Shown: positions 1 to 64,000 of the stretch, piece by piece
Layout: each line of letters begins with the position of its first letter
How positions within the stretch are numbered: position 1 is the stretch's first letter
NCBI GenBank assembly: GCA_010015805.1
Contig: ML978121.1
Span: 1,550,001-1,614,000 of the forward strand
Direction: 5' to 3'
DNA: 64,000 bases
Origin: Rhizodiscina lignyota
Lineage: Eukaryota
Notes under the pieces: generated by a model
Databases searched by the model: none
What the model was told of the DNA's origin: nothing
The model's input: the letters and a program-made list of their open reading frames with translations, nothing else
Position numbers and translations under genes: made by a program

Positions 1-937
1 AAGTAGGAGAGCATTCTTCCATCATCACGCTGTATGTGATGATGCGTTCAAGCATAATGAGAGCGACCTTAAAAGACGCGTCTAGGGAGATCCATTGTTC
101 CAAGTCTACTCGCCGATTCCTGGATTACCAGATCGTCGCTATTATAGACTTTCCAAAAAGCTCTTTCATCTCTTGCCTACAACATATACGAACTCTGACA
201 TTCAACTGTTATCTCCAACCACGAGCTTCGCATCGATGATTGTTCGACCATGTTCATACAGCTCTGGAACTTGTGTAGTTTCCTCAGGCTGTCGGTGCCT
301 GCCTGCGTCACTGGAATGCGGATGTCCGGGACAGCGTCCTCGCAAGACTATCGTCAGGTTTGATGGAACATGTTGAACGTTCCTACCTCCTTTCAAGAGA
401 TTTGGAGATGGCGTTCGCTTAAAAAGTGGGCCACAGCTGGGTACGCGACCTCGGCTGCCAGGTGCTGCCCGTGACAAGTCTACGTGATTCGTGAGAGACT
501 CATCTCCGACCTTCAGAGCTTCCTCTGGACCCAATTGCAGCAGCAACAAGACTTATCGCCTTCATGGCAAGAAGATTTGATGCTAACTTCGCCGTCAGAG
601 TTCATAGTGGGGTCCACGCACGGGCTGTACCTTCGTCTCTTCCCGACCTTCCGTGAATGGCACGAGCCGCTCTTAGTCTCATCTCCGTCAGAATCTCTTT
701 CCTCCAATCGCATCATGAAGCAGCTCCTCCGTGGTCATGACTTTCCTAAATGACTGCTTGATCTTCGACAAGTAACTGCCACAAAGGACAGTGTCACAGC
801 TGCCATGTGTATCAAACAACGCGTCATGCGCTCTCTGCTGATTAGAGCGGCCGAGACGTGCATGTGGATACAGAAGACATGTAAAACATCGAGGCATCCT
901 CTCTTCCAGTTTCTTGCCTCAGCGTTTCTTAAGCACA

Positions 938-2491
938 ATGGCCTGGCGTCGTCAGTTTCAGCAGTTCCTTTTGTCTCTTAATGTCGTGCTCCATGTTTCT
1001 TATGCTCAAGCGCCGACCCCGTATGCCACTCCGACTGGCCTCGCGAGTGACATTACCTCATACCTTGAAGCATCGAGCTCCTCCGAAGCTGGCCTGGCAA
1101 AAACCTTGATGTTTGCAAACATTGACGTCGATAATTCAGCAAACGGCACGGTTATCGCGGCACAATCGTACTCCAACCCCAATTATGCATACAATTGGGT
1201 CCGAGATGCGTCTCTCACGATGGACGTGGTGCAAAGCTTGTACGCTGCAGCAACCTCGGACGCGGCCAGAGATAACTACGCCAACATTCTGTTCGCGTAC
1301 GCAGGAGCCCGGACAGCAGAGCAGAACGATCCAGATTTGCAGACAGGCCTCGGAGAGCCAAAGTTCAATCTGAACAACACCGTGTTCACTGGACCGTGGG
1401 GCAGGCCCCAAAATGATGGCCCTGCGACGTCAGCGACCACGTTGATGCAGTTTGCGACAGCATACATGAATAACGGCGGCTCTCAGGACACTGTCAACGA
1501 TCAGATCTACCAGGCCCCAGTGAAAGCTGACTTGTTGTTCGTGGCATCGAATTGGTCCTCGCCGAGCTTTGATATCTGGGAAGAAGAATCCTCGAACCAC
1601 TTCTACAATCGTCTGGTCTCACACCGGGCTCTAGTCTTGGGTGCTGCATTTGCTACGAAGATGGGGGACGACTCTACAAGCTCAACTCTAAGTTCAGCAG
1701 CTAGCGACGTCGCAAACTCACTGTCTGTATTCTGGGATGCTGATCTTGGCATCATTAAGTACGAAGATGGCCCAGTGCTCAACAACAAGAACTCATACCA
1801 AGACATTGCCGTCATTTTAGGTGTCATCCATGGATACAACGACGATGGAGTCTTCTCGTACTCGAATGACCAAGTTCTCTCAACTGCCTATCACTTGGCC
1901 ATAAGTTTCCTCGACGCATATCCCATCGCTGCAAACCAACACACGGATAGCAGTGGTGCAAGTCTCGGCATTCCAATTGGGTGAGCAAAGTCCGTGTTCT
2001 AAATGTCGGTCTATTTACTAACATGGCACAGCCGCTATCCCGAAGATATCTACACTGGCACCGGCACCGCAGAAAACGGTGGCAACCCCTGGTTCCTGTG
2101 CACCGCCGCCATGGCAGAGCTCTTCTATCGTGCAGCTTCCGACCTTCAGTCCGCCGGCCAGCTGACTGTTTCGAACACTTCTCTCCTGTTCTGGACATAT
2201 TTCTCTCCCGGCGCCAATCTCTCCGAGGACACTTACTCCAGTGACAGCGACGGCTTTAAAGGCGCGATTGCGGCGTTGCAGGGATGGGGCGACGCGTTCA
2301 TCAGACTGATCCAATACCACGGAGGCGACGGTGGGCACTTGAGCGAGGAGTATGACAGGAATTCGGGCGTCATGGTGGGAGCGGCGGACTTGACGTGGAG
2401 TTATGCGAGCGTGATCACTGCCGCGTTTGCGAGGGCAGAACAGAGTGGGGATGATTCCTATGTCCAGGACTTGGCCAATTTGGGCTTCTAG
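938..2491 (+). CDS. Secreted glucoamylase (GH15), catalytic domain only, 2 exons (intron 1981-2031)
   Basis: Signal peptide; GH15 motifs YAYNWVRDA, GLGEPKFN, WGRPQNDGPA, FDIWEE, GRYPEDIY (rebuilt across the GTGAGC..CTAAC..CAG intron), GNPWFLCT, LSEEYDR, LTWSYAS. Confidence 0.95.
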
Positions 2492-2689
2492 AACATGGTA
2501 ATGCTTTGTACCGGTAGCAAGGCATTAAGTGAGTGCATTCTTTACCCTAACTCTAATGACCTAGAACTGTACAGTATGATTATAGACTCAACCTAGTACT
2601 CGGTTCACGTTTAAACCATCTGCTCTATCAAATCGTCTGATATTGGCATCCATCAAATTCAGACAGGCGATGTCTGAGGCCTTTGTATC

Positions 2690-4528
2690 TCACCGAGCTT
2701 TCTCCAAACTGACGATCAGACTGTGCCCTTTCGGCGGAGCAGTATATGCATCCTTCTGAACGCATTCGCTGTCATCGACAATACGCGTTTTGAAGTTCGC
2801 CCATATAGCATATATGATATACTTCATCTCTGCAGCACTTGTCAGTTCCCGATCCCAGCCTCAAAGTGAGGAATGCCCTACGATAGATGGCCAAATTGCT
2901 GCCCACACACATTCTCCCGCCGCTGCCAAATGCCCAGAACCACCGGTTCATCTCTCCGGTGGTGCCAGCTTCGACCTTGCCGCCAGTTTCGACAAGCCAC
3001 CTCTCCGGCTTGAAGGACTCGGGCTCAGGAAAGACGTCAGCATTGCGATGGAGACTCCATGCCTGCGCGCTGATCCGCACACCGCCGGGGATGCCTGTGT
3101 ATTCACCGTCGGGACCTAAAGTGCTGCCTCCCTCTACATGCGGCGTGGTACGCGGCTGCGGCCCGGGAATTGCAGCGTGTAGTCGGAGCGTCTCGTACAG
3201 AACTGCGTGGAGAAATGGCGCGGCGTCCAGGACTTTGGCGTTTGGGAGCTTGGTCTCAGGGTCGAGCTCGAGGTTTTGGAGTTCTTCGCGAAGGCGTGTT
3301 TGTATCGATGCATTTTCTGGCCGGCTGAGCTCCTGAGCGAGAAATGTCAGCGTGATGCCGGAGGTGTCGAATCCAGCGGCCAGATGGTCGAGCATTTCGG
3401 ATGCGATTTCCAGACGCTGTTGCGCTTCATCGACTTTTTCGACATCCGAGGCGGTCTTGCTAGCCTCCTTGTCCATGGCGAATTTCGTCTGCGCATACAC
3501 AACTGGATAGTTCGCTGGACTGTCGGCCTCCTTTTCGGTCTGCGATCCGTACTGAGATAGCGATATCGCAGCGTTGCCGCACATGCCCAATGCCCAGGTT
3601 TCAATCTCCTTGTTTGCCTTATAGACATGCTGGGGTGTGAGGTCATACCCGAACTTCCGGACAAACTGGCTCAGTTCCGGCCATTCTTGGGACCAGTACG
3701 AATAGTCTTGCCGGCTGATGTACATGTTCAAGAAATGGTCTCGTTGCTGCACGTTCTGTGTCAGGTTCGAGCCGGCTGCGAGGCCAAACTGGTACCCGGT
3801 GACAAAGTCCATCGTGATACCACTGAAGACTGCGCAGAGATTGAATTCGGAGCCTTCTGTAGCCGGGTCTTGCAGCGCCGGGATGAAGCGTTTGTTGAGC
3901 AGCTCAGTCGTAACAGAGGTCATGGCTCGGGATGACTGAAGGGAGGACTTGCTGTAAATATTGGAGAGCATTCGCTTCCGTGTCGAATGAGTCTTGTTAC
4001 GAGCCATAGAGAACATGTTGAGGGTGCTAGAGTGATGGTATTAGCTTGAGCTTTTTAAGATGGGGCAAAATATCAACTCCGATAGAAAACGAGAAGCGAA
4101 CAGCAGGACATCATGAAATAGCAAGCAACCCAACCCCCACTGCTCCTCCTCTCACTCTCAGTATGAAAAGGTGTAGAATCATACCCATTAAAATTGGTGA
4201 AAAATTGATACCAGTTGCCCTCTGGTATTCCTTTTTCAAAGCCACCGGAGTACACAGTTTGTATCCCGCCTTTGACGGAATTCACACTAATCTCGCGGGG
4301 CCCAAGTCGAATGACTGGACCAAGCTTCTGATGCGCAGCATGAATAGTAGCAAGCTCTCTTCTTTGGTAACGGATCCAGAAAATCCAAGCGGATGAAATG
4401 CTGGCCGTTGGATGAGCATTGGGAATTTTGGAGAGCGGAGAGAGTAAGGACGGGTAGATAAGGAATCTGTATACCGCGATGGCCCCAGTAATGGCCAAGG
4501 CGAGAGTAAATATTGAAACGTCAATCAT
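2690..4528 (-). CDS. Cytochrome P450 monooxygenase, 3 exons (introns about 4184-4027 and 2881-2830)
   Basis: N-terminal TM anchor; I-helix AGFDTS; ETLR; PERW; heme motif FGSGGRMCVG; the spliced last exon ends ...VSLEKAR*. Confidence 0.93.
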
Positions 4529-4806
4529 TCTGAACTAAACTCGAGAGAAAAGAAGCGCAAAGAAATTAAACGTAGTATCCGGATAGAGGATGATGTTGTT
4601 GTTGTTGAAGGGTTGACAGTAGGCAGCTGCTCCATACGGAGTAAACCATGCAGATGAGTTACATAATTAGCACGATCTCTTCAAAATCTCACGTTACTGC
4701 GTCGTTCAAGGGCCGATAAAGATAGCGGTCTATCTTCGGATGGTTCATGTCATTCAGTGCACTAAATTTTGTTAATGAATTTTCCATGTCTATTCTAAGT
4801 GCTATG

Positions 4807-6294
4807 TTACTCAGTTGTAAGGTACATCGCTTTCCGCATGAACGGGCTACGCTCTCTAATCTGTCTTCCTCTCCATATCAAAACAATGGGTGCAAAACTG
4901 AGCAGTAATGCAATAAATGCAAGAACAGAACTAGCCCATTGGAATCCGAGATTTGTGTACATACTTTGCGCCGCAAGAGGCAGGAACGCAGCGAACATGT
5001 TCTCTCCAAAACACACAGCAGCACTAGCACTTGCTGCGTATTTTGCGTACGCGTCTGTCACGTACATCATGATTGCTTGCATAACAACAGTAACGCCCAA
5101 ACCTATTAGTGCCAGGCCGATTGCGGGGAGAATCCACGGCAGAAATGGATAGCTCGTCCAACCATACCAGAACAGCCCTCCTGTGAGCCCAATGAAACCA
5201 GCCGGGACACTCAAGTACAGACGGATCTCGGAGAGCTCCGCTTCGGATGCATCAGGTCTGGATATTGTCGCATGCGCATACCAGGCGTTCTGGAAGAGAC
5301 AGACCACAAATCCAAGGAGTTCGCCGATGATCACTGACGCCTGGACAAGGCCTGTCTGGTATTCAAGGAAGCCGTAGTTTGTCATGAAGACTTGGGTGAC
5401 ACTTTGAGTGGATATGAAAACTATGCCGTATGATAGTGCTGAAAGAAGTGTAAAGAAGAAAACCACAGGTTCGGTGCATAGCAGATACGCCGGCAGGACC
5501 ACGGTGTCATACAGAAATCTGCCAGGCGAGAGCGAGGGCGTGTCAGGAGACACCCTTGGTTCTGTAGTGAGAACGCCCTCGTTTGCGCTTGCTTTCATGT
5601 GCTTCGCTTTGATAACGGAAACACGCGTCTCTCTCATGAAGAGAAGCACTGGAACAAATGCGGCCCCGTAGATTATTAGCTGAATGTAGAAGATCCACCT
5701 CCAGTAGCATTTGGAGATTATGGCGCCACCGAATACTGGGCCTAGGCTGACCCCTGATAGTAGTCCGGTAACATAGATTGTCACAGGCAGGCTACGTCGA
5801 GCAGCACCTGGCCAGATATCTGCGATTATCCCATCCATACCATTCTGGAGCACGCCAGCCGCACTGCCGGTGAAAAATCGGCATACAATTAGTGTGCTGA
5901 AATTCTTTGCCACGGCTTGTGGTATGAGGAAGATGAAGAAGACCGCGTAGCAGAGCAGATAGCCGAGTCGGACTCCGTATTCTTCCATCAGAGGAAGGAC
6001 GACCATGGGCACAATAGCAGCCCCGACCGTCCATGAGGCAACTGGCCAGAAGGAGTTCGGAAAATGAGCGTCCGAGATGCCAAATCGCTCGTTGATAGGT
6101 GTTGGGGCGCTTGCAATGCCCGTTGCGTTGATGCCGACAGCGAAGCATATAAAACAGGTCGTCAGCGTGACGGTCCACTTCACTCGTAAACTCCAATTGA
6201 ATGGATCCTCCGGGTCGTTCTCCTCATTCCTGTCCAGATTGGGATTCTCGCCAGCGCCGTCATGGTTTGGTGTGGTATTGCTGGACTTTTCCAT
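4807..6294 (-). CDS. MFS multidrug transporter (DHA1-like)
   Basis: DPEDPFNWS..KW start, about 12 hydrophobic segments, RFFTG, GPVFGG..WRWIFY, YAASA motifs; start taken at MEKSSN. Confidence 0.92.
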   Translation of the reverse strand: MEKSSNTTPNHDGAGENPNLDRNEENDPEDPFNWSLRVKWTVTLTTCFICFAVGINATGIASAPTPINERFGISDAHFPNSFWPVASWTVGAAIVPMVVLPLMEEYGVRLGYLLCYAVFFIFLIPQAVAKNFSTLIVCRFFTGSAAGVLQNGMDGIIADIWPGAARRSLPVTIYVTGLLSGVSLGPVFGGAIISKCYWRWIFYIQLIIYGAAFVPVLLFMRETRVSVIKAKHMKASANEGVLTTEPRVSPDTPSLSPGRFLYDTVVLPAYLLCTEPVVFFFTLLSALSYGIVFISTQSVTQVFMTNYGFLEYQTGLVQASVIIGELLGFVVCLFQNAWYAHATISRPDASEAELSEIRLYLSVPAGFIGLTGGLFWYGWTSYPFLPWILPAIGLALIGLGVTVVMQAIMMYVTDAYAKYAASASAAVCFGENMFAAFLPLAAQSMYTNLGFQWASSVLAFIALLLSFAPIVLIWRGRQIRERSPFMRKAMYLTTE

Positions 6295-6849
6295 AGGTTC
6301 TGGGTGTAATTGAATCTGGATCCGGTGGTGGCTTCCTGACTGACCCCGAAATGGGAGCAGACCAGGCCTCCTATTCAATATGACAGGTGCATTGAAACTT
6401 TAAGTATTGAGCGAATTGCTCAGGGAGGGTTTTAGATATACGGACATGTCATAGTTAACCATATTGAGACGATAAAGTGCTCCGGAACTCGGCTTGGCAG
6501 AGATTGATAACTATACCTGATTACGTTATCAATCTGCGAACTGCACAGGCACGGGCACTCACGACACAGTGCAATAATAAGTAGAGTGATGACCGTATAA
6601 GAGCTAATTGAAGAATCAACTCTGGGATCTACCACTCTTCTCTTTGGGGTCGTCTGGCGGAAATAAGTGCCTCACTACGTAATGAGAATCACCCCATAAC
6701 GAGAACACAAATGCAAATCAACATCTCATGCTCTGCCTCATCAGTTTGCGGTTCTATAGGTGATGTTCCCTAATTCTCTGGCTTCCAAAAATGCCCTTAT
6801 CCATAAAGAATAATTAACGAAGCTATATCTTAAAGACATATAAGAAAGA

Positions 6850-9800
6850 TCACACAAGGGGGAGACGGGTCGCGAAGCCTGAGGCTTGATGCCTGGCGCC
6901 CGCGTCGAGTAGCAGCTTCACCACCGCCTCGTGGCCCATTACCGAAGCTGCCTGTAGTACATTACCGTAGACTCCAACTTGCACGTTGACATTAGCACCC
7001 GTATCGAGTAGTAGCTTTACTACCACCTCGTAGCCCGCTGTCGAAGCCGCTAACAGTGCGCGTTGCGCATTAACGTTGGCGCCTGCGTCGAGCAGCAGCT
7101 TTACTATCGCCTCGTAGCCGCGTTTCGAAGCCGCCTGTAGCGCATCGCCGTAGTCTTTATCTTGCGCGTTAACGTTGGCGCCCACGTCGAGTAGTAGCTT
7201 CACTACAGCCTCGTAGCCCCCTATCGAAGCCGCCAACAGTGCATTCCCGTAGCTTCCACCTTGCGCGTTGAAGTTGGCGCCACGGTCTAGCAGCAGCTTG
7301 ACAATTTCGGCATGACCTCCTTTAGATGCGTAGTATAACATTGTTCCCCCTTCGAATCGCGATGTGATATCCACATTGTATCTCGATAGGAATCGATGAA
7401 TGAAGGCAGCGTTTTTGTCGTCACTGAGGAGTTGACAGACTCGCTGGCTTGAGCGAGAGAAATCGTAACCTTCCTGATATATGTTGATGAGTGCCTCGGA
7501 CGTTTGTTGGTGACCATTAGCGATAGCAGCAAGGACGGGAATGCCGTATCGTCCATTTTGAGTACTCGCATATGGTGTGTCTGTCCTCAGGATACTAATA
7601 AGGTTAGGGCAATTCTGCTCAGCAAAAATGTAGAGCAGGCTAACGTCCTTGGGGAGACGGCGAACGTTATGTCTTTGGAATATATTATTCAGATGCACCC
7701 AATTGCTGCGCTTAAACTCCATTATGAAGTGTTCTTGGTCAATTCCTTCAGCCTCACAAATATCGGCATGAGCAAGTATGTTGTCTACCGCGTATTGCAG
7801 GATTGGAAACCTTGATGGTGCGTTCTTGCGAGCTCAGTACCCTCGGCAGATTTTGCCGCAGGGAGAACGTCAAACCCTAGGTGGTTGGCTATGTCTGATC
7901 TTAGATAGTTGAAGCAGCATTGCTTGAGACGATCATGACTGAAACCAATGGTATTGGATTGGAGATCCGTCCAGAGCTGGCCAAGTCCGTTCTCTTTGAG
8001 CAGAAAGTCCCTGACAGATTCGTGAATGAATTGGACGTTGTGGTCTTTCGACTTCGTTGTCTCGGCCAGACCTTTTGAAGAGCTGAGGATAATTTGTCCA
8101 TCATTTCTAGTGAGGTTTCATCGGGATCCCAAAGGAATGACTCTCCGTCAGGCTCCAATCCAGACAAGATGGCGAAATAGAGCTCCTCTCGTTTCATTGG
8201 ACGACTTGCAAAGAGGATCCACTGGAGACAAAGCTTCATTGCATCCAATCTCTCAGAGTCACGAATGAGGATACTTCTGAATAACTTGTTTAGATCTTCT
8301 GGTGTCTCTCGAAGTGCTTTCCGCAGCCCACTGGCTTGACCATGATCGAAAGCTTTCCTAAGAATCGGCACGACTAAAATGATCCACATGAAGATCCCAG
8401 AGGCTTTGTCATGTATCTCTCGTCGAATCTGTGCTCCTTGCTTTCCTTTGATAGGCAGCTTCTAAGAGAGATACTTGTCGATATCTTGGGAGTGGCCGTC
8501 CTGATCTTCGAGGACTATCTCAATAGATCGCTGGATTGTAATATGCGGATAGTGTCGGCTCGAAAAGAGAACCCTGAAGACTCTCCCGTCTGAAACTGCT
8601 TGTTCTCCGAGCGTTTCGAAGAAGTCTATCATATTGCGGATTTCATCCTCGTCACACTCATCGAGTGCGTCAACGACGACTACAATCTCGCTTCGATTCA
8701 GCTTTTGTATTACTTCCGCCAATAAATGTTGGAGAGCTATACAGTCCGCCTTCAGCTGGTTGTTGTCTAGCTTCCAGCGGGCTAAACTTTCAAGGCTCTT
8801 GACCTGCTGATCGTCTACAAAATTCTTCAGCAACCGGACAAGTAATGATCTGTACATTCCGACGGTACTTCTTTCAAGCTCAATACCTCTGGCATTGAAG
8901 AAGAATGAGACGAACATCATATTTTGCAGAGACTTCTCCATTTTGGTGAGAACAAATTTTGTCAGGGTTGATTTGCCAGATCCAGGTTTCCCTTTGATTC
9001 AAAAGAACCCGTGGTGCTCATGATGCTTATTGCCATCAAGCCAGTCCAGATATTGACTACTTTTGAGCAACCATTTACAGGTTTGTGTATGGCCGGGCTT
9101 GATATTCGTCAATCGATCATCAATTTGGTCAAAGTGCAAGAATTCGATGAGATCGTTTTTTGTGATAGATGATTTTGTATGTGCAGGCGCTAAGTCCTCG
9201 ATATCTGGGGAATTGGATGAAATTTTCTTGCGCTTCGAGGGGGGTTCCATGTGGTCTCTCACAGCTGGGACATTGTCAGCAAGAACCTTTGTGTGTGGGA
9301 GATGACATAAACTACTTACGTGTACCAAGGCCATCAATCGCATCATCAAGTCGTCTAAATGCATTCTCTTTCTCGCCATAGATTGGAGGCATGTAGACGC
9401 CAAAGATTCCTTGAAGACAGTATGCCATATCTTCAAATTTCTGGGTTGTGCGGCCTTTTGCCCATCGCATTCGTTCTTTAACACTGAAGTCCGTCAAAGG
9501 CGTTCCACTAAGAGCTGCAAGAGGAATGCCGGTAATCTCAAAGATCTGCCGCTTGAGAGACTCTCTATCGCCTAAGCGAACACCTTCTTTAGAGAAAAAT
9601 TCGACAGATTTAGGGGCAAGGAGCTCCTGAAGAGTCCACCCTCGAGTGAACCACCGGCTGGTTCGAAATACTGGTTCCCAAGTGCTTTGCGGAGACCCTT
9701 CACTGGTGGAAACGTCTGCTAGAAACACGTAACATCTTTCTGCACGACGATACTAACGAAACATGGAATTAATTGCCTCTCCTAGTTCAGTAAAGTTTGC

Positions 9801-10048
9801 TTTTTGTATGCAACAGGTGTCAACCCAGAAGTATTGTAAACCATCCCTGGCAGCCTGGTCTCCGCAGAACTTGATCTTGTTGTAACCAGCCTTTTCTTTG
9901 CCTGACTTTGCAGTGAGGTCATCAAAGGTAACCTCATCGATGTCCGGCCCCCACGTGTGAGACAGAATAGCATATCGAGGAAGTTTTCATCATGAAGGTC
10001 TTCGGTCAGGGAGAGGTCTGCGTCATTCCGTCGATGCAGAAGTCGCAT
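6850..10048 (-). pseudogene. Disrupted HET-NACHT-ankyrin NLR-like gene
   Basis: HET motifs YAILSHTW, YFWVDTCCI, SRWFTRGWTLQELLAP; NACHT Walker A GKPGSGKST and Walker B VVVDALDEC; VQFIHESVRDFL; C-terminal ankyrins. In-frame stops at 9753, 8999 and 8462; frameshifts near 9985, 8092 and 7830; intron about 9319-9265. Confidence 0.9.
6890..7350 (-). repeat. Tandem array of 5 ankyrin-coding repeats (99-nt unit, one unit 15 nt shorter)
   Basis: Recurrent YGxALxAASxxG(H/Y)ExxVKLLLDxGANVNAQ with near-identical nucleotide units. Confidence 0.9.
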
Positions 10049-10811
10049 GGCTCCGAAGACGACGCGCGAGGCTCAGGAGGCTCCTCGTGAGGCAGTTCGA
10101 CGGCTGTGGTGATGCAGATGTAAAATGAGTCTGTAGCCGTGCGAATAGTAAGCCATGTGTGGAATCTTCTAGTACTGAGAATGCGAGAAGGCTCACGTCT
10201 GTTGCACGGTCCTTTCGAAGCAGTGTGGGCGGACGAGGCTGAAGCTGGGGTTCACACCACAGCCACATATTATCGCGGGCAAAGGCATCAATGGAAGCCT
10301 GAAGCAGAAACTGCGATTAGTGACCCCGGACAATCGTCACAATATCCAGCTGGTCATGCCTGGACGGAGCACATTGGTGTTGCGAGGTCGCAAGCGGCGG
10401 GTCTTGTGGTGATGGATGGGACACGGCAGGCGTGAGGTCTGTTCTAGCACAAAGCCATAGAGCACAGCCTCATCGTCACAGGACTCTTGAATGAATATCA
10501 CGTGACAAATTGAAGCAAGTGCAAAACAGAGCTGTGTTGTAAGTCTCTCTCAGTAGCTTGATAGGTATAGAATAGCGTAGATGCCGCTAGGACATAACAT
10601 TACGCCTTGGCGGGAGGCTGCCGTACGCTCTCTCTTCGACGGGCGAAACTGCTAGAGTTGCGTAACGCTGAGAGCAAAGTCTTAAAAGTTTGGAGCCAAA
10701 TTCTTTAACGAAGGGACTATTATATTATGGCTTCGAAATTCGAAGATATGTCGGTGATGGTGATTAGGCGTAAGGTGAATATTCATCAATATAGAATTAA
10801 AATTTGTATAT

Positions 10812-11850
10812 CTACGGCGTTATGTTTGGATGAGACCTCTCGCGAACTATATCACAAAGTATTCCCGATGGCTCATCCAGATACTCCGGTACTTTCCTGA
10901 TCGCGTATTTACCCACTGGCCCGCACTCGAGCAGCTCGCCCGACATCTGGCTGTCACCCATCTGGGCCTGGAACGCGTCGAGAAGTGTCTCCATTGGCGT
11001 CAGGTAACCCAGCTTGTCTACCCTGTCGTAGAAGACACCAGTTGATATGTGCGTCTTAACGACATTCGGACAGACAGCATTAATAGTTATCTTCTCTTCC
11101 GGAAGATATTTACCATAACAGCGAACAAAGCCAGCAACGCCGCTGTTCAAGGTTAGCCTGGTCAGTTCAAGCGGTGGGGGAGTTCATACTGTTTTGAGGC
11201 TGTATAGACGGGAATTGTTGGGATGGCATAGAAACCGCAAACTGAGGCGACTGCCATAACTGCAAGGAAGTTTATTAGTGGAGCGGTCTCTGCGCAGTAA
11301 GAAATACTCACTCTTCCCACGGAATCCAAAATCGTTGGGCTCCTGTCTCCTGAACTGTTGAATGGCAAGGGCAACAGTATATATTAGTCCGGTGAGGTTA
11401 ACATCAATAACTGTGAGGTCCGGTTTCGTCCACTTCTCGGTTTGATCTTTCTTGAGCCATCTTCGTTCGCCAATACCAGCTACCGGGAGGACATAGTCTA
11501 TCCGACCAAACTCGGTCACAGCCTTGTCGAACGCTTGCACTTGAGAATCCCAGTCGGCCGCATCGACTTTAACTGACATTATCGATTTGCCCTTGTCGCC
11601 AAGCTCGGAAATGGCAGCTTTAATGCCGGCTTCATCGCGGTCTGCAATGCAAACTTTGATGCTGAAGATTTGTTAGTGTATTTCGATAGAACTGGGATTA
11701 TACACTGACCCCTTTTCGACAAGCATACGCACAACGGCCTTTCCAATTCCGCTTGCTCCACCTATAGATGTCACATGAGCGATGTTGATACCTATTTGCT
11801 AGGATGAGTACTGTACCAGTAATATAAGCAGTTTTGCCAGCCTCAGACAT
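10812..11850 (-). CDS. Short-chain dehydrogenase/reductase (15-hydroxyprostaglandin dehydrogenase-like), multi-exon
   Basis: MSEAGKTAYITG|GASGIG Rossmann motif across an intron; FGRIDYV; IDVNLTG; catalytic YTASK; ITINAVCP. Confidence 0.9.
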
Positions 11851-12645
11851 CTTGAGAGATAAGATGCACAGGATCAGTAATTAGGATAAATGACAGTATG
11901 AAGTTTGAAGGCAAGGAAATGGAAAGCTCTTTGCATAAGGCAGTTCACTTCCCCGCAATCATGTTACCATGGCTCGGTAGTATTTTCTCACTTTGCGGGG
12001 GATAGCTTCTACAGTGGTACTCGGCGAGGAGCGGCGCAGTGTCCTCCATGGATGCTCGGTCCGTTGAAGTCTCATCTAGTGGCCCAGAGTTGGATTGATT
12101 GAAAGACGCGAACCCCAGGCGGGACGACAGTGGCAGACTAGTAGGCACGAACGTTTGAGTGAGCTTTTCAGCGCAATGCTGCCATAAACGTGAGAAGCAG
12201 GTGACCAACGCGTTGTCGCATAAATGGAATTGAGAACTACTCCACACTACTGAAAGGCAGAAGCTGCAGCCTGATCAGAGTGCTCGTTCATGTCAGGAGA
12301 TGTTCATGCATAGGAGATTGGACGAGACGCGATATGACGATGTGCCGACCAAGCTTGGACCCGAAAATATCCATATTCCTTCCTTCCGCAATCTCCCTAT
12401 CCACGACAAAGAACTCTTCCTTTCACCTCTGTGCGCTTCTCTTGCATATCACCACACGCTCAATCTACACCACGAACCATTTCACACATCTGCTACGGCA
12501 ATGAACCCTTAGATGACCACCCTTGGCGGTGGGTGGCAGAGCTCTTGTTCACGAGACAACCGCTGGCACGCGCCGAAAACAACCACCACGAAAGCGACCC
12601 CCAAACCACCACGTCCCCATCGCAGGACTTTTTCAATAACCAGAC

Positions 12646-14445
12646 ATGGCGTTCAACTTCAACTGGTCCCCGCTGATTGCGGACACGTCCCGCGCAAGGG
12701 ATATGCTCACCAGCGCCTTGAATAAGTCGCCGAAGCCGCCTATAATTGTTGACGATATCATTGTCACCGAGTTGAACCTGGGATCGACGCCGCCAGAGCT
12801 TGAAATCCTGGAGATCGGAGACCTGGCAGAAGACCGCTTCAGAGGAATCTTCAAAATGTCATATACTGGCGACGCCTTTCTTACACTCAAAACGCGAGTT
12901 CAGGCGAATCCCTTGAATACCTACCTCAGCACGAAGCCTTCCTTTGCATCTCCGCAACCTCTCGCCGCAGCTTCGGGCCTTACGATCCCTTTGCAAATCA
13001 CCTTATCAGATATTCGACTTTCAGGCTTTGTCATTCTCGTCTTCTCTAGGCAGAAAGGCCTCACAATTGTCTTCCGCAACGATCCCCTCGAGTCGCTCAA
13101 AGTTTCCTCCACTTTCGATTCCATACCATTCGTCCGTGATTATTTACAGAAGGAAATAGAAGGACAGCTCAGACTGTTGTTTATGGAAGACTTGCCAGCT
13201 ATTTTGCACCGACTATCGCTGCAAATGTTTGTGCCAGACTACGCGGAGCCGGAGGTCAACAAAGAGACATCGGAGAGACTCCAGGGCCCGGACGAGGCTG
13301 TTGCGCCCATAGATCCGCTTGCAAGCCCTCCACAAAACCCAGTCGATTGGACAGGCGACGAAGAGATGAGACCATTCTCGTTGGAGTCTTCGGAGACCCA
13401 CGCAACATTCAGTCAGAAGAACCTTTTGCGACTTGCGGCGCTAACAGAGTCGCACCGTACGCTTTCCCTGTTCACACCGTCAATCAGAGATACAGTCTTC
13501 AGAGCATGGGCTGGAGCAGCGACAGGCGAATATGGCGAGCACACGACGGGTGTCCAAACTCCTTCATATGCGGCATTGAGCCTGTCACGTGTCAATTCAT
13601 CAATTGGCACGCTTTCAAGCGCAGCAAGTGTTTCAAGCAAAGCAGCATCAGACAGTGAGGTCACGTCATCTCGACCTTCACTTGTTAGCTATGCAAGCAC
13701 AGGGAGTATGGGCGCACCTCGGTCCAGGACAACAAACACAAGGAAAAGGAAGAAGCGAGTCATCAACCTGCGGCGCGATAAAGATGGCAGTGAGAGTGCC
13801 AGCTCCGAAGGATCGCGTACAACCACATCAACACCAGCACCAAGCGTCAGGGGATCTAGCGCACCCTCAGTCATTGCTGAAGAGCCAGAACGGGAGCAGG
13901 AAGAAGACCTTGCAACGCCACCACGCTCCCCTAAGGTCCGCTTCCAGTCAGGGGGCGATAGTATCGATCAAGATATCGATGTGACACCTCGCCTCCGACC
14001 TACAAGCAATAGTACTTTGAGAAAGAGTCCAAATTTATCACCTCGACGAGACGAGACGCCACCAACTTACGAGTCCTCACGAACTGACTTCGCTCCCGAC
14101 GTGAAGTCTTCGAAACAGCCATCGTTACAACCTGCACCTCCTCTCCGTTCTACCAAATCTTCGACCTATATGCCGCCCCATTCGCACTCACCGTTTCCTT
14201 CGAACTATCCTTCGACTTCACCTCTCTTCCGGTCCTTCTCCAATTCCTCGCTCGCTAGCACTAGCGCAGGAAGCACCAGCGACACATACAGTTTTGGCGA
14301 GAGCTCAGGCGGAATACTTGAACAGGCATGGATGCAGAAGATGGCAGCGGAAATCGCGAGGAAGGTCCGCGACGAGAAAGCAGCTCTGGCTTTTAGGGAA
14401 AGGAATGTGAGAGCCGAGCCTCCACCACCTGCTTACGGTGTCTAG
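12646..14445 (+). CDS. MDM34: Mitochondrial distribution and morphology protein 34 (ERMES subunit, SMP domain)
   Basis: Diagnostic N-terminus [64 protein letters not shown]-terminal PPPAY. Confidence 0.95.
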
Positions 14446-14711
14446 TTGATTTTGTATAATTGGGTGTTTTGCGGCGCTGGGGCACTAAAAAGTGGATTGG
14501 CAGTGTTCGCCTACCTGATAGGCTTCTTGAGTATTGTATTCATCCATTCCTCGTTAAGCGAGTTGTTGAAGATATTGTATACGATCACGAGACACGAGGC
14601 TACGAAGCTGCGGCTGGATGTAATGGCTTTGATGCTGTACTAGTATTACACAACTATGTACTATTCTATTCTCCGATATTTTGTCCCAGTCATGCGAAAT
14701 GATACAGAGAT

Positions 14712-17700
14712 CTATCCAACGTCATGGCCCTTGTCTGGGTATTTTTGCATCCCTAACCGCAGCTCGCGCCATGTCGAAGCCGGAATGTATCTCAATCTCT
14801 CTCGTGCCCCCTTCTTGAGCGGAAATACACCTCGCACTCCGGGAGAGAATAGCCCTCTTAGGGCCCTGCTGCGCTTCTGCTCTGGCGTCCCCCAGAATCG
14901 TACAAGTAAGATCCAGTCCGGCAAGCTCATGCGAGCCCCTATGCGGCCATGCATATAGCGCCTAGAACCGAAGACGGCCATGGCGAGTTTGACGCGGCGG
15001 ATGAGACGGGCACGTTCTGTGGAGGGAGATGTTTGATTAGATGCGTGGTGCCGATGATCGTCATCCTGCGATGGTGATGAATGCGGTGGTGAGGTGATAG
15101 GGGTTCCAATAGACCTGGGCTCGAGTGGTGATTCTGCTTTAATCTCTTTGAGTACGGCTTCGACCTGTGGACACAGCACGGGCGGGAAAATATTGTGGTC
15201 TGCGTAGGTTGGCGGGTCCTGAATCACATGTTCGCTTTGCTCAGATCCAGAGGTAACAGTTTCCCTGTGCTCGTGACTCCGTGGCATGGTATTGGCCGGG
15301 CGTTTGGGTACATATTCGACGATCGCGTTGCCAAAGCCTTCTTCGACTTCGGCGATATTCATGTCATGAGAATCCTGTCCTGTCGCGCTTCCTCTATTGG
15401 CATCATTTCCTCCGATTGAAGCCTGCTGTTCGAACTTCGCATTCCTTTCGGTAGAATTGTCCATTCCCTGGCTGACGGGCTTGCCGTCGTCCATATCTCC
15501 AAGAACACGTTGGACTCCGAAAAGCATCTGCTCCAGAGTCCATGGATTGATCTGATAAGCACGCCTGTTCTGCTGCACATTGCTCCCATTGATGGGTGCA
15601 TACAGCTGCCACAGCCGGTTCGTCAGCGCCCTCACCACCCTGTCTTGGTCAATGTAGACGCCAAGAGAATGCAATTGTACGAGCAGCGCAAGACCACGAA
15701 GAGGATACAAGTCCGGCGGAGGCACCTCGAGATCCGAGAACAAGAAAGGATTCCAAGTAGAGGCCTTAGAACGAGACATCAATTGTTTCCAATCAGCGCT
15801 GCTCGCTGTTGTGTGCCTCATTTTCCACCACCGCTCCAGCTCCTTGAAGCCGGTCTGGAAGCCCCACTCGATAATTGCTCCTTGTCGCGCTGGAGGGAAA
15901 AATTGTCGGAGAAGATGCTGCTCATTGGAGTTTGGAAGCTTGCTTGTCGACGCCAACCATATCTGTTGTCGATCGCGGCGCTGAGCAGTAGTTACTATGC
16001 CCGTCCTGCTCGGAACACTGGACATTGCAAGTTGGTAGTTTCGAGCGAGCCAGATCAGCATGTGCGAAAGGTCTTTCCAGCGTCCAGTCATGCCAAGACG
16101 TCGAGTGATCTCTATCCACGCCCAAGGCTGGACTGGCCAGCCATCCTCGAAGAGACAACGGAGGAAATTTGCCAGGAAGAGGGTATCGTCGTAGTCTGAA
16201 ACAGGAGCAGGGCGATGACCTTGCCGCCTGGGTCGCAATTTGTGGCGGAAAATATGCGCGATGCTCACTCCTGTCAGCCTCGTGCCGCTCTGTCGAACTT
16301 CAGTGATGATTTCCATGAGTTGATTCCAGTCTGATTTCTCCGCGTGATGCTGAAGGAGCGCATTCCACTCGAAATTCTCCGCCCAATTGTGAAAATGCCT
16401 GAGGACATACAGGGTCCAATGCACATCCCCCCAGTTACCCTTCTGGAGATACGACTCGAGGAGCCGCATTTGGGTGTCTTTATCCTCCAGCACTTCAGGG
16501 TGCTGATCTGTAGATAGCAAAGTATTGTAGAGGGTCTCCCTCTTTTCTGTAGCAAGCTTGACAAGCGCAAGCGTAAAGACGCACTCGCGGACTGAGATTC
16601 CCGCCTCGCGGAGCCTTTGCACTTTCTCCAGTAAGCCCGAAGTGGAATTGACTCGAAGTGCAAGCTCTCTTAGGGCCAGCGGTCCTACCCATTCTGCCCC
16701 AAACGCACTAAGGCCCATGATGACAAAGTCAACCGGAAAAGCTTGAGTTGCGAAGAGCCGAGCACAGAATTGATCGCTGATATCGACAGGAGGAATATTG
16801 TGTACATGTCCCATGATTCTTGACATGACCTCATGAGTGAAATTTGAAATTGGTATCACGGACGAGCCCTCTGGCTTTTTGCTATATCTGTGGCTTGGGA
16901 GCGCTGCGAGTGATGGACTTGGAGAAGCTGGCGTGGATGTAAATACGAAGCGTCGAGATCCTGGGAATTCCATCTGCTTTACAAACGGATGATCTGCCAA
17001 AGCCAGTGACGGCCGGTCACCGTGCTGAATTAAAAGATAATGCCATTCGACAGCCATCTGATATTCTTTTTGCCGGCAGAGATATGGGATCAAGGTGTCA
17101 TACAAGCCCTTTGGCGTATCCCCATGTTGAATCAAAAGGTGATGCCACTCGGTAGCTTTCTCGAATTGCCGACGACAGCAGAGCAGATATATCAGAGTGT
17201 TGTATAGATCCCTTTGGTCCTCAGCAAGGTACAGTTCCTCGAATATTGACCAACACTCTGGGTCCCGTGGAATCATCTTTACGATTGCTTTAAGGATACC
17301 CTGGGGCACGTAGTATTGCTCCTTAAAGCGCATGTGCCAGTATAAAACGGCATGCCTAGATTCCCGAAAGCACTGCCGCATAATGCCAATGTACAACGAG
17401 GGATAGACTCTTCCAGTTCTCGACTTGATGCCGATTGCAAACTGGAACACATCGTCCCAAAGCTCGCGGTGCTTTCGTAGCAGTCTCCAGGTAACCTTCA
17501 CAGCATCATCTTCCTCGGGGAGATCAATTTCGAGGGTTATCATATCCTCCAAGACCCTCCGAATCCCGGAAGCCCCTTCCAGTCTGTCACTGGCTTCTAG
17601 AAGTTCCGGCCATTTCCAGTATAGAGTGTGTTCTTCTCTGTTCTGGCGTACGGCTCGAATTGGGGGAACGATGCTCGACGCAGGTGGGTGAGGAGGAGAG

Positions 17701-18218
17701 ATGCTGTTTGGGTCGAGGTCGACATGGTCTTCGCGATTCAACGGGAAGGCAAGTTTCCTCCATCCAGCTTTTCCAGTGTCCGGATGAGACTCGGTGCGCC
17801 TTTCCGTAGACCTAGCCCTGAGATGTCTGATAGGGACCGGCACATCGACTGGAGTGCGACGCACTGTTGGTGGTACTCCCCGCCGTCCATGCCGCTGTCG
17901 TTCTGATGCTACGTCCTCCTGCCTTTCTACATGCCTGGGAGCAACGAACTTGACGCGCACAGGCATATCAATGTAGAAGTTGCGAACCACATTGTGCCTT
18001 GCCTCTCCCGGTCCATGCTCTTGTCCGTCTTGTCCTGTATTCTTGTTCTTCCAATATTCGCCATCATGCACCTCGGCAAACCCCTTTTCATGAAGATGTC
18101 TGCAATTGCACGTGAAATTGCAAATACTTGGAAGCTCGGAGCTGGGATTCGAAAGTATCTTTCGTAAAGTTCGTAGCGCGTTGGGGTTCGCCAGGAGACG
18201 ATCTAATGCCGTTTGCAT
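14712..18218 (-). CDS. Large pentatricopeptide-repeat-type protein, probably mitochondrial
   Basis: Long single ORF; basic amphipathic N-terminus MQTALDRLLANPNAL; PPR-like helical repeats (LYNTLIYLLCCRRQFEKATEWHHLLIQHGD / LYDTLIPYLCRQKEYQMAVEWHYLLIQHGD). Confidence 0.75.
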   Translation of the reverse strand: MQTALDRLLANPNALRTLRKILSNPSSELPSICNFTCNCRHLHEKGFAEVHDGEYWKNKNTGQDGQEHGPGEARHNVVRNFYIDMPVRVKFVAPRHVERQEDVASERQRHGRRGVPPTVRRTPVDVPVPIRHLRARSTERRTESHPDTGKAGWRKLAFPLNREDHVDLDPNSISPPHPPASSIVPPIRAVRQNREEHTLYWKWPELLEASDRLEGASGIRRVLEDMITLEIDLPEEDDAVKVTWRLLRKHRELWDDVFQFAIGIKSRTGRVYPSLYIGIMRQCFRESRHAVLYWHMRFKEQYYVPQGILKAIVKMIPRDPECWSIFEELYLAEDQRDLYNTLIYLLCCRRQFEKATEWHHLLIQHGDTPKGLYDTLIPYLCRQKEYQMAVEWHYLLIQHGDRPSLALADHPFVKQMEFPGSRRFVFTSTPASPSPSLAALPSHRYSKKPEGSSVIPISNFTHEVMSRIMGHVHNIPPVDISDQFCARLFATQAFPVDFVIMGLSAFGAEWVGPLALRELALRVNSTSGLLEKVQRLREAGISVRECVFTLALVKLATEKRETLYNTLLSTDQHPEVLEDKDTQMRLLESYLQKGNWGDVHWTLYVLRHFHNWAENFEWNALLQHHAEKSDWNQLMEIITEVRQSGTRLTGVSIAHIFRHKLRPRRQGHRPAPVSDYDDTLFLANFLRCLFEDGWPVQPWAWIEITRRLGMTGRWKDLSHMLIWLARNYQLAMSSVPSRTGIVTTAQRRDRQQIWLASTSKLPNSNEQHLLRQFFPPARQGAIIEWGFQTGFKELERWWKMRHTTASSADWKQLMSRSKASTWNPFLFSDLEVPPPDLYPLRGLALLVQLHSLGVYIDQDRVVRALTNRLWQLYAPINGSNVQQNRRAYQINPWTLEQMLFGVQRVLGDMDDGKPVSQGMDNSTERNAKFEQQASIGGNDANRGSATGQDSHDMNIAEVEEGFGNAIVEYVPKRPANTMPRSHEHRETVTSGSEQSEHVIQDPPTYADHNIFPPVLCPQVEAVLKEIKAESPLEPRSIGTPITSPPHSSPSQDDDHRHHASNQTSPSTERARLIRRVKLAMAVFGSRRYMHGRIGARMSLPDWILLVRFWGTPEQKRSRALRGLFSPGVRGVFPLKKGARERLRYIPASTWRELRLGMQKYPDKGHDVG

Positions 18219-18557
18219 CAATTGAACAGATTCCACGAAGACTCAGCAGCGTCAACCATTAATCGCTGCTCCATCGATGGATCTAGGGAGTTGAGGTTAG
18301 CAGCTAGCAATCGCGGTTTCCAGTACGAGCTCGACTGTCGAAGCTTAAGCATCACCAAAACGCGCATTGAAGTCGGGTCTCTCGGCGGCGTCGGCGCGGA
18401 AAAATAAATTTCCGGACTGCCCTGAATGCCAAGCATCTCGGGATCATGAGAGCTTCAACGACTACGACTCTTTGAAGCTCACTCGAACCACCAATTGCCA
18501 GGCTCAATTGCTTCCTCCGCGTCTCCTACATCGAGTTCCAGCTCCACCGTCGCAACA

Positions 18558-19083
18558 ATGCCTGGGTATGTCTCTCGGCCCCTTCCCATACTTCACAGTC
18601 TCCCACGACTCCCCGTCAATGGAGCTTTTAGTGGCGCCACTTCTTCAATCCCTTGACTGCCCAACTAATATATGCATCTACAGCTTTATCTACCGCGAAA
18701 ACCGTGTACCTCACTACCAGCGCCTGTTCCAAGCGCATGATGGTAAACGTCAATGGGTGCAGGCAAGTCCCTCCAACCTCCGCTCCTCCCCGATTACTCG
18801 CGCGAATCCTCAAGTCTTCAACAATTGGGAGTTGTATAACCTTGGGATAGACTGGAAAGACGAATACTACATATGAGCTATGGCTAACAAGATAATGCTG
18901 TAGACGCCACGAAGCAGGCTGATCCTCTACCCATACTACGTCCTGCTCTGGGGAACGTTCGGATGCTCAGTTTACGGCATGTGCAGGATGGTTATGGTTC
19001 GTGATATCTAAGATTATGCTGATGCTTCTGTTCATGGCTAATGAGTTGTACAGGGACACAAGACGTGGTTCAGCAAGGGCTAA
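18558..19083 (+). CDS. COX7: Cytochrome c oxidase subunit VII (Cox7/COX7a-like), 4 exons: 18558-18565, 18684-18762, 18904-18996, 19054-19083
   Basis: Spliced product MPGFIYRENRVPHYQRLFQAHDGKRQWVQTPRSRLILYPYYVLLWGTFGCSVYGMCRMVMGHKTWFSKG: NRVPHYQRLFQ motif plus a single TM helix; missed by the ORF track. Confidence 0.85.
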
Positions 19084-19298
19084 TCATCTCAATCACGTCA
19101 CTTCCACATCGTTCTCGTCTCGCCAACTTCCAGGTCGTCACTGTAAATATCAAGTGAATGCATAGATCAATCGTCTCAAAACTTTACTGATGAATATCAC
19201 AAGCACATGTGAAGAAGTTTGATTTGAATGTCTGCCACGTTGGTTCCTGAGCTTTCGAAAGAGAACGAGCAAGCCCAAGAAGACTTCGTGCCACTGAA

Positions 19299-21224
19299 TT
19301 ACTTCCGTTTCGCCTTGAATGTCTGTAAAGGATTGCTCTTCCTGCCACTGCTTGGCTTCCCTTTACCTCGCGCCCTATTCCTCAATCGACCTTTGCGAAT
19401 CTTATTCTCCTCCCCGGGCAGTTTTCTCAGCCCAACAAAGCCGACCTCACCCTGCGCCAATGCCTTCTTACTACCGTTCGGCAGTAAGTACTCAGGAACA
19501 TGCTTCAGATGCCCTTGTATTCTTGCCGCACGCAACTCGCCGTCATGTCGCAAGTGCTGCAGGTCGTCTGGATTCTCCTCGAAGTGACGTTTCAACTTCT
19601 CGCTCTTGATAAGTTCTTGCCGCAGCTCGCGCACACGAGCTTCCTTAACTGCTCCAGCTGTGACTGCTTTCAGCGCGTCAGCAAGACGATAGCGAAAGCC
19701 GTCCAGACGCTTCATGTCGAAATTGTACGGCTGGACCTTTTGACCTTTCTTCTCCTGATGTTTGATGATCTTGGCAAGTACTTCTTCATCATACTTTGTG
19801 GATGCAAAGCTTGTGCGTTTGTGCTTGCCGTACAGCTCCTTCGGAATTACGAACGACAATGCCATTCCACTTTTACCGGCACGTGCTGTACGGCCAATTC
19901 GGTGGGTGTAAGATTTCGAAGATGTTGGCAAATCGAAATTCAATACGCATGCGACGTTCTTGAAGTCGATACCGCGAGCCACGCCGTAGTCCTTGTCGCG
20001 CTTTGCTGTCTTCTGCTTCTTCCGAGGCCGCTCGACAGCACTGTCTTCCTGAACTCCGACACCCTCTTCTGCTTTCTCAATCTCTTCACCATTCGGGTTA
20101 TCCTGGGTAGGCGCCTGTCCGTCCTTGCTGTCACTGCTATTCGACTTTGAATTCTTCTTTGAGCCCTCGTTCCCAAACACTTCATCTTCGTCAGTAGCGA
20201 TGATAATGTTGTAGACATTCTTATTGAACTCTTCGACGACGTGTATGCGTGAATTGACTGGGAGCTCCGAATTGAGAACACAGCTCTTGAGCCCAAATTG
20301 CTCTAAGAACAATTTCAGCCTGTAGCAGCGCTCGATGTCGCCCACAAACACAATCGTCTTGCCCTTGATCAACTTGAGCATGAAGATGGCGTAAAGAAGA
20401 AGGAATTTCTCGTCCTCGGCACAGCGCACAACGTATTGGCTCACGCCTTCCGAGTCTTTCTCCTCTTCCTCCAGTTCGAGAATAACCGGATCTCTGCAGA
20501 AGAGCCCCTTCAGCGTGTCCACGTCCGCTCGCAGCGTTGCGCTCATCAGGGAAGTCTGAATGCCCTGCGGAATTGCCCTCGATATTTGTTTCAGGTCGTC
20601 CTCGTAGTCGTAACTAAGTATCAAATCCGCTTCGTCGATGACGAGGTGCGTCAGGTTTGCGAGAGACAGTGCGGAGGAATTGAGGTTTTGGACCACTCTT
20701 CCAGGTGTTGCAACGACAATGTCTGGCGAAGCGGCCAGTCGCGCCCTCTGCACATTATCATCCTCCTTCCGGGTAAGGTTCTCTGTCCGAACATCCTGAG
20801 AGCAGAACTTGGAGAGTGACTCGATGGCTTTGCTCACTTGCCCAGCAAGCTCACGCGTAGGTACGAGTATCAGTGCGGTCGTGCATGGTTCGAAGGAGTG
20901 GTCGGCTTTACGCTTGATGATAGATTGGAGGATGGGTAGGACGTATGCTGCAGTCTTTCCGGACCCGGTCTTCGATCGCGCTGTACACAATTAGACCTAG
21001 AAAGAACCGGGATCAGAAGCCGACTTACCCAGTACGTCTTTACCCTGGAGTGCGAGGGGAATTGCTCGAGTTTGCACAGGCGTGGGCCTCGCAAAGCCTT
21101 CATTCCTTATTCCTTGAAGAAGTCGCGCATCGAGTTGGAACTCTTCAAATGCTGAAATCTTCGAGTTCCCTGGTTGCGAATCTACCTCCTCCGGCTCGTC
21201 TTTCGCATTCAGTTTTCGCTTCAT
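19299..21224 (-). CDS. DBP9: DEAD-box RNA helicase Dbp9 (60S biogenesis), 2 exons
   Basis: MKRKLN start; Q motif [47 protein letters not shown]-terminal [21 protein letters not shown]. Confidence 0.93.
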
Positions 21225-21539
21225 TGTGGCTCCTGTCGTAAGGTTTCTTCTAGGAAACTTCCTTCTAGGAAATTTTTGGACTTTAGATGTTCTGACGCTT
21301 GGCAAAATCTTGGCATCCTCAAAATAATTGTGGGGAGGCGCTGCATCTCGCTGTCTTCCGCCAACACAGATTTTTACTGCTGCTCATGACTTGGCTCAAC
21401 GTATGCTAGAATTGCAGAATTTGCGTACCAAAAACATATTCGGAGCGAAATGCGCGATCAAGGTTAACCCGATGCTACTGAAAACAAATGGATATTGCTT
21501 AACCGGGAATGAGAACACTCTATCACGGTCCACTAACTT

Positions 21540-21780
21540 GTAACCCCTAAACCTTTCATAAACTGTCTTTGCTCCTCATAGGATGCATGCAAGAGTAACG
21601 CCGCGTTGGCCTTGTCAACTCCTATAACTTAAGATCCTAAATAAGGATCCTACCCTATAATCCTAAATCCTATCCTAAATCTTACCCTATCCCCTTTTTC
21701 ATCATACCCTAATATGGAATAGGATCCCTCCTCCAAGCCTCTAAATCCCGTACATTGAGGCCTATAAATCCGCCACTATG
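21540..21780. repeat. Low-complexity TpA-rich tract (CCTA/TCCTAAAT units), possible RIP-degraded relic
   Basis: Repeated tcctaaat/cctat/accctat words with TpA enrichment, unlike the flanks. Confidence 0.45.
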
Positions 21781-22276
21781 CACCCACGAACGGCCAAATG
21801 TTACCAAAAGATGCAAAGAACCAGTCCATTGTCCAGATGATCTTTGAACTTTCCTGGTGGCCCGGCCATGGAGTTGCACCGATATTGTCACTCATGTGTC
21901 TCAGGTATCATGTGTGAAGCACCTTGCGCCGGTATCGAACTTGCTATCTGTGGATTTGGAGTGCCAGGTAATACTCGAAGACTTCCGCGGGTATCTGAGA
22001 TGAAATTCAACGCTAATGCAGGCTGCAGATGGAACGCTAATGTAAATGCCCCATGAAAATCAAAGCGTATCTAAGTCATGTCTCGTATCCGGTCCTCGCG
22101 ACAAAATCTGTCGCCAACAGACCGTATCTTGGACCGCCTTGGAAAGCTGACAGCACTGGGAGTAGCTTTCCGGGTCTCGTAAGCCAGGTCACTGCATCTA
22201 GGCAGGCCTCGGAAATTCGTAGAATATGCAAAAGAAGAAACCGAATAGAGTGCGATATCGAAGAACGAAGACACGC

Positions 22277-23850
22277 TCAGGGCCTTCTGTGTTGCTTCCC
22301 TTTCCCTTTTCCCTTTCCCTTGGAGCTCTCGGCACTGGCCTCGGTCTGTGTCGCTGCTACCAATTTTTTAATGTAATTGATCTGGTCTTCGCGAGGCGCA
22401 TGCAGAAGGTAGTCTGCCATCTGGTCGTGTTGCGGCGTCTGCCGGGCCTTTAAGTGTGTAACCCAACCTTGAACACTCTGGTTATGTTGCGCATCCACGA
22501 CGTGTTGTAATTGGCCTGTTCCGACACCAGCATACCCAGAATCACCCTCTCCTTCCTCATCCTCATCTTCCTCATCGTTATCGTCATTATTGTCATCGTC
22601 TTGCTCTTCTCCTTCCTCAACATTAGCCAACCTCAACCGGGCTAACTGTTCTTGAATTTCATGTGCTGTATGACGTCCACGCACAGCCAGAGAACCTTCT
22701 TCAACAGTATCATCATCTTGTTCTTCTCCTTGATCTGACAGTTCGGGTAAGCTGAATACTTCCTTGAAATTGAGCACGAATTGGGTCTTGGATTCCTTTG
22801 CGACGGTCCCGAAGTCATAAACTTTCACGTTATGTTCAACAGGGTAGATCTTGTTGTAGTTAATTCTGGACATTGGATCCATTTTGTCCCCTTTAGACCG
22901 AGGCGTGACCTTAATTGGAGGCTGCATACCTTCCTCGCCAGCAGAGACTTTTTCCTCAGGTGCTGGCTTAGGTGGCTTGGAACTCGTATGGATGATGCCA
23001 TGGTGGCTTTTCACCACTGATGGCTTTCCAACCCCTTTCCCTTCGTAGGTCTGGATCGGAAGACACGAACTGTATCCAGGGCCCTCCTGGAGCACGGCAA
23101 ACCATCGAATCTTGGTGTGGACAGCTTCGCCGCTGAATGGGCCATCTGACAATACGGTTCCGCGATTCGGACCAGCAGGCTCCGACCAAAGAATTCTAAA
23201 GATCTGCAAAGTTCTACTCAGCGAAATATCTCGCAGTGGTGCGTATTACGGGAACACACTCTCCCCGGTTTGAAAAAATGGTCTGATGCTCTCCTGACCT
23301 TGTATCCTGAACATATCCTTAGCAAGAGCGATGTTGCAGAGCACACGAAACATACTCGGATCTAAAGACTCGTGGCTTCCCGTCGTCCCCCGTATGAACC
23401 TCTGTTGTAGGGATTGTTCAGAATCATAGGCGCCAGCGCCGCTCGGATGTGTAGAAGCAGACGGTCCGTAAGTAGTAGGATGCGTGATCGTTGGCTGCGC
23501 GTAAGGAGCTTGCACGGGAGAAGGATGATATTGCAGCGGAGTGGGCAGCGGAGCTGTCGGCCATGTCAGCTATCTCGTACACTCATCAGGCTTTGCGAGA
23601 CACTGGAGTCATCTCAGCTCTCTGTAACTCCGGGATTATGCAATGAAAGACCCGGACAGAGAAATTCCTGGAGGCAGGAAAACCAAGGAGGCTCCGAGGA
23701 TGGTGCTCATCGGGAAGTCGTACCGTGTGTCGCAGGCGCAACAGCAATCCGCTCTCCATCAGCGTACACATAGCAGTTCTCGGCCGGGCTGAAGTAGAAG
23801 TATTTTTGACGGGTTGGATCCCAGGTCCAGCCTGATGGATTGCTTGACAT
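22277..23850 (-). CDS. DUF6590-type protein, copy A (N-terminal W/Y-rich WW-like module, PemK/MazF-like core, acidic and GK tail), multi-exon
   Basis: Exon 1 MSSNPSGWTWDPTRQKYFYFSPAENCYVYADGERI; spliced core LDPRY..FFKPGR|IFRILWSEPAG..KIRWFAVL..CLPIQTYEGKG..HGII..MDPMSRINYNKIYPVEHNVKVYDFGTV; middle exon boundaries not all resolved. Confidence 0.82.
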
Positions 23851-24532
23851 GGTCACGATCCGACGGCATGGCAGTTGCGTGCATCTGAAGAAGTACTATC
23901 CGCCGAGGCTTTGAGAATTGCTATATGGCCATCTCACGGAGAAAAGCGGCTTGCTGTGCGGCTCTGGCATTGTGCTCATGACAGGACGCAGGCGCGGCTA
24001 AATCGCTGTTAGAGCGCGCGCAGCTTGCTTGTGATAGTCCCGTAGCCGTCCTTACGAGGCGGCGGATGTCGAGAGCTCGGTCAAACCTTACGCGACGGGA
24101 GCGCATCTCTCGTCCCCGTCGTTGCTCCCAATGATGCACCACGCTGACCCTCCACACGAGGGCGCGTTGCCCAATGAATCGCGCCTCTTCCGTCCGGGGC
24201 TTCCAATCTAGCTGATTGCCACTTTGCCTGCATGCCACCTCGACAGGCCAGCCTCGACGAAGTCACAGTGGCAGACAGGATGTGGCTTGCAGAGTGCAGG
24301 GAGCGCTGACGACCGTGCCTCAGCCCGCTGGCGGCTGGTCAAGGGCCAAGGCGATCGCGCCTGCGCAGCGCACCCTTTACATCTGCTACGGTGCACCACT
24401 GGGAACACCTTACACTTTTCCTACCGATGCTGCGTCAATAACCTCCGTCGCCGCGACGGCACAGGGAGCCTCAATTTTTGGCTATGATACTCTCTGCAGC
24501 GCTCTTACCGCCACAGCACGAAGCTTCCATGG

Positions 24533-26548
24533 ATGCTGGGCATTTTGAGAGCACCGAGCGCGATCCAGCAAGACAAACGATCATATTTCCCAGGTATCAC
24601 CTTTCGACGCGCGAGGCTGCCATTGATGCTGAAGCAGCAGAACAGCGAACCATTTATAGACTCGGAACGACCTTCTCATATATCCCACAAGCTCTCACAC
24701 CCTTCCACTCCCGCAGAACATGAGGAGGGCGCGGAGGAGATGGATGTCGGGAGGGTGCACTCTCTGAGCACGCTGACGGTGGCTGCCGAGCAAGGCGCGT
24801 GTGCGACGATCCCCTCTCCGAACCCTACGAGACAAGATGAGATACACGAGAGTCCTCTACGGTACGAGAACATAGAGATGTATCCTGAACCCTGGGTTCC
24901 GAGAGTTCCTCTGATGAATGGACGTCGGAATGTTGAGCTGCTGCAAGAAAGGGAGCAGCCAGAATCACTGGGTCGACGTACAAGTTCTTCGGACTTCTTG
25001 GAGTCGCATCATAGTGCTTCTGCCACATCATATGGAGAAGAATCTCCGCCAAATCTCGATACATCCCTCTTGCTCGGAGGGGGCGGACAATATCCGCCTC
25101 CTGCAGCACAGAAAATGAGGCCAATTCAGGATAAGCAAACTCAAGCAGTCGCCAATACTGACTTGTCAGCTTCGTCTCTACGGCTACCTCGACGTATACC
25201 GCAGTTGGTGCAAAGGCTTCGCGTGCAAAAAAGCAAAATCAACGCCGTGCGATCAGACGTTCGTGATCTCCGCAAGCAGTCTGCCAAAAAGCGAAAACGT
25301 GTACGCATTTCACAGGGACGGCTTTTGGAAGCGCAGACTACTGGTGCTGGAGTCAAGCCAGTCGTTATGGCTGACGAGAAACTTCTCCACCTCGCCGAGC
25401 GCATGAAAGTGGCCGAACGAGAATCCAAAGCGTCTGAGGAAAGCCTGGAAAGGGCAGAGAAACGACTCGAGAACTTAGAACACAAGTGGGAAGAGGGTCA
25501 CGAGGAGCTTGATAAGCTTCTAAGGCTGGTAATCTCAGAGGCAATTTTCGATGACGCAAGCGATGCGAACGAAGATGAAGCAACAGATTCCGACTTCGCT
25601 TCCGACTCTCCAAGCGACGACTTACCTCCTCTCGTCCGCAAGTACTACGATGCTGTTGGTCGAATCAATATCACAAGGGAGAGATTGAACGAATTTGAGA
25701 TCGGCCATCAGACAAGGCTGGCCAATAGGGAGCACGCCTTTGAAGAAATGCTAATTGATGGAAAAGTGCCAACCGAGTACATCGCCACGAACCATTTAGA
25801 TGAAGGACTTCTGAATGCCTGGTTTGTGGCATATCGCGATTTCCTGGACGATTATTTCATGATGAGGACCAGTATGGCCTGTGATCTTCTGTGCACGCAC
25901 AAAACGGCAGTTGAGGCCAAGCATCAATATCTTTTACAAACAATGCAGACTCCTGAAGATCCGGACGAGCCAGATGCATTGGACGAAGCAATCAAATACA
26001 ATCTGGACGGGCCCATAGGACGCATGTACGCATTGCACCATGAAGGGAAGCATCATGGCATCCGGCCCATAGAGCTGGTCCAAGTGCCATTTCTCCATTG
26101 GCAAGACCATGTGGAACACTGGAGGATGGAAGTGCTCAGAGAGACACGAGATGTGCCAGTTCAAGATGGTGTCGATCCCGCCACGTACAAACAGGATGAG
26201 CAAAACTCCGATCATTACCGCCGTGGCTTCCAACCCTACTATGATCTTGTCGTCCGCGACGAACGCAAGCTCACCCAATTTTCGGGATCAGCTACCGACT
26301 TTAAACCATCTCACATCATTCTGCCAATGGAAGATGATGTTTCTGGCGTTTCTCCACCATTGCCACCAGTTCACAATGTGTACACTTCGAGAGTGCATTG
26401 GACTTGTTGGTCTGGTGAATTTGAACGCCCTGGACGTCCGCAGTCGATGCCAGACATGTCGCGGACCAGGAAGGGGGACCCTTTCTCTATATGGTCGAAA
26501 ACGAAGCAATCAACATGGGACTGGCAACGGGACATGTTAACAGTATGA
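24533..26548 (+). CDS. Uncharacterised coiled-coil protein, partner A (divergent to DUF6590 copy A)
   Basis: 671-aa uninterrupted ORF (true start may be a later Met); heptad-rich middle; C-terminal block homologous to 30453-31826. Confidence 0.8.
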   Translation: MLGILRAPSAIQQDKRSYFPGITFRRARLPLMLKQQNSEPFIDSERPSHISHKLSHPSTPAEHEEGAEEMDVGRVHSLSTLTVAAEQGACATIPSPNPTRQDEIHESPLRYENIEMYPEPWVPRVPLMNGRRNVELLQEREQPESLGRRTSSSDFLESHHSASATSYGEESPPNLDTSLLLGGGGQYPPPAAQKMRPIQDKQTQAVANTDLSASSLRLPRRIPQLVQRLRVQKSKINAVRSDVRDLRKQSAKKRKRVRISQGRLLEAQTTGAGVKPVVMADEKLLHLAERMKVAERESKASEESLERAEKRLENLEHKWEEGHEELDKLLRLVISEAIFDDASDANEDEATDSDFASDSPSDDLPPLVRKYYDAVGRINITRERLNEFEIGHQTRLANREHAFEEMLIDGKVPTEYIATNHLDEGLLNAWFVAYRDFLDDYFMMRTSMACDLLCTHKTAVEAKHQYLLQTMQTPEDPDEPDALDEAIKYNLDGPIGRMYALHHEGKHHGIRPIELVQVPFLHWQDHVEHWRMEVLRETRDVPVQDGVDPATYKQDEQNSDHYRRGFQPYYDLVVRDERKLTQFSGSATDFKPSHIILPMEDDVSGVSPPLPPVHNVYTSRVHWTCWSGEFERPGRPQSMPDMSRTRKGDPFSIWSKTKQSTWDWQRDMLTV

Positions 26549-28220
26549 GATTCATCCACTATGTTTTCGTTGCGTACTACTCTCGTACAGCCATGCTGTT
26601 TCCTTTCATTGAGTATAACCAATCTAACTGATGGTCGCATTTCTTTCTTCGCTTCATAGTATTGGTTATTCAAATTCATGTAGAATAGATCTGGATTTGA
26701 AGCAGGATTTGAAGCATAGTACAGGCGCATGTTTCTGGACGATTGTCTGCTCGATTTTGATATTCATATTTCTGCTTTATCAACGCATGGAGTTTCGGAT
26801 AGCGATCCCTCGCTCGATATCCATAGACCAGTTTGTTTCGCGACATTACCTCTTCAGGACTTTATTTAAAGTTTTCGTCTAGTCTTTCCTGCTTAAGTCA
26901 AGTTGATAAAGTCTACCAAGCACTCCGTCCACTTCGAGTTACCGGTCACGCTGTGGCTATTCCCCGACGTTTTGTACGGGCTGTTGAAGAAATAGATCGG
27001 GCCTCTCTGATTGCTCAAAAGTTTAACCAAGGCGCACATGAGAAGCCTCGCATATGTCACGGGGAGCAGCATGAGTCGAGATACAAGGCAGATTGATCTT
27101 CATCCTTCATCATTCAGCGACTATTATGCAACAACGTTTGAAAATCCGATGTTGTGTCTCAGCTCATGCCAGCTCACCAAGCAAAACTAACAAAGGGGCG
27201 TATTGAGGCTTAAAGCTAACGCCCGATTGTGATGATCTGGTTCGTGTTTCAGCCTCTCAAAGACGCGTTACCCCCAAAGTGAGGCGCGAGGCTGAGTTGG
27301 GTGCGGTCTATCCGGTATCAAAAGTCCACCCGAGATAATCTGTCGGATCTTTGAGCCCCATTTTCAGCTGTGTTAAAACGGGTCCTTAGTGAATGCACAG
27401 CTGCGTGGGAGGCGAGCATTATTTGGCGCTAAGGAACAAGGATCGGGCCTTTGCGCTGGTGCGGTTCTAGTGGGCATGCGAATACCAGGATCGTCCGTAC
27501 TCAAAATCGACCTTCGGATCATCGACTTTGCAGGCCATGCGCACGCCACACTGCAAGCGCCTACAACAATCCTGGCCACGTCAGTTCTACAGCATAAATG
27601 TACTGAAGTCCACACCAAAGGAACATCAAAAGCCAGTTATCGGTGAGGAGTCCTCGTGTTAGGCCAGCGGCCCATATATCTCCGTTAGCAACGGATAATG
27701 TCGTGGAAAATGAGGCGGCGATCATCTCGAGGAATATGGCCAGGCAAATCCTGTATACATTTGGGGTGGCAAATGATATTGCCGGAAGACATGTGCTGAA
27801 TCTTATGTAATTCTCGCGATTCACATTGGGGCGGTCCATTATCCACGGAAATGGAGGAAGGACTGACCCAACTCTCCATTCTCAATTCTTGGTTAATTGT
27901 TTGGAACGTCTGGCATTCTGTGCTTGCTGCTGGCCTGAAAAACTCTTAGTCCTCTCTCCTCGTATGCTGGAGAACTGACTCATACCATTTCCCTCTTTAA
28001 ACGCTGCAACAATCCTCGGATGGAAGAGAATTCACTACCAGTGAACGCCGCTACTCCAAAGTAAATACCCCCAAGTGTACTGAGGACGATGCACGATCAG
28101 TACCTCAACATATTGATCTCCCGGTGTAAGCCGGAAGCCAGATAACGTATATATCCTGTCGCCTGCAGCGACATATGGCGTATCTTTCCACAGGTCTACC
28201 TCTCTGCTCTGAAGGACCCG

Positions 28221-29676
28221 CTACGTCGCCCCGGCGTAATCAACCGCTGATGTCGCTGCTGCAGCCCGGATATTCCAGACGTTGTAAAAGCTCTGCAGAA
28301 GGATCCTTTTATACTGGTGATGTACTTCACCATATTCGAAGACTTTCACGTTATGTTCTATCGTATAGATCTTTCCGTAGTTCAATCGTGAGATTGAATC
28401 CATTGGCTGGCCCTTCGTAAATGGTTTCACGCGGATCGCATGCTGCATTAAATCCTCGTTTTCTTTCGGTTTCTCCGCTGCCTGTAGCTTAGGCACTTCT
28501 GAGCTGGCGTATATGATGGCATGATGCTCCTTGATTACATCCTTTTTGGATATACCCCTTCGTCCGTACGTTTGAACTGGTCTGATACCCTTAGTATTGG
28601 TTGGAGCAAGCATATAGGCCTGGCACTCACAGACATAGACAATAATCGCTACCTTCTGTTACGACCACAAACCATCTGATCTTTACGCCAATCGGCTGTT
28701 TAAATCTTGCTTCTGTTGCGACCGTGATTCCTGAATTGTCATCTCCGAGCAATTCTGGCCAGAGTATCTTAAATACCTACAACAGGCAAAGATATTAGTC
28801 TACGATCAAACAGCGCCAGATAATAATTATCAACAATTCAGAAATACAGGGAAAGATAATGACTTGACAAACCTTTCCAATGGTGAAGAACTTCGGGCCT
28901 TCTCGTCTTCGATATCCTGTAGTGTCTCCTGTCAATTATATACAGATGGCGCGGAAGCTACTAAAACCTACGCGGATCGAGGCCCTCTTCTTCACCGTCC
29001 GTAGCTTTCAGTTTTCTATACGAGCGCAAACCAGCAGCGTACTGGTTTTCGTCGACAAAAGTCCCATGCTCGCTGATCTCAATGTCCCGAAGCGGTAACT
29101 GCGTCGAAGTCTCTTGCGCATCCACCTGTGCGGCGGCGTCATGTCCTTCTGAGCTCTCAGCTAGTTAGGATGAGGAATCAAAGGGCTAATCGTAGGGGCC
29201 CGGAGCGAAAAGAATGAGGCTCAAGCATCTTGGTAGAGGATTCATTCCGAATCAGTGACACCACACGAAGACTCACCCTCATTGAGAGCGACCTGTGCAA
29301 ACGAACCAGTAAGTCTATCAACAGACTCGTAGTGTCTCCCAGGCTGCAAGTTATATTGCCGAGTTTCGGTGCTGCTATCGCTAGACGACCGACCATGCGA
29401 GTATGGTACGGCAGTAGGTAGTGGTGCATATTGCGCACTCGGCAGCAAGCGTGGATCCGCCGATGAACTGATCGACTATAACGTTAGATATCTTACTTAG
29501 GTCATCTGAGAGCGTGCGTACTGCTGCTCGCTGGCACCGTACGTAGGCTGCTGCGTGGCTGCCCATGGCTCTGCGGGAAGTCGTTGGCCGTTCTGAAAGA
29601 CCCAACATCCTTCCTGAGCCAGCCAGATTCTGTACTGCTGGTAGGTTGGATCCCAATGCCAGTTCACAGACATCAT
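28221..29676 (-). CDS. DUF6590-type protein, copy B, multi-exon
   Basis: Exon 1 MMSVNWHWDPTYQQYRIWLAQEGCWVFQNGQRL; spliced core GLDPRY..FFTIGK|VFKILWPE..KIRWFVVV..CLCL|PVQTYGRRG..HHAIIY..MDSISRLNYGKIYTIEHNVKVFEYGEV; GT..CTRAY..YAG introns; N-terminal exon joins only partly resolved. Confidence 0.8.
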
Positions 29677-30452
29677 CTCACGGGTATAAGGCGAGAACAG
29701 CGTGATGCTGTCAACGCAGCGTTGCCCTGGGCACTCTGCATCGGACGGTTAAATACGGGCTTCCCGTCAGGCCATGAGGCTCTGCTGCAACAATGCCGCC
29801 GGGTGATTCATATCCCCAATGCTTGACAGACACATGTGCTAGATAGTGGGGTAAGCTGTATCTTCAGCTGATTCGAGAACAAGCTTCGCAGCCAGACAGA
29901 CACGCGTCTCTTGACCCGTTCCACTCGACTGCGAAAGGTTAGCCTGGTTTCTCAAAATTCGACTGAGCTGGATTGCTCTAGATTTGTGGAGTAGAGCGTT
30001 GGAAATAAGATGGTGCGTTGAAGGCAGTATCGACTGGTTGCCTTTGAGTACGGAGTACGTGAGTTTGTTTCGCTTGCCTTGTGACTCGCATTCGATTGGC
30101 CTGAAATTCGAAGGAGGCTGGGATGGGCTTGCGGTGGATCACGCCCCCAAATTTCCATCGAATGCGCGGCTATTGAGACGTATCTTCTATCTTACAGCTT
30201 CCGGTCGAAACTTTGGTTCCATATTGCTTTTGTAACGAAGAATGTGATGAGGCAGAGAACAAAAGGCCGCATCTGATGCAATACGAGCACTGAACGAGAA
30301 TCTCAGCGTAACAGAGTTTCGGAGCACGCCGTCTGCCGGGAACGTGCAGTTGCATTTCAGGTGTCTCCTGAGCGTTCCGGTGGCCTGAAGTTGGCGAAAG
30401 GCCCAGGAATCATAGTTAGAGGCTACTGTACAATGTAAAAGATCTGAGCGGT

Positions 30453-31826
30453 ATGGAAGGAGAAGACGGAGCTAGCAAGATGGAGACTGCCGCAGTTCCG
30501 TCCTCTGTTGCCGTAGCGCAAAAGCGCCGGTCGAAAGAACTGAATCAGGCTCGCTCAACGTCTCGGAAAAGGTCATATCTGCCTATTGGAGTTCCGTCAC
30601 GTTTGTTTTCACGACGCGTCTTGATGGCAAGAAAGAGCACAATCGGAGCGGCACGACTAAGTAGACCATCATATTCGAGGCGTTACGGTCCGCTGGCCAA
30701 TCTGAGGGAAGAGCTTTTGGCGGCCCGAATAGAACTGCAAACTGAACGTCACCGTTACCTTGTGCTACAAGATCAGCTGCAATCGATGCATTCGAAGATC
30801 GTCTTGCATCTCAGGGGATCTGCTTCCGGAGCGGTTCAAACCTTAGCGGATATGAATGCCAGTGCCAAAAGAAAGTTCCAAAGAACGAGACAGCAAGAGC
30901 GAAAAGTTAGGAGAGTTGAAACGACATTGAATGCCTTGGAATTTAGGGCTGCCAGACAAGAGGAGGCATATTTCATCACTGTTGCTGCTGCACATCAAGC
31001 AACAAAGGAACCCATGTTAGAACCCTTTCCAGAGCCAGGTGATGTCCTGTCGGACGAATACAGCGTGGAGGATATACCGCAGATCTTGGAAGACTATTAC
31101 GAAGAAGTTGGAACCATCAACATGCTAAGGGAGCATCTCAATGACTTTGAGATCGAATACCGAAAGGAGGTTTTGCGACGGAAGATGCTCGGTGAGGAAT
31201 ACCGAGAACCGCCTGAGAAAGAATTCGAAGTTGATTACCTCCGAGAGCGCCATGGTATGGTCGAGCGGTTGCTTGAAGCAAAAGCAAAAGCTCAAGGGCT
31301 TCAAACACAATGTATTGTGGAAAACATTCCCCCTGAAAACCCTGGTGAGCCAAATCTCCTGGACGAGGCCGTAAAGTATCGTCTTCCTGGTGAGATCGGG
31401 AAGATGTATGCTATGGAAAGTGATGAGAAGCACCACGGATTCAGTCCCATCGAACTCTTACTCGTTCCTCGAGAGCAAAGAGAAGATCGAGTATCGGAAT
31501 GGCAGCGTAATTTGATAGGAGGACATCTGCAACCAACCCAAAGACAGCACCCCGCCCCAGTCTCGGATTCAGGTACTCTTGAGCTCAATTTGTCGCTCTC
31601 AAGTGAGCTAGTTTCCCAAACCGGGCCTGCCACTACGCTAGACCAGCTATCCACTGGCTCCTCAACTGATATTGGCTTTTTGGAGTCTGGCGACATACCC
31701 ACGGCTAGGTCTGAGAGCAGGTTCAACAACTCCACAGGAGATGTCTCTTCCCAGTTGTCAGATCCGTCTCCCACTTCAATGTACGACACTCCACGGAAGA
31801 GGAGACTGTCAAATGGTCGCTACTGA
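30453..31826 (+). CDS. Uncharacterised coiled-coil protein, partner B (divergent to DUF6590 copy B)
   Basis: 457-aa uninterrupted ORF; shares YY..VG.IN..RE.LN.FEI and P..P.EP..LDEA.KY.L.G.IG.MYA....KHHG..PIEL..VP with partner A. Confidence 0.82.
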   Translation: MEGEDGASKMETAAVPSSVAVAQKRRSKELNQARSTSRKRSYLPIGVPSRLFSRRVLMARKSTIGAARLSRPSYSRRYGPLANLREELLAARIELQTERHRYLVLQDQLQSMHSKIVLHLRGSASGAVQTLADMNASAKRKFQRTRQQERKVRRVETTLNALEFRAARQEEAYFITVAAAHQATKEPMLEPFPEPGDVLSDEYSVEDIPQILEDYYEEVGTINMLREHLNDFEIEYRKEVLRRKMLGEEYREPPEKEFEVDYLRERHGMVERLLEAKAKAQGLQTQCIVENIPPENPGEPNLLDEAVKYRLPGEIGKMYAMESDEKHHGFSPIELLLVPREQREDRVSEWQRNLIGGHLQPTQRQHPAPVSDSGTLELNLSLSSELVSQTGPATTLDQLSTGSSTDIGFLESGDIPTARSESRFNNSTGDVSSQLSDPSPTSMYDTPRKRRLSNGRY

Positions 31827-33461
31827 ATGTTTACGGCAAATGATATGAAGATAATCCATACATAGGTATTGGAAGCTCTCATGGGATGAAGTAGTCATTT
31901 CAACATAACGGTTGTCAAGGTGAGTGGCATTATCTAGTAACATGATAACTGTGGCTATACTGATCATTGAATAGACACAGAAGCAAAATCAATCATGACC
32001 CTTCCAGTTTTAAGGCGCTGATCGATGACGTCTCCTCATTTTGAAATTTGAGCATCCATCGCTTGCGAAGCTGATACTTCGTTCCTTCTTGGGCCTGAAA
32101 AAATAATAATGCTGCAGCATTGCTCTAGCAACATAATCCTAACGAAAGCCCAGAGAAAGGCCTAATTGAGATCGAATTAGTAGTCAGATGTACCTGACCG
32201 CTCGCCAGATGCTGATCTCGGTTGATATACTGTTCCCATTCAGGGTAGGCATCGAAGGGTCACTTGTCCGATATGCGGAGCTGCTCGCGTCCCGTGACTG
32301 TGTGTTGGTTGAGAAGAGAGCAAATCAGCAGACGTCTTGAATGTTGGTACGGCAGATGTTTGGCGGGACTGCACGTCGTGCACGGTTTTGGTTGAGATTA
32401 GATATTCATCACCTTAAGCTTGTTTAGCTCCTTCACCCAGAGACGTAATCTACTGAAAGATGTCGCATAGCCGTGGAGAAGGAGTGGCGACTATTCCTTC
32501 GTATGGCTTGACGAAAGTATCTTGAAATGGCGTATGCACTCTACTCCTCTTTGAAAGGTTACATTCTCGTTTCCTGTCGGTCTCCCAAATCACTTCAAAG
32601 GAACTGCCAGATAAAAGAAGACAGCAAAACGCGCAGGAAATTAATTGTTCGAATACACAGCTTGAAAACGAGAATAAAACAATTAAGTCTAATGACCTCA
32701 CCCAAATTCACAAGCCTCGTCCTTTCAGCCCGCTATGGGCCCAAAGCAGAACTTGATTTCTGAAAACAGAAGAGACTGCTCAAGATCCTAAGAAGTCGAA
32801 ATTTTACGAAATCTGAATATTCGAATTACATGCACAGCCTTGAACAACAGAAGAACACCGGCGATACCCCAAGATATCGTACTTACTCTCCTGAAGCATT
32901 GCCAACAAAGCCGAGACTCACCCCTCGTACTCCGTAAGAAACCTCACAAAGCGACTCTAAATCCTAAGTAATTATACTATAATTTAGTATTGATTCTGTC
33001 TCATTTTATTGCTCTACGCCTTTATTCCTCGATGAAGGAGCCAAGCCGCTGCTGACTGCCAAAATTCTCGCTCCCAGAGCTCTATTGAAAATTTCCACCC
33101 ACCCTGCAAGCTTCAGCTCTCAGTTTGCACATCTTTGGTTTAGACAATTCGAGATTTGACAGAGTATAGAGCTGATTTCCTATGCTTCAGAACTGCTTCC
33201 TTCATCCTATACGAGATCCACTGCCTATGATGGTTTCTTTTCTTATTCCGCCCTTGGCCTGTCATATTTTAATGTCACTCCTAAACCTCCGAATTTGAGA
33301 TGTCCGGTTTTGAGAATCCTCTCCATGGCGGTCAGTTTCGTTACAGACTTCACCGCACTCATATTCCAGGCCCAAAGCCATTCCGCTTTCGACATTTGGT
33401 CACGGAGCTAGGGGAAAGAACGAGAGTGAACTTCTGAACGCTTAACGCTGCACCGAAAGGC

Positions 33462-34064
33462 ATGGAGCCCCGAGAGATGGAATTAGAGAGCGAAGAGCGG
33501 TTACTTGACGATGGCCTCCAAATTAAATCTCGAAAATCCTGGAACCATAGACGCATTAGGATAGCAGCGATTGCGCTTCTTGCTATCATATCTGTTCCGC
33601 TCCTTCTCTCTCCCTCCTTACGCCATCGCTCAACAGCCACACCGATACTTTTCGGCGACTGCGGTTCTTCACTGGAGGAAGCCCGCGCAAAGGGCTGCGA
33701 ATTCGACGTTATAAGCTTCACATGGCTCCCACCTGAGTGTCACGATCCGGAATTGGTCGATGACTTTCTCAGCTTGAGCGATAGGGAGTGGTATCAAGAC
33801 CCAAGAGGTCTGGACCCAGCTCCACGCGAGAAGGTCATGAACGGAGAATACCAGAGACTGTTCGTTACAAGAGAATATCACGTATATCACTGCAGGTACC
33901 AATGGCGGAAGATGCACCGCGGCATCCAGAAGCGGGTCATTGATTCGTATATTGGAAGCTACAATCATACGGTGCACTGCGAGATGATGTTGATGCAGGT
34001 TGTGCCGCGCAGCCTCACGGACACGCGGATCAACCGAAAATATATTCAGTGTCAGAGGATATAG
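33462..34064 (+). CDS. Single-pass membrane protein with twin HxxHC motifs (UstYa/DUF3328-related, PhomB-like)
   Basis: TM helix followed by CGSSLEEARAKGCEFD..WLPPEC, HVYHC and HTVHC. Confidence 0.75.
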   Translation: MEPREMELESEERLLDDGLQIKSRKSWNHRRIRIAAIALLAIISVPLLLSPSLRHRSTATPILFGDCGSSLEEARAKGCEFDVISFTWLPPECHDPELVDDFLSLSDREWYQDPRGLDPAPREKVMNGEYQRLFVTREYHVYHCRYQWRKMHRGIQKRVIDSYIGSYNHTVHCEMMLMQVVPRSLTDTRINRKYIQCQRI

Positions 34065-34138
34065 AATGGGAAATGGAAGTCTTGGTTTCATTCAAGTGTT
34101 GGCTCGACCAGACATTACAACAGAAGTTGATCGATCCC

Positions 34139-34733
34139 TCAAGCCCCCTTGCCAGCGACAGTCTGACTCTCGAGCTCATAAGCTGGCGGTTTCCCCATGC
34201 CCTCCAACTCAATGGGTTGGTGATCATCAATCAAACTAATTCTACCCTTCAACTCACCCTTCTGCCCCCTTCTCCTGCCTGTCCGACCCCGCCATTCATG
34301 CACTGCTCTGCATGCGAAGCCCATATATACAAAGTAGAGAACGACTTCCGTAAACAAAAGCATCACCCGGACTACTGCGAGGAAATACCAAGCCGTGCTG
34401 CGTTCGGAGTCCCAAAACACACCAGTGTCCATGGAGAGTCCCATCACTGCTGCAAACACCCAAGGTCCGAGCATGACCAAGACGAGAGTGAGCGCCGTAA
34501 CGGGATGGAGATGCCAGCGCTGTCGAACCTGCAAATACATGCAGATATGAATGGGAAGGTGGACAGTCTCCGCTATGAGTATAAAGATGCGCAGGAAGAC
34601 TTCATATCTGAACAATCGGTCTCAGTAAATAGCGCACGGGTAGGGCCCATAACGTTTACGTACACCACCTGGTCATAGTATGGACTACTATAATACCATA
34701 CTCCGGTCTTATATGGTGCCTCAAAACGGGCAT
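34139..34733 (-). CDS. Small hypothetical membrane protein (about 3 TM)
   Basis: Hydrophobic segments, LHPVTAL motif, C-terminal PPAY; start and a GTACGT..CAG intron are inferred. Confidence 0.55.
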
Positions 34734-35207
34734 AGGACACACTCGCCGATCTTCAAGCAGGACTCGTAAGCACGACCTAAAATATGATACGATATGTGAT
34801 CGCTTCGGCATAGAGCTCTGATCGGGATTGGTCAAGCATCTGCTGTATGACTTCCTTGAATGGATCCCATAACTGAGTCAACTTTTGTGACTTCTGAAGC
34901 TCGACGAGAAGTGGACAGATCAACAGCTGCGGACGACTTGGTAGCCGCTGGGGCGGTTTTGTCTTGCCCTCTTTTCCCCTCTGCTTCACACCTGGAGCGT
35001 TTCCACACTTTACCTTGTCAGCGAGATTGAAATTGTGAAATGATCGGTATGAAAATGGTCGTTAACTCTGTGAATTAAGAATTTTCAAGTTCTTAAAATA
35101 CGATATCGTATCTCCGTAAAATCCGTAGCAGTCGAAATGAGACTAGTGCCAAATCTGGGCGAATCATTTCAACTTCATCCTTCTTCTGATTGTGCAGACG
35201 GTCTAAC

Positions 35208-37363
35208 ATGGCCAGCGAAGGAGGAGTCAAACGACCAGGAAGAGTCGTAACGGCATGTACAGAATGCCAACGACGTAAACAAAAAGTTGTTATCCTTGGA
35301 TACCCGCTGACAATCCAGGAAGCTGATCCCCCTCGCAGTGCGACCGCAAAAGGCCTTGTAACTTTTGCGAAGCAAGAGATGTTGGTAGTAAATGCATCTA
35401 TATCAATCAAGGTAAGATAAAACATTTCATAGCCGACTTGCTTCACTATGTTTCGTGTTATTGCAGGCATTCAAGGTGTTCGTTTTGCTGTGAAAGAATC
35501 ACTAATACTAGTGACAATTCAGTCGCGAAAGCATCCAATTTGTGTCTCAGCCTCCAGCACCACATCGAAAATGATCAACGATCTGAGCTTGCGTTGAAGA
35601 GCGAGGAGTTAAAGAATGAGCAGGAAAGCCTTCTTCATGGAGACTTGGGAGATCTCCTTCAAGATGACAACTGGTTCAGAGCTGCCACTTATGATCGAAA
35701 GGCTTTTCGAACCCTTCATGATCAGCAACAAAGAGCTGCTGATATTATCCAACGACTTCCTTCACCGGAAATCATGAATGAATTGGTCCACAACTTCTTC
35801 AATGAAGTCCATTGGTTCTATATCATGCCCGATAAGGACCTCTTTACCGAAGATCTCTCTCGGTGGCTCGCCGCTTACCCCCATGGTTCCAAAATCGAGA
35901 CATTCACGAAAGATATGGAAGCCTTTCCAGCGGTCTTATTCCAGATTCTCGCCCTAAGCCTCCATTTTACGACACCAGATTGCACAGCAGCAGACACACT
36001 GGCTGTGAGAGATCCCACTAGTTCCGACAGGCTCTCAAGATACTTTAGTGACGCTGGTATGGAGTTGCTCGACACCTTAGGCCGCCATAATCCTAGCATA
36101 ATGTTTGTTCAAGCAGATTTTCTCCGCACAGCTTGGCTTAAAAATTGCGGCCGTTCAACGGAGGCGTGGCAGACCTTGGGGACGGCTATAAGGCAAGCAC
36201 AGGAGCTTCGCCTTCACCGAAAGGGCAAGTTGAAGAAATATTCTACAGATGAAGAGGAACAGAGAGCCATGTGGTACGATGAATACAAGAGCCGACTTTG
36301 GGCCGGACTGTTTGCCTGGGACAGCTTACTAGCGTGGGTACAAGGCCGATCCCGCCGTATTCACATCAATGACTGCGACGTGCCACCGCCGAGGGATCGC
36401 TGCTCTGCAACTAAGATGACCCGGTTTATCTCTCAAAACAAAAACGATTCAAAAGACAGAGATCCCGTCATCACCGGCCTCTTATTTCATTATACGATCT
36501 CTCAATTGGTTCACAATATGCGAGACGCGCATGTTGAGAGGGATCTGGGTGAGAAGTATGACAGTGTCCGACAACTGCATCAAGAAGTACTATCTCTGCT
36601 TGAGAATCTGCCGGATATCCTCAGTCCATACAAGACGAACACCTCTTGGGATGCAGCCATGCCCAATCTTCCACGCCAACGAGAGCAATTGTTTAGCTTA
36701 ACTCATCACACGTTGATGGGCTTGCATCGTGCTCAAATCGCCAATCATGTCGAAAGTCGAACCGAGTTTACGAACTCCGCAATGCTGTGTCTCGAGTCGC
36801 AAGAACGTTTCTTCCGAATGACTCCAAGGCACCAGTACAGACTCTACGGACTGATGTACTACACAATTGACGCTGCAATCATGCTGTCGGCAATAACTGT
36901 TACTTACCCTCCCGAAGATCCTGTACTCCGCAGGCGCACATCTGATAATCTGCAAAAGGCTATCGAGCGTTTGGAGTTGATGAAGGACTGCAACCCAACA
37001 GCAACCTCGGGCTTGAAGCTCATCAATCGGTGCTACCAGAAAGTCAGAGATGTGCTAGACACCAACCTGCCGTGGCAGGGAGACTTGGTGTCTGAAATAC
37101 CGAGATCAATTGGAGCACTCTCAACGCCAAATGCTGAGCACGGCGATACACTCACGAAGTCAGGAGCGCCTCCTGATATGGCGCAGGACATCCAAGGAGC
37201 AGATCGAAACGAACTCATCTCAACGGCATTGTTTGATGAGTTGTCAAATGAGACTTTCGATGATGCCTTCTTGCTTGATCAGTTGAACCCATTGCCCGCT
37301 CTACCCTTCGGGGAATCCACGATATTCGACTGGGAGTCTTTGTTCCACGACGCAAACTCATGA
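35208..37363 (+). CDS. Zn(II)2Cys6 transcription factor with fungal TF middle homology region
   Basis: ACTECQRRKQK|CDRKRPCNFCEARDVGSKC across an intron; AWQTLGTAIRQAQELRLHR; RLWAGLFAWD. Confidence 0.92.
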
Positions 37364-37629
37364 AAGTACGCTGCACATCCATTCACACTACGGCATACTC
37401 TACGTAGCTCCATGGCAGATTGCTATGCAGATGTAAAATTGCAGGACTATTCAATAATAATATCAAAGAGCGTCGTAAGAGCGAACCATCCAATGCTGGA
37501 ACAATTGGCCGCAACAAAGCAGTACCTTCCACGGATCGTATGACGGGCCTTTGGCATCTCTCTTCCAAGCCATGATGCGATCACAGTGCAGTCTTGTAGC
37601 ACTCGTTCAGTCTGAGAAAGTCCTTTGTT

Positions 37630-38718
37630 TCAGAATTCCTCGTGATTCTCGTTCACGAGGCAATACCTGTATCGCGGCTTGCCCGCATCCAAATCCATCA
37701 TCGCCTGATTCGCCTCTTGCAACGGACGCAGCTCAATCCAAGGGTGGATATTCTTCTTCACTGCAAAGTCCAACATCTCCCGGATTTCGGCTCGACTGCC
37801 AATGATTGAGCCGCCAATCTTTGCACGCTTGGGGAGAAGAGCGAAAGCGTTGAAGCCAGGAAGATTATCTTCGGGTGCTCCCACTTGGATGAACTGACCA
37901 CGAAATTTCAGGAGTGAAAGATATCCGGATAGCGGCATGTTTGGTGACGAAGTGGTCGAAATGATGAGATCAAGCGAGTTCGAAAGGCGACTAGCTCCGG
38001 AATCCCAACCCTTCTCTTCGGAAGTAGCCAGGAAGTCATCCGCTCCGAGTTTCTTCGCGTCCTCTTTCTTTGCATTTGAGCGTGAGATCACGACCACCTT
38101 GTCAGCCCCAAGAGCTTTAGCAAAGAGAACCCCAAAGTGACCCAGACCTCCCAGCCCGATGATACCAACTTTCTTCCCAGGGCCACATCCTTCGCGCTTC
38201 AACGGAGCGTAGACTGTAATGCCGGCACATAGCATCGGACCGACCTCGTGGGAGGGAAGCTCCACTGGTATACGGAAGATGAATCGGCCAGCCGTGCGAC
38301 TGTAGTTTGCGTATCCACCATAGCTTTTACTTCCATCAGGCCAGTTGCTACCGAAGGTTGAAATAGTGTTGGGGCAGTAGCTCTCTTGCCCGTCGGCGCA
38401 GGCTTCGCAATCTGGCTTCAGGCACGAATCTGCCTGAGCACCAACGCCGACCCTATCGCCGACCTTCACATGATCGACGTTCTTGCCGACACGAACGGCC
38501 CTGCCAACGATTTCGTGGCCAACAACACATGGATAGGGTGTAAATCCCCATCCGTTGCGTAGAGTGTGCAAGTCTGCGCCGCACATGCCGCAATGCGTGA
38601 TGCGTATGTCGACATCGTGGTCCGTGAATGGCTTTGGTTCGTATTCCTGCCATTTCATATTCCCGACAGCCTCCTTGTCGAGACCGCACCATCCCTCGAA
38701 CCTGTAATCGATCGACAT
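37630..38718 (-). CDS. NADP-dependent zinc alcohol dehydrogenase (Adh6/cinnamyl-alcohol dehydrogenase type)
   Basis: CGMCGADLH, GHEIVG, structural Zn cysteines, PMLCAGITVYAPL, GLGGLG, C-terminal GKPRYR. Confidence 0.95.
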   Translation of the reverse strand: MSIDYRFEGWCGLDKEAVGNMKWQEYEPKPFTDHDVDIRITHCGMCGADLHTLRNGWGFTPYPCVVGHEIVGRAVRVGKNVDHVKVGDRVGVGAQADSCLKPDCEACADGQESYCPNTISTFGSNWPDGSKSYGGYANYSRTAGRFIFRIPVELPSHEVGPMLCAGITVYAPLKREGCGPGKKVGIIGLGGLGHFGVLFAKALGADKVVVISRSNAKKEDAKKLGADDFLATSEEKGWDSGASRLSNSLDLIISTTSSPNMPLSGYLSLLKFRGQFIQVGAPEDNLPGFNAFALLPKRAKIGGSIIGSRAEIREMLDFAVKKNIHPWIELRPLQEANQAMMDLDAGKPRYRYCLVNENHEEF

Positions 38719-40642
38719 GCTTGAGTTTAAGAAGTATAAAATGCCGGATGCGTAGATGCAAAGAGAATGCAATCGAAGAAATCAAGTGTTTTTGCAGACT
38801 GTAGATTGTTGGTCACATTGGAACTAACGGAACATACGCAACAAGGTGAATATATACCCTTTCACTTACCAACACCGACTCCACTCAGTGCGTTAGTGTA
38901 GCGGAGCTCAACAGCCTACGCCATCCTTCGTCATGGATGTATCGGGCTTAAGAAGACCTGTGGGACAGATAATGCGTTCTAAGGGACCAAGGCAGCTCGC
39001 TGGCGCTTGTTTCTTCCAGGAATTTTCGTCCTGGCGTTGCTGGAGACGCAGTACTAAAGCATGGCACTTTCAAGTGCCATTGATTAGATTGATTAGATTC
39101 GGCCGAGGAGAAACTTCGGGTAAATACTCAACGAATGAGAGTTCTTCCACTGCTTGACGAAAATCAGTCGAATACATCAACGATGTTGTTAACCGGATTT
39201 TGTGCGGCTGTAGGAGATTACAAGGCGTTAAGAGTATCGCTTGGAAGAAGTAGCTCATTTCCCTCATTTACTTCAACCGTATTGCCTCCTCGGACCTGCT
39301 GAATATTCCGAGCATGAAGATCAGAATGACACCCACACATGGAAAGACCGGGAAAGTCGACATTGGGGCCATAACTTTCGATCCAGAGGGCTATAGAAGT
39401 GTCTGGGTCTTCGCGAAAGAGGAACTTTTGTCGCAGCGATTCTCCTCGATCCTCCCGGAAAGGTACAGCAAACTCTCGGCACATTGAAGCGCGACTGAAC
39501 AAAAGGTCGCTTTGTCCTAAACATCAACTGGAGCTCAGAAATGCACACACAAGAGGGAAGCATAAGCAGGGTATGAAATAGACAGAGAACATGGCCATCC
39601 GTGGGAGCCCAGCGAAGACAGGTCCTACGTATAGTCTTCAGTTCGACCACTTTTGTTGCATCAAATTCCCAAGTAGTGGGCCGTCGTGATTGGTAAAGAG
39701 AGCTTGCTCCTGAAGGATCATATTCCGCGTAGGCGGAGGTGGGAACGTGGTGCTGCTGTCAAGAAGTTCGTTTCGAAGTTTGGCCGCTGAGGCAGGACAA
39801 CGGACCAGTTCCGAGGCCGTGTAGAAGGTCCTGTGGAACGCCTTGTTTTACCGCGTGTCATTCTTTGCTTGATCCTCAGAGACCTTTCCTTCCAATGGAG
39901 AGACACAGTCAGGCCGCTTGCCCGGCCGCAAGCCTCCACTTCCCCGGCATTGGTGAGCTTGTTTCATCCACAAAACTCAATGACAAAAGCCACTTGTGGT
40001 GCTATTGTTAGGCATGTAGTGTTTGCGACACGAAACATAGTTGTCGAAACGGAGAAGACGCGCTTGGTGAGAAAGGCCAGGAACACGTCGCAGCGAACCG
40101 CTCTGCCAAGCTTCTTGCAAGCGCCAACCGCATCGTTTCCCGAAGTTTAGCCGGAGTCGCCGCAGGGTCTTACAGGGATTCAGTCACCAATGAACTTCAC
40201 GACGCTCAATTGAACATGACCATAGCATGCGACACGGACTGAGGTCGCTCAGAGCTACTTAATGTCATGCATCACCAGGTAGGACTCTCGATACAAGTGC
40301 TATCTCCAAGTTTCTACCTTGTTCGGCCTCTTTGTTCTTTGTGTTCGTGAGGCGTTGACGCTTCCTCCTTTTTCCTTATTGTGTGGCCGGTGTTGCTTCC
40401 ATTGTTGCAATTACATTCCATTCTCCATTGTGACTGCCTCACCATAATTTTTACATTCCTTAATATATCCACAGCTTCGGTCTTTGCTTCTGCATCTTCG
40501 CAACTTCTTCAAGTTATCATCACACCTTCCGGAAAGGGCTCCCCAGCTTTCTTCAAAGCTCCACCAAGCACTCAACCCGCTCTTCAGACCCAGCATTCCG
40601 CTACCAACCACAACTCCTCCGACACCAGTAAAGACCAGCATC

Positions 40643-41110
40643 ATGTTCGGCATCGGCGCTACTGAAGGCGTGTCCGGCGGCACCATGATTCATCTCATCC
40701 TTCGCATGGTTCTCCGCGTCCTACAGTTCATCCTCTCCCTCGTCGTTGTCGGGATCTATGGTACCGAACTTAAGGTAGTCCACTATTCAGTACGCTATGA
40801 ATATGCGGTCGTCGTCGCTGCCCTCTCTGCGCTCACCGCCGTCATCTTCCTCATCCCGAAGATTAAATCGTTTATCTTCTTTATCTGGGACTTCATCCTC
40901 TTCATTCTCTGGGTGGGCGTCTTCGGCTCCATGGGCAAACAATTCATCAACCCGAAGGACAAGAAGGACGCAGAAAATACAAAAATGAGGAACACGGTCT
41001 GGCTCGATGCCGTGCTCATGGTATTCTGGTTCACATCCTGCGTCGCGGGCGCTCTTGTCTTCTTGAAGCACCGACGGGAGGTCAAGGCGATGAACCACGC
41101 GAACGTCTAG
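40643..41110 (+). CDS. MARVEL-like four-TM membrane protein
   Basis: LRVLQFILSLVVVGIYG; YAVVVAALS; WDFILFILWVGVFG; four TM helices. Confidence 0.8.
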   Translation: MFGIGATEGVSGGTMIHLILRMVLRVLQFILSLVVVGIYGTELKVVHYSVRYEYAVVVAALSALTAVIFLIPKIKSFIFFIWDFILFILWVGVFGSMGKQFINPKDKKDAENTKMRNTVWLDAVLMVFWFTSCVAGALVFLKHRREVKAMNHANV

Positions 41111-41457
41111 AGTGGAGAGCGCGATGCAAATCGGATCGAAATCATCGAGGAGGGGGGAAGTGGAATCGACCCTTTGCATCATGGATTGAAGCTCACGCAG
41201 CAGAGCACAGCTTCTGGTTTGGTATGAGTCTGCTTGGTATGGATTTTCTGCTGTTTCTAGAGCGTGATACCATTCTGCGCTTCCTAAAGGCACGACGAGG
41301 CTTTTGTCAGCTTTCATGTTTCGTATTTCTACATATCGCAAGAGCAATCAAGTCTTACACCCGATTTAGCTCTTTCGCTTCTCAAATGCTCCAGTGACGC
41401 CACTCCTGTATGTCAATATTTACAAATGGATATCATATCAGAGTTATCAATACCTTC

Positions 41458-42771
41458 TCACAGTCTCCCTTTAGGTGCTAGCCCAGGATGGTCGTTTGCG
41501 AGCTTGTCAAGTGCTCGTACTCTGTCCATCCAGTCGTCCGAAAGCTTCTTCTCGAACGGAGGACCCTTCTTCCTCGCTTCCCAATCCTCTTTCCATCTTC
41601 TTGACATCTCATTTAGCCACTCTACACTGGCCTCCGCTGTCTCTTCAGGCTTGATCAACGATACGGCATGACCCGCTCCATCCACAGTAGTGCTGGTCAG
41701 CTGCCCCTTCTCCATCCCTCCCCCAGCCAGTTCCGCGCTGCCGAATCGACGGTAGAATGACTCCTTAAAATCTGGTACATTGCTAAGAAAGCTCTTGTTA
41801 CCCCACACGAAATGCACTGGACATGGCACGTGTTTTGAAGCTTCGTGGAACATTGGGCCTTCGAGAATATGAAAGCCCTGCACCACCCTGGAGGCGGGAA
41901 TCGGCGCCTCGTATGGCGGATATGGTGGAATGCCCTTCAGCGGAGGATCGCCACGTCCCCAGTGATGCGCCTCCACAAATTTGGGCGTGGCCAGCGTCAC
42001 ATAGCTTGAGGACTCGTCACTAACCTCCCGCAGCTCCGCCGCAAACGCTTTCTCTCGTACTCGGGGGTCCATCTGCGCGTAATACGGCGTCTTATTCAAA
42101 TGCCTTTTTGCGTCGTCCATAGTCGCCCATCGATCAGGCCGGCGGCTCACCATTGCTCCTGGAAAGAATTTGGGCGGTGCCGGCCAGTTGACCACACGCG
42201 TGTTGAAGTCGGCCCCCATGAGCGGATGCCCTGGACCAAGCGCTGGTTCTAGCGCCAGAATTCCGGCGAACAGGCGCGGATGCCACGTTGAGAGCACAAT
42301 CATGTGTCCTGCACCCCACGACTCACCGACGCCGATGATGGGAGGCGGCAGCTGCGACTGGAAAGTGTTGATGAGGTGGTACAGATCGCGCGTGTGGTCG
42401 AGCCAATGCGGTTCGTCGCCTACGAGGTCCTCATTCAGGCGATACGACTCGGCGACATTCCATGGATCTGCGATCCAGATATTTCGGATGCGGAAAGCAG
42501 CGTCCTGTTTACCGTCCTGGTTTTGTTTCTCGGACTGGGATAGCAAGGCGTCAAAGAAAGGCTCGAAGGACTCTTTTGAGGCACAGATTCCGCCCGACAC
42601 GATGAGAGTTACATCTCCAGGTGAAGGAGAGATATTGTTTAGCGGGGTGAATTGTTTAACGGCAAGCCGGAGAGGTCGGGGTAGAAAGTCGGAGACAGCG
42701 CCGCGAGGGTAGCCACGGAGATTGGAAGCTGTGGTCATGTGCTTGGTGACCTTCCATTTATCGGTCGACAT
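41458..42771 (-). CDS. Alpha/beta hydrolase (Lpx1-like), likely peroxisomal
   Basis: LRLAVKQFTP, KESFEPFFD, IRNIWIAD, W.DHTRDL, nucleophile elbow GESWG, late His in GAGHAV, C-terminal PTS1-like GRL. Confidence 0.85.
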   Translation of the reverse strand: MSTDKWKVTKHMTTASNLRGYPRGAVSDFLPRPLRLAVKQFTPLNNISPSPGDVTLIVSGGICASKESFEPFFDALLSQSEKQNQDGKQDAAFRIRNIWIADPWNVAESYRLNEDLVGDEPHWLDHTRDLYHLINTFQSQLPPPIIGVGESWGAGHMIVLSTWHPRLFAGILALEPALGPGHPLMGADFNTRVVNWPAPPKFFPGAMVSRRPDRWATMDDAKRHLNKTPYYAQMDPRVREKAFAAELREVSDESSSYVTLATPKFVEAHHWGRGDPPLKGIPPYPPYEAPIPASRVVQGFHILEGPMFHEASKHVPCPVHFVWGNKSFLSNVPDFKESFYRRFGSAELAGGGMEKGQLTSTTVDGAGHAVSLIKPEETAEASVEWLNEMSRRWKEDWEARKKGPPFEKKLSDDWMDRVRALDKLANDHPGLAPKGRL

Positions 42772-43670
42772 GATCACGGGGGTCAGATACGACCTGATTG
42801 AAGGAAGGAAGAGATTCAAGGAGAGAGTGTTACTCTGCAGATCTGGTATATGGTAGTCGAAAGAGAACCGAGGCCCTGCTCGGCGTTTTCTCTTTTGTTT
42901 AGTGAATATCCGCCCCCTACACTTGAAATCCCGCGGAAAGTTCAAGAGACTAATTTCTTATGAGTTCGTATACTCCACGGTCTATGTATTTGTGATAAGA
43001 GATGAAGAGCAATGACTATGGGGAACATGTAGAGATCCAAGATAGAAAGGCTGCCGTCATGAAATATCACAACTTCAATGAGCCTAAAAACATAGACTCT
43101 TGGAAAGATTTGATATCATCTTCCAGACTAAATTGAGACAAGAGAGTGTGTAAAAGTTAGATCGCTTCGTAGATGGAACCTTGTGACTGGTTAGGTAATT
43201 GTGGCGGACCTGCGGAGTCAGCGGATGTCAATGTCTGGGCAGGGCGCACGCATAGACCTGCAAACAAATTCCGAAGCATTTCAAGTTCCGCGGGCCGTTT
43301 GCTAAACCATACCAATGCGCCTGGAAAAAGTCGAGTGTGGCTTATACTCGGGTGTTGGACGAAGCGTTTTCACATGAAATAGAGCATCGCCGACGTACCG
43401 AAACGTGCAACTACCAAGTCGAAGACGTCAGGACATACAAAATCATTAAAATCTCAACAAGTTTCAGGGACCTAGCGAATCGGTCTCGGCCAGATTAAGA
43501 ACGATGACGAAAGAGTATGATGGAGCTGGCTCAGATACTTAAATTAGTTCTTCTCACCATAATGAAGTATTTCGTAAACAAAGCCTATTCATTCCCAACA
43601 AGCTGCTGCAGGAACATCAGTTTCATTCTTGACAAGCTGTATAAGGATTGCCGGCAAACATATTTCAGTT

Positions 43671-43976
43671 ATGGCGCCGAATCCCTCAAAGCCTCACTCG
43701 CAGACTGTCCGCGGCACACTGGACAATCCAAAGACGAAAGACGCCATGAATAAAGGCCAAGAGAAGAACCGTACGCAACTTGGCGATCCGGTATCATTGC
43801 GCGCGGAGATATCTGATTCGGAGCCAACCGAGGGAGATCGAGGTGCAGCGTCTGCCTCCAGAGACGCCCAGGAGCAAGCGAAGAGCAGGTTGGAAAGGGG
43901 AGATGAAGACGGTCAGGGCAGGGACAGGCTGTATGAAGAGAAAAGGGGAAAGCTCGGTGCCAAGTCGAGGCTGTAA
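43671..43976 (+). CDS. Small hydrophilic hypothetical protein with PTS1 (SRL)
   Basis: 101-aa ORF; QLGDPVSLRAE segment; ends AKSRL. Confidence 0.7.
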   Translation: MAPNPSKPHSQTVRGTLDNPKTKDAMNKGQEKNRTQLGDPVSLRAEISDSEPTEGDRGAASASRDAQEQAKSRLERGDEDGQGRDRLYEEKRGKLGAKSRL

Positions 43977-44399
43977 AAGGTCTATTGACTCGCGATCTTT
44001 AGGTCGGTTACGAGTTCTGCATTTGAGATTGTCTTCTATCGAATCTCATCAGTGCCTATGATTCTGCAATACAGCTTCTGGCAAAAAGCAAGGCAGCTCC
44101 TGCGCAGTCTGCACCGACCGAAGATGAAATTCATCCTGGCAATTCCATGTCTCTACTGTGCGGTATTGGTATCCCCATGCAAGCCCACCATCCATATGAA
44201 ATCATGCAGGCTTGAGTGTCCAGGAATCCATGGCACCGAGTAGAGATCGCTTTCCTAACAAACGCCAGCGCTATACAGAAGCGCTCGAATCCTAAGCACA
44301 CTCATCCGGATCGGGAATATGCACCTAATCCCAAGTGTACTCGTCTTGATCGAGGCTGTACTCGTCGTATATAGAGGGACCTATCGCTGGTAATAACAA

Positions 44400-45080
44400 T
44401 CACCTGAGGTCATCTACGAGAGCCCTACCGTAGCCTCCACGTCCGGGATCGAACTCCTGCCGATACTCATCTCTGACCTGACCACCGCTCTTGCCACGTC
44501 CATATTGGCGACCTTCGGCGAAACCTTCGTCCAAGTCGGTCCTGATGATGCGCTCGTCCAGCTTGGTGCCCCCAATGTACTTCATGCAATCCAACGCGTC
44601 TTGATGGGTGTAGTACTCGACGAAGCAGAAGCCGCAGGGAGTCTTTTGGAAGCGATCGAGGCCCATGACGAGGCGTTTGATTTCACCGCATCTAGTTCAA
44701 GTATCAGAGCTTTGCCAGTTGGGAGACAAGTAGGAGTGAATCATACTTGGAGAACAATTCGTGGATCTGCTCTTCGGTGGTGTAGAAGGACCTGCACATA
44801 TGTTAGAAATTGATGCTTTCACTCGGTCTGATTTGATGCAACGTACAGATTACCAACATAGAGGGTTGTTGCTTCACGGAGCTTCTCCTCCCATTCTGGA
44901 GTCTTGTTGCGATCGCGATTCAGCGCGTCTTCTTCGTCGCGATTGTGGCGGCGCTTCTTGTTCTGCGATCGTTAGTTCTACCAGTGAATCAAGTGTAGGC
45001 CATCTTACCTTAGCTGCCGTGTACGAAGAAGGCTTGTCAAGCCTGTCCACGGTATTTCGGGTGGACTTGTACTTGGGCAT
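44400..45080 (-). CDS. CBC2: Nuclear cap-binding protein subunit 2 (CBP20), multi-exon
   Basis: [80 protein letters not shown]. Confidence 0.95.
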
Positions 45081-45286
45081 TGTGGTGGTTGTGTGGAGAC
45101 TGTTTGTCGACGCGCAAAGTGGATGCTTTAAGTTAAACTATGGCAGCTCCGAAGATTTGCCGGCCGCGGCTGGCAGCTGCAATCCTCTGCATAGCTCTAG
45201 CTCGAATAATCTCCATCCTTGCCTTGCAACAATACACGCGTTTACACTCCACGCTGGAGGCTCGCAGGCTCGAAAATAACTTCGCC

Positions 45287-48011
45287 ATGCCTCGAGCGCT
45301 CAGTTACACGCCATCTTGGCTTTCGCGACCTTCACCGGGCTTCGATGTCTTTTCTGGCAGGAGCGAAACCAAACCCGCGAATGGAAATGGCATCCAAGGA
45401 CTGACTGGTCCGCTGAAGACAATTGCGCGCAGAGGCACGGAAGTGTTCGTGGCCAATGGCAAAGAGATACGCTGGACCGATCTGGTATTGCTTAAGGAGA
45501 ATGACGAGGGCAGAAGAGAACAGTTTGGCGATTCGTTCAGTTCAGAGACACCTCCGCAGCTGGACGACGACAGCAGCTATGTGGTATATTGAACAAAACA
45601 AAGTTTGGGACTTGAGTACTAACTGCGTATAGATTCTCCGACCGCAAGTCTCGGGCCAAATCATACAACTCGTCATGTCCCCAAGAGAAGACTATCTTGC
45701 CATCCTCACGCCGCACACCGTCCACATCGCCATCCTGCCAGACTCTACCGACCTCACAGCTCGTGGAGGCGACACCATGCGCCCGAAGACATACCAGATC
45801 GGACCTACAGCTCACGTGAGCGAGAATAAACCTGTGGCTGCGGCTTTGTGGCATCCGTTGGGCGAGCGGGGAAACTGCCTGGTGACGGTTACGGAGGATG
45901 GCATCGTGCGACTGTGGGAAGTCTATGAGAATGACCGAAGCTCATTTTCCGAAGCAACTTTGGCTTTTGACCTGAAAAAGTTGGCAAATGCGGCGTCCGA
46001 AGAAGAGAATCTTAGCAGGTCTATATCTCGGTACGATCAAGGAAAGAACTTCACACCGGACTCGTTTGAAATGGAGGTCGCTTCCGCATGCTTTGGTGGC
46101 TCAGGTCGATATGGGGAAGCACCATGGGCAAGCATGACACTTTGGATTGCGATGAAGGGCGGCGATGTGTATGCGCTGTGTCCGCTCTTGCCCTCAAAAT
46201 GGCAACCACCAAGCTCGATGGTCCCAGCCTTGTCACTAGCATTGAAAGCAAAGGTTCAAGAGCAAGAATCCGAGGGCGATAGTTGGTCTCAAGAGGATCA
46301 TTATACCGTCGACATGCAGGCTAAGTGGATCCAAGACATTGAAAGTCAAGATCCTCTTTTGTCAAGTACGATGACAGCCTTTGGAAATGCTGCAGTCTAC
46401 AAGAGACCGTCACGTCCTGGACCGGTTCCGAAATTGCAAGGACCTTTTCTCATAGAACCGGAAGTCGATACGGACTTTGAGCTGACAGACATAATTGTCA
46501 CGGGACTCAAAGCGGAGAAGCAGGACAAGGAGCTTGCAGACGAATTCGACGAACCAGATTTCCAAGAGGAACAGCAAGGCGCAGGATCAGTGGTCTGCCT
46601 TCTGAGCAGCAGCGCCAATGTCATTGTCTGCCTGGATCTTGATGGTATAGAAGCCGAATGGTTACCTCAACGTTCATCCAGCAGTTCCAGCCGTCGCTTC
46701 CAACTGGAAGAATGCACCCAGTCTCTCCTTCTACTCGATGCAATCTCCCTGATCTCGAACTCGACCGTTCAAGTCTGCACTCCAGCCTTCACCGCCGACA
46801 TCAATAACAACTACTCATTTTTCGTCACTCACGATCTCGGCGTGTCCTTCGTATCCCTAAGCTCCTGGCTCGATCGCCTCGTCGAGGAGATGACAGACGG
46901 TAGCGACAAGCCCTCAGACTTCCGGGTAAATCTACTCGTCGCGGAGGACCGCTACCTGTTGGAACACCCGATCAGTTTCTCGCAAACAGTCGAGTCCTCC
47001 CCGGCGGCCAACCCGGCCGTAGCTGTGGTCATTGAAGACTCAGACATCGGCTACGTACTCATTGCCTCCGCAAACAACCAGCCCTACGCCTGCATCTTCG
47101 ATACCCCAAACTCCCTTGCCCTGGCCGACGACCTGGGCGATCTTGCAATAACTCATGACGAACTTCCCGCGTCGGCGCGAGAACTGGCAGAGCCGCGACC
47201 ATATTACCAGACGAACCAGGCCTTCTACTCAGACCTGCAGATTCCGTTCTTCATCGACAGAGGCGTGCCGGAGCGTCATAGGAGGATCCCAAACGAAGAG
47301 ATCAGGCTGAGCGAGGCGGCCTCCAATATTATGAGTGATGCACACAATATCGCACTGGCCGACACGGACCTATTACTGGACGCGGTGTCTGAGCTGTTCC
47401 GCTGGTCTGAGAGGACGATTGGTCAGTGGAGAGAGGTCGTCCAGAAAGCGGCAGAGGTCAATATGCGGATCGATCATGTCATTGGCAATAGTGCCCAGGA
47501 TGAGGACTTTGAAGATAGGGGGCGTGATGGGAATGAGGAGATGGATGAGGGTGGCATGACGAGGGAAGTCATCGAGAGGAGGTTGGATGTTGTGAGGAGA
47601 AGGAGGGATGAGTTGTTGAGGAGGTACGAGGATGTCAAGAGGAAGATGAGGGGGGTGAGTGCAAAGGAGTTGAGCGAGAAAGAGAAGGCTTGGATAGATG
47701 AGGTTCAAAGCACGGCAAGGGACGTTGGAGAAGATCTTGAAAGTGAAGAAAGTGGCAGGAATGCGGCCGAGACCAAGCTCACACGGCGTCTCGAGGATGC
47801 TAAGAAGTTGGCCGAAGAATTGGTCGCGCAAGGAAGAGATGTTGCGGCGCAAGCGGCGAGCGATCTGGAACGCAGCAGGGAGATCAAAGTCCCCGACGCT
47901 TTGAGGAGGCAGGGCGTGCAGAGGGTAATGGATCTCTTGGAGCGGGAGAACGCATTGGTTGAGCGGGTTGGGGAGAGAGTGGAAGAATTGACAGTGAGGA
48001 CTACGGGCTAG
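45287..48011 (+). CDS. NUP82: Nucleoporin Nup82/Nup88-like, 2 exons
   Basis: MPRALSYTPSWLSRPSPGF; beta-propeller motifs ALWHPLG..CLVTVTEDGIVRLWE and LWIAMKGGDVYALCPLLP; C-terminal coiled coil LSEKEKAWIDEV. Confidence 0.88.
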
Positions 48012-51000
48012 TTCCTATTACTACTACGTAGTCGGTCAGCTTGGATAGAACTCAAAAACGGAGAAAACGATTGGCGACGGAGGTTGTTCAAGACCTCACG
48101 ATGCAATACACACTAAGATTCTCCTCGTTAATATTTGCTGAGAAGATGCATGTGATTTCGAGCACGCATTCAGCAATGATTCTAGAAAGTTGCGGCTTGC
48201 CATGCTGGTGCATTCATTGCAAGCTGCATATGCTAGCAATGGCGTGGATTCTGTACGCTGAGGATGCATTCAACTGGTGGCGGGATCTACTCATCCAGCT
48301 TGCACCAGCTTAGAGGATTTCACCCGCTCGCTCATTTCGCCTTCTGCAACTACGAGTGTGCATGAAGGAGGGTTACGATACCCGTTGCTTTAGACTTCTT
48401 TGATTAAATGTATACCGTGCGCGGGAGAATATTTAAGTTCGGCTTTGAATGTCGCGTTACCAGCTACGACTGTCGCATGAGCGTAAGTTAGAGTGCGCGT
48501 TGAGCCCACTTATACAGTTACTCCAAGGTGCAAGGATCGACTTGTTGAGGTAACCTTCTGCGACTTGCAGAGAACTGCGTCCGGACATAAAAGCTGAAGA
48601 TATTTCGATATCATTGTGAAAGATTCCTGTGCAAAGCGAGCGAGCGTTTGATTGTACGATGGGTCGGTCTACTTCTAGACTCTGAGCTGACTAAATGGGA
48701 AACACACATACATCCGTGTTAGCATTCTACAATTAGCACGCACCATATTGCGGACATGAAATGAGTGGGATCATTTGGATATTAAGTCTTATACTGCTGA
48801 GTTGTACATTGCGTGGGTTGGCTCATCCATGTCGCACTGGCCACCGATCGAGTCAATCATGGTTATGTCGGTCGCGATGCTGATAGCGACGCTTTCCCAT
48901 TGCTCCGATCGACAAATTGTTTGGACTGGGGCGCAGAACGTCATATTCCGAAACGCATACTGCTCAACCAGGAAGAGGTAGTGCTCCCGGCATTAGTGAT
49001 ATGCAGGGCCGGGCCGCCTATGAGGTCATTTTCGATCAAGCCTGGGGTGTCCGATCCATATATACAACTTGCATCGACTCGTCGATTCGTTGAAGTGGGT
49101 CATCTTGCTTTCTACAATTAGTAGTGTACTGCATCCAGAACCATAACTGCTCGGTCAAGAAGCATTAACCAAATTGTAATCCGAGAATGCGGCAGATCAG
49201 GTGGAGGTTTGATTCATATACATCGAGTGGAATTTGACTGCACAATTCTCAGACAGTCCAGGATGTCGAACACGTGCAGTGGCAGTGAGTATTCCCTGTG
49301 GTGCTCGCAGACCCCACAAGAATTACGAGTTTCCGCGAACTCGGGCATTGCACAGAGCCGAAGTTCCATTTGTCTCATCTGACATGCGCGCACCGAGGCG
49401 GCCGGCGAAAAGAAGCCGTGCCTGGCCTCCCGCAACGCCGACAGAGTATCTGGTGCCCGTAGTTGCTGAAGATGCTCCGTGTGTCGGAAATTAGGAATGA
49501 GAACATCGTGACTGAGACATACTAGTATTTGGAAGTTGCGAATAGAAGACCTCCCCGCTCTTATACGTGCTGATGCAACTGAAGAAGGGTTAGTAATTCC
49601 CGTGGTATAGATTGATCTCACACGATGGTGGGCCTACCACCTGATTCCTCACTTCGAGCACATGTGGGGGATGCGAGAGAGATCGTAGCAAGGTATACAG
49701 GAAAGGAGGGAGCAAGCCGGAAACAGGAAGTGCTCGAGCGAGCTTAAAGGAGAGAGAACTAATAGCTAAATTTGGGCCCGGATATAGGGAGAAAGACCTA
49801 ATTCTCAATACCAAGTAGGAGAGGGTGACGGCTGTGCAAAGACCGAATCTAATAGGAGAAAAGGCATAGAAAAAACACTTAGCACGGATCCTGCGTGTTG
49901 CGAATGCCACTCGAAAAATTTCGCAAGCTGTGACGTCCACGTACAGGATTTGAAATAGTATGGATCGTGTTGTGTGGGAGCAAATACATCGCATTCTTGG
50001 TACTCACCGTCAGCAGTCTCATGGAATCTTGTTGGAATGTCTGACTGCGGTGTAAAGAGTCTGCGTCACCCATGGGGCGAGGATGAAAGGTGCGATGAGG
50101 AGAGCGATGCGATGCGGAAGTCCGAACCGTCCGTGTATTACAGCTGATCCTGGCCATGTCGTACATGACAGCCTTACCCACGATAATAGGCTTGGTAGGA
50201 TTGAAACGACAAACAAACATCACACAATCTGGTTTGTGTGACTTTGCCCAGCGCGTAGCGAGATCGCAGATGCGTCAAGTAGATGCGAAGGGGAGCTTCC
50301 GTTTCTCTCCTTAAGACACAGGTCAATAGCGCTTCGAGCTCGCTGCGAGAGCTGTCTTGCAGGGAGTCTTCTAGCTTTTCCGTCTTCGACCGGGAATTGT
50401 TGTGGAGGTGGTGATAGATGCAAGCAGCACGTTAGCACTGCGTGAGCGACACGCAATATCGAACGTCGTGACACAGTGCCGGTGGTACAAGCCAGAGGGA
50501 TTCCGGGCGCTTAAAGATGTGAAATTGCCAGCTCTTGATGCTGATGGTGGGAATCGGCGCCAGGCGTGCCGGCAGATGGAGTGTGCAGTGCTCAGGCCGC
50601 CGCGCACGCGCCATCTCGAAGCGGACAAAGCTCCCGCTGCGCGTCCAATGAAATGGCTGAAGCCCGCATTTTACGCGCCCAGCGCTGACCTCGCTTTTGC
50701 TGTGTCCAGGCTAGCGCTGCGATGCTTGGCCTTGATTCGATCCATTCGTGAATCTCTTCTGCCCGGTCCTTGCAGGTCGGGTGTCTTGGGTCAATAGGCA
50801 TCTGACGCTGCCTCCCTTCGTGCAAGAGGCCATGCCGCTGGTGGCGTCCTGGCCACCTTCTCCACCTCTCAGCAGCCAAGATGCCCAGCAGCCAAAGAAA
50901 TGCCAGACGATCGACATGGGCGCGCTAGGCGGAGCGTTCCAGAGGCGCTGCAACGCGCTCAGGGCTCCGTGAAGAAGCTTCCTGTTCCACTCCATCCGCA

Positions 51001-51256
51001 TGCACCCAGAGTCGCCCGCTTATTATAGCAGCCTCTGGTCTTACCCTCTGCCCACCGACACTGCTCCGCTCCCTTGTCACCAGCCGCTATCATCATCCTT
51101 TCGATCATTCATTCTGACCTCTCCGCCTTGACTGTGCGTGGAGATAGTTGTCAGCGCAGCATTCAAACCATCGCGGAGAACAACCGACGACCTCACCATA
51201 TCGCCTCGCGATCCCATTATTAGCCACCGACCGTATACACAGCGTTCAGCGCAGCA

Positions 51257-52151
51257 ATGTACGGTCTTTCATCAATACTTGCCTTCGCGGCGACATGGAC
51301 TTTCACAGCAGCACATTTGGTCCCCGTCTATCCCGGCTTAAGAGGGAACAGCTTGCACACCAACGGCACAGAACCTGATGGCAGCATTATTCCAGGTTCG
51401 CTGGGCCAAAACTGGGACGAGAGCACACATTCATACACATGGCCGTATGGCATGCAATGGATGTATCCTTGTAGGTCTTCATCTGCCATGGACATCGGTC
51501 TCTCTCTATAGAAACCTTTGGCTGATTGAATTATAGGCGGAGGATTGCCCACCTCGACGAATCGTACGAAGTGGCCTGTCAATGGCGGAGCTCTTTCTTT
51601 CCAACCCGGCTGGTTCAGCGGCCATCAAACTGCCTTCATCTATGTTAACCTGGGAATCGGCACGGAACCACTTAACATGTCGCACCCAATGAACCCGGTA
51701 TTCCAGCTCACGGGTCCATCGAACAACAACTACTCGGGCACATTCTGTCTTCCACAGGTGCCTCTTCCCGCTGGATATCAACCAAATGTTGGCGACAATG
51801 CGACAATCCAGATTGTAGAAACCGCAGTACACGGCGCTGCTCTTTATGCCGTAAGTTCGCTCTCACTCATCGAAACCTTGGACAGACCCAGAGAGATATT
51901 TTATGTTGACTCATTGCCGGCAGTGCGTCGATATCACATTCGCAAATGACGACGATGTAGCGCCAGTAACACCGCAAAATTGCTTCAACGGTACCGATGC
52001 CGAGCATGCGAATGACGGTTCCCTCGCCGCAAACCTTGTCTTCACAACGAAGAGCCTTCAGAGTGGGGCTGTACGAGCGATACAATCGAACTCAGGCAAC
52101 GCGATAGCGATAACAATCGGCCTCGGCTTTTTACTCGCTGGTCTGCTATAA
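51257..52151 (+). CDS. GPI-anchored BIM1/X325-like (LPMO-like) copper-binding protein, 3 exons
   Basis: Signal peptide ending TAA followed by His; YPG.RG; PC|GG; FCLPQV; NATIQIVE..HGAALYA|CVDITF; hydrophobic GPI-signal tail. Confidence 0.85.
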
Positions 52152-52998
52152 ATGTGAAAGATGTGGAAGATCTCCTACTTCCAAGTAGAAGATACGAAAA
52201 ACGATTGTGGAAAGAGAAGGTCAGAGGCGAGGAACATTTCCTCCCACCAACCTTGTACATCACCACCACTGGGGAATAATATTCCTCTCCTGATACCCCT
52301 CACGATTTTCTCCCAGCCGGACACCCGCGGCCACCATAGCAGTCTTGGAATGAGCCCGACTTCGGCATTTTCGATTGGGATGCGCGTGTCTCTTGTATAT
52401 ATTCAGCGGGCGTTGGACTGGGAATGTGGCTCTTGGATGGTGTTTGCATGAACATTTTGCTCTCGCGGGAATCTAGCCGGCGAGAAACAAGTGTCGGAAA
52501 ACTTTCTGTAATATTTCTTGAGTCGGGCCATATGATTGATGAGCCAAAATAGAGACAGTCATTGAATTAAGCAATGCTCGATGATGATGGATGATTGGTG
52601 GTGTGTTTGATGCTAGATGTTTCCCTCTGAACTTAATTCCTAACAATGACAGCCCTAGCTTCCCGCACCTCTCCTCTTGACCACTCGAGCTTGTCTATCA
52701 CGTCTATCAACTTACAACAGATTTGCCACTTTGTATAGCGCTCCAAAATATCCGAATTCAAAATGTTCTCCTGTTGGCGCTCCCGCACATGCGTCTTTCC
52801 ACAGAAACTGAGAAACACATCAACGTTACATGACTACGAAACTGAGAGCTTACGCAGAGCATAATGCTCTCTGCACTGTCAGGCCACCAGAGAACAGATG
52901 CGGCGAGCAGAAACATCGTCGGAACAGACATCTTCCGCTGTCATGCTGTAGACGCCCGTTTCCACCGTTCCCATCACATCCCTCTACTGAATGAGCAC

Positions 52999-53295
52999 TT
53001 AGATATCGACCTCAATCTCCTTGCTCCCCGGCACCGCCGAACAGATTAATATCCCGCCATGCCAATCGTCAGGCGCCTCCTCAGACGTGTCGTGTATGAA
53101 TCTGGTCGTGCCTTTGGTTACTTTCGCGGCACATGTGCCGCATACGCCTGACCGGCAACCGAAATCGGGCTTCAGACCGGAGTTCTCGGCCAGCTTGAGC
53201 AGAGAGATTCCTCTCGGGTTTGCCGTCCATTTCGCGGTCACTTTGGACTTAGTGAAGACGACTGTTGCCTCTTCGATATCTGGTACCGTCGTCAT
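52999..53295 (-). CDS. Stand-alone 2Fe-2S ferredoxin domain protein
   Basis: SLLKLAE..G; CRSGVCGTC (Cx4Cx2C) plus distal ILICSAVP. Confidence 0.8.
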   Translation of the reverse strand: MTTVPDIEEATVVFTKSKVTAKWTANPRGISLLKLAENSGLKPDFGCRSGVCGTCAAKVTKGTTRFIHDTSEEAPDDWHGGILICSAVPGSKEIEVDI

Positions 53296-53933
53296 GATGG
53301 GTGTGAGAAGGAGAAAGAGTCAGGTGGGGTGGAGGGTGAGATGTAGTCGGGCTTGATTGATATCGCTAATACCGGGAGACTTCTCAAGTAGATTTAGTGG
53401 ATTTTGGGCAATTCAGGTGTACAGATGCCCTGAAATTTAAAGATATGATTTCTATGCAAGAGGAAATTGTTGGTGGATAACATATTGATAAACCATTTCC
53501 CCATAGCAGACTTATTCCCGAGGTACAGGGTAATTCGGCAAAACTGCGCTAAACCTAAAACGAACATATCAAGATCGTCAAATCTGACTTCCTCGACAGA
53601 TTTTAATCAGCTCATTCAATGGAAGGCCTATTATCGATCTCTGGACCCCCGATCTAGCACATGACGTACAGCCGTTCACCAATGCAAGAATCCCAATGAC
53701 CCTCGTTCGGCGTCTGCCAGAAGTGCGATTGGGAAGACGTTGATGCGAATATCACCCTCTGCGAGATGGCCCAGGACTGGGACACCCGCGCAGCGTGCTT
53801 CTGGGGGCGTTCCTGTGGCTGTGTAATGCTCGACTGCTCTGCTTTTGGCTGGAATATCGCACGTCGCAGAGAGTATGCTGCTGTAGTTCCATCGCATGCC
53901 TGTAGCTTTCCCTCTTCTCTCAGTGTCCTACCC

Positions 53934-54380
53934 TCAGAAATCCTTCTGCACTGGAGACGTGGGCTGCGCGCGAGGCGTCATGCGCCCCTCGCACTCGACA
54001 ATTAGAACCCCAAGATCCGCGCGAATAGCATTCACCAGTGACGCATCGTCGGATTTAGCTTCGTAGACGGTTAGACGCCCAAGCAGAGGGTCATGAAAAT
54101 CGTCGATGTCGGAAATCGTGCGCTCGAGATCAACAGCACGGCCGGTCGTTCGCTTGTGCTCCTCTAATGAATGATGGCTGGCCAAAGTGACGACGTATGT
54201 ATCCGGGACGATCGAAGATTGTGGCATGTCGCATGGAAGAGGTGCTGGCACACCGAGTGTTCTTCGGATGATTCTCGAACGGAGAAATATCAAGTAAAAG
54301 TCCCACTCGCGAGGCACCAACTTCAATGAGAAGATTGTCAGGGCAGCCATAGCGGCAATGGCGTAGAATAACTTGGCCAT
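53934..54380 (-). CDS. Stand-alone peptidase inhibitor I9 (subtilisin-propeptide-like) protein with N-terminal hydrophobic segment
   Basis: IVPDTYVVTL..HSLEEH..Y.A..LVNAIRADLGVLIVE pattern typical of I9 propeptides. Confidence 0.65.
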   Translation of the reverse strand: MAKLFYAIAAMAALTIFSLKLVPREWDFYLIFLRSRIIRRTLGVPAPLPCDMPQSSIVPDTYVVTLASHHSLEEHKRTTGRAVDLERTISDIDDFHDPLLGRLTVYEAKSDDASLVNAIRADLGVLIVECEGRMTPRAQPTSPVQKDF

Positions 54381-54762
54381 TTCGCTGATAGACGGGAAGT
54401 CGAGGTGCACACTGCAGCTTGGGCGGTGGAAGAAAGTTACCCTTGTCACGTCCAAGAGAGTCACAGTTTCTCTGTCATGGCGCCTTCCTGAAACCAGACC
54501 TTAATCGGTGTTGTGCAGGGGATCTCGGCGAAGGTGTAGGTTCAGCACAGCCACACGTGCAGCTCAGGGCGGCTTAGTCACAGCTCAGGTTCAAAAGAGG
54601 AAATGGACTTTAGTGCGATTACTCTCACATATAGTGTCTTACGCTCGTCCCTAGAATTAACAGACTCAAGTATAAAACCCGAGCATACTCGCTATGATGG
54701 TTTGATGTGCTCCTTACATACAGTTGCGACGCTCACCATCCACGTTTGGGGCGATGAACTAA

Positions 54763-55716
54763 ATGCCTCATTCGTCGCGCCGTGGAAAGAAATCTTCTTC
54801 AGCACAAAATACCAAGAGTAGGAATGTCGACTTAGGCGATGGGTGGACAGTTGTTACACGCGGAATCAGGCGTCTGTCGTCTGCTGTGCGCAATCCCTTG
54901 AGGAAGGCCTCTGACGCGAAGTCTGGTGTTGAAGGAGAAGTCGGGGAACCCGATGACACTGTGGCGCCAGAGCCTGAAGATGTCGGCGAACTTATCCGGC
55001 GATTCGAAAAGCTACGTGATCGATGGAGGGGTTTGCCTTATAGACAAATACTGCTCGACCTGCTGGATTCCATATGGCAACATGGATCACGCGAGGAGCC
55101 TGGTTGCCAGGAAAGACGGATAGACAACGCCGTATGCATCGCTATCGGCAGCTTCAGCACCGACTGGCTTGGTGCAGAACAGACGAGCCTGAGAAGTCTC
55201 TGGCAGCTCGTCTTATTCCTTGAGATCATGGAATATCTTCAGCGCAACACACATGCGGAAAAGAACATGAAAGTGTATGCGCAAGAGCCACTGTTCTCGG
55301 CGTTGGATAAAGCTTTCTTGGCCAAGTTTGAAATACAAACGCTCGACTCTCCGCATGCTGTTGAGCTCATCACGCCGTCAACATTTCTGTTCGTGCCATT
55401 CCTCGAGTGGTATGTGCTCCTTTGGGAAGTGCTCAGGTGCAAAGATCCAGAGTTATATATCGGCACGGACATACATGACATCTTGGACCGCTTGGATGGA
55501 CTGGCGGAAGAAGACGATCGTGTCGCTAGCAGAGCGACGGATGGGGATGGAACCAAAACAAAAGTTGAAGAACTGAAAAATGTCTGTGCGGAATTCTTTA
55601 AGAGTAGGGAGCTAGTACAGATACCAGATGAAGGGGTTTTCGAGGGCCATGCCACTGCTTTGTATGGCCTGGTGATATACACTAGAGCAGTAGACGAAGG
55701 GCATGATAATACTTAG
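54763..55716 (+). CDS. SRR1-like domain protein
   Basis: DGWTVV; AVCIAIGSF; SLWQL; YAQEPLFSALDKAFL; TFLFVPFL. Confidence 0.8.
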   Translation: MPHSSRRGKKSSSAQNTKSRNVDLGDGWTVVTRGIRRLSSAVRNPLRKASDAKSGVEGEVGEPDDTVAPEPEDVGELIRRFEKLRDRWRGLPYRQILLDLLDSIWQHGSREEPGCQERRIDNAVCIAIGSFSTDWLGAEQTSLRSLWQLVLFLEIMEYLQRNTHAEKNMKVYAQEPLFSALDKAFLAKFEIQTLDSPHAVELITPSTFLFVPFLEWYVLLWEVLRCKDPELYIGTDIHDILDRLDGLAEEDDRVASRATDGDGTKTKVEELKNVCAEFFKSRELVQIPDEGVFEGHATALYGLVIYTRAVDEGHDNT

Positions 55717-56810
55717 TAAATGAAATGGGTGCTAATCCACTGATCTGTTCACCAAGTCGCGCTCGGACATGTTGCGAAGAATCGGATACGAGCTCCTCGA
55801 TGGCAGGCATGACTTCGTGAAGAAGCGTTTCTCGGTCGAGCAGCGAACAGTATCAACGAGAGCCTGCCAAAATAACCGGGGCATTTCGAATTCGCACTTC
55901 TTCCGCGATTACTCGAAATGTTCCATTGAAATAGTCTGTTTCGGAGTCGAGATATCCCAATAACAATCCATAAAAATGCTAGCATTCCCATAACGCCATC
56001 GCAATGCGAGCATCCTCAACCACCTTCCGTGCCGTTATCTTTCAGGCCTCTCACCCCCTGGTGCCGGTCCATCGGTCTTGTCTCCACTAGGCTTGACGTC
56101 GCTCACAGCTGGCTTCCCTGCGTACAATTGATAGCCTTCATTTCCCCCTCCTCCTTCAAGCTCTGCCGAGACAGAGATTGGCCTATTCCCTCTAAAGCGT
56201 TTTCGCATGTCAATCAACCCGCGCTTGCATTCACCGTACCCGTGTTTAAGCTGCTGGCATTGTGTCGGAAGAGTCTCGACAAGTGGTGATCGGAGGCAGT
56301 CGCTCGCCTTGTTGCGATGGACCATGATGCAGTCAGAGTTTTGGAGACATTCTGCAAGCGCAGCACCTGTGTCTGTTAGCTTTTGCTAAACCCAAGACAG
56401 GAACGACATACGGATGTCTTTGCAGCTGGAAGGCATCGTGGTGCAAGTGTGTCTTTTCTGCGAGGATATTATAAGCACTTCATGCTCCTCAGGCAGCTCC
56501 CGCGAGGGCCGTTCGCAAAGTTCGCGATTGAGTTTAGACAGACGTTGAGGCACGGCTCGCACCTTGGCCTGCCCGTACCTGCGTGCGCGAGTCGCGTTCA
56601 CATGCGTTTTGGCAGGGGTCGCGCCGGGATGACTTCACCTTGCCCAAATCGCGGACTCAACAACTCCACCAATCTTCAGCGCCGCCTTAGCTCTGCCGAC
56701 AATGCTCCAAAAGAGACGGACTGCCCATCTTGCTCTCTCACAGCACCACAATCGCCTGTCCAACAGGTGACAACGCTCCAATCGCCTCCTAGCTCGCAAC
56801 GACATCAACT

Positions 56811-58798
56811 ATGCCCCACGTGCCGTTTCTCGGGCGACTCCACATACAGCAATATGTCGCTCTCTTCTTCTCCTTCATCCTGCTATTCCTCGAAGGGATT
56901 ATACGAATCATCACCCTCGCGCTTCCATCGCCCATTATCCGCATCTGCTATCGACTCTCGAGAAAAGCGTTCAACTCCCTCTCCTCCCCCCAGGGCCGAC
57001 GGTCGCGCAACAAGAATAAAGCCATTGTCAATTCCATATCCCGTGCCTCAGATTTTGTGGAATTGTGTGAGCTTTTCGGATACTATGCGGAGGAGCATGT
57101 GGTGCAAACCAAGGATGGTTACCTTCTTGGATTGCATAGGCTGGGGTGGCGACACGGTGAGGAGGAAAAGAGAGTAAACAGCGGCAAAGGCAGCATCCAG
57201 AAGAAGGTGGTGTACCTTCACCATGGCTTGCTCATGAATAGTGAAGTCTGGGTCTGCTTGACAGAACAGGAAAGGTGCCTCCCGTTCCTGTTGGTCGAGA
57301 AGGGATACGATGTTTGGGTAAGTGCGCTACTATCGGAATGTCAATGCTAGGGCTGACTGATTTCTAGCTCGGCAATAATCGAGGCAATAAATACTCCAAG
57401 AAATCTCTGAAGCGTGGCCCTACAGATACGAAGTTCTGGGACTTTTCAATGGACGAGTTCGCCTTTCACGACATCCCCGATTCTATCGCGTACATCCTTT
57501 CAACAACGTCGCAGCAGTCCCTATCCTACATTGGCTTCTCGCAAGGCACAGCCCAAGCCTTCGCTGCGCTCTCCATACATCCGACGCTGAATGAGAAGGT
57601 GGATATCTTCATTGCTTTGGCTCCTGCAATGAGCCCATCTGGTTTGACCAGCGGCGTTGTTGATTCGCTGGTAAAAGCCTCTCCGGACGTTCTATTCCTT
57701 GCATTCGGACGACGAGCACTTCTGACCTCAGCAACAATGTGGCAAGCGATACTCTACCAACCAATATTTGTTCGCTTGATCGATTGGTCACTGACTTTCC
57801 TTTTCGGCTGGCGATGTCGAAATATTCCACCCCATCAGAAATTGGCGGCTTACCCGCATTTATACTCATTTACCTCCACTAAATCAGTCGTACACTGGTT
57901 CCAGATCATCCGAAACGGCGTTTTCCAGATGTATGATGACGAAGTCCAGTCGCCTTTTGGCTTTACAAATGGTAGTCAATACTACAAAGTCGCGAAATTC
58001 CCCACGCGAAACATTAAGACACCAATTGTGCTGGTGTACGGAGGCAGCGACAGTCTTGTGGATATTGAAGTGATGCTTAGAGAACTACCGAAACACACTG
58101 TATCCAAGGAAATTCCACATTACGAGCATCTCGACTTCCTTTGGGCGGGAGACATTCACGAAGAAGTCTTCCCTTACGTTTTCGACGCACTGGATGCGGC
58201 ACACAATCCAAACAAAACAGCGACTGCGAAAGAGCTGGTTTCAGCGGCCATTACACGACGCTCCTCAAGCTTCGGAGCAAAGATGGGACACATGCTCGAA
58301 TCCGAAGAGGAGAGTCCTCCAGGTGGCGGCAAGCTACGTAAAATCTCTGAGAATGTGCATTTCGGCATGGATGGTACAGAATTTGCTGAGGAGTATTCTC
58401 AAGGATCATCGAAGCCATCCTACATCCCAATCTCCTCACCCGTTGTGTCTGGTCGCGCTTCGCAGTCCCAGCATACGGAGAAATCCTCATCATCCAGACC
58501 GGAGGGCTGGTGGTCTTCTGATGATGTTGCGGGCACAGAGCCCTCGACTCCTGCAACAGTGTCCGAGAAGACGCTGCATAATCTCTCGCCCGCGCCAACA
58601 CAGACGAGCATACAGAGCAAGGAACCTGAATCGCTTACCCCGACAAAGAGTGCAAGCTTTGGATCAAAGGGAATTACTCTTGGAAAAGGAGGCGCGGTGG
58701 GAGGTATCAGTGGAGATATGGCAAGAGGAGCCGCAGTGGGTAGTGGAAGCAGCGGTGGTGAGGGGAAGAAGAAAAAGAGGTGGAAGAAGAATAATTAA
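56811..58798 (+). CDS. Steryl ester/triacylglycerol lipase (Tgl1-like), 2 exons (intron about 57318-57367)
   Basis: EEHVVQTKDGYLLGLHR; HHGLL; GYDVW|LGNNRGNKYS; GFSQG; YEHLDFLW. Confidence 0.92.
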
Positions 58799-59088
58799 TC
58801 ATGTGTATGGAATTCTTTTTACTTACAGATTTGAACAGTATCGATCATCTCCGCGAATTAGAGTATGGGAGGACTGGAAGTCAAACTAGACAGCAGTCGG
58901 ACGGGTGGGAATTTGAGCTTCAAGGCGCGGCCCTGTTGCGTCTTGCTAGAACACGTTTGCGTCGCGTAAATGGAAGATAATAGATACAGTGGTATGTCAG
59001 CTTCAAACCGCTGGATATGAAGCATTGTTACTTGATCGCAGAGTTCTATCTCTATACCGAAATGAAATGTCCAGGCTCGTAATCCCTC

Positions 59089-61038
59089 TCATGTCCCGAG
59101 CACGCTGCGACCGGACGCTGAATCCCTCAGCCTTGTCGTTGTGGATCGAGCCGCGGTCTCCATTCCACTAACATCTTCTGCAACAGGTATGCTGCATGGC
59201 TCTTCAAACCCGTGATATAACAGGGCAAGGAGGGACGATTTCCATAATCGCACCCCACGATGCCTGCTCAACGACATGGTGACCACCAAGAATAGCAACC
59301 CAGACGCAACAAGCAAGACGGGTAAGATGATCCATTCCCATCGCACAGAGGCGAATATTTGCTCGGACGATACCGTTCCCGAAACGCTAGAGTTGCCCAT
59401 GTCTAGTCCTAAAGCCGTCAGAGATGCAGCCACGCTTGCAGCGACGAACGTCAAGTTGGTCTTAAATATCGTCTCCAGTTCTTTGGAAGGGAATTTCACA
59501 GGGCCCGTCATGCCTCCGCCATCGAGTTCGACCCAATGGAGAGCTGAACGGTTGTCCGCCGGGTTCGTGTGTTGCCAGGACAGTTGGACGTCACCTGTAC
59601 CTGCTAGAGTAGCTACTAGCGGATCCCAATATCTCGGTATGGGGCCGAAGGCAAGACGCTCCGTGTCCTCAATTCCTTCATGAGTTTTCGTCATGTTGAG
59701 GTTGCCGCCGTAAGGTGACCAAATTACGGGCTCTTCTCCCCCGAGTTTGTCAATGTAGAACTTTCCCCAGTTCAAGGAATCCTTTTTTGTCGAGGTGATT
59801 CCGTCATGAACAGATATCGAGTAAGACTGGGAGCATAGGCTTATAGCGCACTGCGTCGCACTTCCAACACGTACGCCCTGGTTTGGATCTGGGATCCCTG
59901 CGGTTCTGCCGGCTGTAACATTGTTACCGAACTGTAAAGACACATGGCCAAGTACCAGAACTGGCGATCCAACCCCCAAAGGCTCATGTTGGAATCCTAG
60001 GTCGAAAAGGGGATATGTATCTTCGTCGAAGACGCCGTTCATACCCCAGATGGCTTCAGTTGGAAAGCTCAAGATGTAGCCCCCGAAGGGGTTCGCACTC
60101 GCCTTTATGGTAAAGTTGAATGAGTCTCCATATCCCAAACCAACACTACAGGGCCGATCGGAGAGATCAGTCTTATTGAACTTCAAGTCACATCCCGACA
60201 GACTTGCAAGTGATGTTGCATTGATACACTTGCTGCACCAGCCCACTGATTCAAACGGAGGCCAGTCGCAGTTCCCGGATGGACAGGTTGGATCGCGTTC
60301 GAACTGTCCCGTATTAGAGTACACGCCGGAATTAATCGTAGGCATTAAATCCAATTGATTATCGACAGGAAATTTCATTGCTCGAGGTGCCACTGCAGAG
60401 TCCGATGGCCGGGATGTCCAACGTCCGGGACTGGTCAGAATCTGCTGCACGAACGGGTCGAAAAGTGTCGCGACCAATATGATGAGCGCTCCAATTGTCG
60501 TAAAAGACCACGTTCTTACTTCAAAAAGCATCGCTAAGGATCCAAGGGGTCCCCTACTCGCATCGTCGAACAATTGGAGATCTCGTAGAGTCCGTCTTCT
60601 GCTCTGTATCCAGCACCACTTCAATTGGCTGATCGCGGAGGCCACAACGGATATTAGACATGACTTGGACAGCGTTGCAAGAATAGAGATGATGGCGTTA
60701 AGTGTGAGCCCGTAAGGTAATTTCGGCATTGGATTGCTATCGTAGGCTTCCAGCACCGCGGCAATGGCGATCAGTAATACCGCACTCATTGAGATCATTG
60801 CTACTTCAGGAAGCCAAGTGTCGAAGATGAACCGTTTCCAACGCGAAGGGCGTGGAGCTTTTGTTGACTGGAAATCCAGCTTTTGCTCTGGATTTCGTGC
60901 CAGTAAAGTGACTTGACTGGACTCATCATGATTAGGACTGTTGGCATGCTCACTGGTCCTCGCTGGCGGATCGTCAGTAGCTTGTGATAAGGAAGAGACC
61001 ATGCTTCTGTTGTCGGCAATATCGTTCGTCTCGTCCAT
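59089..61038 (-). CDS. DUF3176-type membrane glycoprotein
   Basis: WLPE; LTLNAIISIL; ISQLKWCW; LQLFDDASRGPLGS; DPFVQQ; CPSGNCDWP; VRWEWI; WKSSLLALL. Confidence 0.85.
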   Translation of the reverse strand: MDETNDIADNRSMVSSLSQATDDPPARTSEHANSPNHDESSQVTLLARNPEQKLDFQSTKAPRPSRWKRFIFDTWLPEVAMISMSAVLLIAIAAVLEAYDSNPMPKLPYGLTLNAIISILATLSKSCLISVVASAISQLKWCWIQSRRRTLRDLQLFDDASRGPLGSLAMLFEVRTWSFTTIGALIILVATLFDPFVQQILTSPGRWTSRPSDSAVAPRAMKFPVDNQLDLMPTINSGVYSNTGQFERDPTCPSGNCDWPPFESVGWCSKCINATSLASLSGCDLKFNKTDLSDRPCSVGLGYGDSFNFTIKASANPFGGYILSFPTEAIWGMNGVFDEDTYPLFDLGFQHEPLGVGSPVLVLGHVSLQFGNNVTAGRTAGIPDPNQGVRVGSATQCAISLCSQSYSISVHDGITSTKKDSLNWGKFYIDKLGGEEPVIWSPYGGNLNMTKTHEGIEDTERLAFGPIPRYWDPLVATLAGTGDVQLSWQHTNPADNRSALHWVELDGGGMTGPVKFPSKELETIFKTNLTFVAASVAASLTALGLDMGNSSVSGTVSSEQIFASVRWEWIILPVLLVASGLLFLVVTMSLSRHRGVRLWKSSLLALLYHGFEEPCSIPVAEDVSGMETAARSTTTRLRDSASGRSVLGT

Positions 61039-61759
61039 ATTGGCAGGTTCGGATTTCACAAGTCTCAGTGCCCTTTGAAATCAAATTGGAAAAGACGCTC
61101 GGATAGATCAAGAGTACTGGGGCTCAAGCTCGCATCTTATTGATTTGAACGCTGGTAAAATTAAGGAAATAGAGATGGGGAGGAAGCTGTATGTATGGAT
61201 TGCACGATGGGGCGGAGCCATCTACCTTTACAGGGACTAAAGGAGACTTATTCTAAGAACGACAAGGCTGAAGGATTCAGAGGAATTGATCTGTGAAACG
61301 AAACATAGCCACAGCAGTATGTAACACGACGTACTTGAACCTGTTGCTCGGCTCTTCCATTCGATGCAATTATTCCGTGGCTGCTCTATCGGAAAGGCTG
61401 CATCTAGGGATACGAAGGTTTCACAGCCCAGAGCCTTGAACCGAAGGAGCTGTGCAAGCTTCCTTCGAAAGACGATGTGTTTAGTGTCTGTCCGTTTCCC
61501 CCGGGAACATCTGAAGGTTGTTCCTCATCATATAGATCAACGAGTAAATACTATTCACGGATGCGTTAAAGGATTGGCAGCCGTCTCCTACGTCTCGAGG
61601 AGTCTTTCTTGGTCTCCGCAAATCCGCGCTTTTGATTGGCCGAAGCTCCGGCCCACTTGGTCTTTCATCCGCAACACCAACACAGAAAGTGTTCTTCCTC
61701 TTTAAGGGCATAGAGCACCATTGAACGTCTGCAATGCTTTCTTGTCAAGAACATCAAAC

Positions 61760-62857
61760 ATGTTATCATCCATCACTTCGTTCCACAGATTGATCAATTC
61801 TCTTCTCCCGTTCACGACGCCGGGCACGCCACTCTATCAAGATGTCATCCACACAATAGTTCTCTGCGCATTCTTGTACTTCTTGCCTTATATCGCTGAG
61901 CGTAGAGCTGGAGCTCGTGCTGGCCAAACTGCCGAAGATGGCAACGATCAACACGCAGACGCTCAAACATTAGGTGAGGTACTGCGTCAAGAACTCGCAA
62001 TAGAAGATGAACTCCAACCTCCGGACGACGAACCCGCTCCTCCTCCGATCGAAGCCTTACTTGAGAATGGCATCCACGAGGATCATGCACCTGCCTTTGA
62101 CGCTCCACAGCCAGCCTTCCAAAATCAGCAACACCAGCCCGCGCCGCGTGCGAATCGCGAGAATATCGGCGCCAAAAAGGCGCGCTCCATCACCCGCCGC
62201 AACCAGCGCCGGCAGTACCACGGATGGATCCGCGAGCAAGCTGAGGCAAGACGCGCGCAGGAAGCTGTAGGTGCAGAGGAGCGTGAAGCGGCACTACAAG
62301 CGGAGAAGGAGAGGAGGTTAGAGGTAGAGAAGAAGTTGGATGAGAAGAGGATGAAGGAGAGGAGTCTGGTAAAGGCCGAGAGGGAAGTGCGGGAACAGAG
62401 GGAAGCGAAGAGGAGGGTTGATTGTGAGAGGTTTGTCAAGGACAGGCTGAAGGAGGAAGGCTGTGTTGAGATTGTTGAGGTGGTAGAAGAGGTTTGGCAG
62501 GACGAGGATAGCGATAGCGGAGGCCTTTGGAGCAAAGGCAAGGGAAAGGCAAATGCCGAAGAAGAGAGATCATGGGAAGAAAAGGCCATTTGGGTGGAGA
62601 GACTCCTGAGGGCGATACCGGGGCTGCTGGGAAAGAAGAACGTCGTGAAAGAGAACGGGACAGAAGCGGTCGTAATGACGATGTTGACGACTGGTGGATG
62701 GATCGTTAAGATTGATGAGGACGTCATGAGAGATGCATATGCAGCAGCAGCTCAGATGGCGAGGGATAAAGTAAAGGCAGGGTATGATGGCAAGGTCACG
62801 ATGATGGAGCTCGGGCATGTCCTCGAGGATATCCTCATGGCAAGAGCAGGTGGTTGA
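61760..62857 (+). CDS. Membrane-anchored coiled-coil protein, DDRGK1/UFBP1-like architecture
   Basis: N-terminal TM, acidic linker, IGAKKARS..RR motif, E/K/R coiled coil, C-terminal putative winged helix (TTGGWIVKI). Confidence 0.6.
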   Translation: MLSSITSFHRLINSLLPFTTPGTPLYQDVIHTIVLCAFLYFLPYIAERRAGARAGQTAEDGNDQHADAQTLGEVLRQELAIEDELQPPDDEPAPPPIEALLENGIHEDHAPAFDAPQPAFQNQQHQPAPRANRENIGAKKARSITRRNQRRQYHGWIREQAEARRAQEAVGAEEREAALQAEKERRLEVEKKLDEKRMKERSLVKAEREVREQREAKRRVDCERFVKDRLKEEGCVEIVEVVEEVWQDEDSDSGGLWSKGKGKANAEEERSWEEKAIWVERLLRAIPGLLGKKNVVKENGTEAVVMTMLTTGGWIVKIDEDVMRDAYAAAAQMARDKVKAGYDGKVTMMELGHVLEDILMARAGG

Positions 62858-62868
62858 ATTCTGGCATG

Positions 62869-63976
62869 CTACATCTTCGGTTTCTCGTCACCCTTTGACT
62901 GGAACAAGCCGGGCCTTCCACCAGGGACACTTCCTAGTCTAACCATGCCATCTTGGAAAGTGCTTAGCACATGCAGCCCATCCTCTCTGAAATACTTCGA
63001 TGGTGCCAACGCCCTCCCATATGCATATCGGCCTACCCATGCTTCCTGGACGAACCATCGTGCGTTTCCGTCCTCATCATACCAACTCAGCTCCTCCGGC
63101 GACACATGGAAAACTACGGAATGATGCAGACTGCCTAGTCTGTAATAGTTATCCGCGTCGTGCTCTTGCAGAAAGTTGGGAATGATGAATAACCCATTGG
63201 AGTCACTGCTATACAGATGTGCAGCAACATGCATATTTGGATCTTCTGCTACCGGCGGCATTGGCCCTCTTATTCTGTAGTACTGCAATTGCACGCGGTC
63301 ACTCGGTTCGACAGTGGAGTTGTACGGCCTCATGTCGACTTTTCGCCTCGATACGCCTGGGAAAGGGATATTTGAGTCTCCCTCAGGCGAGTTGCCTGGC
63401 CTTGTCATGTATTTCCAAAACCATGGAGAATCGATAGCAGGCGCTTCCGGCCATTCGTCAGGTCTTTTGGATCTAAGTGCTACTCCATACTTCTCTCGGA
63501 GATCGACTTGCTGCTGGACGTCGAGACCGCGCGGCTCTGGCTGTTTGAAGGAGCATATGCAGGTGTACATGAGCTTTTCCGGCCTGCCTTGATACACTTC
63601 GACGTTGCGCGTGCAGTAGCCACGGCCCTCTCGAAGATTGCGTACCCGGTAGAGAAAGTGGATATCGGTACGGCCTTCTACGAGGAAATAGCCCGTGAAG
63701 TTCTGACACATATCAGCATACAATTGTACAGATATTTAGATTGGCATTTGGACTGAAATAAAATTTCTTGTTCAATATATGTGAAAATGATTTCCTTACA
63801 TGCACAACGAAGCCATTCCTAACTGTTCGCGACGCTGCAAGCAACGCCTGTGCCATAAAATGTCCGCCATAAGCTCTCGTCTCGAACCCAGGTGCTAAAG
63901 TTGTCGATCGATAGGTGTCATCATCTATTTTCTCCAGTTTCATCTGGTCTACAAAATTCGTTGTATCCGTTGCCAT
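62869..63976 (-). CDS. Acyl-CoA thioesterase II (TesB/Tes1-like), 2 exons
   Basis: YGGHFMAQALLAA; YRVRNLREGRGYCTR; HLYSSD; SLHHSVVFH; TFQDG; C-terminal PTS1-like PKM. Confidence 0.9.
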
Positions 63977-64000
63977 TGCGCCGGTGTGTCGACTGTGCCA

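What the first reader, a model, noticed from the sequence alone, without database searches (positions are those of the whole stretch)
22760..23310. DUF6590 core parallels the PemK/MazF ribonuclease fold with catalytic R and T positions kept
Copy A reads G-R-IFRILWSEPAG...KIRWFAVL...SSCLPIQTY...SRINYNKIYPVEHNVKVYDFGTVAKESKTQFVLNFKEVF. This matches, in order, E. coli MazF GD-LIWVDFDPTKG...GHRPAVVL...CLCVPCTTQ...GVALADQVKSI...KKGTVAPEELQLIKAKINVL (recalled, aligned by eye). The Arg of KIRWF and the Thr of QTY fall where MazF catalytic R29 and T52/T53 lie, and both are also kept in copy B (28290-28920). Inference: a eukaryotic MazF-like endoribonuclease.
Basis: inference. Interest (0 to 1): 0.8.

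Follow-up and report, generated by a model that had tools for sequence, protein, structure and literature searches.

The report
Fungal DUF6590 domain has MazF-toxin fold
Two neighbouring fungal genes carry a domain of unknown function whose predicted structure matches the bacterial MazF/CcdB toxin fold, which suggests, but does not show, that fungi have a large family of RNA-cutting proteins of that kind.

Summary
Copy A (minus strand, last exon 22280-23203) and copy B (28224-28776) are both Pfam DUF6590 (E 6.6e-43 and 1.6e-24).

Sequence methods show almost nothing. HMMER finds no match, and hhalign gives only a 10-12-column match at 1.6-2.7% probability.

The Arg of KIRWF is kept in 181 of 182 domains, and a low-confidence alignment places it opposite MazF R29. 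The conserved Thr of QTY aligns with MazF T53. The catalytic T52 position holds a variable residue.

RNase activity, dimer formation and exact active-site overlap could not be tested.

New here: the basic domain is usually followed by an acidic tail (86 of 138 proteins). This could act as a built-in antitoxin mimic.

Verdict: partly supported, and a new variant of a known kind. I found no paper on DUF6590.

The parts
22280..23850 (-). Copy A gene, 4 exons (23724-23850, 23356-23553, 23260-23306, 22280-23203; stop 22277-22279). It encodes the 432-aa protein P0004.
   Evidence: Splice sites were read. The spliced product equals P0004, which is 100% identical over the domain and which sources name 'hypothetical protein / DUF6590 domain-containing protein'.
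22739..23286 (-). MazF/CcdB-like domain of copy A (P0004 residues 116-279; Pfam DUF6590 residues 118-266 = 22778-23280). Intron 23204-23259 interrupts it.
23105..23107 (-). Arg codon of KIRWF (R33 of the domain, R157 of P0004), the candidate equivalent of MazF R29.
   Evidence: R in 181 of 182 domain instances. The low-confidence hhalign extension places it opposite MazF R29.
23048..23050 (-). Thr codon of QTY (T52 of the domain, T176 of P0004).
   Evidence: T in 155 and S in 22 of 182. It aligns with MazF T53, not the catalytic T52.
23000..23002 (-). His codon H68 of the domain (H192 of P0004), a near-invariant polar residue with no assigned MazF counterpart.
   Evidence: H in 70 of 70 and in 174 of 182.
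22541..22741 (-). Acidic, disordered tail of copy A (P0004 about 279-345).
   Evidence: The 162-aa C-terminal tail has net charge -21 and the domain +5. pLDDT is below 50 for 286-301 and 320-381.
22325..22483 (-). C-terminal helical region of copy A (P0004 365-417).
23731..23835 (-). N-terminal small beta module of copy A (P0004 residues 6-40, motif W-x-W-D ... Y-x-Y).
   Evidence: Four short strands, pLDDT 91-96. The motif is found in 46 of 183 family proteins that start with M. No Pfam hit at E <= 1.
28224..28776 (-). Copy B DUF6590 domain in two exons (28631-28776 and 28224-28581; intron 28582-28630; stop 28221-28223). Upstream exons reach to an ATG near 29676 and were not fully resolved.
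   Evidence: Pfam E 9.2e-08 and 1.6e-24 for the two pieces. They are 40% and 46% identical to copy A. Splice sites were read.

Best explanation
Copies A and B encode members of the fungal DUF6590 family. The conserved 150-160-residue core adopts the CcdB/MazF/Kid toxin fold: an SH3-like barrel closed by a C-terminal helix. This much is shown by prediction.

I infer that it is a distant relative of that superfamily. I also infer that it works as a basic, single-stranded-RNA-binding and probably RNA-cleaving module. In this reading the almost invariant Arg of KIRWF plays the role of MazF R29. It would be helped by other near-invariant polar residues that MazF lacks: H68, E84, S112-R113 and H124-N125-x-K127.

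There is no separate antitoxin gene. Instead, most family members carry a strongly acidic disordered tail right after the basic domain. I propose that this tail masks the RNA groove in cis, as the acidic C-terminus of MazE does in trans. That step is speculation.

For: Language-model features. With DUF6590 clusters left out, the best clusters that carry a Pfam family are PemK/MazF toxins, score 0.84. This is a lead only.

Sequence register. hhalign matches C47/P49 to MazF C48/P50. In its extension it matches W6 to W14 and R33 to R29. W6 is kept in 182 of 182 domains, R33 in 181 and G132 in 182. W14 and R29 are invariant and G92 is at least 90% conserved in the 30 MazF sequences.

Active-site-like conservation. 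H68 174, R113 172, E8 170, N125 168, K127 165 and H124 161 of 182.

Charge pattern. Median domain net charge is +4. 86 of 138 C-terminal tails, against 11 of 157 N-terminal tails, hold a 20-aa window with at least 10 D/E.

Tandem domains. 18 of 195 proteins carry 2-3 domains, which fits a domain that pairs as MazF does.
Against: No sequence method links the families. phmmer and hmmsearch against PDB find no MazF. None of 70 members shows PemK_toxin or CcdB among the 25 most-matched Pfam families listed (of 72 matched) at E <= 10. hhalign probability is only 1.6-2.7%, and 2 of 80 shuffled profiles match the score.

The catalytic Thr column of MazF faces a variable residue. The conserved Thr sits one position later. 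In S. aureus PemK the mutant of the second Thr (T49A) kept RNA affinity and lost little activity (PMC8887465, passages).

The same fold serves CcdB, titled a topoisomerase poison. Kid and MoxT are reported to use other catalytic residues (PMC8887465, passages). So fold alone does not predict RNase chemistry.

Copy B has no acidic tail.

No coordinates were available, so the clustering of the conserved residues in space was not checked.
Confidence: 0.42

Rival explanations
1. The domain has the CcdB/MazF fold but is not a nuclease. It would be a binding module for RNA, DNA, a phosphorylated ligand or a protein (as CcdB binds GyrA), used as an adaptor in proteins that are otherwise disordered.
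Against: About fifteen polar residues are conserved at 85-100%. That is more than a simple binding surface usually needs. Among them are two His, two Arg and a Lys, residues typical of metal-independent RNases. The basic domain with an acidic tail also fits a masked nucleic-acid site.
Confidence: 0.33
2. The likeness is convergent or a modelling artefact. DUF6590 would be an unrelated small beta barrel with a terminal helix, and the MazF hits would reflect a common arrangement.
Confidence: 0.13
3. It is an enzyme with the MazF-like fold but a different chemistry, for example a phosphoesterase or transferase acting on a nucleotide or a modified RNA end. It would use the His/Arg/Glu set rather than the MazF Arg/Thr pair.
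For: H68, E84, R113 and H124-N125-x-K127 are near-invariant and have no matching invariant positions in the 30 MazF sequences.
Against: No known member of the superfamily named or 90 has such an activity. There is no sequence likeness to any such enzyme family in Pfam.
Confidence: 0.12

Closest known systems
MazF/PemK endoribonuclease toxins of type II toxin-antitoxin systems (Pfam PF02452; e.g. S. aureus PemK 7EWI, S. aureus MazF 4MZM, E. coli MazF 1UB4)
   Different: No Pfam PF02452 match. About 40 extra residues lie in loops. The conserved Thr is shifted by one relative to the catalytic Thr. There are additional invariant His, Arg and Glu residues. The gene is eukaryotic and intron-containing, with no antitoxin gene beside it. 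The domain is embedded in a 432-aa protein with an N-terminal beta module and an acidic tail.
CcdB gyrase poison (1VUB, 2VUB, 4ELZ)
   Different: CcdB is titled a topoisomerase poison, not an RNase. No sequence likeness was seen, and the gyrase-binding residues were not examined.
Kid/PemK of plasmid R1 (1M1F) and type III toxins CptN/ToxN/AbiQ (4RMO, 4ATO, 4GLK)
   Different: Kid is reported to use Arg73/His17/Asp75 (PMC8887465, passages). The type III toxins are inhibited by RNA repeats. Neither feature was found or tested here.
Pfam DUF6590 (PF20233)
   Same: Both copies are full members: E 1.9e-47 for P0004 and E 1.6e-24 and 9.2e-08 for the two pieces of copy B.
   Different: The family has no assigned function. 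No paper in the searched library holds 'DUF6590' or 'PF20233'.

Membership tests
DUF6590 (PF20233) | Match to the Pfam model above its gathering score (27 bits) | tested here: met
   Copy A scores 146.8-161.5 bits. Copy B pieces score 87.1 and 32.7 bits.
PemK/MazF toxin (PF02452) | Match to the Pfam model above its gathering score (23.1 bits) | tested here: not met
   P0002 matches only DUF6590 at E <= 10. PemK_toxin is not among the 25 most-matched families listed (of 72 matched) for the 70 members. E. coli MazF itself scores 84.8 bits.
PemK/MazF toxin (PF02452) | CcdB/MazF fold (SH3-like barrel plus C-terminal helix) | tested here: met
PemK/MazF toxin (PF02452) | Catalytic Arg at the entry of strand 2 (E. 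coli R29; S. aureus and B. subtilis R25, per PMC8887465 passages) | tested here: inconclusive
   R33 is R in 181 of 182 domains. It pairs with R29 only in a low-confidence hhalign extension. No structural superposition was available.
PemK/MazF toxin (PF02452) | Stabilising Thr at the end of strand 3 (E. coli T52; T48 elsewhere) | tested here: inconclusive
   The profile alignment puts variable position 51 opposite T52 and the conserved T52 opposite T53. ChpB also has its Thr two residues after the Pro (A-P-I-T), whereas DUF6590 has it three after. Probability is low and no coordinates were available.
PemK/MazF toxin (PF02452) | Homodimer with the RNA groove at the interface | not tested
   Complex prediction could not be run: the queue was full or gave no answer. 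Indirect only: 18 of 195 proteins carry 2-3 domains in tandem.
PemK/MazF toxin (PF02452) | Cognate antitoxin gene (MazE/PemI type) in an operon | tested here: not met
   Both copies are intron-containing single genes. Neighbouring ORFs give no antitoxin family in Pfam. An acidic tail in cis is proposed as a substitute, but this was not tested.
PemK/MazF toxin (PF02452) | Sequence-specific, ribosome-independent RNA cleavage | not testable with these tools
   Needs a biochemical assay.
CcdB (gyrase poison) | Fold and binding to the GyrA dimerisation domain | tested here: inconclusive

The most novel reading that the evidence does not exclude
Filamentous fungi carry a large family (2,375 clusters at 50% identity) of single-chain toxin-antitoxin-like proteins. 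Each would be a MazF-fold endoribonuclease fused to its own acidic, RNA-mimicking inhibitor tail and to a WW-like targeting module. The nuclease would be released by tail cleavage or phosphorylation during stress, defence or cell-death signalling. That would make DUF6590 the first eukaryotic branch of the MazF/CcdB toxin superfamily.
Probability: 0.2. Interest if true: 0.85.

Novelty: new variant of a known kind. Interest (0 to 1): 0.62.

Why it matters
MazF/CcdB-fold toxins are treated as a prokaryotic and plasmid speciality. A 2008 survey found no hit in a eukaryotic genome that met all its criteria for any toxin family; the eukaryotic hits it lists in its weaker categories are ParE- and Doc-like, none CcdB/MazF (PMC2446400, passages). 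I found no paper that mentions DUF6590.

If this widespread fungal domain is a true relative, it gives a testable function to thousands of 'hypothetical' fungal proteins. It would extend a classic toxin fold to eukaryotes. It would also suggest a way of controlling such a toxin in cis, through an acidic tail, rather than through a partner gene.

If it is only a binding module, it is still a clear fold assignment for an unannotated family.

Tried and rejected
- **Homodimer prediction (complex prediction, two copies of A1).** It was never accepted: queue full or no usable answer. There is no result either way.
- **Whole-genome search of the window's own assembly.** No genome is held.
- **Scan of 185,579 prokaryote species for close DUF6590 relatives.** The 70-row alignment had no usable stretch. 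With a 10-row alignment, 16 pattern matches were found and none was confirmed by tblastn. This scan finds only close relatives.
- **RNA evidence.** No RNA holder is listed. The one run (X1) is a DNA record that carries the stretch unspliced and is probably the source assembly.
- **Sequence searches against PDB.** With the single domain and with the profile, only chance or acidic low-complexity hits came back.
- **Widening the toxin profile with ChpB.** Using 45 of 64 eligible ChpB-like sequences did not raise the hhalign probability: 1.6%.
- **The genome search for PF02452.** It gave only the two E. coli genes.
- **Earlier-findings look-ups.** Nothing relevant was returned.
- **Literature searches for a fungal MazF-like protein.** Only unrelated papers came back.
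- **Residue-level superposition.** It was not possible because the tools return no coordinates or structural alignments.

Full report
**What is there.**
The window is fungal DNA with short introns. Reading the splice sites gives a four-exon gene: 23724-23850, 23356-23553, 23260-23306 and 22280-23203. Its product is identical to database protein P0004 (432 aa). Sources name P0004 only as a hypothetical or 'DUF6590 domain-containing' protein of Rhizodiscina lignyota.

Pfam places DUF6590 (PF20233) at residues 118-266, E 1.9e-47. A second copy lies 5 kb away on the same strand. Its domain is split by a 49-nt intron (exons 28631-28776 and 28224-28581). It is 40-46% identical to copy A and keeps KIRWF, QTY, the double His, SR and EHNVK. 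A six-frame HMM scan finds no third copy in the window.

**The family.**
phmmer of the 146-aa core (P0002) against 1.84 billion representatives finds 2,375 proteins at E <= 1e-3, 1,081 at E <= 1e-10 and 33 at E <= 1e-30. All source names seen are filamentous ascomycetes.

In the 195 family proteins I held (150 and 45), 177 have one domain, 16 have two and 2 have three. Other domains are rare:
- Ankyrin repeats in 1 of the 30 long proteins scanned.
- SH3, a protein kinase and a fragment of PigL_N, each in 1 of 31 proteins.

**Sequence-level test against MazF.**
The link is almost undetectable.
- phmmer and a 70-sequence profile find no MazF, Kid or CcdB chain in the PDB.
- None of the 70 members shows PemK_toxin among the 25 most-matched Pfam families listed (of 72 matched) at E <= 10.
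- For the 70-sequence alignment I chose 70 of the 150 listed hits, taking the shorter proteins.

hhalign of these 70 against 30 MazF sequences (30 of the 120 listed, chosen at 85% identity or less) gives one 12-column match. It pairs PGYSSCLPIQTY with TGMCLCVPCTTQ at probability 2.2-2.7% and P 0.017. Two of 80 column-shuffled MazF profiles reach the same score (mean 12.9, sd 2.8, real 19.0), and the reversed profile gives 11.3. Adding 45 ChpB-like sequences keeps the register but not the score: 1.6%, P 0.031.

So the sequence likeness is marginal on its own.

**Structure-level test.**
The domain model was built from the 70-sequence alignment. It has mean pLDDT 93.0 and pTM 0.84. It consists of strands at 2-9, 27-40, 44-51, 68-72, 94-101, 113-115, 120-123 and 128-134, followed by a C-terminal helix.

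| Search | Result |
|---|---|
| Foldseek, domain model | Weak: E 0.23-2.3. 24 of 32 listed rows are MazF/CcdB |
| Foldseek, full-length model | 31 rows listed, all MazF-type. E 4.4e-3 to 7.9e-2, probability 0.87-1.00, target-normalised TM 0.46-0.64 |

The full-length model came from a different, 61-sequence alignment. It includes the N-terminal extension of the domain (FFKPGR and upstream), and that made the match better.

The protein atlas, with DUF6590 clusters skipped, gives PemK/MazF toxin clusters as the best clusters that carry a Pfam family. The score is 0.84, below the 0.9 level, so this is a lead only.

**The catalytic residues.**
According to PMC8887465 (passages), E. coli MazF uses R29 and T52. 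B. subtilis MazF and S. aureus PemK use R25 and T48. In PemK the T49A mutant kept RNA affinity and lost little activity. Kid (R73/H17/D75) and MoxT (H59/E78, predicted) are reported to differ.

In 182 near-complete DUF6590 domains (of 215 domain instances), conservation is as follows:

| Residue | Kept in (of 182) |
|---|---|
| W6 | 182 |
| G132 | 182 |
| R33 | 181 |
| T52 | T in 155, S in 22 |
| Position 51 | variable (Q48 T27 L23 A19 V18 N14) |

The hhalign core pairs C47 with C48 and P49 with P50. It therefore pairs position 51 with MazF T52, and the conserved T52 with MazF T53. ChpB also has its Thr two residues after the Pro. The low-confidence extension pairs W6 with W14, and R33-W-F-A-V-L with R29-P-A-V-V-L.

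So the Arg equivalence is plausible, while the Thr is probably shifted by one. Neither could be verified in space, because the tools give no coordinates.

DUF6590 also has near-invariant polar residues for which I see no matching invariant positions in MazF:

| Residue | Kept in (of 182) |
|---|---|
| H68 | 174 |
| R113 | 172 |
| E8 | 170 |
| N125 | 168 |
| K127 | 165 |
| S112 | 163 |
| H124 | 161 |
| E84 | 159 |

This many conserved charged residues suggests an active site. Its chemistry is open.

**Architecture and a possible regulatory logic.**
The full-length model has four parts:
- A confident small beta module at residues 6-40 (pLDDT 91-96).
- A disordered linker at 42-100.
- The domain at about 101-285.
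- A tail that is disordered and acidic (286-301 and 320-381 below pLDDT 50), ending in helices at 365-417 (pLDDT 67-86).

The N-terminal motif (W-x-W-D, an aromatic run, Y-x-Y) occurs in 46 of 183 family proteins that start with M. It is present in both window copies.

The domain is basic: median net charge is +4, and copy A is +5. A 20-residue window with at least 10 D/E occurs in 86 of 138 C-terminal tails but only 11 of 157 N-terminal tails. Copy A's tail has net charge -21. Copy B ends shortly after the domain and lacks such a tail.

MazE inhibits MazF with an acidic C-terminal segment. PDB entries 5CQX and 5CQY are titled as MazF with MazE residues 68-82. The mechanism itself I state from general knowledge. 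By analogy, I propose cis-masking of an RNA groove by the tail. This is inference only.

**Context.**
There is no antitoxin-like neighbour. The flanking ORFs are a DEAD-box helicase (19299-20990), a 686-aa ORF without a Pfam family between the two copies (24488-26548), and others without a family. No RNA run was available.

**What is known.**
'DUF6590' and 'PF20233' occur in no paper of the searched library. Searches for MazF-like proteins of fungi gave only unrelated papers. A 2008 survey found no hit in a eukaryotic genome that met all its criteria. The eukaryotic hits it lists in its weaker categories are ParE- and Doc-like (PMC2446400, passages). InterPro, CATH and AlphaFold DB domain annotations could not be consulted, so an automated fold label may exist there.

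**Verdict.**
The fold inference is supported. The Arg equivalence is plausible and the Thr equivalence is doubtful. The RNase function is untested.

I file this as a new variant of a known kind: a fungal, single-chain, intron-bearing branch or analogue of the CcdB/MazF toxin fold. It is not a member of Pfam PemK_toxin.

Noticed in passing
window 23731-23835 (-) and about 29580-29676 (-): Both DUF6590 genes start with a short motif (W-x-W-D, an aromatic run, Y-x-Y-x-D/N-G). AF2 folds it as a confident four-strand mini-sheet (pLDDT 91-96). It occurs in 46 of 183 family proteins that start with M. It looks WW-like but has no Pfam hit at E <= 1.
   Followed up: partly
window 22541-22741 (-); family-wide: Strongly acidic low-complexity tails follow the basic domain in 86 of 138 family proteins, against 11 of 157 N-terminal tails. 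Copy B lacks one. The tails also cause spurious Pfam and PDB hits to acidic proteins such as NOA36, CDC45 and PELP1.
   Followed up: partly
P0133, P0274, P0276, P0109 (family members elsewhere): Rare fusions of DUF6590: ankyrin repeats, an SH3 domain, a protein kinase domain, and the end of a PigL_N domain. Tandem arrays of 2-3 DUF6590 domains occur in 18 of 195 proteins.
   Followed up: partly
window 24488-26548 (+): A 686-aa open frame with no Pfam family lies between the two DUF6590 genes, on the opposite strand.
   Followed up: no
window 19299-20990 (-), 14712-18242 (-), 35327-37363 (+): Ordinary neighbours: a DEAD-box helicase (E 1.7e-32), a long ORF with weak PPR-repeat hits below cut-off, and a fungal-specific transcription factor domain (E 4.2e-15).
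   Followed up: no
P0323 and P0345 (hits): Two records labelled as eukaryotic (a Trichuris trichiura 'PemK and Antitoxin-MazE' protein and a eukprot entry) are 96-98% identical to E. coli ChpB. They are probably bacterial contamination of eukaryote assemblies, not eukaryotic PemK genes.
   Followed up: no
rank 2: An unnamed cluster of 152-aa proteins (57% Bacteria, commonest Planctomycetota) scores 0.87 by language-model features against the DUF6590 core, above the PemK clusters. It could be an intermediate family, but no protein id was given.
   Followed up: no
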